Positions 1 to 64,000 of a stretch of DNA of 64,000 bases are shown piece after piece. A program made the translations under genes and the position numbers. The stretch is taken from contig OZ024742.1 in assembly GCA_964016885.1 (NCBI GenBank), positions 285,696,001-285,760,000 on the forward strand, given 5' to 3'. The DNA is from Eledone cirrhosa. Taxonomy: Eukaryota. Under the pieces are notes generated by a model, which did not search any database, was not told the origin of the DNA, and saw only the letters and a list, made by a program, of their open reading frames with translations. Each line of letters begins with the position of its first letter. Position 1 is the first letter of the stretch.

Positions 1-66
1 AAATACTATATATTTTTTTAAATCATAAAACAGAATTTATTGGATTCGTGAGTTTTGTATCTAATA

Positions 67-255
67 ATAATTGTTTCTACTTTTGGCACAATGCCAGCAA
101 TTATCCCCGTGCATTACTGGTACTTTATTTTATCGACCCCATATGGATGAAAGGCAAAGCTAACCATGGCAGGATTTGAACTCAGAACATAAAGGGCCAT
201 AACTCTATGCTGTAAAGCATGGTGTCTGTCGCTCTACCAATTCTGCCAATCCAAT
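67..255 (+). mobile_element. SINE-like repeat, family S (core ctggtactttattttatcgaccc..ggatgaaaggcaaag..ggatttgaactcaga)
   Basis: The same core recurs at about 1792-1836(-), 17985-18195, 18205-18350, 36891-37003, 37077-37172(-), 46905-46985(-), 48285-48372(-) and 53550-53687. It resembles abundant octopus SINEs (recalled, not searched). Confidence 0.7.
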
Positions 256-266
256 TTTCGATTGGG

Positions 267-395
267 TTGCAAACAAGCAAACAGCCTCATTACGCAATGT
301 ATTTTAAATGACCATCACCATCCTTTTGTTCTAGCGGTGACAAGGATGGCGATGATCATCTAAAAAACATAGCGCAACAAGGCTGTTTGTTTGCA
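267..395. repeat. Imperfect palindrome / foldback (MITE-like)
   Basis: ttgcaaacaagcaaacagcct...ccatcctt / aaggatgg...aggctgtttgtttgcaa; the arm resembles the repeat at about 14115-14145 and 41620-41650. Confidence 0.55.
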
Positions 396-1065
396 AATAA
401 ATTGAATATTATCATTATTCGATATAAAGCTCACGAATACATTCACGTATCCGCTAGGTTAGAGCTAAAAACGAAACTCTAATTTTGTTTTTATAGAATT
501 TATTGTAATACAAAATATCCAGTAGTAAAAAAAAAACTGTACGATATATACATAGCAATATGGAAAAAATAAAGGGGGTGAGAAAAAAAATGAGAATTAA
601 ACAACGAAAGTAAAGAAGACGGAGCAACAGGCTCTACACCCTAGTCTGAGCGGTGGTTCAGCTGCGGCACATAGTTAAAATGGCATTGCCGTGGCGAATG
701 GCCAGTAACTCCCACCACAACAGCCACTACACCTCACGGGGCTCCTTCATCAGGCGGGCTAATTTTACGGAGGAAATGAGCAGTGCGGAGACGGATGACA
801 CCTGAGGTTTTGACGGTGACTGGTACCAAATAGGAAGCAGTCAAACAAGCCCCAGTATTTAGTTATCTTCCTCTCCTCTGCGTTGCAGGCAGCAGTGCCC
901 GGGTTTGCGGTCGAAGTGACAAAGTTAGAGATAAAGAACGAGTCTTAACACGTCGCGTCCTAGATAAGGGATTTACCTCCTTCGAATGGAAATACTATAA
1001 GACACACATTCCAATGAATTTTATATATTAGTATATTTCATGTGTGTATGTATATATGTATGTAA

Positions 1066-1682
1066 ATATATGTCAGGTCACCAGTTGGTGCTACTGGTAA
1101 CATGTATCCCAGTACAACCTCGTGGTCGGGTCGTTGGCGACTAAACTGGCAACCCCACCAAGGTTTCTTGGTGAGGAGGGTGACTTTGGACAGACATCCT
1201 GCAGGACTAAAAACAAAACCTGTCAAAGGGCAAAGGAGCTCTTAAGAGTCAATGGCCATCCAAAATCACCGGGAGAGATGACTCCTTAGCTTTTGTCAAG
1301 GCAGAATTCTAGGAGAAGGAAAACTCTGATATAACACCTGCAACCCTGATGGTATCCAATGATGTTGACTTGTTCTTCTTTTTGGTAAATATCATCTTGG
1401 TTAAGAGAGTGGGACTGGCTTTGTGCAGTGCCTTTGCTCACTATAAAAGCTTCACGGCACAGGCATTGCTTTATATCTGGAGATCTCTCTGCACTTGTCA
1501 TCACATGGTAACATGGGCCTAGCACTATGTGTCAATAATTGTCACAAGTGTATTGTTTGTACCAGAGTTTTCAAGTCGCTGGCTGGATTAAAAAGTCACA
1601 CTCGTTCAGCGCATCAGTAGGGGTTCTCCTACATGGATATAAAGTAGTGGCCGTACTCGAAAACGAGTTGGCAGCCACCATG
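1066..1682 (+). mobile_element. ~620-bp non-coding interspersed element between microsatellites (possible non-autonomous LINE derivative)
   Basis: A near-identical inverted copy lies at 50177-50790. Its start resembles the element starting near 51388 on the - strand. Orientation is arbitrary. Confidence 0.65.
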
Positions 1683-1754
<72 letters not shown>

Positions 1755-2127
1755 ATTATATACCACGTATATAATTCAGTTTCCAGTAATGCACTGGGTA
1801 ATTGCTGGCCTTGTGCCAAAAGTAGAAACAATTATTATAGTAAGAGATAACATTTTATTTCGTTTAACTATTTTCTATTAATATATTTTATTTTAACGTA
1901 TGTTTTTTTTTTTTATATATAGTGACCTTTTATATTCTGGGCTATCTTATTTCCTATCCACCTCAGTCATCAATCTTCTATTGTACATTTTATTCGTTAT
2001 TCTATCGCCCACACTATCCTCAACATCTTAAGTTTCGCTTCCTTTTGCAGGTAGTTTTTATTACAATTTTGATCATCCTCTAGATAAAACCACCACGACG
2101 AGCAATTCGCTTCTGTTTTTTCAGTAT

Positions 2128-2247
<120 letters not shown>

Positions 2248-2258
2248 CACACACACAC

Positions 2259-2348
<90 letters not shown>

Positions 2349-2412
2349 GTCCCAAGGCTCTGATACCATCAACACTATAAACACAGAGCTGGCATATCTA
2401 AGAACTGACTAA

Positions 2413-2466
2413 CTGCCTGATGAGGTCATAGCCATTCAATGGCTATTATCGAAATATATATAGCAG
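2413..2466 (+). ncRNA. Minimal type I hammerhead ribozyme motif
   Basis: CTGC-CTGATGA-[ATAGCCATT/AATGGCTAT stem II]-GAAA-TATATA-TA-GCAG. It sits in a ~165-bp repeat (2348-2510) also present at about 41945-42110, where the core reads CTGATGT. Confidence 0.8.
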
Positions 2467-2511
2467 TAAATAAAGGATTATGAGTTTATGCAATTGACTT
2501 ATGTTTCGTCA

Positions 2512-2547
<36 letters not shown>

Positions 2548-2617
2548 CAGAACTGTCAACTCTCCCCGTCCGACAGGGAGATCACCTACCCACTTTGTAA
2601 AAATACGTGTAGCTTTC

Positions 2618-2675
<58 letters not shown>

Positions 2676-2793
2676 TAACAGATTAAAGTTTAAGCAAAGA
2701 ATCGCTGCTTTCACCCTCGGGCTCTTATATATTTGATATATATTTATCCTTATCGAGCCCTCTTTGGATTTTAGTCTTCAAATTTATTATTAT

Positions 2794-2844
<51 letters not shown>

Positions 2845-2848
<4 letters not shown>

Positions 2849-3370
2849 AAAGTTCTATTTAAAATTGTTGGGATACAAGTAAATATTTTTATAACTGATA
2901 TAAAGCACTCGACAAGTATTTGGAGTAGATATACGATATTAATAAATGGAAACTATATTTATAAAACCATATTTATTTCATTATACATATTTCAGGGATA
3001 CCAAATTAAATTATGGTATGCCTTCATCAGACAAAATACAATATGTAACAGTTTTACAAATAAGCTTTGACGTACCATATTAAAATGCAACCATTGTTTT
3101 TGGAAGTCATCCGGATGACTTCCAAAAACAATGGTTGCATTTTAATAGGGTACGTCAAAGCTTATTTGTAAAACTTATATTTTTGGAAGTCATCTGGATG
3201 ACTTCCAAAAACAATGGTTGCATTTTAATAGGGTACGTCAAAGCTTATTTGTAAAACTGTTATATATTGTATTTTCTCTGATGAAGGCATACCATAATTT
3301 AATTTGGTATCCCTGAAATATGTATAATGAAATAAATATGGTTTTATAAATATAGTTTCCATTTAATATC

Positions 3371-3372
<2 letters not shown>
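2845..3372. mobile_element. Family A non-coding hammerhead mini-element in fold-back form
   Basis: Palindrome centred on ccgg 3111-3114 with a re-started arm at about 3181. It carries hammerheads at 2975-3037(-) and 3271-3333(+). Confidence 0.75.
3271..3333 (+). ncRNA. Minimal type I hammerhead (family A); mirror copy at 2975-3037 on - strand
   Basis: ATTTTCT-CTGATGA-AGGCATACCA..TGGTATCCCT-GAAA-TATGTA-TA-ATGAAAT. Confidence 0.75.
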
Positions 3373-3444
<72 letters not shown>

Positions 3445-3640
3445 CATTTCTAGTCTGACGAGCAGATCGATATCGGAGTCTAGTGACATTGAACCAATCA
3501 TCTGCGGAACGCGCGTAAGAGGTCGATACACAATAAAAACGTGAATACATGTACACGAAACTTTTTACTTACATTCTGCCAGTTTATCGAATGTTCATAT
3601 TGGTCCCACCACCAGTAACTCACTGAATCATATACACTAT

Positions 3641-3674
<34 letters not shown>

Positions 3675-3680
3675 TTAATA

Positions 3681-3918
3681 CATCTGAAGCGACTTTTTTC
3701 ACATAAAACAGGTAGAATTTCCAAAACTGATCAGATTAGAGCAAACATCACGGGCGCTCTATCTCAAAATTATTTTTGAAAAGCATTAGAAATGCGCAAC
3801 CGGTAAAAACTTAAAACCAAAACTGAATACTAACCAATACTTATTACTAATTTTTACTTATTCCTAATTAAACTGTTTTTCACCGGGAACAATTTGTCAG
3901 CATTTTCTTTTCCTTTTA

Positions 3919-3921
<3 letters not shown>
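3681..3921 (+). repeat. PLE-like 3' end fragment with decayed hammerhead-like motif; inverted copy at about 60328-60570
   Basis: TTGAAAA-GCA..TGC-GCAA-CCGG-TA at 3776-3805; the sequence matches 60328-60570 in reverse. Confidence 0.55.
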
Positions 3922-3977
<56 letters not shown>

Positions 3978-4120
3978 ATGATATTAATAAATGGAAACTA
4001 GCGTCTAAAAAATAACGATTTTTTTCAACCCAACGCATTAACTTCATTTGCATATTCATCTAATTTGAAATATTCGTTTTTTCCTTTCTTCCCCTTTCCT
4101 CTCTTTCCTTTCACTATTCA

Positions 4121-4375
4121 GACTGAACTTGAACCGTTAAGGTATGATTCCTGGGTATGTCACTATTTATAAAACAAACTTTGTATTTTATCTGATGAGG
4201 GCGTACCAAAGTTTTGGTACCCTTGAAATATATATAATATAATAAATATGGTTTTATAAATATAGTTTCCATTTATTAATATCATTGATATTATACTCCA
4301 GAAAACTTGTTGAGTGCTTTTAATCTGTTATAAATATATTTGTTGAATTACCAACAAATTAAATATCCCTTTGCT
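4121..4375 (+). mobile_element. Family A mini-element with hammerhead at 4184-4244
   Basis: TATTTTAT-CTGATGA-GGGCGTACCAA..TTGGTACCCTT-GAAA-TATATA-TA-ATATAATA. The upstream ~70 bp match the unit of the 43.5-45 kb array. Confidence 0.8.
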
Positions 4376-4683
4376 TATATATATATATGTACGTTTAAAT
4401 TTGGTGGTTTACCACTGGTTAGAATTGGTTATTCTGCAATGTTAATCATAGCGTAATATGCGAAAAGCACTCGACGTTAGGACACTCATCCATCTTGAAT
4501 GTTGAATCATTGTATGGTGGGGGAACGGAGTAAATGTATTATAAAGTGAAATGACAGGAGGCCAAATATGTTGAATTCCTAAATTTTTAAAACATAGCAC
4601 ACACTTTTTCCTCTCTGTTTTTTATTTGCTTCTTTCCTTAAAGTTTACCATCATTCCGTTGGTATATATCTATTACGCAATTT

Positions 4684-4741
4684 ACACCTGATGAGGTCAC
4701 CGAGTACTTACGCAACCTGGCCACTGAAATGTGCATAGTGT
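4684..4741 (+). ncRNA. Minimal type I hammerhead motif
   Basis: ACAC-CTGATGA-(GGTCA..TGGCC)ACT-GAAA-TGTGCA-TA-GTGT; stem III ATGTGCAT is near-palindromic and stem II is imperfect. Confidence 0.65.
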
Positions 4742-4774
4742 TTACATTATGGTTTACTGTCATTTCACTTTATA

Positions 4775-4824
<50 letters not shown>

Positions 4825-5026
4825 TTTCTGGATTTGTTTAGCAAGATTCTTTATCTGAAATCGTGTGTTGAAACTGATATTGTTATACTTTGGGAGGGTC
4901 ATGTTGCCAATAAGAAACACACGCACCAGTTGCTTTCACTTCAATTTATTATATATTTATAAATTTATAAATTTATAAATTTCTGGTTGGTTGGTTGGTT
5001 CCACAACCAGATAGTTGTTTATATAT

Positions 5027-5071
5027 AGTCATAGTCCTTTCGTCACACACTCTGTGACCTCTTCAGTGACT
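5027..5071 (-). ncRNA. Minimal hammerhead in PLE 3' pseudo-LTR
   Basis: Reverse complement AGTCA-CTGAAGA-GGTCAC..GTGAC-GAAA-GGAC-TA-TGACT. Confidence 0.8.
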
Positions 5072-5271
5072 GGGGATTCCTTTCTTTGTTTCTGTGCCTC
5101 TCCTTTGTTCTGTCCTACGCCATTTTGTTTCTGTGTGTGTGTTGTGTGCTCAGTCTGCGCATGCGTCACATCCGGGTGTCTGTGTGTGTTTATGTTCATT
5201 TATTTATTTGTTTATTTACATGTTACTGGTTGGTTGTTTGTTCTATGTGTGTGTGTGTTTTCATTTTGTCC

Positions 5272-8200
5272 TTAATTGTAAGTTGTGATGTTGCTGTTCC
5301 ACTCATATTTTCTATTTAATTTTGGTTGTAATTCTTTTATGTTTATTGCCTCTGTAATTTGTCTAAACATTGCGTCTTTTCTGTGTGTAGATTCTATTTT
5401 TATTTCTATGTTCTCTAATTTACCCTTGTGTTCTATCTTAGCATGTTGGTAGAGTACAGATGATTCTTTATTATCTTGAAGGTCTCGCCAGTGTTCATTT
5501 ATTCGTTCCCCTACACTACGAGCTGTCTCACCTATGTACACTATATTTTTGTCTCTACATTGTCCTTCAGTACATCTTATGCTATACACTACATTTCTAG
5601 TTTTACAGTTAATATGGGGGCTTATTTTACAGGTTATACATTTCTTATCTATACATGAGGGTCTTTGAAAAGGGTATGTCTTGCTAATAAGTGTTTTTAC
5701 GGAGGTACCTGGTCTTTCTACTATCTTAATATTGAGTTTATGTTTATTTAGGGCCCTTCTAAATTTGTAAGCTAATTCACCTCTAGGGGTTGTATTGATG
5801 AACATTACACTCTGGTATTTATTGCTATCATACCATGAGTTTATTCTATTAGCCTTGTTCCTAGTTCTTTCTATTTTATTCCAAAATTTGCTCCTATACA
5901 AGGGGCAGGTCCCATTTATGTCATTATTTACCATTTTTTCCCATTTGGTTCTGGCTCCTCTATACACTCTGATTTTATCTCTCTGATTGTAGCCAGAGAA
6001 CTGCATACGGTGGATGAAGTGTTGTATGTGTCTCTCTAGTTCTTCGGGGTTGCACATGCGGGACACATTTCTCATCACCCGTTCCAAATCCGCAATCAGT
6101 ATGTTGATTTTGGTATGGTCCGAAACGGCCGAGTTTCGGTGGATCAGATGTTTGGAAGTCATGGGTTTGGCATAATGGGAATGGAGGATCTGTTTTTTGT
6201 TGTTAATGGTATCTAACCAGAGCTCTGTGTCTAGTACAGGTAATCGATGGTTGGGGTGTTTACTTGGGTAGTCTATAGTAACTCTAATACTCTGGTGGAT
6301 GGAGTTTGCTATTTTCTGGATGCTTTCCATTGTGTTTTTCTCTAGTTCCTGACTGTTCTCTAGTGGGGGTGTCTTAACTACGATGTTTATATCATCTACG
6401 TAGCGGGAGTACATTATCAGGGTTAAGGGGTCTTCTAATTGTTCTTTAAGTTTAAGTTTAAATCTACTGTCCCACCATACCATGAATAAGTTAGCTATGT
6501 CGCCTGCAATGCTAACACCAATGGCTGCTCCTTCCTCTTGGGCATATGTTTTCCATTAAATTTGAACATATGTTCCTTAAGGGTTAGTTTTATGCTGGCC
6601 CCTACCGCATGTGCAATCATTTTCTTCAGTTCATAGTGGTTTTCGGGTGTCCGTATGGCTCTGGTCCACCCGTTCCATCTATCTGTGTGGGCTTTCTTGG
6701 CCATTGAGGTAATGGTAGGTGGTCTGCCTCTTGCTGGTCTTGTAGGGCACAGGTTGCTAAGGTCATATGTGTCTAGGTAACTATTACTATAGGTAAGATT
6801 AAGTAGGAGTCCCAGCTCACTGGTATCAATCCCACGGAACTCAACCTTGCTCTCACTGATCATTTCTACGCATTTCTCCACAGCAAAATCCACGTCAATA
6901 GATGGATACAGGGACACAACATCCATACTGCCTATTATGCAGTTTGTTAGGTCCCCAGATCGGTTACTCACGCCGATTCTGCTGAGGAGGTCCTCCGTGC
7001 TGTCACATACATCTGGGGACATTTCAATGATGGGGCGTATGATCAGGGAGAGGAAGTAGGACAGTCTGTAGTTACTAGCAATGTTAGCTCCACAGACTGG
7101 CCGTGTTGGTGGTCCCGCGACAGGGTCACAGCCCGTTTTATGGTCTTTTCGAAGCCCATACAACGCCGGCACGTCATTGTTCCAGGCCTGGAAGTTGTTG
7201 GCAGTCCTTTTGTTTGGCTGCATTATATTCGTCCACATCACCATATGGGCATTGAGGGCTTTTTCTCTATCCTCATGCTCCTGTGGTGTTACCTCTCTTG
7301 TGTTAGTGATGTGGGGTTGCATTGCCTGGATGTAGTTTGGCAGGCTGTCAACCGACATTCTGCCAGACTTGTCTGTTGGAAAGCATGCTATCTCTCCATT
7401 ACGTGAGCGCTGCATGAGCTTACGCAAGCCATTTGCAGATTTTGCTCCCAGTTGCTGGGCCTCCATTCTATTATGCTTCTTGTTCTATAATATTTCTAAG
7501 TTCGGATCTAGCTATACTAAATTGTGCTTCTGTTTGTTCATCGACCTGCGACGGCAATTGCGTGCGTTTGTTAAATGGTAAAGTCGTGGCGTGGACTCGT
7601 CGCAGGTCGAATGATTTATCGGAGGGATTATAAAACGTAGAGTTACAGGCTGCTGCTTTATGTGTACTAGTGCTATTGTTATTGTTAATTGTGTTGTTTC
7701 TATTTCTATTTCCACCAACAGCCTCATGGTTGTTTCTATGTCTCTCATAATTACTCCTGTCTCTTTCGCCTGGCTCATTGTTGTTATCTACCCTATTTTG
7801 TCTGTCTGTGTGTTCGTCTTGGTTATTCTCTTTGTCCTTAGTCTCCCTTCTCTTTTTAATCCTATTACTTTCCCTTATTTCTGTGATTTCTGTGCTACTG
7901 TCATTACTTGTTTTCTGTGTCTGTGTGTTTGTTAAGATTGTGGTGGTGATGTGAGGCATTGAATGTGTGTGTGTTGTTGTTGTTGATGTGTGCTGTTGTT
8001 GATGTGTGTTGTTGTTGTCTCCGTGTGTGTTATTGTTGTTGTGTGTGTTGTTATTGTTGTTTGTGTCTGCGTGTCTGTTGTTGTTGTTTCTGGATATGTT
8101 GTTATTGTTGTTGTTGTTGGTGTGTGTGTTGTTGTTATTGTTGTTTGTGTCTGTGTGTCTGTTGTTGTTGGGGTGTGTGTTGTATATGTGTGTGCGTATA

Positions 8201-8985
8201 TTGTTGCTTTTGTTTTTGTTTTTGAGGCTCAAGCGTAGTTTTGTAAATGATTTTTCTATTTCTGACAGACAACTAATCATATTTACCTTCTTGAATGTCG
8301 CAAATTTCGGGGGTAAACATAACACAGACATCTCATCGTTATCAATTCTCGCGTTACCAAATATATTTGTGTTGTTGTTGTTGTTGTTGAACTCTTCTGT
8401 TAATGAGGTGTCGGCCATATTTATACCGTCAATTTTGTCGGGATATCTATTGGTATTCTCTATAGTATCCTGATTTAGCTTTATCTGCTTAAGCCACTTT
8501 AGTTTCTTGTTAAAGTGCTTATCACATTCTTGAGTAATGTACTGTTCTTCAGGATGTATAAGGCTTATAAATATTAGTTTCTCTCTTGGTGTGGTGATCC
8601 TAGATATTTCTTGTATTAGGTTACGCTTATGTTTTTCTTGATGACTTAATTCTCTATAGATCTTCTTTTTTATGTTTAGAATTAATGTTCGTTTTAGCCT
8701 ATCTGCTTGTTTTTTGGTGAGTTGTAATCTTCTAACGTCGGTGTTGATGGTGTTGGTGTAGACTTGGGATGAGGCACATTGTTTTATGAAGTGTAGTTGT
8801 CGAGATGTTATGGTTTTTCGTAGACAACAGAACATGGTGGTTTTCAGTATCTTGTTAGCCTGGCTAAGGCTTACGATATTTCGTTTCTGAATTTGTTTAG
8901 CAAGATTCTTTATCTGAAATCGTGTGTTGAAACCGATATTGTTATACTTTGGGAGGGTTATGTTGCCAATAAGAAACACACGCAC
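5272..8985 (-). pseudogene. PLE polyprotein (N-terminal domain, RT, Cys linker, GIY-YIG endonuclease) broken by two frameshifts at about 7470 and 6550
   Basis: Motifs TDKSGR, RPVCGA, GSMDVVSLYPSID, YSRYVDDI, LPVLD, HYAKPM, CxxxxCxxC and NVVYSIRC..YIGETARSVGERINEH. Restoring one A at about 6550 gives GKTYAQEEGAAIGVSIAGDIANLFMVWWD. Confidence 0.9.
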
Positions 8986-9101
8986 CAGTTGCTTTCACTT
9001 CAATTTATTATATATTTATAAATTTATAAATTTATAAATTTATAAATTTATAAATTTCTGGTTGGTTGGTTGGTTCCACAACCAGATAGTTGTTTATATA
9101 T

Positions 9102-9146
9102 AGTCATAGTTCTTTCGTCACACACTCTGTGACCTCTTCAGTGACT
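9102..9146 (-). ncRNA. Minimal hammerhead in PLE 5' pseudo-LTR
   Basis: Reverse complement AGTCA-CTGAAGA-GGTCAC..GTGAC-GAAA-GAAC-TA-TGACT. Confidence 0.8.
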
Positions 9147-9346
9147 GGGGATTCCTTTCTTTGTTTCTGTGCCTCTCCTTTGTTCTGTCCTACGCCATTT
9201 TGTTTCTGTGTGTGTGTTGTGTGCTTAGTCTGCGCATGCGCCACATCCGGGTGTCTGTGTGTGTTTATGTTCATTTATTTATTTGTTTATTTACATGTTA
9301 CTGGTTGGTTGTTTGTTCTATGTGTGTGTGTGTTTTCATTTTGTCC

Positions 9347-9722
9347 TTAATTGTAATTTGTGATGTTGCTGTTCCACTCATATTTTCTATTTAATTTTGG
9401 TTGTAATTCTTTTATGTTTATTGCCTCTGTAATTTGTCTAAACATTGCGTCTTTTCTGTGTGTAGATTCTATTTTTATTTCTATGTTCTCTAATTTACCC
9501 TTGTGTTCTATCTTAGCATGTTGGTAGAGTACAGATGATTCTTTATTATCTTGAAGGTCTCGCCAGTGTTCATTTATCCGTTCCCCTACACTACGAGCTG
9601 TCTCACCTATGTACACTATATTTTTGTCTCTACATTGTCCTTCAGTACATCTTATGCTATACACTACATTTCTAGTTTTACAGTTAATATGGGGGCTTAT
9701 TTTACAGGTTATACATTTCTTA
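9347..9722 (-). pseudogene. Duplicated GIY-YIG C-terminus in 5' pseudo-LTR
   Basis: Near-identical to the last ~125 aa of ORF 5272..6483. Confidence 0.85.
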
Positions 9723-9841
9723 TACATTTCTTATAAATTTCTTATCTATACATGAGACCCTCATGTATAGATAAGAAATGTATAACCTGTAAAATAAGCC
9801 CCCATATTAACTGTAAAACTAGAAATGTATATATATCTTTC

Positions 9842-9889
<48 letters not shown>

Positions 9890-10004
9890 CAGGAAAGAAG
9901 GTTGACATGGTTTGCTATACAAAAAAGGTTTAATCACATAGCTTACATTTGTTTCACTGAGCTGGTATATATATATATATATTTATATACATATAAATAA
10001 TATA

Positions 10005-10482
10005 TACAATAAATAAATAAATAAATATATACACAAGCACAATAACCAAAACACAGTCACCCAAACGCGAACACACACCAAACACTATACACACACGCAA
10101 ACGGATGCGCAGAGAAGAAGACAAAAATAAATAAATAAACAGATAAAATAAAAATGCTGTAGACATACAATACAACAGGAGGAACATAATAGTACCACTG
10201 ATGATGTTGCAGATGTGCAACGAAAGAACTTTGTTAGACTATATATATGTGTTTATATCTGTATTTTTGACCGCTGGTCAGTCAATGATAAACATTGAGG
10301 ACCAAATGAATTAACTGTGGAGATATAAAAGATACAGAAGCGAAAACCATCCAAACAGTGAGTGTGTTCTGTTATTATTTCTGGCAATATTATTACAACA
10401 ATATGAACCTTCCCAAGTATAACAATATTTGTTTCGACACACGATTTCATATGAAAAAAAAAACATTGCAAAACAAATTCAT
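10005..10482 (+). mobile_element. Solo PLE pseudo-LTR (family C) with hammerhead at 10194-10235
   Basis: ACCA-CTGATGA-TGTTGCA..TGCAAC-GAAA-GAAC-TT-TGTT. It ends in the ORF-start motif [14 protein letters not shown], homologous to the N-terminus of ORF 7471..8985. Confidence 0.75.
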
Positions 10483-10699
10483 CAGCGTTATATATATATA
10501 TATAACGGTGATGAATTTATTTTGGCTATGGTGGTTAATGGCTTCTTAACCATCGTCTCACCGTGTATGACCATTTTAACTTATGCTTATAGCTCTGGTA
10601 TCTTCTTCATATCCATGGAGCGCTTGTCTGCACAATATGGAAGTTGCGTTTCGCTAATTTCTGCCCGCCGAAATGCGATTCTCGGTAAATTTATATTTG

Positions 10700-10798
<99 letters not shown>

Positions 10799-10825
10799 AC
10801 TTTTATATATATATATATATGTATA

Positions 10826-10950
<125 letters not shown>

Positions 10951-11029
10951 GTTTGTATATGTATAATAAAGCCAAAACAATGCAGGTATGGACATAGAAT
11001 AAAGAATACAAATGCAAAAGATATTGTTG

Positions 11030-11766
11030 ACAATTAGTCTTTTACCTTAGATTTATTTAAATGTCCTTAATTTTCGAGATAATATCTTTTCTTCGGAGGG
11101 AAGTAAAGCGGTTAAACCAGTGTTCTAAATAGCTTGCTAAGTCATGCTGACAGGAAATGGTATAGAGTTCTATCTCTAATGTCAAAGAGTTAAGGTTAGG
11201 TGGATAAAGAGTAGTCTCCCTTTAAAAGGTTTTTTTTTGTACATGCCCGTTTAAGTGTGTGGGAGAATGTGTGAGGTATAAGTATGTGTGTGAGTGTGAG
11301 AAGATATGTCTATACGTAAATGTGGGGGATAGATGTTATCTCTTGTTAGAACTGGTCTTTGTGTGTGTATGTGTGCGTGAGAGAGAGAATAAGTGGAGGT
11401 GTAAGTGTGCGTGTGTGTGTGTGTGTGTGTGTGCGTGCGTGTGTGCGTGTGTGCGTGTGTGTGGGAGGGGGTGTAAATATGGGGCTAGATGCTATATCAA
11501 GTTATAAATTGGGTGTTGAGTTCTAGTCTATTATTGATTGGTGGTTGTATTTTGTCTATAATTAGTGCTTCCTTAATTCTAAGATTGCCGAGGTTTCTTT
11601 CCTTAGTTTCTATCTTAACTGTTATGGTTTTGTCGGTGTTTTTGCATTTAACTAGGTGTTTCTTAAATGAGGAAGCGTTAGTATTGAGGTGTTCTTTTAT
11701 TCTTATGTGGAGTGGTCTGGTGGTGCTACCTACGTAGAAGTTGCTGCAGTTGTCGCACAGCGACAA
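11030..11766 (-). mobile_element. PLE 3' fragment: GIY-YIG endonuclease end (11497-11766), 3' UTR and hammerhead-like motif (11065-11099)
   Basis: CDNCSNFYVGSTTRPLHIRIKEH...LRIKEALII..QPPINNR; reverse complement CCT-CCGAAGA-AAAGAT..ATCTC-GAAA-AT-TA-AGG. Confidence 0.75.
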
Positions 11767-12689
11767 ATTTACAGTGAACTTTGATATAAAGGTATGGCAC
11801 TTTATATGTAATATTCAATTGTAGCACTATATAATAGGGAGTAATCAACTTAATATAGCTGCCTTTAGTACATCATGATAGAGTAGACTGTATTTAAAAT
11901 GGGAAACTAGATATAAATATATAACCGTCTATATAAGGGACTCAATTGAGGCGCCTTATAATGTATGTTAGAACAATGAATTTAGTTATGAAAATCAGCT
12001 AGTTACCTCCCCTTACACATTAACTCCCCTTAATTACACACATACTTCCGGGTAATAAACCACTGTAAATTCTCGCAGCAGAATCAACCTATTCTATAAA
12101 TTTGGATTAAATAACACTGAGCCTCAATACGCTAAAATAATTTAATTTAATGCATCAAACATTCAATACGGAATCATCGTTACTTATGTGATGGATGTAA
12201 AAACATTGTAATACTTTTTCTGAATGTGAAAATGGTGGTGGATACGAAAACTATAACTTTCGTTTGCTTCTTCTTTTTCTTTTTATTTTTCTGCACACAT
12301 ACTTTTTTGTTCTATACAAAAAATACCCTACCACTACAACCACCATAATACTCTTGCTTACCCGCTTAAAGTGTTTGCATTACATGTAACACCCTGCCAC
12401 ACAATAATCGTATAAAAATGAGACACACTTGCATGCTCCATATGTAACTAACGCATACACTACCTACTAGATCTGACTATCAAACTATCCTCTTGCATTA
12501 TCTGTGTTAACTGCCGAATGTATTTTAATTTTGATTTTGAATTTAATTTTGATTTGATTTTGAATTTGAATTGCTGTACAAAATTAGTATATTATAATAT
12601 ATGTCATTCCACTGTACATCAATATATATGTATCTGTATGTCTCTTGCATTGGAAAGGAGGTCAAGTATGTGTACAAACATTGAAAAAT

Positions 12690-12734
12690 GCTCCGAAGAC
12701 TCTAAGCCTAGGTTTGGATGAAATAATTGTAAGC
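12690..12734 (+). ncRNA. Minimal hammerhead-like motif, U4C core variant
   Basis: GCT-CCGAAGA-C-TCTAAGCC/GGTTTGGA-T-GAAA-TAATTG-TA-AGC, followed by AATAAA. Confidence 0.6.
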
Positions 12735-12765
12735 GAATAAATGCTTTGAACATAGCTTTGATTCT

Positions 12766-13373
<608 letters not shown>

Positions 13374-13713
13374 ATATATATATATATATGCATATATATA
13401 TATACACGAGTTTTTCTGTCTCGCTGTATTTCTATTTCTGGATGTGCAAATACATGTCTGCCTCTGTATGTGTGTGTGTAAATGTTAATGTCTACCTGAC
13501 TATGTATATCTAATAAATTTCCACTATCTTAACACCATCTTAATGAATTGTTTATCTTTAATTATCTCACTGCAGGTCCAATTGACCGGTCATTGCCCCT
13601 TTTATGACCTCTATTATCTCTGCAAGTGATTCAGGTCACAATGAACGTATCCCAATGGTGTTACTTACATACACACATACATACACAATATATATATATA
13701 CATATACATGTGA

Positions 13714-13761
<48 letters not shown>

Positions 13762-14569
13762 GTAAGTATGTATACGTACATACATATATGTATACAGACG
13801 TACAGTAGTATGTATACATACATGCACACATATACATACTTACATTTAAGTATCAGCCGTACTAAGAGTGAGAAATGAAATTTCATTTCATTCTTTTCCA
13901 TTTATCGTTTCCGGTGCGCCCGGCCGACTAACCCACTCGATATGCAAATTAGGCTGCTCAGCCGTTAATATGCATAAGGAAAGTATATACTTTCAAACGT
14001 TCAATCATCTGACAGGAAGGTATACAATGCTGACGATAGCTAATAAGCTTGAAACTAGTACCTCGTTCCGTGTCAGTGTTGAGCAAAAAGGCGACGATGG
14101 TTGCCGAACACTGTACGGCGTAATTCGGGCTGTTTGTTTACAAACAAACCGAACATTATAATAAATGTTCGGTAAACCCATACATACATATGTGTGCATG
14201 TATGTATATATATACATACTACTGTACGTCTGTCTACATATATGTATGTACGTATACATACTTACATTTAAGTATCAGCCTGGACTAAATTAGAATCTTT
14301 AGCGTAGTAATAAATAGCCGAACTTTTCAAGGGGTAATTCTTTATATGGGAAGATTGCAGTTGTCAAAAGGATTGGTCAAAATTTCTTGTAAACACAGTT
14401 AAGTCTTTCATGGAGGTAGGTGGGAGGAGGGGGTGGCTGAATTTATCTGTAGAACAATGAGGGAGTGGGTGGAGCCGTCAATCGTTGAAAGTGAATTCTA
14501 TACAGCAAATTCTAAGGAGTGTGTATGAAATTAGACTAGGTAGAAAGCAGGCGAAAAAGAACCACTCAA

Positions 14570-15866
14570 TAATCCATGACATAAATCTAGATGGACAACA
14601 AATTACCTCCAGGCTTGGGGTCGCCGACCGCACTGAACCTCTCGACCCACTGACTCCCTTCTTCACCCTGAAGGACCATAAATTCGACTTCGACTGCAAA
14701 CCATCCATCAGGCTTATAAACCCGACGAAGTCGGATATAGGGAGAATCAGTAAAAAGATCCTAGACCGCGTTATACCAAAAGTTAAGCAAAACGCGAGAC
14801 TTAGCCTTTTGGTCAGCACCCAGGAAGTCATCTCATGGTTCAGGAATATTGAGGACAAACGGGACACCAAATTCATCCAGTTCGACATAGAGAGCTATTA
14901 CGCCTCTATTACCTTACGGCCGCTTTGGACTTTGCCAAAACACTCACACACATTACCGACCAGGAAAGAAACATCATTCTCCACGCCAAGAAGACAGTCC
15001 TCCTTTTCGACAACTCCAAGTGGATAAAGAGAGCTCCCGACTCCCCTTTCGACGTCAGTATGGGCGCCACCGACTCAGCCGAGGTGACCGATCTGATAGA
15101 ATTATTCCTACTACATAAACTCACCGAAATGTTTCCTGCATTCGGCGGTGGATTGTACCGAGACGATGGGCTCCTTACCCTTAAAGGGTACAACCCCAGT
15201 AGTACAGACTGGGTCCGTAAACAAGTAATCAACTTCTTCCTGGACTGGTGATTTAAAATCACCCTACAAACGTCCCTAACTCGAGTCAATTTCCTGGACG
15301 TTTCCCTCAACCTCGAAAATGATCTGTACTACCCATACAGGAAACCAAACGACAACCTTCACTACATCCACCGCCGCTCTAACCATCCTAGAAACATCAC
15401 CAATAACATGGTTGAAAACATCTCCCTCCACATATCTCGTTTGTCCGCTAATGAGCAGATATTCGATGAACATGAGCCTTATTACAACCAGGCCCCCAAA
15501 CGAAGAGGCTTTCGGGAGGAAATATCCTTTGATCCAGCTTCCCTTAGCGGAACCAGCAGGCGACGTCGCAGCTCACGCCACGTAACGTGGTTTAACCCTC
15601 CCCACAATGCCGAGGTGGCAACACCAATCGGGAAAATCTTCTTTAGGCTCCTCGAAAAACACTTCCCACCACAACACCGCTACCACAACATAATCAACAA
15701 AAACACCATCAAACTCTCCTACAGCACCACACCCAACTTCGCACAAAACATCGCCTCCTCAAACAACAAGAAACTCAACTCCTATGGAAGAAACAACCTA
15801 GATATTAGTGGAGAGCCGACCAGGATGTGTAACTGCCCTGATAGATCTACGTGCCCCCTGAATTGA
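14570..15866 (+). pseudogene. PLE reverse transcriptase fragment (GLYRDD/WFNPP-type family B), frameshifted, truncated before GIY-YIG
   Basis: FFTLKDHK, RLINPTKSDIGRISKKILD, FIQFDIESYY, FDVSMGATDSAEV, GLYRDDGL, VTWFNPP, IKLSYS, CNC..CPL. Confidence 0.85.
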
Positions 15867-16155
15867 GCTCTGCCGTCGGGGTTAAACATTTTCCTATATA
15901 TATAGAAAGAGAGAGAGAGAGAGTATTTACGTTGCATACCTGACCCTGTGCGAATCGACAATGGTAAGGTTGTAACCACATCTTGTAACGGATAAAAAAA
16001 TTGTCCGGGAAAGACTGCCCTAACACCGGCCAGAGTTACCTCCTTGACCTACTGCAAAATCAAAACACGCTTTTTTGCGAAGAATGAACTCTGACGTGAA
16101 CTTATCTCCAAAAACACTTTCCGGGCCATGTAAGGAACACTTTTTAGTTATTTAT

Positions 16156-16195
16156 GCCCTTGAGAAGCCCATCCGGGCGAAACGTACGTAGGTGC
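16156..16195 (+). ncRNA. Hammerhead motif with U3-A8 core (TTGAGAA)
   Basis: GCCC-TTGAGAA-GCCC ATCC GGGC-GAAA-CGTACG-TA-GGTGC then AATAAA, downstream of the family B PLE fragment. Confidence 0.6.
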
Positions 16196-16333
16196 TGTTT
16201 TAAATAAACATGTTGTAACGGTCTGTTCTCATATTTCTTATTTTTCCACGTATATATATATATATATATATGTATAGAAAATATTACCCTTTCTTATTTA
16301 TAATTGAATATAGATTATATATATGAGTATAAA

Positions 16334-16382
<49 letters not shown>

Positions 16383-16906
16383 TACATATATATATATACA
16401 TATATGCATATATATATATATGTATGCATTCATATAGACACATATATGTATAGATATACACAAACACACACATATATGTATGTATAGATATATGCATAGA
16501 TACATAGGTGCAACACCTGTTTTATCATGTCTTTTCCCCATTTTTCCTTTCTCTCTTTCGTGTATCCTCCTATTTCTTCTATTCTCTACCAAACACTGTC
16601 TTCTCTTTCTCATTCTATCTTCTGGTGAAGGACTATCGTCCAAAACGGTAAGACTCTTTTCCTACTATGTCATATTATCATTGTATTGCATTATTATTCT
16701 CTTTTTGTGAAAAGCTTTTACAATTTATATATTAATTATGAAATAATCGAAAAATCTGAGTAAACTACCCTTAAAGACGGAAAAGTTTGGCGGACATGCC
16801 TACGTGAATCACACCATGCATCGGCTCTTTGGTGAGACTGAAGAACAATTCAACTAGTTTCACCTGACATCTGAAAGCTCATCAGGTGTGTTCACTATAT
16901 TCGTTC

Positions 16907-17080
<174 letters not shown>

Positions 17081-17117
17081 CGAGAGAGGGGGGATATATA
17101 TATAAATATATATATAC

Positions 17118-17182
<65 letters not shown>

Positions 17183-17984
17183 CTTACCTCTACTAATGTA
17201 GAGGCAGGATTTATGCTGATCATGCTTCTATTGTTCATATGTTAGCGATCTTAACTGTCTCAGCAATCAGCAACCCCAGGTAAGGCTGAGTAAGCGAATC
17301 CTGAAAATGGCTCTAACGCATGTTGAATGCATTCAATGAATCGACAATCTCTCTTGCCCTCTCTCCCTCTCTGATTTAATCATGGTGTATACAAATTTGC
17401 TATGTCGTTAAAAACCTATTCATTATAATTATAACTGCAATTTTACTTGCAATTTTAATTGATACATGTATGTTATTAAGTACTTCAGTTGGTGCTAGTT
17501 ACCACGCCTTCCAGCATGCACATAAATCCAGATGTAAAGCATGCATGTGCTTAGATTACAGCCCCCCCCCCCCCCACACACACACACAATACACATAATG
17601 AATATTTATGAATTCTAGTTGAACTTACATTAAATTGATATACAGCGTGGTGCATAAAATATATATTTAGTAATTTAAGTAACTCCTATGCCGCCGACAA
17701 ATGCATATCATGCAAATATTAGGCTGGCCATTTCAGTTAAGTCCTAGTTTTGACATAAATAGCAATTGACTACATATTTCTTTGTGGATAGATCGAACAA
17801 ATATTTTTCAATCGCATTGAAACGTGTGTAGGAAATCTTTTACATTCGCTGTGTACAAAAAGAATAACAGATTGTTTTTCACTCTTAAATTTTCACTGCA
17901 AGCTTAGAAATACATACAACAGACATAGAAATACATACAACAGACACACCTATATTAGGTTTACTTTCTAATAAATATATGATA

Positions 17985-18350
17985 ATAATGATTTCTGATT
18001 TAGGCACAAGGCCAGCAATTTTAGGGGATCAAATTGACTCCAGTGCATTACTGGTGCTTTATTTTATCGACCCCGTAAAGATGAAAGGCAAATCTAGTAA
18101 GGATAAAAAGCAAAGCTAACCTCGCGGGATTTGAACAGAGAATATAAAGGGCCGTAACTCTATGCCTCAAAGCAGGGTGATGACGTTCTACCGACACTTC
18201 TATAGCTTTTGATTGAGGCAGAATGCCAGCAAATTTAGAGGAGAAGAAAGTCGATGAAATCGACCCAAGTGTGTTACTGGTACTTTATTTTATCGACCCC
18301 GTAAAGATGAAAGGCAAAGCTAACCTCGGAAGGATTTGAACTCACGATAT
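17985..18350 (+). mobile_element. Two tandem family S SINE copies
   Basis: Core ctggt..tttattttatcgaccccgtaaagatgaaaggcaaa occurs twice. Confidence 0.7.
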
Positions 18351-18606
18351 AGTGTCGGTATAACATCTGCCAAAGCAACAACCTTACGTATGATAATATT
18401 AAAACACAAGTATCGCGTGACAACCATTTTGTACTAGATTTCTCTGGGAAGTGGTAATTTGATATCATCCTTCTACCTCTTACAGGCAGTGTTGACAAGA
18501 AGGTTAGTGGTAGAGCAACAGATATCCATGCATCTATCTTCGAACAATAAAAGCAACATTTATCTATCTACTTATTCAACAACATACTCACTTCTATCTA
18601 TCTGTA

Positions 18607-18734
18607 CAAGGTGAACCAAAAGGAAAAATAATAATGTTTTTATAACAAACAATTTATTCATATATCATCTCTACATGGAAACTTAAAATGCAATTATTAT
18701 TTTCCCTATGTACTGCGACTCTTGGTCCACTCTG
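18607..18734. mobile_element. Tc1/mariner-type MITE
   Basis: TA|caaggtgaaccaaaag ... cttggtccactctg|TA: imperfect TIRs with TA flanks. Confidence 0.5.
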
Positions 18735-18737
18735 TAG

Positions 18738-21320
<2,583 letters not shown>

Positions 21321-21541
21321 TATATATATATATATATATGTAGATAAATCTACCAAAAGTTTACGGTAGTGTCCAATCCGTATGAAGAACTCAATGTAAT
21401 CCGGATATCATGGAAAGAAGAGATGCATTCAAAAATCACTTTCGGTGAAAGATAAACGGAATACAGAGTCAAGATAAAATAAAATATTAAAAAAATAATG
21501 AATAAAACAATGAAACAGTTCCTTATATTAAACAAAAAAAG

Positions 21542-21694
21542 TTCATTATTTAACGATCGTTTCTAGGACATATATGTGTTAGAATTGGCATGCATATTCA
21601 ACAGATCTATGTACAAAATTATACAAAATTATACAAACTATCAAATAGAATATACATACCAACACATACATATGCCGTCTTCAGAAATAATGAA
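21542..21694 (-). ncRNA. Type I hammerhead with long stem II (mirror of 28516-28668)
   Basis: Reverse complement of the 28516-28668 motif. Confidence 0.7.
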
Positions 21695-22308
21695 ATATAT
21701 TTATTGATAATAACAACAATTCAAAATTACAGGTCTGTTTGGGAACAGAGTTCAAATAGACCAATGAAATACACAAAAATATATCAAGAAAATACAGTTA
21801 GGTGTGTGTATATATGTAAGTAACTTCGTTCACAGATATGCATAAAAATGTATGTTCACATGCAAACGCATGTCGAAAAAATGTATGTAAATACAAAAAC
21901 TCAGGGCTAATGTCTCTGTATGTTTATAATCTACAGACAAAATACACATACGTATACATACATATATACACTCATATATACACACATATACATACATTCA
22001 TACACACACACGCATATACACATAAACATACACCTACCCACGAACATACACACACACACACATACACACACACACATACGTATATATTATTATTATAACT
22101 ATATGGATATTGAGGCGCACACATAAACACTGCCACATATACTTACATCTAGATACAGAACTAAAAATAGGTAAAGGGAGTCAGTAATTACAGAGGGTGT
22201 CAGACACAGCCTATTTATAAAAATGTATCTATAAATTTAGAAATAAAAAGAAATATATTAAAAGAAATAAACAAGTAAAATATATACTCATACATAAAAT
22301 ACACACCG

Positions 22309-22403
<95 letters not shown>

Positions 22404-22587
22404 TATAGATACATATACATATATAAACATACACATACACATACATACACACATATATATATACACATATACTCACAACACACATATATATACACATATA
22501 TGTACACACACATACACACATACATACACATACATATATATATACACACATACATATACGTATATATACATACACATACACATATCC

Positions 22588-22631
<44 letters not shown>

Positions 22632-22725
22632 ATAAATACACACAGTCAGACAACTATGCACATATATACACATACATACACACATCTCTACAAATATATA
22701 TACACATACACATACATACACACAC

Positions 22726-22794
<69 letters not shown>

Positions 22795-23938
22795 TATATA
22801 TATATATACAATCATACACACTTATTTACATGCGCACATATGTATTTTTATACTCACATACAAACACCCAAACATACATACATACTTACATACACATACA
22901 TACATCCACGCTTACAAATACGAATAATTATAGGAGGGGGGGGGGGGAGGGGATTAAAATTATTAGTGGGAAATAGTAAATATAGGTTTCAAGGAACATA
23001 GAATATTAATCTGCATTTAGATTATAATATGTGTTTACATAGTAGTTTCAGTATTAGGAAATGTAAGAAAGAAGGCAAAATTATGCATTTTAATATAAGT
23101 AGACTATTAATTATAGCTTAACTAAATTAAAAATAGTTAATATATTGATTTCTAAGGTGTATACTACTTAGGTTTATAATATTTAAAGCGGAATTTTGAA
23201 GTTAAACAGTAGTAGAGTATTAATTATAGCATAACTAAATTAAAAATATTAACATTATGGTATCAATTTTAGGAAATGAATTTAGTAATAGGGAAAACCA
23301 AATCAAGTATTTCATCGGTAGTAGAATATAAATTATAGGTTAACTAAACTAAAAATTATATATTAATTTCTATAGTATATGTTAATTAGGTTTATAATAA
23401 TTAAAGCAGATTTTGTATTTTATCTATAGTAGAATATAATTATAGGTTAACAAAAATTAAAATTAATCTATATATTTATTTGTAAAGAATATATTAATTA
23501 GGTATATATTTAAAAGTTTTTCTCAGTTTATGATTACATGATATTCTGCAATCCATCTGTATTAAAATTTTAATTTTAAGCTAACTAAATTAAAATTATA
23601 GGTTAACTAAATTAAAATTAATTTATAAATTAATTTCTAAATTGTACATTAATTAGGTTTATAATATTAAAAAGTATTTCTCTGTTATTGATTACACGAT
23701 ATTTTGTTATATTTCATCTGTAAAGGAATTTTAATAAAAGGTTAAATAAACTAAAATTAATCTATAAATTAATTTCCAAAGTATATATTAATTATGTTAA
23801 TAATATTTAAAAGTTTTTCACAATTTATGATTACACAATATTTTTTAATCTTATCTGTAGTAGAATTTTAATTAAATTAAAATTATAGGTTAACTACATT
23901 TAAATTAAATTATATATTAATTTCTAAAATATATATTA

Positions 23939-25556
23939 TTAATTAGGTTTATAATATTTAAATGTTTTTCTCAGTTTATGATTACACGATATAATTAATT
24001 CCTGTCGCTTATTTAATAGGATATCCTTAGATTTCATTATTTCAAATAGTTCTTGGGAACACAATCTACATTCATTTCTATTATTTTGATAAGGGGTGGC
24101 TCTTTTGAGCACACTCCAGGTCATATCATATTCTATATTCTTATTTCTATAACTATTAATTTTTTTTCTGCTAGAGATGTTGTATTAGCCAGTGCGGCAT
24201 TTTTAAAACTATGTTTGTGGGTATTAAACCTTACCTTAAAATTGTTAGAAGTAGCTCCTATATATGAGCAAATAGAATCTTTAGTTTTAACTTTACATTT
24301 ATAAACTATGTTGTTAACAAGACAATTTCCTTTTAATGGGCAGTTTACTTTGTTTCTACAGTTACAACCTTTCGTTAATTCTGTATTTGAGGAGATATTA
24401 TGGTTAGTTTGATGTATTGGTGGTATACTTATGGTTTTTTTACATTTATATGCATTATAGGCACTTATATTTTGTTTTATGTTTTTGGTTGTTGAGTATG
24501 AGAATATAACTGTTGATCTATTTAAGATTTGATGGTATTTGTGGTTTGGCGGGAAGTTTTTCTCTAGGATATAACAAATTTTTTTAGCAATATTATCCTT
24601 AATTTGTAAATTAAATGGAGCATTATACCAAGTAACTCGTCTATTACGGTTTCTATGTTGTTTATTATTTTTATAGGTTGCATCGTGATGTTTACTAGGA
24701 GGATTAATGTTAATGACCTCACCACGCACATTTTTAGTTAGATTTATTGATTTAGGTGTTATATCTTGTTTATTAGGAGTTTTATTATTAACATTTATTA
24801 GAGTTGCATGATGAGTAGTTTTTTGAGAGTTACTATACTTTATATTAGAGGAGTTAGAGAAATTGGTTTTATGTTGGTATTTTGGGGTATAGTATGAGTG
24901 GCATTTAGGTGTGTACTTTTCATTTGGTGTTTGTTGGTAATATGAGGTTGTATGTTTATAGTGTTTTTAGTAGAAGGTATATATTCCAATCTATTTTTGT
25001 GGCCACTTCTATCTAGAGCTTCGTTATAGAAGGTCGCATTTTTATCAAATACATCTTGGTTAGACGAAAGGTTAGAAATTCTAAGTGATATATTATATGC
25101 AAGGTTTTTAAGGATAGATTTAGGGTGATTAGATTGTGAGTGTATGTAGTGTAAGTTTTGGTTGGGTTTATGGTAAGGTTGGTAGATACCCGTAGCTAAG
25201 TCTAAAGTTATATCTAGGAAATTAACTACTTTACTTGTGTTTTCAAAAGTAATATGAAGACTATAATAGTCTTTAAGGAAAGTTCTAATAAGCTTTTTGT
25301 TTTTTTCTATTTCTGAGAGGCTAAGGTTGTTGGAAAGAAGAAGACAGTCATCACGATATAAACCACCTTTAAGGTGGGGAAAGGAAGCATTTATGTTAAA
25401 AAGAAGAAAGAGGCCCACAAGATCAGTAATTTGGGTAGAATCGCTTGAACCCATAGTAATATCAAATAGATTACTATATGTGTTTCTGGTCCAGTATTCA
25501 TTCTGAAATTCAATAAGTGTTAGTCTAGCATGTGTAATAATATTAATGTCATCCAA
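23939..25556 (-). pseudogene. PLE RT plus GIY-YIG, frameshifted and 5'-truncated
   Basis: FDITMGSSDS, GLYRDDCL, VNFLDITLDL, YHKPN, VTWYNAPF, CNCRNKVNCPLKGNCLVNNIVYKC..YIGATSNNFKVRF, CRLC..E. Confidence 0.88.
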
Positions 25557-25969
25557 AGTTAAGTTAGATCTATTTGTAACTGTAGAAACTGTTGTAACTG
25601 TAGAAACAAAGCAAACTGCCCATTAAAAGGAAATTGTCTTGTTAACAACATAGTTTATAAATGTAAAGTTAAAACTAAAGATTCTATTTGCTCATATATA
25701 GGAGCTACTTCTAACAATTTTAAGGTAAGGTTTAATACCCACAAACATAGTTTTAAAAATGCCGCACTGGCTAATACAACATCTCTAGCAGAAAAAATTA
25801 ATAGTTATAGAAATAAGAATATAGAATATGATATGACCTGGAGTGTGCTCAAAAGAGCCACCCCTTATCAAAATAATAGAAATGGATGTAGATTGTGTTC
25901 CCAAGAACTATTTGAAATAATGAAATCTAAGGATATCCTATTAAATAAGCGACAGGAATTAATTATATC

Positions 25970-26865
25970 GTGTAATCATAAACTGAGAAAAACATTTAAA
26001 TATTATAAACCTAATTAATAATATATATTTTAGAAATTAATATATAATTTAATTTAAATGTAGTTAACCTATAATTTTAATTTAATTAAAATTCTACTAC
26101 AGATAAGATTAAAAAATATTGTGTAATCATAAATTGTGAAAAACTTTTAAATATTATTAACATAATTAATATATACTTTGGAAATTAATTTATAGATTAA
26201 TTTTAGTTTATTTAACCTTTTATTAAAATTCCTTTACAGATGAAATATAACAAAATATCGTGTAATCAATAACAGAGAAATACTTTTTAATATTATAAAC
26301 CTAATTAATGTACAATTTAGAAATTAATTTATAAATTAATTTTAATTTAGTTAACCTATAATTTTAATTTAGTTAGCTTAAAATTAAAATTTTAATACAG
26401 ATGGATTGCAGAATATCATGTAATCATAAACTGAGAAAAACTTTTAAATATATACCTAATTAATATATTCTTTACAAATAAATATATAGATTCATTTTAA
26501 TTTTTGTTAACCTATAATTATATTCTACTATAGATAAAATACAAAATCTGCTTTAATTATTATAAACCTAATTAACATATACTATAGAAATTAATATATA
26601 ATTTTTAGTTTAGTTAACCTATAATTTATATTCTACTACCGATGAAATACTTGATTTGGTTTTCCCTATTACTAAATTCATTTCCTAAAATTGATACCAT
26701 AATGTTAATATTTTTAATTTAGTTATGCTATAATTAATACTCTACTACTGTTTAACTTCAAAATTCCGCTTTAAATATTATAAACCTAAGTAGTATACAC
26801 CTTAGAAATCAATATATTAACTATTTTTAATTTAGTTAAGCTATAATTAATAGTCTACTTATATT
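25970..26865 (+). repeat. Degenerate tandem repeats (~100-160 bp, about 6 units) built from the PLE ORF end and 3' UTR; mirror at about 23090-23990
   Basis: Recurring gtaatcataaac..aaatattataaacctaattaat..tagaaattaat..agttaacctataatt..ttctacta. Confidence 0.65.
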
Positions 26866-27140
26866 AAAATGCATAATTTTGCCTTCTTTCTTACATTTCC
26901 TAATACTGAAACTACTATGTAAACACATATTATGATCTAAATGCAGATTAATATTCTATGTTCTTTGAAACCTATATTTACTATTTCCCACTAATAATTT
27001 TAATCCCCTTCCCCCCCCCCTATAATTATTTGTATTTGTAAGCGTGGATGTATGTATGTGTATGTAAGTATGTATGTATGTTTGGGTGTTTGTATGTGAG
27101 TATAAAAATACATATGTGCGCATGTAAATAAGTGTGTATG

Positions 27141-27275
<135 letters not shown>

Positions 27276-27370
27276 GTGTGTGTATGTATGTGTATGTGTA
27301 TATATATTTGTAGAGATGTGTGTATGTATGTGTATATATGTGCATAATTGTCTGACTGTGTGTATTTATT

Positions 27371-27452
<82 letters not shown>

Positions 27453-27829
27453 ATGTGTGTGTGTATATATATTTATGTGTATGTATATATCTATATATAT
27501 ATATGTGTGTATGTATATCTCTATATTTATGTATGTCCGAGTTGTGTGTGAGCGTGTGGTTGTATGTGTATATATATATACATGGATATGTGTATGTGTA
27601 TGTATATATACGTATATGTATGTGTGTGTGTGTATATATATGTGCGTGTATGTATATATATATGTGTGTATATATATATGTGTATATATATGTGTGTATA
27701 TATATATGTATGTGTATGTATGTGTGTATGTGTGTGTACATATATGTGTATATATATGTGTGTTGTGAGTATATGTGTATATATATATGTGTGTATGTAT
27801 GTGTATGTGTATGTTTATATATGTATATG

Positions 27830-27888
<59 letters not shown>

Positions 27889-28515
27889 GTGTATATCGGT
27901 GTGTATTTTATGTATGAGTATATATTTTACTTGTTTATTTCTTTTAATATATTTCTTTTTATTTCTAAATTTATAGATACATTTTTATAAATAGGCTGTT
28001 GTCTGACACCCTCTGTAATTACTGACTCCCTTTACCTATTTTTAGTTCTGCATCTAGATGTAAGTATATGTGGCAGTGTTTATGTGTGCGCCTCAATATC
28101 CATATAGTTATAATAATAATATATACGTATGTGTGTGTGTGTGTGTATGTGTGTCTGTGTGTATGTTCGTGGGTATGTGTATGTTTATGTGTATATGCGT
28201 GTGTGTGTATGAATGTATGTATATGTGTGTATATATGAGTGTATATATGTATGTATACGTATGTGTATTTTGTCTGTAGATTATAAACATACAGAGACAT
28301 TAGCCCTGAGTTTTTGTATTTACATACATTTTTTCGACATGCGTATGCATGTGAACATACATTTTTATGCATATCTGTGAACGAAGTTACTTACATATAT
28401 ACACACACCTAACTGTATTTTCTTGATATATTTTTGTGTATTTCATTGGTCTATTTGAACTCTGTTCCCAAACAGACCTGTAATTTTGAATTGTTGTTAT
28501 TATCAATAAATATAT

Positions 28516-28668
28516 TTCATTATTTCTGAAGACGGCATATGTATGTGTTGGTATGTATATTCTATTTGATAGTTTGTATAATTTTGTATAATTTTGTACA
28601 TAGATCTGTTGAATATGCATGCCAATTCTAACACATATATGTCCTAGAAACGATCGTTAAATAATGAA
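28516..28668 (+). ncRNA. Type I hammerhead with 114-nt extended stem II
   Basis: TTCATTATTT-CTGAAGA-[114 nt]-GAAA-CGATCG-TT-AAATAATGAA: perfect 10-bp stem I and palindromic stem III. Confidence 0.7.
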
Positions 28669-28728
28669 CTTTTTTTGTTTAATATAAGGAACTGTTTCAT
28701 TGTTTTATTCATTATTTTTTTAATATTT

Positions 28729-28802
<74 letters not shown>

Positions 28803-28970
28803 AGTAAGAATATTTTCGAAACAGCGAATTGGTTTGAAATTACTAGAAATATAAGCTATCGCCGTATTTTGACTAAAGAAATTAAAGAAATTATTTAGCC
28901 TGATAGTGGGGTTAAGAACCCTCGGAGAAATGGAAAACGATGAGTATTGACGCATATATATCTCTCTCTC

Positions 28971-29041
<71 letters not shown>

Positions 29042-29122
29042 GGTAAACAGAAATAACAACACAATCAGTACAGTATATGAAAGGTATATATTAGGTTAAC
29101 GCTTGATATAGCAGGACGAGGG

Positions 29123-29158
29123 TCTTAACGTTTCAGACGCTAGTCTTTCATCAGAAGA
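29123..29158 (-). ncRNA. Minimal hammerhead motif
   Basis: Reverse complement TCTT-CTGATGA-A-AGAC TAGC GTCT-GAAA-CG-TT-AAGA. Confidence 0.65.
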
Positions 29159-29494
29159 AAGAATGAGAAATAAAATAGATTGAGCGTACGGGCGAGATGG
29201 AATTTGAAAAAATGTCTTTAGATAAAAATAACAGGTCCATTCATGTTGACATCTCTTGCAAAACTGTTGGTGGTGGCGTTTTGTGTATGATTTGTTTTTT
29301 TAGAAAAGTGGATGATGGAGCGCGTCTACCTGAAATGGAAAAAAAAAAACGTTTTGTAAAAAGAGCTATACTTGAGCACGTGTGTGTCTGTGTGTCTGTG
29401 TGTGTGTTATTATAGGTCCCTACGAAGCTAAGAAGAAATTTTTGTGTATATGTGAGTAAAAGAGTGTGTGTGCATGTTCTATACCTACACTAAA

Positions 29495-29530
<36 letters not shown>

Positions 29531-29877
29531 CATATATATCTATACATATACATATATACGTTTTGAAATTCAAATTTGTCTGCGGAACAGGTTTGGATTT
29601 TGAGATTTAAATTTGTCGAGGTATCACGGTTATTGCCAATATGGGTTTGTTTTTATTGATTTATTATTTTTATTATTTTAAATCGAGACAGGCAAACTAT
29701 ATTTATTTGAATTAGTTTATTTCATTCTAGCTAACTTAGTCATTTACAATACCAACACTTATGTGTTTATCATATATTAATTTATATTACTTGTATTTCA
29801 CGGCTCAGAAATGCTTCTTTCTTTGAGCTAATTAATTGTAAAGGACTGCTTGAGTTTATAACTCTAAATATAATATA

Positions 29878-29974
<97 letters not shown>

Positions 29975-29978
29975 AATG

Positions 29979-30029
<51 letters not shown>

Positions 30030-30062
30030 GTATTTATATATATATGTATATATATGTATATA

Positions 30063-30093
<31 letters not shown>

Positions 30094-30175
30094 TTAGTGT
30101 AGGTATAGAACATGCACACAGACTATTTTACTCACATATACACACACATTTCTTCTTAGCTTCGTAGGGACCTAT

Positions 30176-30370
<195 letters not shown>

Positions 30371-30381
30371 CATATACATAC

Positions 30382-30430
<49 letters not shown>

Positions 30431-30457
30431 CATATATATACACATACATATATATAT

Positions 30458-30560
30458 ATCTTGCTCAAGGACACAGCGAATCAACCGGTCCGTGAATCGA
30501 ATTCACAACCTCTGATTTACAAGCCTAACGCTCTCACCACTAAGCCATGCGCCTTCACCA
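30458..30560 (-). mobile_element. tRNA-head SINE fragment
   Basis: Reverse complement ggcgcatggcttagtggtgagagcgttaggc..ggttgtgaattcgattc..gtgtccttgagcaaga (A/B-box-like). Relatives lie at about 37845-37980, 48133-48255 and 48525-48680(-). Confidence 0.6.
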
Positions 30561-30610
30561 TTCACTCACACACACGCACGCACACACACACACACACACA
30601 TATATATATA

Positions 30611-30687
30611 CAGGGTGTCTCTAAAAAATGTAAGCACATATTTATTAGAATGCTGTTGAAGTGTGTATACATTTTTGGGACACCCTA
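30611..30687. mobile_element. Tiny Tc1/mariner-type MITE
   Basis: TA|cagggtgtctctaaaaaatgta ... tacatttttgggacaccct, inside a (TA)n run. Confidence 0.65.
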
Positions 30688-31469
30688 TATATATATATAT
30701 ATATATAGTTAAGAACTCAGGATAGTCCCTTACAATTAAATAGCTCCATCATGTAGAGCTAATTTTTATTGTCCTGTCAGCCAGGCTGCTATTTTTAGCG
30801 GCAGGGAATTTCGAGACAAGCTGGGTTCCGAATGACACGTGCGATAATTCATATCGTACACAATTCATTCTCTAGTAATTTTAGAAGTGAAAGGATCACT
30901 AATTTCTTAACAACTACTGAGGAGCAGAGAAACGTGAGAACTTCACTTAATAAGTCGTTGCAAAACAGTCTCCAACACTGTCTAGTTGTTATCAGGCATT
31001 TTTCCCCAATATAGGTCTGTTATTTTACTTAATTTTTTAAAATTTAATATTTAAAGTTCGGGATAACAGACTATATTGGTGTAGTTAGTATTTTTTCACC
31101 CTAGCAAATTTTAGTCCTTACGATTCGAACACATGTATGTGTATATTAATGTTCATCTCTCTTGTTTATCCAATTACACATATATATATATATATTATAT
31201 CTTATATCTTATATATATATAAAAGCGAGGATGTGTGTGTGTGTCTGTGGACAACTTTGGACAGCTAAGGCTTTTACAATTCCCAACCGAATTTGACCAA
31301 ATTTTCTGTGCACGTTGCACCTGTCGCTAAGATGGTCACATCACAAAAATTTCAAATCGACCTACGTTGAGCAATAAAAAATCGATAGCAAAATTATCTA
31401 TATATATAAAAGCGAGGATGTGTGTGTACAGAGTATGAAAGACCACGGGGGTCAGAGTCAGTGGTAGAG

Positions 31470-31570
31470 GAAACACTGAGAGAGTGAGAGAGCGAGCGAG
31501 AAAGAGAGAAAAGATATGGTAGAGAGGGAGAGGGGCAGATATAGTACAGAGGGAGAGAGAGGAGATATGT

Positions 31571-31635
<65 letters not shown>

Positions 31636-32220
31636 TATGGTATAAAGTGAGGGAGAGGAGATATGGTGTAAAGAGAGTGAGAGAGGGTAGATATGGTACA
31701 GAGAGGCAGAGGGAGAAAGAGGAGATATGGTACAAAGAGAGAGAAAGGGGGAGAGAGATGAGATATGGTACAGAGAGAGAGAAAGCGAGATATATGATAC
31801 AAAGAGAGAGAGTGAGAGAGCGCGAGAGCGAGAGAAGAGATATGGTATAAAAAGAAACAGAGAGGGAGATGAGATACAAAGAGATAGAAAGAGATAGAAA
31901 GAGGGAGATGATATAAAGAGAGAAAGAAAGAGAGGAGTGATACAAAAGAGTGAGAGCGGAAATAATAGAGAGGGATGGGGGCGGATGAAATATAAAGAGA
32001 GGGAAAAAGAGACAGAGAGAGAGAGGGGGAGAAAGAGAAAGAAAGGAGAAATGACACAAAGAGAGAGAGAGATGGGGGAAAATAAGATATAAAAAGAGAG
32101 AAAGAGAGAGAGAACATAACAGAAAGAAAGAGACGGAGTAAGTAAGAGTGGCGGAAAGAGGTAGGAAGATACGTTGAAGGGGAGGAGAAAAAAGTAGAGG
32201 AGTGAGGAGATGAAAAAATT
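31470..32220 (+). repeat. GA-rich minisatellite with recurring gagatatggta(c/t)a inside the Helitron
   Basis: Directly visible purine-rich repeats. Confidence 0.7.
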
Positions 32221-32824
32221 ATGGAAGCCAGTTAGGACAAGTAATTGTGTATTCTATACAAATCTAAGATGGTCACATCACAACAATTTTTCAAATCGAT
32301 CCACGTTCAGCAATAAAAAATCGATACCAATAATATTAAGTGCTGTATTCGTACACATCAAATGAAGGAACATACTGAACAGGATGTAGTTATTCAAAGG
32401 ATTGTTGAAGTTTTGCCAGTATATTTAAAATTTTACTGTAACGCTTCAATTCATACATTTTGACTTTAGAATTTAAATTAAACGATTTAATTAACAACTT
32501 AATTTCTGCTGATCATGAGCAAATTATTTTATGAAAAATGCCTACTATAAGGGAGATAACAATGAAGACAAAATCCTTATGGGATTTTCCATGAAAATTA
32601 AAAGTTGCAATTACTTTTACATTTTTCGAGCTTTTTTTACCAAATGTGAGGCAGGCATTGCCTATGCCGTCGAGGTAATACATGAAGATTATTTTTTCTA
32701 AAGTGTATGCTTTAAGGGAGAAAGCAATCTAAAAACAATCCTTATGGGACTTTCCATTCAAACCGTTGGGACCTACAACTATTACATTTTTAAAGTAATT
32801 TCGTCCACATTTAAGGCAGGCATT

Positions 32825-34466
32825 ATCTATGCTTCCAGCTGTATTCGTGATCCTCTGTCCATGTGGATAAAATATAGGGATGAACTAACAGACGACTACA
32901 GACACCAAGCACAATTGCTGCTTCCAGAAATAGAGGTCGGCTTTAGTAATGAATTATACAACAGAGCTCTCATTTATATTGAGGACAAGTTAGCTCTGAT
33001 TGGAGGAAAGGTTTTACGTGACTACGGTTTACCAGAAACTCATCGCACGGACTCAAACAAACTTCCCATAGATATCATACAGGAGACTTCTTATGACATC
33101 CATGATCTCGGCCTCTACGTCACACATAATGAGCCAAAACTTCTAGCTGATCAGCGACTGGCTTATACCACCATTACTGAATCGGTATTTCAAAGAAGAG
33201 GTGGCATATTTTTCCTCGATGTTCCAGGGGGGACAGGAAAAACTTTCTTTACTAAACTTCTTCTTGCAAAGGTTAGACAGAATAAGGACATAGCAATAGC
33301 AGTTGCGTCCTCTGGAATCGCAGCAACTTTGCTCCCTGGTGGAAGGACGGCACATTCAGTTTTTAAATTGCCCCTTGATTTGGCAAAATTGGAAACTCAT
33401 ACTTGTCATATCACCAAAAACTCCGAAAGGGCTCATCTGCTGCGAAGGTATCACCTTATTGTTTCGGATGAGTGCACAATGGCGCACAAAGGTGCTCTTG
33501 AGGCACTAGACAGGTCTTTGCAAGACATACGAGATTGGAGTGATGTTATGGGGTGTCACCATTCTGCTATCAGGAGACTTCAGACAGACTCTTCCTATAA
33601 TACCGAAAGGAACAAGAGCAGATGCGGTAAATGCATGTCTTAAGTCTTCGCCATTGTGGCGACAAGTGACATCATGCGTGCAAGATTGCATGGGGACCCT
33701 GTGTCATCAACATTTTCTGGAGACATTCTTACAATAGGAGATGGTAACCTACCTCCGGATACAGATGGACACATAGCAATTGATCACATCTTCAATGTAG
33801 TTGAAACTGTTGATGATCTCAAGGCGAATGTATTCCTGAACTTGCGTGATAACTATACGAATCTTAATTGGCTATGCGAAAGAGCCATTCTTGCACCCAA
33901 AAATAACACGGTTAGCTGTATTAACGATCAGCTTCTTCAGCTTCTTCCTGGATGTCCACGGATATGTAAATCTATTGATACTGTATGTGATCCACATGAT
34001 ACGGTCAATTATCCAGTTGAATTTCTAAATTCTTTAAATCCTCCCGGTTTACCTCCTAAAACATTGGTTCTGAAAGAGGAAACGCCAGTTATTTTGCTGA
34101 GAAATATCACCCCTCCAAAACTATGCAATGGTACACGCCTTGTGGTTAAAAAACTGTCTCCACTTAGTATTGACGCTACCATTCGGCGAGGATGTGATAA
34201 TAACAAAAATTAGCCTGATTACATCAGGCGTGGATACTCCCTTCTCCTTTCACCGAACCCAATTTCCCCTTCGTGTTGCCTCTGCGATGTCCATAAACAA
34301 GTCGCAAGGTCAAACTCTATCTGTCGCTGGAATTCATTTGGATGAACCTTGCTTTTCGCACGGACAATTCTACGTTGCCTGCTCACGAGTTGGCAGTAGA
34401 GATAATCTCTTTGCGTTTGTTCCGAAAAGAAAAACAAAGAATATCGTCTATCCTGAAGTGCTTTAG
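32825..34466 (+). pseudogene. Helitron Pif1-like SF1B helicase, frameshifted
   Basis: FFLDVPGGTGKT, AVASSGIAATLLPGGRTAHS, DECTM, GDFRQTLPII, RAILAPKN, LLRNITPPKLCNGTRL, QFPLRVASAMSINKSQGQTL, FSHGQFYVACSRV, KNIVYPEVL. Confidence 0.92.
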
Positions 34467-34963
34467 TGTTAACAAAAATACTTATTACAGTTCTGCCTTG
34501 ACTTCACCTTACTCATTACAAAACATACCAATGAATATGTCATGCAGGATATTTTGGATTATAAGTTCAAAATTTAACCATACACAGCAAAGGATGCTCT
34601 CAAAGAATACATTTTCTCTTATTCTACTCTCATTGTTTTTTTTTTGTTTGTATACAACTCTGCTTTCATTTTTTTGTACTTTTTATACTTTTTGTACTTT
34701 AGCAAAACTGCCTGTTTTTTTTACAGATTTGCAACGTGTATTGTCTTTAATCATTTGTATAGCTACATCCTGTTTAGTGTTTTCCTTCATTATCAGCATA
34801 GTTTTATGTGTACAAAGATTGCACTAAATATTCGTTCGCATTAATTATTGAAGACTTCTGCTTATTTTGACAGGTTGGGGACAAATAATTTTCTTCTTTT
34901 ACTTCTTAGCTGTATATTCTTACCATAATTTCAAACCCCGGGCAACGCCGGGTAAATCTGGTA

Positions 34964-35139
<176 letters not shown>

Positions 35140-35498
35140 GTACATGAAATATAAAAGACAAGGTTACTTGAAAAACAATATCTAAGAGGATGGAAAGAAT
35201 GTTGACAATTATTTTTTTACATATCCAAAAATCACATTGAGAAATGCTACTGACTAACGATAAGTTTGAAAGTAATATGGTATATATTGTCAACATCACC
35301 GCCGTCAAAAGTATCTTTATTCATATTTCTACGATTGCTATCACTTTTACATCTCACACCTCTCTAGCAATGTGTAATTGATATGGCAATACAAAGACAA
35401 TAGTACCAAAAACACCTTGCTGCGATGAGTTTTTCGGATGTAAATCTATACATTCTCAAATGAGAAAAAAACAACATCGTTGTATCGTGGAACTTGTA

Positions 35499-35764
35499 GT
35501 GGTAAGAAATTCTCAGAAGAACTAGACACAAAAGGTCTTCAAAAAAGAAGCCCTCTCCCCTCAAGCAAATTGTTTTGGCCTTTAACTTCTGAGAGTTTCT
35601 TACCATTTAACACTAGGTGTGTTTCATTAGAGATATGGTGAGGAACGGGTTATGTGGTAAGAAACTCTCATGAGAGCTGGACAGTAGAAGGTCTTCAGAG
35701 AAGAAACCCCGATCATACAAGTGTTTCGGCCCTTAAGAGAGTTGGTATGAGAGTTTCATACCAC
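35499..35764. repeat. Two diverged tandem ~110-bp hairpin units (35499-35606 and 35654-35764)
   Basis: Each is bounded by 18-20 bp inverted repeats (g)tggtaagaaa(t/c)tctca / tgagagtttc(t/a)tacca. Confidence 0.7.
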
Positions 35765-35780
35765 TTAACTTTTACTGTGC

Positions 35781-35844
<64 letters not shown>

Positions 35845-36146
35845 AAGTAAACGAGGTATCGTTTAAGGTAATCCAGGTAGATATTATCAGTAATCTGTAC
35901 AGTGGATGATTTAAATATGTGGTGTTGTTTGACTCGACAAGATGTTTACGTAGTTGTGGCGTTCGGTGAAAATAGTATTTAAAATCGAATGTCACAACAG
36001 CATTGCCATTCAAACATCTGTTAATTCTTGGAATAAACCCTACTGTATAGCTCATCCGTGTTATTCTTCACTCCTTAATTATATATATATATGATGAAAT
36101 AATTGTAAGTGAATAAATGCTTTGAACATAGCTTTGATTCTTGTGA

Positions 36147-36177
<31 letters not shown>

Positions 36178-36183
<6 letters not shown>

Positions 36184-36510
36184 ATACTTGGGGAGGGTCA
36201 TATTTGTGCAATATTCCCAGAATTAATAACAGAACACACTCACTGTTTGGTTGGTTTTGGCTTCTGTGTCTTTTATATCGGTTAATTTAATTTATTCGGT
36301 CCTCAATGTTACCATTGACTGACCAACGGTCAAAAATACAGATACAATATAGACACAAACAGATATATATAGTCTAACAAAGTTCTTTCGTTGCACATCT
36401 GCAACATCGTCAGTGGTGGTATTATGTTTCCTCCCGTTGTATTGTAGGCATACAATACAACGGGAGGAAACATAATAGCACCACAAATATGACCCTCCCC
36501 AAGTATAACT
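36178..36510. mobile_element. Family C pseudo-LTR fold-back with hammerhead at 36376-36417(-)
   Basis: Matches 12986-13250; core CTGACGA..GAAA-GAAC-TT. Confidence 0.7.
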
Positions 36511-36687
36511 ATATATATATATATATATAAATCCACTCATCCCGTCTAAGGCACTAAGTCCACTAAAATTCAAAAGGTTACTAAGAAGGAAAATGTATTA
36601 TACTTCAAGGAGAGAGAAGATGACGATTGATGGTGTTTTATAATGTGTGTGTGTGTATGCGTGCGTGCGCGTGTGTTAAAAAAGCAC

Positions 36688-36784
<97 letters not shown>

Positions 36785-37336
36785 ATCAATATATATATAC
36801 GTAAGGCACGATTATCTAAAAAATGAGAATGCTTGGAATCAAGACATTATATGGCTACATGCGTGTGGGTGTCTGAATAGCATGAGTATCATAATTGTTT
36901 CTACTTTTGGCACAGGGCCGACAATTATATCAGTGTATTACTGGTACTTTATTTTATCGACCCTGTAAGGATGAAAGGCAAAGTTAACCTTGGTGGGATT
37001 TGAGTATCATAATAATATCTACAATATATTACACAATATATATGTTTCTATCGTACATTATATTACATATATATAAGGTTAACTTTGCCTTTCATCCTTA
37101 CGGGGTCGATAAAATAAAGTACTAGTAATGTACTGGGTAATTGCTGGCCTTGTGCCTAAAGTAGAAACAATTATATTACATATATATAAGATATGTACTT
37201 GAAATATAAAAATCAAGGTTACTTGAAACACTATCTAAAGTGATGGAAAGAATGTTTACAATTATATTTCACGTATCTAAAAATCACCTTTGAGAGATGC
37301 TACTAACTAATGAAGCATTGAAAGTAATATGGTATA

Positions 37337-37699
37337 GTCTCGGGTCCCAAATAATAAGGAGCGTGGAATAAGCGGGGGATGAGGGTAGAAAATCGGTGAT
37401 TTTTCTAGGTTGTCTCCTTTGATTGAAAAAATATATATCAAAATTTATTCGTTTAGTATACATATTGAGACCCCCTCCCCTCAACCCATCTTATTTATTT
37501 TATAACATATGGGATTTCTAGTAATGTACTTTTTTGTCATGTACGACATAATGTTTTTTTTAATGTATAGAGAAAATTGATTGTCGCAGGAATGCTACCA
37601 CTTAAAATAAAATTTCTCCGGAGATAGATTAGCTAAATGCGGGATTTTGGGGGCGAAAAATTAATTCGAGTTGGGGGGTGATTAAACGAGACCCGAGAG
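37337..37699. mobile_element. MITE with TA target duplication
   Basis: TIR gtctcgggtc / gacccgagag. The empty site ggtatatattgtcaac at about 35279 in a paralogous repeat has one TA fewer than the filled site. Confidence 0.75.
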
Positions 37700-37767
37700 T
37701 ATATTGTCAACACTACACATCAACAACATCACTTTCATCTTTAAATCCACCATCAAATAAATCATAG

Positions 37768-37843
37768 TTAATGTTTCTACGATTGGTTAGGTGGTGAAGG
37801 TGTTCGAACACCTTCACCACCTAACCAATTGTAGAAACATTAA
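37768..37843. repeat. 76-bp near-perfect palindrome
   Basis: ttaatgtttctacgattggttaggtggtgaaggtgtt-cg-aacaccttcaccacctaaccaattgtagaaacattaa. Confidence 0.85.
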
Positions 37844-38505
37844 TTCAATTCCCGGTGGTGCATTCTGTCCTTGAGCAAGACACTTTATTTCACGTTGCTC
37901 CAGTCCACTCAGCAGGCAAAAATGTGTTTTACTTGTACTTGTCATTTAATGTGTCACGCTGAATATCCCTAAGTACTATGTAAATAAATATATGAAAAAA
38001 TTCTGGATTTACCCGTCGAAACGGCCGGAGCTCAGCCGTCGGGGTCCTGAATTTTTTCATATTACTCCCTCTACTACGCCAAGTATCGAGTACTCTGGTG
38101 TGTAATGGTCTAGCTGGTTTATATCACCGCCAATCTGAGTGTTCCTACTTTCGTAGTGGAGCACTCTTCGACCCATAACGCACTTCCATCCCGGCCCTAA
38201 TAACTAAGTTCTTGTTCCTATGTTTTGAGAAGGGAACGTTTCCTCGAACCAAAGTATCGTCTTCCTGTCTTCCTTCGGTTGCAACGTTTTTCGAAATACT
38301 TACTTCTGCGTTCACAGATTGATTTTTTTAGTTTCAGAAGATCCCGTTAAGGGTGAAAGCAGCGATTCTTTGCTTAAACTTTAATCTGTTATTTTAATAA
38401 ATATTTGCTCTACGGTTCTTATATATTTGATATATATTTACCCTTATCGAGCCCTCTTTGGATTTTAGTCTTCAATTTTATTACTATATATATTTATTTA
38501 TATAA

Positions 38506-38609
<104 letters not shown>

Positions 38610-38682
38610 GGTGTGGAATGCTTAAAGCGTCCGTAATCGGTAGGCCGTTTGAGCACTCGATGCTCTTACAGAGCAGAGTATA

Positions 38683-39026
38683 ATATCACATAAGAAACGG
38701 AGAATCAGTGGTGCGACGAATAAAATTTATTAGACATATTACAATCGTTTCTCTGGCAACCAGCTCGAGACACTATCGTTGGGATGATCGAACCTGGCTC
38801 TGAAATCGCAAGATCCTCAGATACGTCTCGATCTTTCGAAGCAGACTATGCTTCAAAACATTTGGAAATTCTGCTTCGAGAGATTGAGACGTATCTGTAG
38901 AACTTGCGATATCAGAGTCAGGTTCGATCATCGCATCGATCGTGCCTGGAGCTGGTCGCCAGAGAAACGATTGTAATATGTCTAATAAATTATAATTCGT
39001 CACACCACTGATTCTCCGTTTCTTAT

Positions 39027-39033
<7 letters not shown>
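38683..39033. repeat. Fold-back element with ~85-bp inverted arms
   Basis: atatcacataagaaacggagaatcagtggtg...ccagctc / gagctgg...caccactgattctccgtttcttatgtgatat. Confidence 0.8.
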
Positions 39034-39059
<26 letters not shown>

Positions 39060-39067
<8 letters not shown>

Positions 39068-39494
39068 ATAAATGGAAACTATATTTATAAAACCATATTT
39101 ATTTCATTATATATATTTCAGGGATATCATATTAACAATATGCTATGCCTTCCTCAGACAAAATACAATATAAACAGTTTTATAGATAAATAGATTCGAC
39201 ATACCGTAACAACATCTACTTGCATTTGAGAAGGTTCTCAAATGCAAGTAGATGTTGTTACGGTATGTCGAATCTATTTATCTATAAAACTGTTTATATT
39301 GTATTTTGTCTGAGGAAGGCATAGCATATTGTTAATATGATATCCCTGAAATATATATAATGAAATAAATATGGTTTTATAAATATAGTTTCCATTTATT
39401 TAATATTGTAAATATACTCCAAATATTTGTCGAGTGCTTTTATATCAGTTATAAATATTTACTAGTTGTAACCCAACAATTTAAATATAACTTT

Positions 39495-39497
<3 letters not shown>
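39060..39497. mobile_element. Family A mini-element, 348-bp palindrome (39060-39407) with hammerheads at 39100-39165(-) and 39302-39367(+)
   Basis: TATTTTGT-CTGAGGA-AGGCATAGCATATT..AATATGATATCCCT-GAAA-TATATA-TA-ATGAAATA; centre gagaa-gg-ttctc. Confidence 0.85.
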
Positions 39498-39555
<58 letters not shown>

Positions 39556-39999
39556 TGAAAAATGGCGAGCTGTGTTGTTGAAAATAAGATATATATAATA
39601 AATGAAGAATTAGAAATAGAAGCCAGGAATATCCGTCATCCGTGGTCTACTAGCCATCATAGGTATTTCTTCGTATTAAAGACCATATACCTCAAACTAG
39701 GGTGATACAATAACTAAATTAAGTTATTGGGATAAAAAGAGTTGGGTGGAGAAAGAGAGACAGGTAAACAAACACGAATGGTGGTCAACAATCCACAAGG
39801 TGGGTGACAGGCAGATGGAATATATGTAGATGTATAGATGTATATGTAGGTAAATATATTTGTATTGTTGACCACTGGCCGCTGGTCTCTGTCCTTTGAG
39901 GCATTTTCCCCATCGCTGTCATTGACAGCAATTAGCTGTTTTAACGACTGTTTTAACGAGTTTTCTCATATATATATACACATACATACATACACCTAC

Positions 40000-40242
<243 letters not shown>

Positions 40243-40536
40243 TTCAGTGTATCTGTCTCAAGGACGTTGTTTCATTATATGAGTGTAAAAAAATCCATTG
40301 TTAATTTGGTATTTGGTTCCTCTCAAACTCTCTCCCTCTTTCTATATGTGTTGTATGTTTTATGTATTTATTGATATTTTTTTTTCACCAATCATAGTTC
40401 TATTTCAAAAGTACATTCATTTATAAGAATAGAAAGATAAATACATATGTATTCGATCAATATGTTTCACTTAACAGCAGTTGGCAGTCTGGCACTTCTA
40501 TTTTTGAATTCAAAATAACATATATATATATCATTA

Positions 40537-40904
<368 letters not shown>

Positions 40905-40987
40905 TTTGTTTTTGAGTGTGGAACGGTCAAATATTTATTTACTTCAATGTCAAAGAGAACTTATTACATTTCATACGAAACAACAAT

Positions 40988-41337
40988 TATTCAAAAGCAA
41001 CAGATAAATGTATTCAACAAAAAAAAAAAAAAATAGCGATAAATCTTTTTTAAAACATCTATCAACGAACGTGGAAGAAAGAAGTGTCAGTTCATTTACT
41101 ATACACAATAATATCCTCTATGAGGTCACTAAACCTGCTAGAAACAGCAGCTAACTCTCTCCCATATTCAAAAGCAACAGATAAATTTATTCAACAACAA
41201 AAATAGCGATAAATATTTTTTAAAACATCTATCAACGAACGTGGAAGAAAGAAGTATCAGTTCATTTACTATACACAATAATATCCTCCATGTGGTCACT
41301 AAACCTGCTAGAAACAGCAGCTAACTCTCCCCCATAT
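40988..41337. repeat. Direct tandem duplication of ~175 bp
   Basis: tattcaaaagcaacagataaat...cagcagctaactctc occurs twice. Confidence 0.85.
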
Positions 41338-41779
41338 CACACGCATCCCTACTGTCTTAAATTTAGAAAACACACATTAGACAACCATGCAGAACAACTC
41401 CATCGCAGCTCTGTTGTTCGGCTGGCATCGTCTACGCGCGTGTTGCGCAAGTACTGTGAAACAATAAATTTCAACACTTCTTTGCACAGAGATAATATCC
41501 ATAGACGAAACTACAATTGTCACTGCTGGCGCAGCTCCTGCTTAGGCAACCCCGTCACCTTTTTGTTCAACACTAACACAGGAACAAAAAGGTGACGTGA
41601 TTGCCTAAACACTGTAAGGCGTAATTCGGGCTGTTTGTTTGTTTACAAACAAACCGAGCATTATAATAAATGTTCGGTAAACCGATACGTGCATATATAT
41701 ATGTGTGCATGTATGTATATATATACATACTACTGTACGTCTGTATACATATATGTATGTACGTATACATACATACATA

Positions 41780-41849
<70 letters not shown>

Positions 41850-42357
41850 AGGTCAAATACCAACCCTACTAGCATCTACAAACTGACCAATGAGAATTAA
41901 GACTATTCCTGCTGACAACATTAAATTATTCCTAACAAGCTCATATGTCCCAAGGTTCTGATACCATCAACACTATAAACACAGAGCTGGCATATCTAAG
42001 AACTGACTAACTGTCTGATGTGGTCATAGCCATTCAATGGCTATCATCGAAATATATATAGCAGTAAATAACGGATTATGAGTTCATGCAGTTGACTTAT
42101 GTTTCGTCACTATATATATATATATATATAACAAGCCTGGACCCTTGGAATTGATGGTAAAATCCAGTACAGGGTTTTTGCGACAGCTAAATCAATAATA
42201 CTGTCTGCTTAAAGCAATAAGCTTTTGGTATAATGATCGAACGAAGAATATCACGTTATCAACAGGTATTTTTATATTAAACATGTTTAAACTCTACTAA
42301 TGTATTGAGTACTTTACTTACTGTGGTTACCCTCGATTGAACCAGGGAGCCTCCAAA

Positions 42358-42507
<150 letters not shown>

Positions 42508-42623
42508 ATGTGTGTGCGTGTGTGTAAATGAAGTATTACCGTCAGAAAGGTACAGGAAAAAAGATTGCTCTATGTAGGCTACAGAGCTTATTAGTTATGT
42601 AATAAACAACATAAGATAATTAT

Positions 42624-42684
42624 TTCATTTACCAGTGGTTTCTTGAAGACAGATGTTGTGTCTGACTTCAGTCGTCAGAATGAA
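42624..42684 (-). ncRNA. Minimal hammerhead (family D); inverted partner at 45438-45498, truncated relative at 54167-54216(-)
   Basis: Reverse complement TTCATT-CTGACGA-CTGAAG..CTTCAA-GAAA-CCACTGG-TA-AATGAA. Confidence 0.75.
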
Positions 42685-42773
42685 TAAAAACATGGTGTAT
42701 TTATTAAATATGCATTTGAAAACAAAATTCAGGAAATATGAAAGTGAGAAACGGGCGAAAAGGAAAAAGGGAA

Positions 42774-42811
<38 letters not shown>

Positions 42812-43331
42812 TAAATATCCAGAACATACACACACTCAGCTACGCGCATATACTAAAAAGTACGTAGAAGGATACTTTCTCATATAAGCGTATTTGCGTC
42901 TACATAGAAAAACGGACAGGAACATAAATACATACACATACATATACACAGCAGATATATACAAAAATACATACACACATATACACAAATATATATGCAC
43001 TCAAAAATGTACACGCAAATATGGACAGTAGTTAAGAAACTGGAATAACTAAATAAATAAATAAGAACAAAAAATACCAAAAATATATGTATATATATAT
43101 TTAGAAGAGATATTTAATTTGTTGGAAATCAACAAATATAGATGTTTATAACTGATTCAGAGCACTCGACAGTATTATTGATTTAGCTGTCGCAAAAACC
43201 CTGTACTGGATTTTACCATCAATTCCAAGGGTCCAGGCTTGTTATATATATATATATATATATAGTGACGAAACATAAGTAAGTATTCAATGATATTAAA
43301 TAAATGGAAACTATATTTATAAAACCATATT

Positions 43332-43393
43332 TATTCTATTATATATATTTCAAGGGTACCAAAAATGTTGGTACACTATCATCAGATAAAATA
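43332..43393 (-). ncRNA. Family A hammerhead immediately left of the array
   Basis: Reverse complement TATTTTAT-CTGATGA-TAGTGTACCAA..TTGGTACCCTT-GAAA-TATATA-TA-ATAGAATA. Confidence 0.75.
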
Positions 43394-43481
43394 CAAAGTG
43401 TGTTTTATAAATTTGGTACCCTTGAAATATATATAATAGAATAAATATGGTTTTATATTTTGGTTTTATATATGGTTTTAT

Positions 43482-45060
43482 ATTTTGTATTTTATCTGAG
43501 GATTGAACCGTTAAGGTATATTATCCTTGGTCATGTCAAATATTTATAAAACATTTTGTATTTTATCTGAGGATTGAACCGTTAAGGTATATTATTCTTG
43601 GTCATGTCAAATATTTATAAAACATTTTGTATTTTATCTGAGGATTGAACCGTTAAGGTATATTATTCTTGGTCATGTCAAATATTTATAAAACATTTTG
43701 TATTTTATCTGAGGATTGAACCGTTAAGGTATATTATTCTTGGTCATGTCAAATATTTATAAAACATTTTGTATTTTATCTGAGGATTGAACCGTTAAGG
43801 TATATTATTCTTGGTCATGTCAAATATTTATAAAACATTTTGTATTTTATCTGAGGATTGAACCGTTAAGGTATATTATTCTTGGTCATGTCAAATATTT
43901 ATAAAACATTTTGTATTTTATCTGAGGATTGAACCGTTAAGGTATATTATTCTTGGTCATGTCAAATATTTATAAAACATTTTGTATTTTATCTGAGGAT
44001 TGAACCGTTAAGGTATATTATTCTTGGTCATGTCAAATATTTATAAAACATTTTGTATTTTATCTGAGGATTGAACCGTTAAGGTATATTATTCTTGGTC
44101 ATGTCAAATATTTATAAAACATTTTGTATTTTATCTGAGGATTGAACCGTTAAGGTATATTATTCTTGGTCATGTCAAATATTTATAAAACATTTTGTAT
44201 TTTATCTGAGGATTGAACCGTTAAGGTATATTATTCTTGGTCATGTCAAATATTTATAAAACATTTTGTATTTTATCTGAGGATTGAACCGTTAAGGTAT
44301 ATTATTCTTGGTCATGTCAAATATTTATAAAACATTTTGTATTTTATCTGAGGATTGAACCGTTAAGGTATATTATTCATGGTCATGTCAAATATTTATA
44401 AAACATTTTGTATTTTATCTGAGGATTGAACCGTTAAGGTATATTATTCTTGGTCATGTCAAATATTTATAAAACATTTTGTATTTTATCTGAGGATTGA
44501 ACCGTTAAGGTATATTATTCTTGGTCATGTCAAATATTTATAAAACATTTTGTATTTTATCTGAGGATTGAACCGTTAAGGTATATTATTCTTGGTCATG
44601 TCAAATATTTATAAAACATTTTGTATTTTATCTGAGGATTGAACCGTTAAGGTATATTATTCTTGGTCATGTCAAATATTTATAAAACATTTTGTATTTT
44701 ATCTGAGGATTGAACCGTTAAGGTATATTATTCTTGGTCATGTCAAATATTTATAAAACATTTTGTATTTTATCTGAGGATTGAACCGTTAAGGTATATT
44801 ATTCTTGGTCATGTCAAATATTTATAAAACATTTTGTATTTTATCTGAGGATTGAACCGTTAAGGTATATTATTCTTGGTCATGTCAAATATTTATAAAA
44901 CATTTTGTATTTTATCTGAGGATGAACCGTTAAGGTATATTATTCTTGGTCATGTCAAATATTTATAAAACATTTTGTATTTTATCTGAGGATTGAACCG
45001 TTAAGGTATATTATTCTTGGTCATGTCAAATATTTATAAAACATTTTGTATTTTATCTGA
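43482..45060 (+). repeat. Tandem array of 22 near-identical 71-bp units
   Basis: Unit ttgaaccgttaaggtatattattcttggtcatgtcaaatatttataaaacattttgtattttatctgagga; ctga starts at 43496, 43567, 43638 ... 45057. Confidence 0.97.
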
Positions 45061-45133
45061 TTTTTGGTACCCTTGAAATATATATAATAGATTAAATATG
45101 GTTTTATAAATATAGTTTCCATTTATTTAATAT

Positions 45134-45194
<61 letters not shown>

Positions 45195-45437
45195 AAAGTA
45201 AAGATCAAAATCAAAAACCAAATAAAGTAAAAAAAGGGGGGGGGGGGCGTGTAGACAACAATAGGTGTGAGTGTGCGGGGGAAGGGGTATAAATAAAAAC
45301 AACTTAAATATAAACAAATGGACAAGATATGCATATACATATATATACACATACATACACATATACACACATACATGCATATATACCTATACACACATGC
45401 AAACACACACGTATATATGTGTATATATATATATATA

Positions 45438-45498
45438 TTCATTCTGACGACTGAAGACTAACACAACATCTGTCTTCAAGAAACCACTGGTAAATGAA
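45438..45498 (+). ncRNA. Minimal hammerhead (family D)
   Basis: TTCATT-CTGACGA-CTGAAGAC..GTCTTCAA-GAAA-CCACTGG-TA-AATGAA. Confidence 0.75.
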
Positions 45499-45540
45499 AT
45501 AATTATCTTATGTTGTTTATTACATAACTATATATATATA

Positions 45541-45795
45541 TATTGTTATGCTTGGGGAGGGTCATGTTGCCAATACGAAACACACGCACCAGTTGCTTTC
45601 ACTCCAATTTATTATAAACTAAATTTATAAATTTAAGAATTTATATATTTCCGGTTGGTTGGTTGGTTGGTTCCATAACCGGACGGTTGTTTATATATTG
45701 TCAAAGTTCTTTTGTCACACATTCTGTGACCTCTTCCGTGACTGGGGATTCTTTTCTTTGTTTTTGTGCCTCTCCTTTGTTCTGTCCTACGCCAT
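45541..45795 (-). mobile_element. Solo pseudo-LTR fragment related to the 4.8-9.8 kb PLE, hammerhead decayed
   Basis: Aligns by eye to about 4878-5123; the core is mutated (CGGAAGA, AAAA). Confidence 0.75.
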
Positions 45796-46099
45796 CTTCT
45801 GAAAATATTATAAATGGGTTTGTGTGTGTGCCTGTGTGCATGCATAGATTTCTGTACATGCATGGATTTGTGTGTGTGTGTGAGAGAGTCTGTGTGCATG
45901 CATGGGTTTCTGTGCATGTATGGGTTTGTGTATGTGACTGCGTGCGTGTTTTACCTCAGTCGGTTCCACCGGGGAGTGGAACCGATGTTCCAGTAACCGA
46001 ACATCTGAGACCGAGCATTACACAAACACCAGTATCCTTAACGTAGTTTTGAGAGATTGAACGTAGCACAGTGTGATCTGATTTACAGATGATCTTATC

Positions 46100-46540
46100 G
46101 AGTCGCTACATCATACTCATCCAGTGTTGTGCACAGAGCTTTGCCTGGGTGTTATTCTTTGAAGGTGGTTAATTTTGCATAAATCTTCAAGATTTTTGCG
46201 AACTAGAAGGTGCTCCATAGTGCCGCATTCGCAGTTGGAATCATCATCGGTGCAAAACCCCACTTCGAAAGGTTGGCTCTACAGCGGCGAACAGCTGTTC
46301 ATAGGCGATTCAGGTAGGACCAGAAGGGCCAGGCAACACTGGAGTCGGCAGGGAAGGGTTCTGTAAGACTCAGAGAGATCCTGTTTTCCACATTGTTAAA
46401 GCGCTGACTAGAAACTCTGTTATTCAGTGGTTCGACTGAGTGTAGAAAGCTGTGTCAGGTGAAACTCATACTGAGTATCTTAGAGAAAATCGTGACTTCG
46501 CGACCGTGAGCCGAAAGCTCTCACCATTAAGTCACCCACC
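46100..46540 (-). mobile_element. Degenerate non-LTR retrotransposon 3' coding fragment (Ingi/Vingi-like C-terminal motif)
   Basis: Hand translation WPFWSYLNRL*TAVRRCRANLSKWGF, then CECG-TMEHLL in a shifted frame. Confidence 0.5.
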
Positions 46541-47615
46541 TTCACAAAGTAGTATTCATATCAAAGAAAATGAAAGGGAAAGAAGAAAAAGAAAAAAAGG
46601 AATCAAGCAACGAAAGAGAGGGGAGGGGTAGAAGGAAGAGACTACACCTCAGGCTGAGAGGTGAATTGCCTGTGTCTCGCAGACAAAACGGTGAAGACAT
46701 TGCTACGGAGAAGGGCCAGCAACACTCGCTGCAACAGACACCGCGTCTCATGGGGCTCTTTCCGGTTTTTGTGGAGGAAATCAACAGTATGGGGATCAAG
46801 GACATCTGAGGTTTTGTCATTTTATGAATGAAAAGTCTTTCATTTTTCCATAAACACACACATGTACACAGCGAATTTGTAGGATCGTTAAAGCGTTTTT
46901 CTGACTCTTCGCTCTAAGTTCATATCCTGCCGAGGTCAACGTTGTCTTTCATGTTTTCCAGGCCTTAAACAAAATAAAGTATTAGGTGATGAAGTGAGCT
47001 TACGTCTAGCTGCGGGGCGTGAACTTGCGGAATGGATAGCGCGTCGGACGACATGTATTGTGGTATCTGTTCCAACATTTTTTCTTCTGAGTTTAAATCT
47101 CTCTCTGGCTTATGTGGGTGGCAGGCAGATTTATCTCTCTGTCCTACACGGATGGCAGGCAGACATATCTCGCTGTGGCCTACACGGGTGACAGGCAGAC
47201 TTAATCCATCACCCTAGATTTTGTATGACTTTAGCGGGGTCCACTGAGTTGTAGGCTTTCAAACCAGGTTTAAAGACGCCTTCCACACACCAATTACGGA
47301 GGCCCTAATATGAGTATTCCTTTTTCTTCCTACCTGCCACCAGCCCCGCGGACCCTGAGAAGGGCTACATGCCCTGCCCTTTCCTCCGTATCTACAAAGC
47401 AAATAAATACTACTTACATGATACATACTTATAAGAATAAAGACTTTTTTTATTAGAGTAAAGCACCATATTGATTTTCTCCGCTACAGACTCATATACA
47501 TACACGGATATATCGATACATATATATATACACATATATATCTATATATACCTATACATAAACACACACACATATATATATACATATATATATATACACA
47601 CACACACACACACTC

Positions 47616-47689
<74 letters not shown>

Positions 47690-47730
47690 CTATATATACA
47701 CTAATATAAATATACCTATATACATATGTA

Positions 47731-47809
<79 letters not shown>

Positions 47810-49286
47810 CTATATATACATATATATCTATATATATAGCTATTTATGTATATACGTACATGTGTATGTGTGTTTGTAATCACACAAGTTGTTTTATACA
47901 CACACATTCATACAGAAACGTACACAGTCTCAAGGAGATACTGTTACAAAGAAAACGTAGATGATAATAAAGATCAAGTTACATATGAATTGAAATTTAT
48001 TGAAGCAGGGTAACAGCTGTTTCTTGTGTCATTTTGTCGATTAAACTCAATTCAATATTATCGTCAAATGTCGTATTTGATTCATTATTATAGAATCCTT
48101 CCTTATATAATATACAACGCAGAGAATAATTTGTGGAAGCGATTGGCCTAGTGGTATGTGTGTTAGACTTACAATCACAATGTTCTAGATTCGATACCTG
48201 GACTGGGTTGTGTTCTTGAGGAAGACATGTCACTTTACGTTGCTCTGGTACACTTGACTGAAGACACGGTCGTTACAACATTGTAGTATTTATTTTGCCT
48301 CTCTGCATTCTGAGTTCAAAACCTGCTCGAGGTTTGCTTCGTCGGTCATCCTTTATGGATTGAAATACCAGTGTAAGATGAGAAATGGCAGAATTTTTAG
48401 AGTGCCGGACGTGATACGTTGCCTTTCGTCGGTCGACAAGATCCCAGATCTCATTCACTTAACGAGTTGGGTGGAGCTCGTTAAATCGGACCGAGGAGAC
48501 AATGTTTCCATTGGTCTTTCCAATTGCTAATACTATCTACCTATCGCAAATCCAGGCATAAGGAGCAACGTGAAATAAAGTGTCTTGCTCAAAGATACAA
48601 CGCATCGCCCAGTCCGGGAATCGAACTCTCAACCTCGCAATTGCAAATCCAATTCTCTTACTTCTCGGTCACGCGCCTTCATGTAAATGTATGTATAGAC
48701 CCGTAATTCCTGATGGAATTGTTGGGGACGCCGTAGTATCATACAGTAAGTTCTGGGGTATCTTAAACCTGACAGATCCCATCCCGTCTCCATGCCTGAA
48801 CACAGCACATCTGATGTCTTCCCTCTCCCTCTCTTTCATTATTTGATTCCTTTTGTCCTCTTTAATAGAGTGTTTTGTTTATATGAGATACTGTTCAATA
48901 ATTTTTATATAATATCGATGGGTTTTTTTATGGCAATGTGGGAATTCGTTATTCAATGGTTTAAAGTGATGTTTATTTTTAAAATAAAATTTAGTAAGAA
49001 AAAACAAAAGAAAAAAAGGGGAAATAAAAGGAAAGAAAGAATAGGGAAATATAGAAAAAAAGTGAGAAAGAAAGAAGAAAAAGAACGGGAACGAGTTAAA
49101 TGTGTTTCATAATTTAGGGTTAATCTGGAGGAAAGAGTTTCAATGCCAACGCGGTAAATATCTCGATTTTGATCTCTATATGTTTTCTCAACAGTTAAAC
49201 TTTTGATATAATCTCAACATCTTTGATCAGATATTTTTATTCGATTTCTTTCTAAGTAAAAATGTACTATATAAGTATGTGTTAGT

Positions 49287-49363
<77 letters not shown>

Positions 49364-49380
49364 TATGTGTGTGCGTGTGC

Positions 49381-49414
<34 letters not shown>

Positions 49415-49449
49415 GCGCACACACACACACACACACACGCACATATCTA

Positions 49450-49484
<35 letters not shown>

Positions 49485-49993
49485 ATATATTCATGCACAT
49501 GCACACACAAACATATATATATATATGGACAAATACACGTGCATATATGCATATACATATATATATATATATATATATTTTATTTTATTTTATTTTATTT
49601 TATATATATATATATAGAGAGAGAGAGAGAAAGAGATGCTACCTCCTATTATATATATATATATGCATATTATTCGTATGAGCACACGGATTCACACACA
49701 TAGATATATGTGTATAAATAATGTGTGTATGAATACATTTGAATGTATGTAGTTAGCTATTCATTTTCATTAGTAATAGCTATTCATTTTCTTATTAATT
49801 TTATATTTGACAAACCAGATATTTAACTTTGATAAGTGGTAATGTCAATGTTCTGGCTAAGAAAGAGAACCACTTTATTATACTTTATTAGACAGCATAG
49901 TCACTTTGTTTGAAGAGCTTTTGAAAGTTTCAATTGAATTCAGTTCTCATGCCTTTTATCAGTGTTGGATCATTACATACATACATATATACA

Positions 49994-50099
<106 letters not shown>

Positions 50100-50176
50100 T
50101 ACGTACATACATAAATAAATATACACACACACACGTACACACACATATACACACACATACATTACATAAATACATA

Positions 50177-50790
50177 CATGGTGGCTGCCAACTCGTTTTC
50201 GAGTACGGCCACTACTTTATATCCATGTAAGAGAACCCCTACCGATGCGCTGAACGAGTGTGACTTTTTAGTCCAGCCAGCGACTTGAAAACTCTGGTAC
50301 AAACACTACACTTGTGACAATTATTGACACATAGTGCTGGGCCCATGGTACCATGTGACGACAAGTGCAGAGAGATCTCCAGATATAAAGCAATGCCTGT
50401 GCCGTGAAGCTTTTATAGTGAGCAAAGGCACTGCACAAAGCCAGTCCCACTCTCTTAACCAAGATGATATTTACCAAAAAGAAGAACAAGTCAACATCAT
50501 TGGATACCATCAGGGTTGCAGGTGTTATATCAAAGTTTTCCTTCTCCTAGAATTCTGCCTTGACAAAGGCTAAGGGGTCATCTCTCCCGGTGATTTTGGA
50601 TGGCAATTGACTCTTAAGAGCTCCTTTGCCCTTTGACAGGTTTTGTTTTTAGTCCTGCAGGATGTCCAAAGTCACGCTCTTCACCAAGAAACCTTGGTGG
50701 GGTTGCCAGTTTAGTCGCCAACGACCCGACCATGAGACAGGTTGTACTGGGATACATGTTACCAGTAGCACCAACTGGTGACCTGACATA
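50177..50790 (-). mobile_element. Inverted copy of the 1066-1682 element
   Basis: Near-identical reverse complement; ORF 50334..50573 matches ORF 1286..1525. Confidence 0.8.
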
Positions 50791-50864
50791 AAGATACATA
50801 CATACATACATACATACATACATACATACATACATACATACATACATACATACATAAAAATATG

Positions 50865-51388
50865 GCTGCAATTCAATTTCGAATAATGCCATCGCTTGAT
50901 ACTTAAGCGGCTTTTTAGTTCTCTTAGGAACTTGCCTATGGCCAGCAATACAATACCATGCAAAAAATATCACATATCAAGCGATGCCTGTGCTTGAAGC
51001 TTTTTTTAAGTAAAGAAAGGCTTTGCACGGGGCCAATCCCATTCTCTGAACATCGAATCCATTTACCCCAAAAGTAGAACTGGTCTACATCATTGGATGC
51101 AAACGAAGTTGCAGGTTTATATCAGAGTGACCTTCTTATATCAGAGTGACCTTCTTAACGAAGACTACGAGTCTCTCGCACCAAACAAAAAAAACTTTAT
51201 TGGCTGGCCGTTGAGTCACTTGAGTTCCTCCGCCATTTGACGGAATTTGTTTTTCACCCAGCAGGGTGTCCAAAACACCCTCCTCACCTAGCAAACCGAG
51301 GAAGTTGCCATTTTAGTCGCTGACAACCCGACAATGTAGAGTTTGTACTGGGTTACATGTCACCAGTAGCGCTGAAGAGCGACCTGAA
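50865..51388 (-). mobile_element. Related non-coding element sharing the start motif caggtc..gctactggt(a/g)acatgta.cccagtacaa..gcgactaaa.tggcaac
   Basis: Start similar to 1075-1155; right boundary at a microsatellite, left boundary uncertain. Confidence 0.45.
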
Positions 51389-51501
51389 ATACATACATGC
51401 AAACTGCATCGATTGCTCACTGAATCACATACACTATATAACATATGTGTGTGTGTGCATATATATATATGTGTGTGTGTATATATATATATATATGTAT
51501 G

Positions 51502-52372
<871 letters not shown>

Positions 52373-52399
52373 ATATATACATACACACACACACACATA

Positions 52400-52648
<249 letters not shown>

Positions 52649-52803
52649 ATAAAGATACCTATACTCTACCAACGTATTGAATACCTTTTTTAACTGTAGT
52701 TACCCTACGACACCGCTAAGGAGCCTATATATATATATATATTAGAAAGTGAGGTTTTTTTTACAAAATGAAAAATAATCGAGGTGTCCTACACGAGTGG
52801 AAG

Positions 52804-53094
52804 TATAAAGAAAAAGGGATGAAATCGAAAATGCAACTGAAGTCTTATTTTTTTTTTAAATATATATATTTATTTGGTTCCTTTACCGGTTTCGCAGTTC
52901 TTCTGCTTTTCAAAAGGTGAGTTGAGATGGAGGGTCTGTGGTTTTTCTCACATGTGAGAAAAACCACAGACCCTCCATCTCAACTCACCTTTTGAAAAGC
53001 AGAAGAACTGCGAAACCGGTAAAGGAACCAAATAAATATATATATTTAAAAAAAAAATAAGACTTCAGTTGCATTTTCGATTTCATCCCTTTTT

Positions 53095-53101
<7 letters not shown>
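52804..53101. repeat. ~298-bp palindrome carrying two U3-A8 hammerhead motifs (52988-53025 on +, mirror 52880-52917 on -)
   Basis: Centre ctcacatgtgag; CCTT-TTGAAAA-GCAG AAGAA CTGC-GAAA-CCGG-TA-AAGG. Confidence 0.8.
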
Positions 53102-53149
<48 letters not shown>

Positions 53150-53325
53150 TAAAATTAGTCCTTCATCAGTGATCTTCCAGCCTTCATTGGTAATTCATCG
53201 CTTTAAAGATCATATACTTCTGGTTCGTGCGAGCAACAGCTAAAGAAAGTCGTTGGGACACGTAAACAGTGGGAACGAGCGAGACAGTAAACAAACAAAG
53301 ATGGTAATGCAATATTATATAAATA

Positions 53326-54096
53326 CATGCCGCTGCAAAAATAGGTTTACAGTAAGTATTATATATTAGTGGTGCTAGGATTCATTTTATACTTGAAATC
53401 ATTTAATTCATTAAAGGATTATTATTATTTTTAATATTTTTATCATAATACATCTATTATTTGCTGGTAACGTGGCAATTTAACAATGGCTGCTAATTTA
53501 ACGGACGAGGAATGCAAATGGATTTTGAACTAGTAATGGAAAACAGATAATAATTGTTTCTACTTTAGGCACAAGGCCAGCAATTTTAAGGGGTGGGGGA
53601 AGTCGATTAATTCGCCCCCAATGTGTTACTGGTGCTTTATTTTATCGATCTCGTAAGGATGAAAGGCAAAGCTAACCTCGGCGGGATAATGAACGTGTGC
53701 GAAGAGCAGTGGCGAGAAACATTTGCATCGCCTCCGCCAACGAGGCTCACGATTTACTGGATACGTGACAAATTTGAGCGCCAAAGAGTGGTCGACCAGT
53801 CACAATGACAATGTCAGTGGATGCAATACCACTCGCCTTGGCGTCATCTGAATTAGGTATTGAACCCAGATCATTGGGTCCTTTGATGCACCGTATAAGA
53901 CAGAAAATTGATGGTGATTAAGACCTTCGTGGGTGTCTACACTCGAATGGTGGAGTGTGTGAATGCCGGGGACAAATAGTTTGAAGATTTGATGGCTTAC
54001 CATGTTTATTATTGATATGATTCTATAATCAATAAAATACGTTTTGTGCGCACGTTTTGTTTTTCATTACTGTATACTTATTTTTGCAGCCTCATA
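53326..54096 (+). mobile_element. Degenerate internally deleted Tc1/mariner element with nested SINE (53550-53687)
   Basis: TIRs gctgcaaaaataggtttacagtaa / ttactgtatacttatttttgcagc with TA flanks. Remnant MAANLTDEECKWIL..WKTDN / QWRETFASPPPTRLTIYWIRDKFE resembles a transposase N-terminal HTH; there is a CVNAG..FE C-terminal remnant. Confidence 0.7.
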
Positions 54097-54100
54097 TATA

Positions 54101-54148
<48 letters not shown>

Positions 54149-54384
54149 TAGTTATGTAATGAACAACAGTGGTTTCTTGAAAGCAAACAAATTTTGCTTT
54201 CAATCATCAGAATGAAAATATCCTGGTGTATTTATTGACATTGGATTTTAAAAACAAAAATATAATCTATATGAAAGTGAGGCTGGAAAAGGAAGAAGGA
54301 AAGGAAAAATAAACACACATGCACACACACACACACAATTACATACACATACAGATATACATACACATATATATACATACATAT

Positions 54385-54445
<61 letters not shown>

Positions 54446-54451
<6 letters not shown>

Positions 54452-57400
54452 GGGTATGACATTAAACTACATCCAGTGGCAAGGCTCCAGTTCGGGAATT
54501 CAGGAGATGTGGGGAATGTGGAGTTACCCCTTAGTTGTCATGACTCCCAGGTCTGCCCTGGCCCGGGGTGGTAGTACCTGTTAGGGCTCCATTTATGGGT
54601 TAAATAACTACCTTATTCGAGTGGCGCCGGTAAGGTATTGTCAGCCATTGAAAAGAAATATGGAGAGTCGATCTAACAGCACTAGGGTTAGAGCCCCTAA
54701 TTACACTGTCAAGGAGCAGCCTGGTCGTTATGACTCTGCTGGCTTAGAGCCACAGAGAGGGCCAGTGGATGATGGATCAGCTGTCTCTGAGACAAATATA
54801 AAGAATGCAGTTTTGTCCTGCAGAAGAGCCATCAAAATGGGCACTTTGAATGTGAGGACTATTCGAACGCTGGAGAAGAGAGAGGAGTTGGGACATCTGT
54901 TCGAGGAGAGTGGTATACAGATACTTGCGATCCAAGAACACAGGATTCTACACGATGAGCCCATGAGGAGTGTGATGATCGGGAGGAAGAGCCAGCTCAT
55001 CACTACATCGGCAGTGAAGAACACAACAAATGCTGCAGTGGGAGGAGTGGGTTTTGTGTTCAGTGCAAAAACCAATCTGTTGGTGAGGGAAATAATGCCT
55101 ATCTCCCCGCGAGTGTTGAGGGTGACCTTCAATGGAAACCCATGACTGACAGTCATCGCAGCCTATAGTCCAACCGAGGGGGACAGTGATGTGAATGCGG
55201 AGGAGTTCCATGAGGAGGTGTGTAGGGCTGTCAACACCACTCAGGCACACAATATCCTGTTTGTTTTGGGGGACTTCAATGCACATCTGAGTAAGGAGGG
55301 CAGTGAAGATCCTTGCTGGTACTTCCATAACAACACCAACCGAAATGGAAGACTACTGAGAGACACCCTGCTGGAGGAGAACTTGATGGCGACCAACCTA
55401 AGGTTTAGGAAGAATCTGGGGAAGATGTGGACCTACATCTCAGATATGCACCTGTCCAAGTCCCAGATTGATTTCATTCTGGTGAGGAAAAAGTGGCGGA
55501 ATAGTGTTCTGAACACGGAACCATACAGTTATTTCAGTACACTGGGTAGTGACCACCGGCTTGTTATGAGTGAGGTCCACGTGAGCTTAAGAAAGAGCAA
55601 GGCTCAGCCCCGGAGAACAATCTATGACTGGGGAGCTTTCAAGGAAGATGATAAGCTACAGGAGAGGTTCACAGTGGAAGTGAGAAACAGGTTTAGTGCT
55701 CTGTGTGGAGAGTCAGAGGAGAGAGAGATTGGATGGACTGAGGAGAGTGTGACGAGGAGGTACGGGCACTTCACCAATGCAGTGGCGAAAGCAAGTGAAA
55801 CCCTGGTGCCGAGGAAAAAGAACAAAGGGAAGCACGTCAGCTCTGCAAACCCAAAAGTGTGTGCGGCCAGAGAACACCTGAAAGCTGCCAGGGACCAATT
55901 CTATGCTGATCCTACGGAGGAGAGGATGGAGACTGTGGAGGTGATGAGGGAAGAGCTCTGTACCGCTTACACTGAGGTCAGAGAGGAGGCACTGATAGAG
56001 AAGATCAGAAGTGTGGAGAGAGCGGTTGACAGATCTGGATGTAAGGAGAGCTGGATGATCATCAACGAGATCGCAGGGAGGAAGAGAAGGTGTTCGAGTC
56101 AGATCCAGGGAACGGGGCCCGAGGATAGGAAGAGGAAATGGCTAGACCATTTTAGGACCCTACTAGGAGAGCCACCCTCCACAGCCCAGAGCACTGGGGA
56201 GATCAGGCGGCTGTTTGAGGAACTGGATGTTGAGACAGAGCCCTTCACCAGAGAGGAGCTTCAGAGAGCCAAGAAGAAGATCAAGGAGGGCAAGGCTCAT
56301 GGAGAAGATGGAGTGGCATCAGAGGTGATGAAGAGGTGTGATTTTGATGATATCATCCTGGGGTTCTGTAACGGGGCACTGGAGAAAGGAGTTTCCCCGA
56401 ATCAGTGGAGGATCAGTAACATCGTCCCAGTGCCAAAGAAGGGAGATCTCTCTAACACCAACAACTACCGGGGGATCTCACTGACGTCACTTGTGGCAAA
56501 GACCCTCAACAGGATGATTCTTAACAGGATCCAGCCTGAGATGGAGAAGAAGCTCAGGGACAACGATAACGGCTTCAGAGAGGGTAGATCAACCACCAGT
56601 CACATCCTGATGCTGAGGAGGATATTAGAGGGAGCTAGAGCAAAGTGCCTTCCTGCGGTCATGGTTTTCATTGACTTTAGGAAGGCCTTTGATTCTGTGG
56701 ACCGTTACTGCCTGATGAAGATCTTACAGGCTTATGGAATCCCCAAGAGGATAGTGGACCTGATATCACTGCTCTACACCAACACCAAAGCCCAAGTCAT
56801 TACACCTGATGGGATGACAGAGTTCTTTGAGATACTGGCTGGAGTGCTCCAGGGAGATACATTGGCTCCCTACCTTTTTATCATCGTAGTGGACTATTGT
56901 ATGCGCCTTGCACTGGAGAAACACCAGGACTGTGGCTTTACTGTAGGAGAGTTGGGGCGAAAAAGGTATCGGATGCTGAATTTGCCGACGACATAGTTTT
57001 GGTGACAAATACAGTGAAGGAGGCAGAGGATTTGATGCGGGAGGTTGAGACTGTGTCGATGAGTGTGGGGCTGAGAATGAATGAGACTAAAACAAAATAT
57101 CTGGTAGAGAATGTTGAGAAGCCAGAGGGGATCACTAATGTAGGCGGGAAGCCGCTGGAATTGGTTGAGGACTTCCTGTATTTGGGAGCAAAGATTGGGA
57201 ATACGGAGGATGATGTGGTTGAGAGGAAGAGCAAGGCCTGGGCGGCGTGCCACAGCTTGAGATCGGTGTGGAAGTCGGACCTTCGTAGAGACCTGAAAAT
57301 CCGCCTCTTCATTGCTGTAGTGGAGTCTGTGCTGCTGTATGGGTCTGAGACTTGGACACTGACCAAGAAACTCACTCAGATGGTGGATGGGTGCTACACG

Positions 57401-57739
57401 AGAATGCTGAGGATGGCTCTGAACATTAATCAGTATACACTGAGGATGAAAAACTCAGAGCTGTATGGGAGCATCCCAAAAGTCAGCTCAAAAGTGACAC
57501 AGAGGAGACTGAGGTTGGCTGGACATGCTCACCGACATCCAGAGTTGACATTGCACTCAGTGCTCCTTTGGGAGCCCCTACATGGACACACTAGAAGAGG
57601 AAGACCAAGGTTAACATATGTTGATGCCCTAAGGACAGACACTGGTCTGTTGGAGATGCAGGATATGGCAGCGATAATGAGGGACAGAGACCGCTGGAGA
57701 GAACTCGTCCATGGATCTCGGGAATTTTACCCGCCTTAG
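54446..57739 (+). mobile_element. Near full-length RTE-type LINE
   Basis: Short 5' UTR and a single APE-RT ORF, flanked by (TA)n. Confidence 0.92.
54621..57739 (+). pseudogene. APE endonuclease plus reverse transcriptase, with an in-frame TGA at 55143-55145 and a frameshift at about 56945
   Basis: GTLNVRT, LAIQEHR, LGDFNA, QIDFIL, SDHRLV, NYRGISL, GFREGRST, FIDFRKAFDSV, GVLQGDTLAPYLF, EFADDI, FLYLG, LLYGSETW, RRLRLAGH. Confidence 0.93.
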
Positions 57740-57857
57740 ATATATATATATATATATATATACATACATACACATATACATACACGTACAAATACACATA
57801 CATATACATACATACACACATATATATCAACATATCCATACATACACATACACACAA

Positions 57858-57946
<89 letters not shown>

Positions 57947-57948
<2 letters not shown>

Positions 57949-60052
57949 ACTTTGAATAACTTTGAATAACTTTGAAATGTTTTGGCCAGTATTGGCCCAG
58001 GCCATGTCTAACTTAATAGCACCACCTGGCGAAGTCTTTCAATTCAGGATTTGGGCACCATGGCCCATTCGAGAAGAGAATTACTGTTTGCGGAGACATA
58101 TCCGGGTGTGGGTGGTTTGTCCGGGATTACTTGGAGGAATTTGTCCAAAGACTTCTTGAATTTTGTGTGGTCAGTTTCTGTTTTGACGTGTCCTGGTGTG
58201 ATGTTGAAGAGAGCAGGGCCGATTGAGGTGAAATAATTGTGCCGTATTGTTGTTATGAGTTGCGATTTAGATTTTTGAATGGGACGGATAGCACGGGGCC
58301 CAAGCCTTGGGTGTATCTTGAAGGCGATGCCAACATCATTTGGGCAGTGATGATGGAACATTTTCCACATCATGCAGATAATATAACGCTCACGGCGACG
58401 TTGGAGTGAGTAAAGTTTCAGGTTTTCCAATCGACCCCAGTAGTCAAGGTCTGACATGCCATCTATCTTTTTCGTGATTGCCCTTTGAGGAGCTTCAAGT
58501 TTCATGATACTTTGTTTCGTGTGGGGAGACCACAGTGGACAACAGTATTCAAGGTGTGGTCGGGCGAAAGTAGAGAAGAGAAGGATAATGGTGCGGGAAT
58601 CTCTCGACTGGAAGGTTCTGAGGATCCAGGAACACATTCTGCGGGCCATGTCAACTTTGCTGCTTATATGCGTGGTCCAGCTTATGTTGCTGTCCACGGT
58701 TACTCCCAAGTCTCTGATGTTGTTAGATGCCACGAGAGTTTCCCCGGAGGGAAGGGAGTACGGGAGTTTCAGAGCATCCTCTTTTCCAAAGTGGATCAGT
58801 TCGAATTTGTCTTCGTTCAGTAACATGTTGTTCTTTTCTGCCCATTGGGTAACAGCCAGTAGGTCTGACTGAAGGCTTATCCGGTCATCCACGCCATTGA
58901 TGACCTTTTGGAGCTTGGAATCATCAGCGAAAATTTTAATGTTGCTGTGTTTGATGATGTCAGTGATGTCATTAATATAGATGATGAAGAGAAGTGGGCC
59001 CAACACAGTGCCTCGTGGGACTCCACTACTGACTTTGGCTGGGCTTGATTTGACTCCCTCAACTACAACATGTTGGGTTCTGTTTGACAGGAAGCTCTTG
59101 ATCCACTGCAGCAGCTTTCCAGTGACACCAATATTGGACAGCTTTCTCAGTAGAATGTTATGATCAACCCTGTCAAAGGCCTTGCTGAAATCAAGGTAGA
59201 TAACATCAGTGTTGGAACCCTCTCCCAAGGCTCTCAAAATGTCATCAAAGTGATGCAGTAGTTGCGTCAGGCAATCCCTTCCATTACGGAATCCATGCTG
59301 GTTGGAGTTCAGCATATTGTTACTCTCAAGGAAGTGGGTCATTCGCGATCTCACCACTCGCTCAAATACCTTAATGATATGAGAGGTGAGTGAGATTGGA
59401 CGGTAATTCACGGCAAGGGATTTGTTTCCCTTTTTGAAAACTGGGACAACAGACTGGGATAGAAGGTTTTCTGGCACATATCCAGCATCCAGTGAGTTCC
59501 GCCACAGATTGGCAAGAGGAGAAGCAAGTTGGTGTTGACACGCCTTCAAGACACAAGCAGGGAACCTATCGGGACCTACTGCTGAATTATGCTTGATTTC
59601 CTTTATTGCCGCCAAGACATCAGGGGCGCCAAACGTTATGTCCGATAAGGTGTAATGGGGAGTAACATCGCCGATACAGCCCAGATCGGCCATATCAGGA
59701 TTGCTGAAAACAGAGCAGTATTGTTTCTGCAGTATCTCACCCATGGTTTTAGCATTGTCTTGAAGAGTGCCATTTTCATCAATTAGAGGGCCAACAGTAG
59801 AGCCAGTGATTTTGTGTTTTTTTGCAAATGAAAAGAACACTTTGGGATTGAGTTTGATCTTCTCAATGGCCTAGGCCTCTTCAGCTCTTCTCTGATTGTT
59901 GATGAGGGACATTATGTTGTTTTGGAGGTTATGTTTTTTAATCTCTAGTGATGAAATGGCAGTCAAGTTGATGTGTTGCTGCTGACAGTATTTCAGCTTG
60001 TTGATTTTTTTGTTCGTTCTCTTAATTTTTCTGATGAGCGTTTTTCTATTTC
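57947..60052 (-). mobile_element. 5'-truncated CR1-group LINE with short tandem-repeat tail
   Basis: RT ORF; tail reads (ttcaaagtta)x3 on the - strand at 57947-57976. Confidence 0.88.
58044..59840 (-). CDS. CR1-type reverse transcriptase (598-aa open stretch, 5'-truncated)
   Basis: NYRPISLTS, QHGFRNGR, YLDFSKAFDRVDH, SGVPRGTVLGPLLFIIYIND, FADDSKL, RDLGV, RPHLEYC, LYSLQRRRER. The QG motif reads RG. Confidence 0.85.
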   Translation of the reverse strand: MFFSFAKKHKITGSTVGPLIDENGTLQDNAKTMGEILQKQYCSVFSNPDMADLGCIGDVTPHYTLSDITFGAPDVLAAIKEIKHNSAVGPDRFPACVLKACQHQLASPLANLWRNSLDAGYVPENLLSQSVVPVFKKGNKSLAVNYRPISLTSHIIKVFERVVRSRMTHFLESNNMLNSNQHGFRNGRDCLTQLLHHFDDILRALGEGSNTDVIYLDFSKAFDRVDHNILLRKLSNIGVTGKLLQWIKSFLSNRTQHVVVEGVKSSPAKVSSGVPRGTVLGPLLFIIYINDITDIIKHSNIKIFADDSKLQKVINGVDDRISLQSDLLAVTQWAEKNNMLLNEDKFELIHFGKEDALKLPYSLPSGETLVASNNIRDLGVTVDSNISWTTHISSKVDMARRMCSWILRTFQSRDSRTIILLFSTFARPHLEYCCPLWSPHTKQSIMKLEAPQRAITKKIDGMSDLDYWGRLENLKLYSLQRRRERYIICMMWKMFHHHCPNDVGIAFKIHPRLGPRAIRPIQKSKSQLITTIRHNYFTSIGPALFNITPGHVKTETDHTKFKKSLDKFLQVIPDKPPTPGYVSANSNSLLEWAMVPKS

Positions 60053-60065
60053 TATATATATATAT

Positions 60066-60265
60066 ATGAGTATTTTAAACTTTATTTTATCATGAGTTAA
60101 GGCTCTATTGATTTTTCCCTGGATTTCACTAAATTCTGTTGGATCAATCTATATCCTGATTCTTTTTGAGTTGAGTTTTGAATTATTTTTCCCACATCTT
60201 ACGTTAACTATTTTTTCCCATTTTGACGCTATAGTCACTTATATATTATGGAATACTGTTGGCTT
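60066..60265. repeat. ~200-bp segment present in inverted form at about 63493-63689
   Basis: atgagtattttaaactttattttatcatgagttaaggctc...ggaatactgttggctt versus its reverse complement at 63.5-63.7 kb. Confidence 0.8.
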
Positions 60266-60292
60266 TATGCTACAATATTTTCTATACCTTTC

Positions 60293-60331
<39 letters not shown>

Positions 60332-60822
60332 TAAAAAGAAAAGAAAATGCTGACAAATTGTTCCCAGTGATAAATAGTTTAATTAGGAATAAGTAAAAAT
60401 TAGTAATAGTATTGGTTAGTATTCAGTTTTGGTTTTAAGTTTTACCGGTTACGCATTTCTAATGCTTTTCAAAAATAATTTTGAGATAGAGCGCCCGTGA
60501 TGTTTGCTCTAATCTGATTAGTTTTGGAAATTCTACCTGTTTTATGTAAAAAAAAGTGGCTCCAGATGTATGAAAAAATTCTTGTGGTCAAAACAATTTT
60601 GATTGGTCGGTAGAGGTCATGTGAATGTTAAAAATTGATTTTGCGCCAAATGTAGGTTTGTCTCGGCTGATTGAGAAGTCACTGAAAAATAAGTCTTTCA
60701 AGACAAATATGTGTGTGTGTGTGTGTGTGTGTAGTAGTAGTAAAGAGGTTCGTTGTTGTGATAATGGTCAGCAGGGATGTGTGCGAACCGCAGCCTGTTG
60801 ACAGTTCAAATGTCTATTAAGA

Positions 60823-60875
<53 letters not shown>

Positions 60876-61047
60876 CAGAGTAATTCGTGGTAGAGGGATG
60901 GTCAGTAGGAATGTGTCTGTACGTGTGTGGGGGATATTTTAACATGTTAAAAGATATTTTTCAGCTCTTGTCTTATACGGAGAAGTGTGTGTGTGTGTGT
61001 GTGTATATGTCTCTTTGTATGTTAATGTACTCGTGTGTATGTGTGTG

Positions 61048-61147
<100 letters not shown>

Positions 61148-62562
61148 TGTGTGTGTGTGTGGGTGGACCAGTATTTTTTTGATACTGGTAAAAATGGTGT
61201 ACATTATTCGATATTTTCAGTAAAAACGATTCTCCCAATAGAACATCAAAAACCTTAATAATAAAAGGTGTTAAATGATATATAATATTGGCATAATACC
61301 AAGGTGTGTGTGAGTGTCCATATTGTACGTACTGCAAGGGGAATCCATTAGGCCTTGCCGTATTGGAATACTTGTGTACAAATATGTATGTGCCCATCAG
61401 TGTGCAATGCATGTGTGCGTATATGTATGTGTGTGTGTCGGCACGTTTATATCTATAGACATCAAAAGGTATGCAAATTTGTGTATATTTGTGTTGCACC
61501 ATAGAACATGTGTGTTTACGTATGTCATTGTGTTTATATGTGGATAGAGATGTATGCTGATGTAGGTATGTATGTTGACGTGTGTATGTTGTGGGTTCGT
61601 CTTAGGGAGAAGTGTTTAGACGGGGGTCCGTATTTGTTAATAAAGTGAGATTCCTTGCTGATGCGCTGGGTGTGGGTGGCATTATCTTTAAATTTGTAGA
61701 GGAGAAAGATTCTGAAGTTGGGATGATATATATATATATATATATATTAGCTATTGACCAGTTAATTTTATTGTTCATTTTTTGTCGATTCTATTAAATG
61801 ATGAATAGCTCCTGTTTATTTTAACATGTCTATTGAGCACTCTTATTCGATATGTGATTTCCCACATTACCGAATATCTTTCGCGGATATAGAGGTTATC
61901 TCCCTTGCTGGACACCATGTGCGTCTCAGCTAGGGTTAGTTTTTTTATTCGTTTGGACAAGGCCCGTTGATAAAGTATTCCGGTCCGCCGCTCTCTAGAA
62001 GTCTTATATATTTTTATGTGGGCTGATAGGGGGCGGATTAAGGAATTACAGAAACCCAAGAAGCTAGATTTACCATCTTTCTAGTGGGTCCGGGTAAGCT
62101 TTTTACATTCATATGATTTATTGATTTATTGATATTTTATCTGAGTGACCCGAATCTTCCTGATCGTAATTTTTCGGTCGCATGGGTGATTTTAGACATA
62201 ATCTTTGTGTGTTGGTATTTTAACGATAGTTATAGTTCTGATTTATCTGAATTATTGAGCCCTCTGCCACTCATGTCGAATTTGTTTATCGTAAACTCGT
62301 GAGCCGATTTTCCGATACTCGATTATTCTACTATATATATATATATACAAATATAAATTAGCGAGAATCGTATTTCGGCTATTGGAAATTAGCGAAAAAC
62401 AATTTCTGAGATGTGTGGCAAGCACTCAATATATTCTAACGAACCAGAGCTACAACATACATTGAAAGGCCAAATACACTGAGATGATGGTTAAACCATT
62501 ATCCGCACAACCATAAAAACGACCAAGTAATACGGGTCAAACAAGTAAAAAAATGTGATACA

Positions 62563-62598
<36 letters not shown>

Positions 62599-62944
62599 AT
62601 CATACATATATACACACGTACATACACACACATACATACACACATATATACATGCATACACACGCATACACAAATAGAGATATATGTACAGACACCTACA
62701 TAAGCACACACACAATTAATTATAAGAAAACATATCATAAAAATACCGTCACATAAGAATAAAAATAAATGTAAAAATTATTATAAAGTTGACAGCGATA
62801 CAGGAAACAAATAAATGAACAAACACACGTGGTAAGCAATACACACAATTGCACATAGATAAATAAAAATAAATACATACACACACACACACACACATAC
62901 ACATACATTTACATATACACATACATACACATACACATATACAT

Positions 62945-62975
<31 letters not shown>

Positions 62976-63085
62976 CACATATATATACATACATATACAC
63001 ACACACATACATATAAATACATACACACACATGTATGTGTGTAAAACTCATTCTTAGATGTATTCATTGAACGTTGTTTAACTCT

Positions 63086-63131
<46 letters not shown>

Positions 63132-64000
63132 CACACATATATACATGTGTGTGTATGTATGTATATATATATACATACACACATATATATATACATACAT
63201 ACACACACACACATATATATAAGAAAATACAAAAATATTATATATATATATAAAAATAAAAAGGTGAAAGGGGTAAACAAATAGTTGGGAATACGACAAA
63301 TAATAAATAAATAAATAATTAGAAAAGGGTATAAATGTTTATAGCTGATTTAGAGCACTCAACAAATTCCTGGAGCAAATGATCAATGAAAATAAGCATT
63401 AAATCACTGTATGTAATTATGCATATACATACACATACACATATACATATACAATTACATATAAATGAAAAGTATAGAAATTATTGCAGCAAGAAGCCAA
63501 CAGTATTCCATAATATATAAGTGACTATAGCGTCAAAATGGGAAAATAGTTAACGTAAGATGTGGGAAAAATAATTCAAACTCAATTCAAAAAGAATCAG
63601 GATATAGATTTATCCAACAGAATTTAGTGAAATCCAGGGAAAAATCAATAGAGCCTTAACTCATGATAAAATAAAGTTTAAAATACTCATCCTTCAATTT
63701 GGAACAACTAAAAATGTTCTGTATAGGCTTGAAAAAACTATTTCACGAAAACTTTCAGTGGGGATGGTCACGGTTGGAATTCGATCATCAGCAGAGCTCA
63801 ACATGATAACCAAAATCTCACTGATTAATATGCCAAAAAAGGAATTTAAAAGCAGGCTAGTTTAACATCATGCGTGATTATGAAAATAAAACGCACATGT
63901 GGAAAACCAGGACTGGTGACGTCAGAATGAGACGAATGTTTGTTTACATGAAACAACAGTCAAAAACATTCCGAAAAACATTCTACAATAAGGAGTTCAG

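Follow-up and report, generated by a model that had tools for sequence, protein, structure and literature searches.

Penelope-like elements (PLEs) of the Hydra clade are the closest described relatives of the locus reported here. According to section 11 of PMC8557442, from which we take their traits, these elements encode a C-terminal GIY-YIG-type domain with DKT, CxCX5C, CxxC and CxH motifs and no CCHH, carry a hammerhead in the pseudo-LTR (pLTR) and insert at (TA)n targets, leaving an inverted 5′-truncated arm and a tail on one arm. An inverted truncated arm with a tail is the usual layout of PLE insertions (PMC8557442; PMC3846280), and for one PLE, internal initiation and extension on both strands have been reported, with hammerhead cleavage not needed (PMC11167929), which fits two primed arms. 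Non-LTR retrozymes of newt, schistosome and cricket are tandem repeats derived from PLE pLTRs that overlap a type I hammerhead (PMC7761336; 10.64898/2026.07.22.740005); an origin of such arrays from pLTRs has been proposed (10.64898/2026.07.22.740005), and their amplification is usually ascribed to circular RNA (PMC7761336). Two further systems are comparable, namely TE-derived minisatellites, which in the Haber and Louis model reviewed in PMC6947457 involve a short direct repeat and later expansion, and LINE-1 twin priming, where inverted and forward cDNAs are joined with an overlap, with an extra 5′ G and a local templated insert (PMC12016303; PMC11702581).

The locus lies in a 64,000-nucleotide stretch of Eledone cirrhosa DNA, hereafter the window, which contains no N. 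In the assembly sequence a 71-bp tandem array spans 43482-45060 with 22.3 copies and 99% matches, surrounded by retroelement fragments and microsatellites; frames at 32702-34213 we take to be helicase frames resembling a Helitron, and those at 54585-59870 are presumably LINE-like endonuclease and RT frames. Nineteen of the 22 units are identical and only three variants exist in all: a C at 43525 in the first full unit, an A at 44379, and a 1-nt deletion (T) in the unit starting at 44908. The preliminary description, made from the letters of the window, had thus correctly noticed a homogeneous array of 22 units of 71 bp with about three variants. Its span of 43482 to 45140 holds as far as 45060, the remainder being the 3′ end of the pLTR and not array. 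It had every unit ending in an intact CTGAGGA, and 22 boxes of the form TATTTTAT-CTGAGGA are indeed present, but in the final unit, which reads CTGA-TTTTTGGTACC, the box has been disrupted by the loss of 14 nt that family copies possess; this unit does run into the hammerhead 3′ half, as had been said. The 14-nt deletion occurs once genome-wide, and the repeat junction is found in this array only in the 3 Gb assembly. The features of the locus are the following, with pLTR positions numbered on one natural reference copy (L014).

4129..4290, plus strand: less closely related pLTR copy (85% to the unit); hammerhead intact, no box upstream of it
42095..42205, plus strand: donor of the templated insert, about 1 kb upstream of it, identical but for one TA repeat
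43100..43171, minus strand: continuation of the inverted arm as a "tail" (380-450), which stops at a (TA)n tract
43168..43278, minus strand: templated insert of about 105 nt, copied from 42095-42205 and standing in place of about 7 nt of the arm, with microhomologies of 3 nt and 6 nt
43276..43412, minus strand: pLTR arm in inverted orientation (239-371), which carries a whole type I hammerhead made up of CTGATGA, stem II, GAAA, a palindromic TATATA and a stem I paired at 8/8 positions
43412..43481, plus strand: joint debris, pLTR 286-331 followed by short repeated pieces of 319-331
43482..45060, plus strand: 71-bp array of 22.3 copies, the unit being pLTR 200-267 of the reference copy plus junction letters GGA
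43482..43499, plus strand: 18-bp partial unit (pLTR 250-267), a presumed short direct repeat able to seed the first duplication
43496..43502, plus strand: first of the 22 CTGAGGA boxes, joining hammerhead CTGA to GGAT/TGAACC from near the element 5′ end
43525..43525, plus strand: C of the family state, retained in the first full unit only, with T in the other 21 units
45049..45138, plus strand: close of the final unit, then the 14-nt deletion (pLTR 269-282), the 3′ half of the hammerhead and ATCATTG as the pLTR 3′ end, with the core broken
45139..45192, no strand: (TA)27 target microsatellite, right end

Judged by its letters, the unit is a 5′ stretch of the pLTR of an abundant PLE. Dispersed genome copies match it at 99% over 72 nt, which upholds the earlier view of its origin in a PLE terminal repeat that bears a hammerhead; the resemblance then noted to the copy at 4130-4198 is real (85% over 73 nt, 4129-4198), but the dispersed copies are closer. 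A 13-mer from the unit has 2,671 matches in the genome vs 20 for a control. Between two unit-bearing repeats sits a 3.75-kb element with RT and GIY-YIG-type frames (L061, in which the ORF is broken), and translations of the parent element (L061, L174, L177) contain DKT, a CxCX5C linker, and CxxC and CxH near the end, with no CCHH. A profile of 35 sequences matches a retron RT at E 0.0036, and atlas neighbours carry RVT_1 and GIY-YIG. Pfam gave no RT match on the parent ORF and, on 12 relatives, nothing beyond one sub-threshold GIY-YIG match, and a single-sequence PDB search with the parent ORF gave no significant match. Because these motifs, the C-terminal GIY-YIG-type domain, the (TA)n targets and the pLTR hammerhead are alike in section 11 of PMC8557442, the parent would by its traits match the Hydra clade. 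The elements described there have a tail of 30-40 nt and are shorter than 3 kb, vs a tail of about 90 nt and an element of about 3.75 kb here. PLE-like RT/GIY-YIG frames of other families are also present in the window (5272-8994, 14461-15866, 19312-20569 and 24133-26018).

The array sits between the inverted arm and the forward pLTR end, that is, at the head-to-head joint of one PLE insertion. From left to right the order is (TA)n; the inverted arm with its tail, 105-nt insert and intact core; pLTR 286-331 with slipped pieces; 250-267; the 22 junctions and units; the deletion; 283-361; and (TA)27. The locus hence combines pLTR identity, a type I hammerhead with palindromic helix III, an inverted 5′-truncated arm, a tail on that one arm and a microsatellite target, the arm and tail being as in the Hydra-clade section of PMC8557442. 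The local templated insert shows DNA-templated switching at the array locus. The insertion carries 1.0% substitutions vs a family median of 2.65%, and the array holds 3 variants in 1,562 bp vs 4 differences in 303 columns of the flanking arms. LINE-1 twin priming is alike in its inverted and forward cDNAs joined with overlap, its extra 5′ G and its local templated insert; it differs in the enzyme, and here both arms reach the RNA 5′ end (PMC12016303; PMC11702581). The whole locus is bracketed by an inverted pair (42592-42693 and 45429-45530, 94%) of another hammerhead-bearing repeat, which suggests nested insertions.

The preliminary description had read the unit as a hammerhead-derived module bounded by ribozyme cuts, and this reading does not survive comparison with 92 family copies at 91 loci. 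Of the boxes 3′ of the unit, 73 read CTGATGA, 3 are variants and 16 are unscored; CTGAGGA never occurs, and none of the 92 copies has a box within 60 nt upstream, where the commonest 12 letters are CCAGGGATAACT (50/92). Since the family box, CTGATGA, never reads CTGAGGA and no copy has an upstream box, the CTGAGGA box is, on the aligned copies, a product of the repeat junction; it would have formed where CTGA meets GGAT-TGAACC, either through a jump plus a 4-nt loss or through a jump plus T>G. Nor did the unit come from a hammerhead that lost G12, as had been thought: at the supposed G12 site 82 copies read GTC-AAAT, one GTC-AAAA and none GAAA (9 unscored). The copy near 39267 that had been cited does read GTCGAAT, but no box precedes it. 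In the array itself no GAAA was found within a unit or within 60 nt of the 22 boxes, the CTGANGA..GAAA motif has no match, and the unit lacks a cleavage site and a stem I 3′ strand. The cleavage site, reference position 309, is 42 nt beyond the right breakpoint (267) and outside the unit (200-267), so that neither array breakpoint (193-200 or 267) is the cut site. An upstream degenerate hammerhead is ruled out by the 0/92 count. Back-splicing was also rejected; a splice-site-like pyrimidine tract and CAG stand before 193 and GGAT after it, but there is no GT donor at 267.

Complete type I cores with a TATATA loop can be read in the minus arm and in the copy at 4192 (stem I 8/8 and 7/8 pairs), and a type I core with a palindromic loop is the PLE form of the ribozyme (PMC4209133). 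The unit, whose TTGA..TCAA region was earlier described as foldable, has no advantage over shuffled sequence in folding (z -0.34 for a single unit plus box, z +0.64 for two units), and the circular unit folds at -2.6 kcal/mol; energy folding is a poor test here, because the intact minus-arm hammerhead also scores weakly (z -0.73) and a dimer co-fold missed the active fold. In an Rfam scan of the window the 150 matches listed of 272 were microsatellite look-alikes with no hammerhead among them, which makes the scan uninformative. Matches to the CTGANGA..GAAA motif number about 30 in the window, many of them in repeats. The array, whose unit holds only half of the ribozyme core, is on these grounds not a hammerhead satellite. 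It is unlike the non-LTR retrozymes as they are treated in PMC7761336 and 10.64898/2026.07.22.740005, although derived like them from a PLE pLTR: consecutive units hold no complete core, where two consecutive complete cores are the test of the latter work, the unit does not run from cut site to cut site, its breakpoints lie off the cleavage sites, and monomers or multimers at several loci are lacking, the junction being at one locus. For the last reason the "very young satellite" first proposed is not a family, and the array is better called a single-locus minisatellite of TE origin, in itself likely inert.

Where the RNA of the parent PLE begins can be estimated from the 5′ ends of pLTR copies, 71 of 112 of which fall at 180-205 and 20 of 112 at position 184. 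This position lies in an Inr-like TCACT, a motif noted in the rotifer pLTRs of PMC3846280. Among the copies ending at 184, 14 of 20 have an extra G before 184 where the family has C, and genome-wide the letters before 184 are 61 G vs 64 A/T (p 5e-12 against an assumed 21%); all 12 G copies fetched are true 5′ ends, two of them joined directly to (TA)n. The extra G is likely cap-derived, as noted for L1 (PMC11702581), and would map the RNA start near 184, although some of the extra G could derive from the inverted arm instead. The left breakpoint of the array (193-200) falls in this 5′-end zone, 9-16 nt from the inferred capped end. A 3′ splice-site-like pyrimidine tract with CAG overlaps the pile-up at 184, for example in L166 and L167.

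In sister insertions pLTR pieces are reiterated 2-50 times; most of these reiterations lie at the same joint, and their breakpoints vary. A 13-mer pattern search (periods 18-102; 2,671 matches) revealed four more reiterated loci with 2-6 copies of 30, 31, 34 and 36 bp; one pair split by a microsatellite was dropped, and L067 (39 bp) was added separately. The arrays derived from this search end at 215-228, before the box, and the 36-bp array at L139 has several different re-entry points. Sister-array breakpoints as a whole lie at 215-228 and 283-323, so that other arrays of the family break at points unrelated to the CUGANGA box, an outcome that the preliminary description had itself named as refuting its model. 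Pairs of boxes at a spacing of 63-93 bp occur at 28 loci in sister families. Of the 20 arrays fetched (19 of these 28 loci and L222), a pattern search shows an inverted arm in 14 and inspection by eye in a further 2; boxes number 2-4 in most of the arrays and 9-21 in three. Clustering of breakpoints just after the box was set aside, as it is forced by the search pattern (whole box, period 63-93); no array with a whole family box was found at a period of 26-56 bp. Two long arrays are informative for their variants. L221 (G000:C8:17739316-17740748) is an independent 71-bp x 21 array of a sister PLE family at an inverted joint, where 51C and 54G occur together in 4/20 units, and L222 (G000:C25:7707303-7709287, minus) is a 41-bp x ~50 array of the hammerhead 3′ half only, from this or a close family, with higher-order blocks in which 10G/27C are repeated. 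Such variants shared by non-adjacent units would be the mark of DNA-level turnover, and single-template copying would not give them.

A further array, L223 (G000:C3:149688525-149689185, minus), has 81-bp units with 9 boxes at a PLE-derived locus. Its units contain CTGATGA, stem II, GAAA, TATGTA and the cut site, but the 3′ strand of their stem I derives from (TA)n and is weak, which makes L223 a candidate for a retrozyme-like array born from a PLE. The window has sister joints of its own: a head-to-head sister-family insertion at 2840-3370 has an 83-bp duplication (3097-3258) and a foldback palindrome at its joint, and at 39047-39421 lies a head-to-head sister-family pLTR pair in which the genuine boxes are CTGAGGA.

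The same complex joint, absent from the rest of the genome, recurs at all 22 junctions, and so appears to have formed once and then been copied. We consider it probable that a short duplication was seeded at PLE insertion and expanded later to 22 copies at the DNA level. In this sequence of events the PLE enzyme would have primed two cDNAs at the (TA)n target and copied the RNA toward its capped 5′ end (184); during head-to-head joining, the RT or a repair polymerase would have re-landed at 267 and so created a direct repeat of 18 bp whose copies stand 71 bp apart. One duplication would have acquired C>T, and the T unit may recently have been amplified, whether through slippage, through unequal exchange or from a small DNA circle that served as template. 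Joint seeds in general probably arose when a cDNA end ran off the RNA 5′ end and landed again. The R2 RT is capable of end-to-end template jumping, and polymerase theta makes templated insertions. A PLE RT, which the preliminary description had already placed at the birth of the array, would thus probably have taken part, anchored on the RNA 5′ end and not on ribozyme cuts. As for the proposal itself, in which a hammerhead-cut 71-nt RNA was copied by rolling circle or two tandem CUGANGA boxes exchanged unequally, we find it very improbable. Each unit does match a stem I 5′ strand plus CUGANGA, and non-LTR retrozyme units down to 51 bp have been reported (10.64898/2026.07.22.740005), yet the units of this array lack GAAA, cleavage site and stem I 3′ strand, its breakpoints lie away from 309 and those of its sisters at 215-228 and 283-323, the junction is at one locus only, and exchange between tandem boxes is excluded by the absence of a second upstream box from all copies.

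That all 22 units were made at insertion is a possible reading, though one that we think unlikely. The RT or repair polymerase would have reached the RNA 5′ end and returned repeatedly to 267, or circled a small non-ribozyme circle. The left breakpoint within the 5′-end zone, the 2-6-fold reiterations at the same joint in sister insertions, the varied re-entry points at L139 and the youth of the insertion are all in keeping with it. So is the coincidence of entry and re-entry at 267/268, since the 14-nt deletion and the repeat junction share this breakpoint, which counts against DNA expansion and fits repeated landing on one RNA end. It would have to produce the identical complex junction 22 times, however, without any dispersed source copy bearing the 4-nt change on the junction side, and the long sister arrays display DNA-level patterns. 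The array also has fewer variants than the arms predict, a weak age test (Fisher p 0.016 if all 4 arm differences are counted, 0.19 if the count is limited to the 2 unseen in other copies). The equivalent of 43525 is T in 21 array units vs 3 T and 183 C in dispersed copies, so unit 1 would need to revert to the family letter, with a chance of 0.9-2.8% on one RNA template. When growth from two units is neutral and stepwise, 1.6-4.9% of runs end with exactly one C, hence the C/T pattern, weak alone, favours neutral growth as DNA by a factor of only about two; nothing but a burst that starts from one unit would explain it easily. It is on account of the weak age test, this two-fold preference and the common 267/268 breakpoint that we call expansion as DNA probable and still give synthesis at insertion some room. 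An assembly artefact, with fewer units at the true locus, seems to us improbable. It would explain the near-perfect homogeneity, as assembly polishing could have homogenised units, and among the pieces and joints listed from four runs mapped on 43120-43580 there is no spanning read or contig piece and no 71-bp go-back joint, with depth 0 at 43472-43487 in X1 and X3. But the runs contain no more than 0.35 of the sequence words and may lack the array allele, X1 contigs include the 36-bp junction of the L139 type at depth 24, there is no N in the window, the three unit variants are distinct, and sister arrays carry structured variants.

Like the minisatellites of the Haber and Louis model as reviewed in PMC6947457, the locus consists of a TE segment in a short array at one place, is flanked by a short direct repeat and has, on our reading, expanded later; unlike in them, the insertion itself probably produced the 18-bp seed, and such seeds keep arising at a fixed position linked to the RNA 5′ end. 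The Hydra-clade section of PMC8557442 does not mention reiterated pLTR pieces where inverted arms join, nor do the passages on twin priming in PMC12016303 and PMC11702581 mention reiteration of a joint in several copies. Among the titles and abstract openings that searches of an open-licence library listed, none mentions reiteration at PLE joints, which may be published all the same; the supplements of PMC8557442, for instance, may describe Hydra pLTRs.

What matters more than the array itself is that PLE insertions in this genome repeatedly leave reiterated pLTR pieces at the head-to-head joint, near the inferred capped RNA 5′ end, a pattern that offers a concrete route from PLEs to minisatellites and retrozyme-like arrays. 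We put forward tentatively, as a speculation that we think unlikely, that the RT of a Hydra-clade PLE, a relative of telomerase, may repeatedly re-copy the 5′ segment of its RNA, giving up to 22 repeats here and seeding arrays genome-wide; where the pieces comprise a whole core, as in L223 (81 bp x 9), a retrozyme-like array would arise without circular RNA. If the PLE enzyme itself reiterates in this way, it would amount to telomerase-like repeat addition in a PLE.
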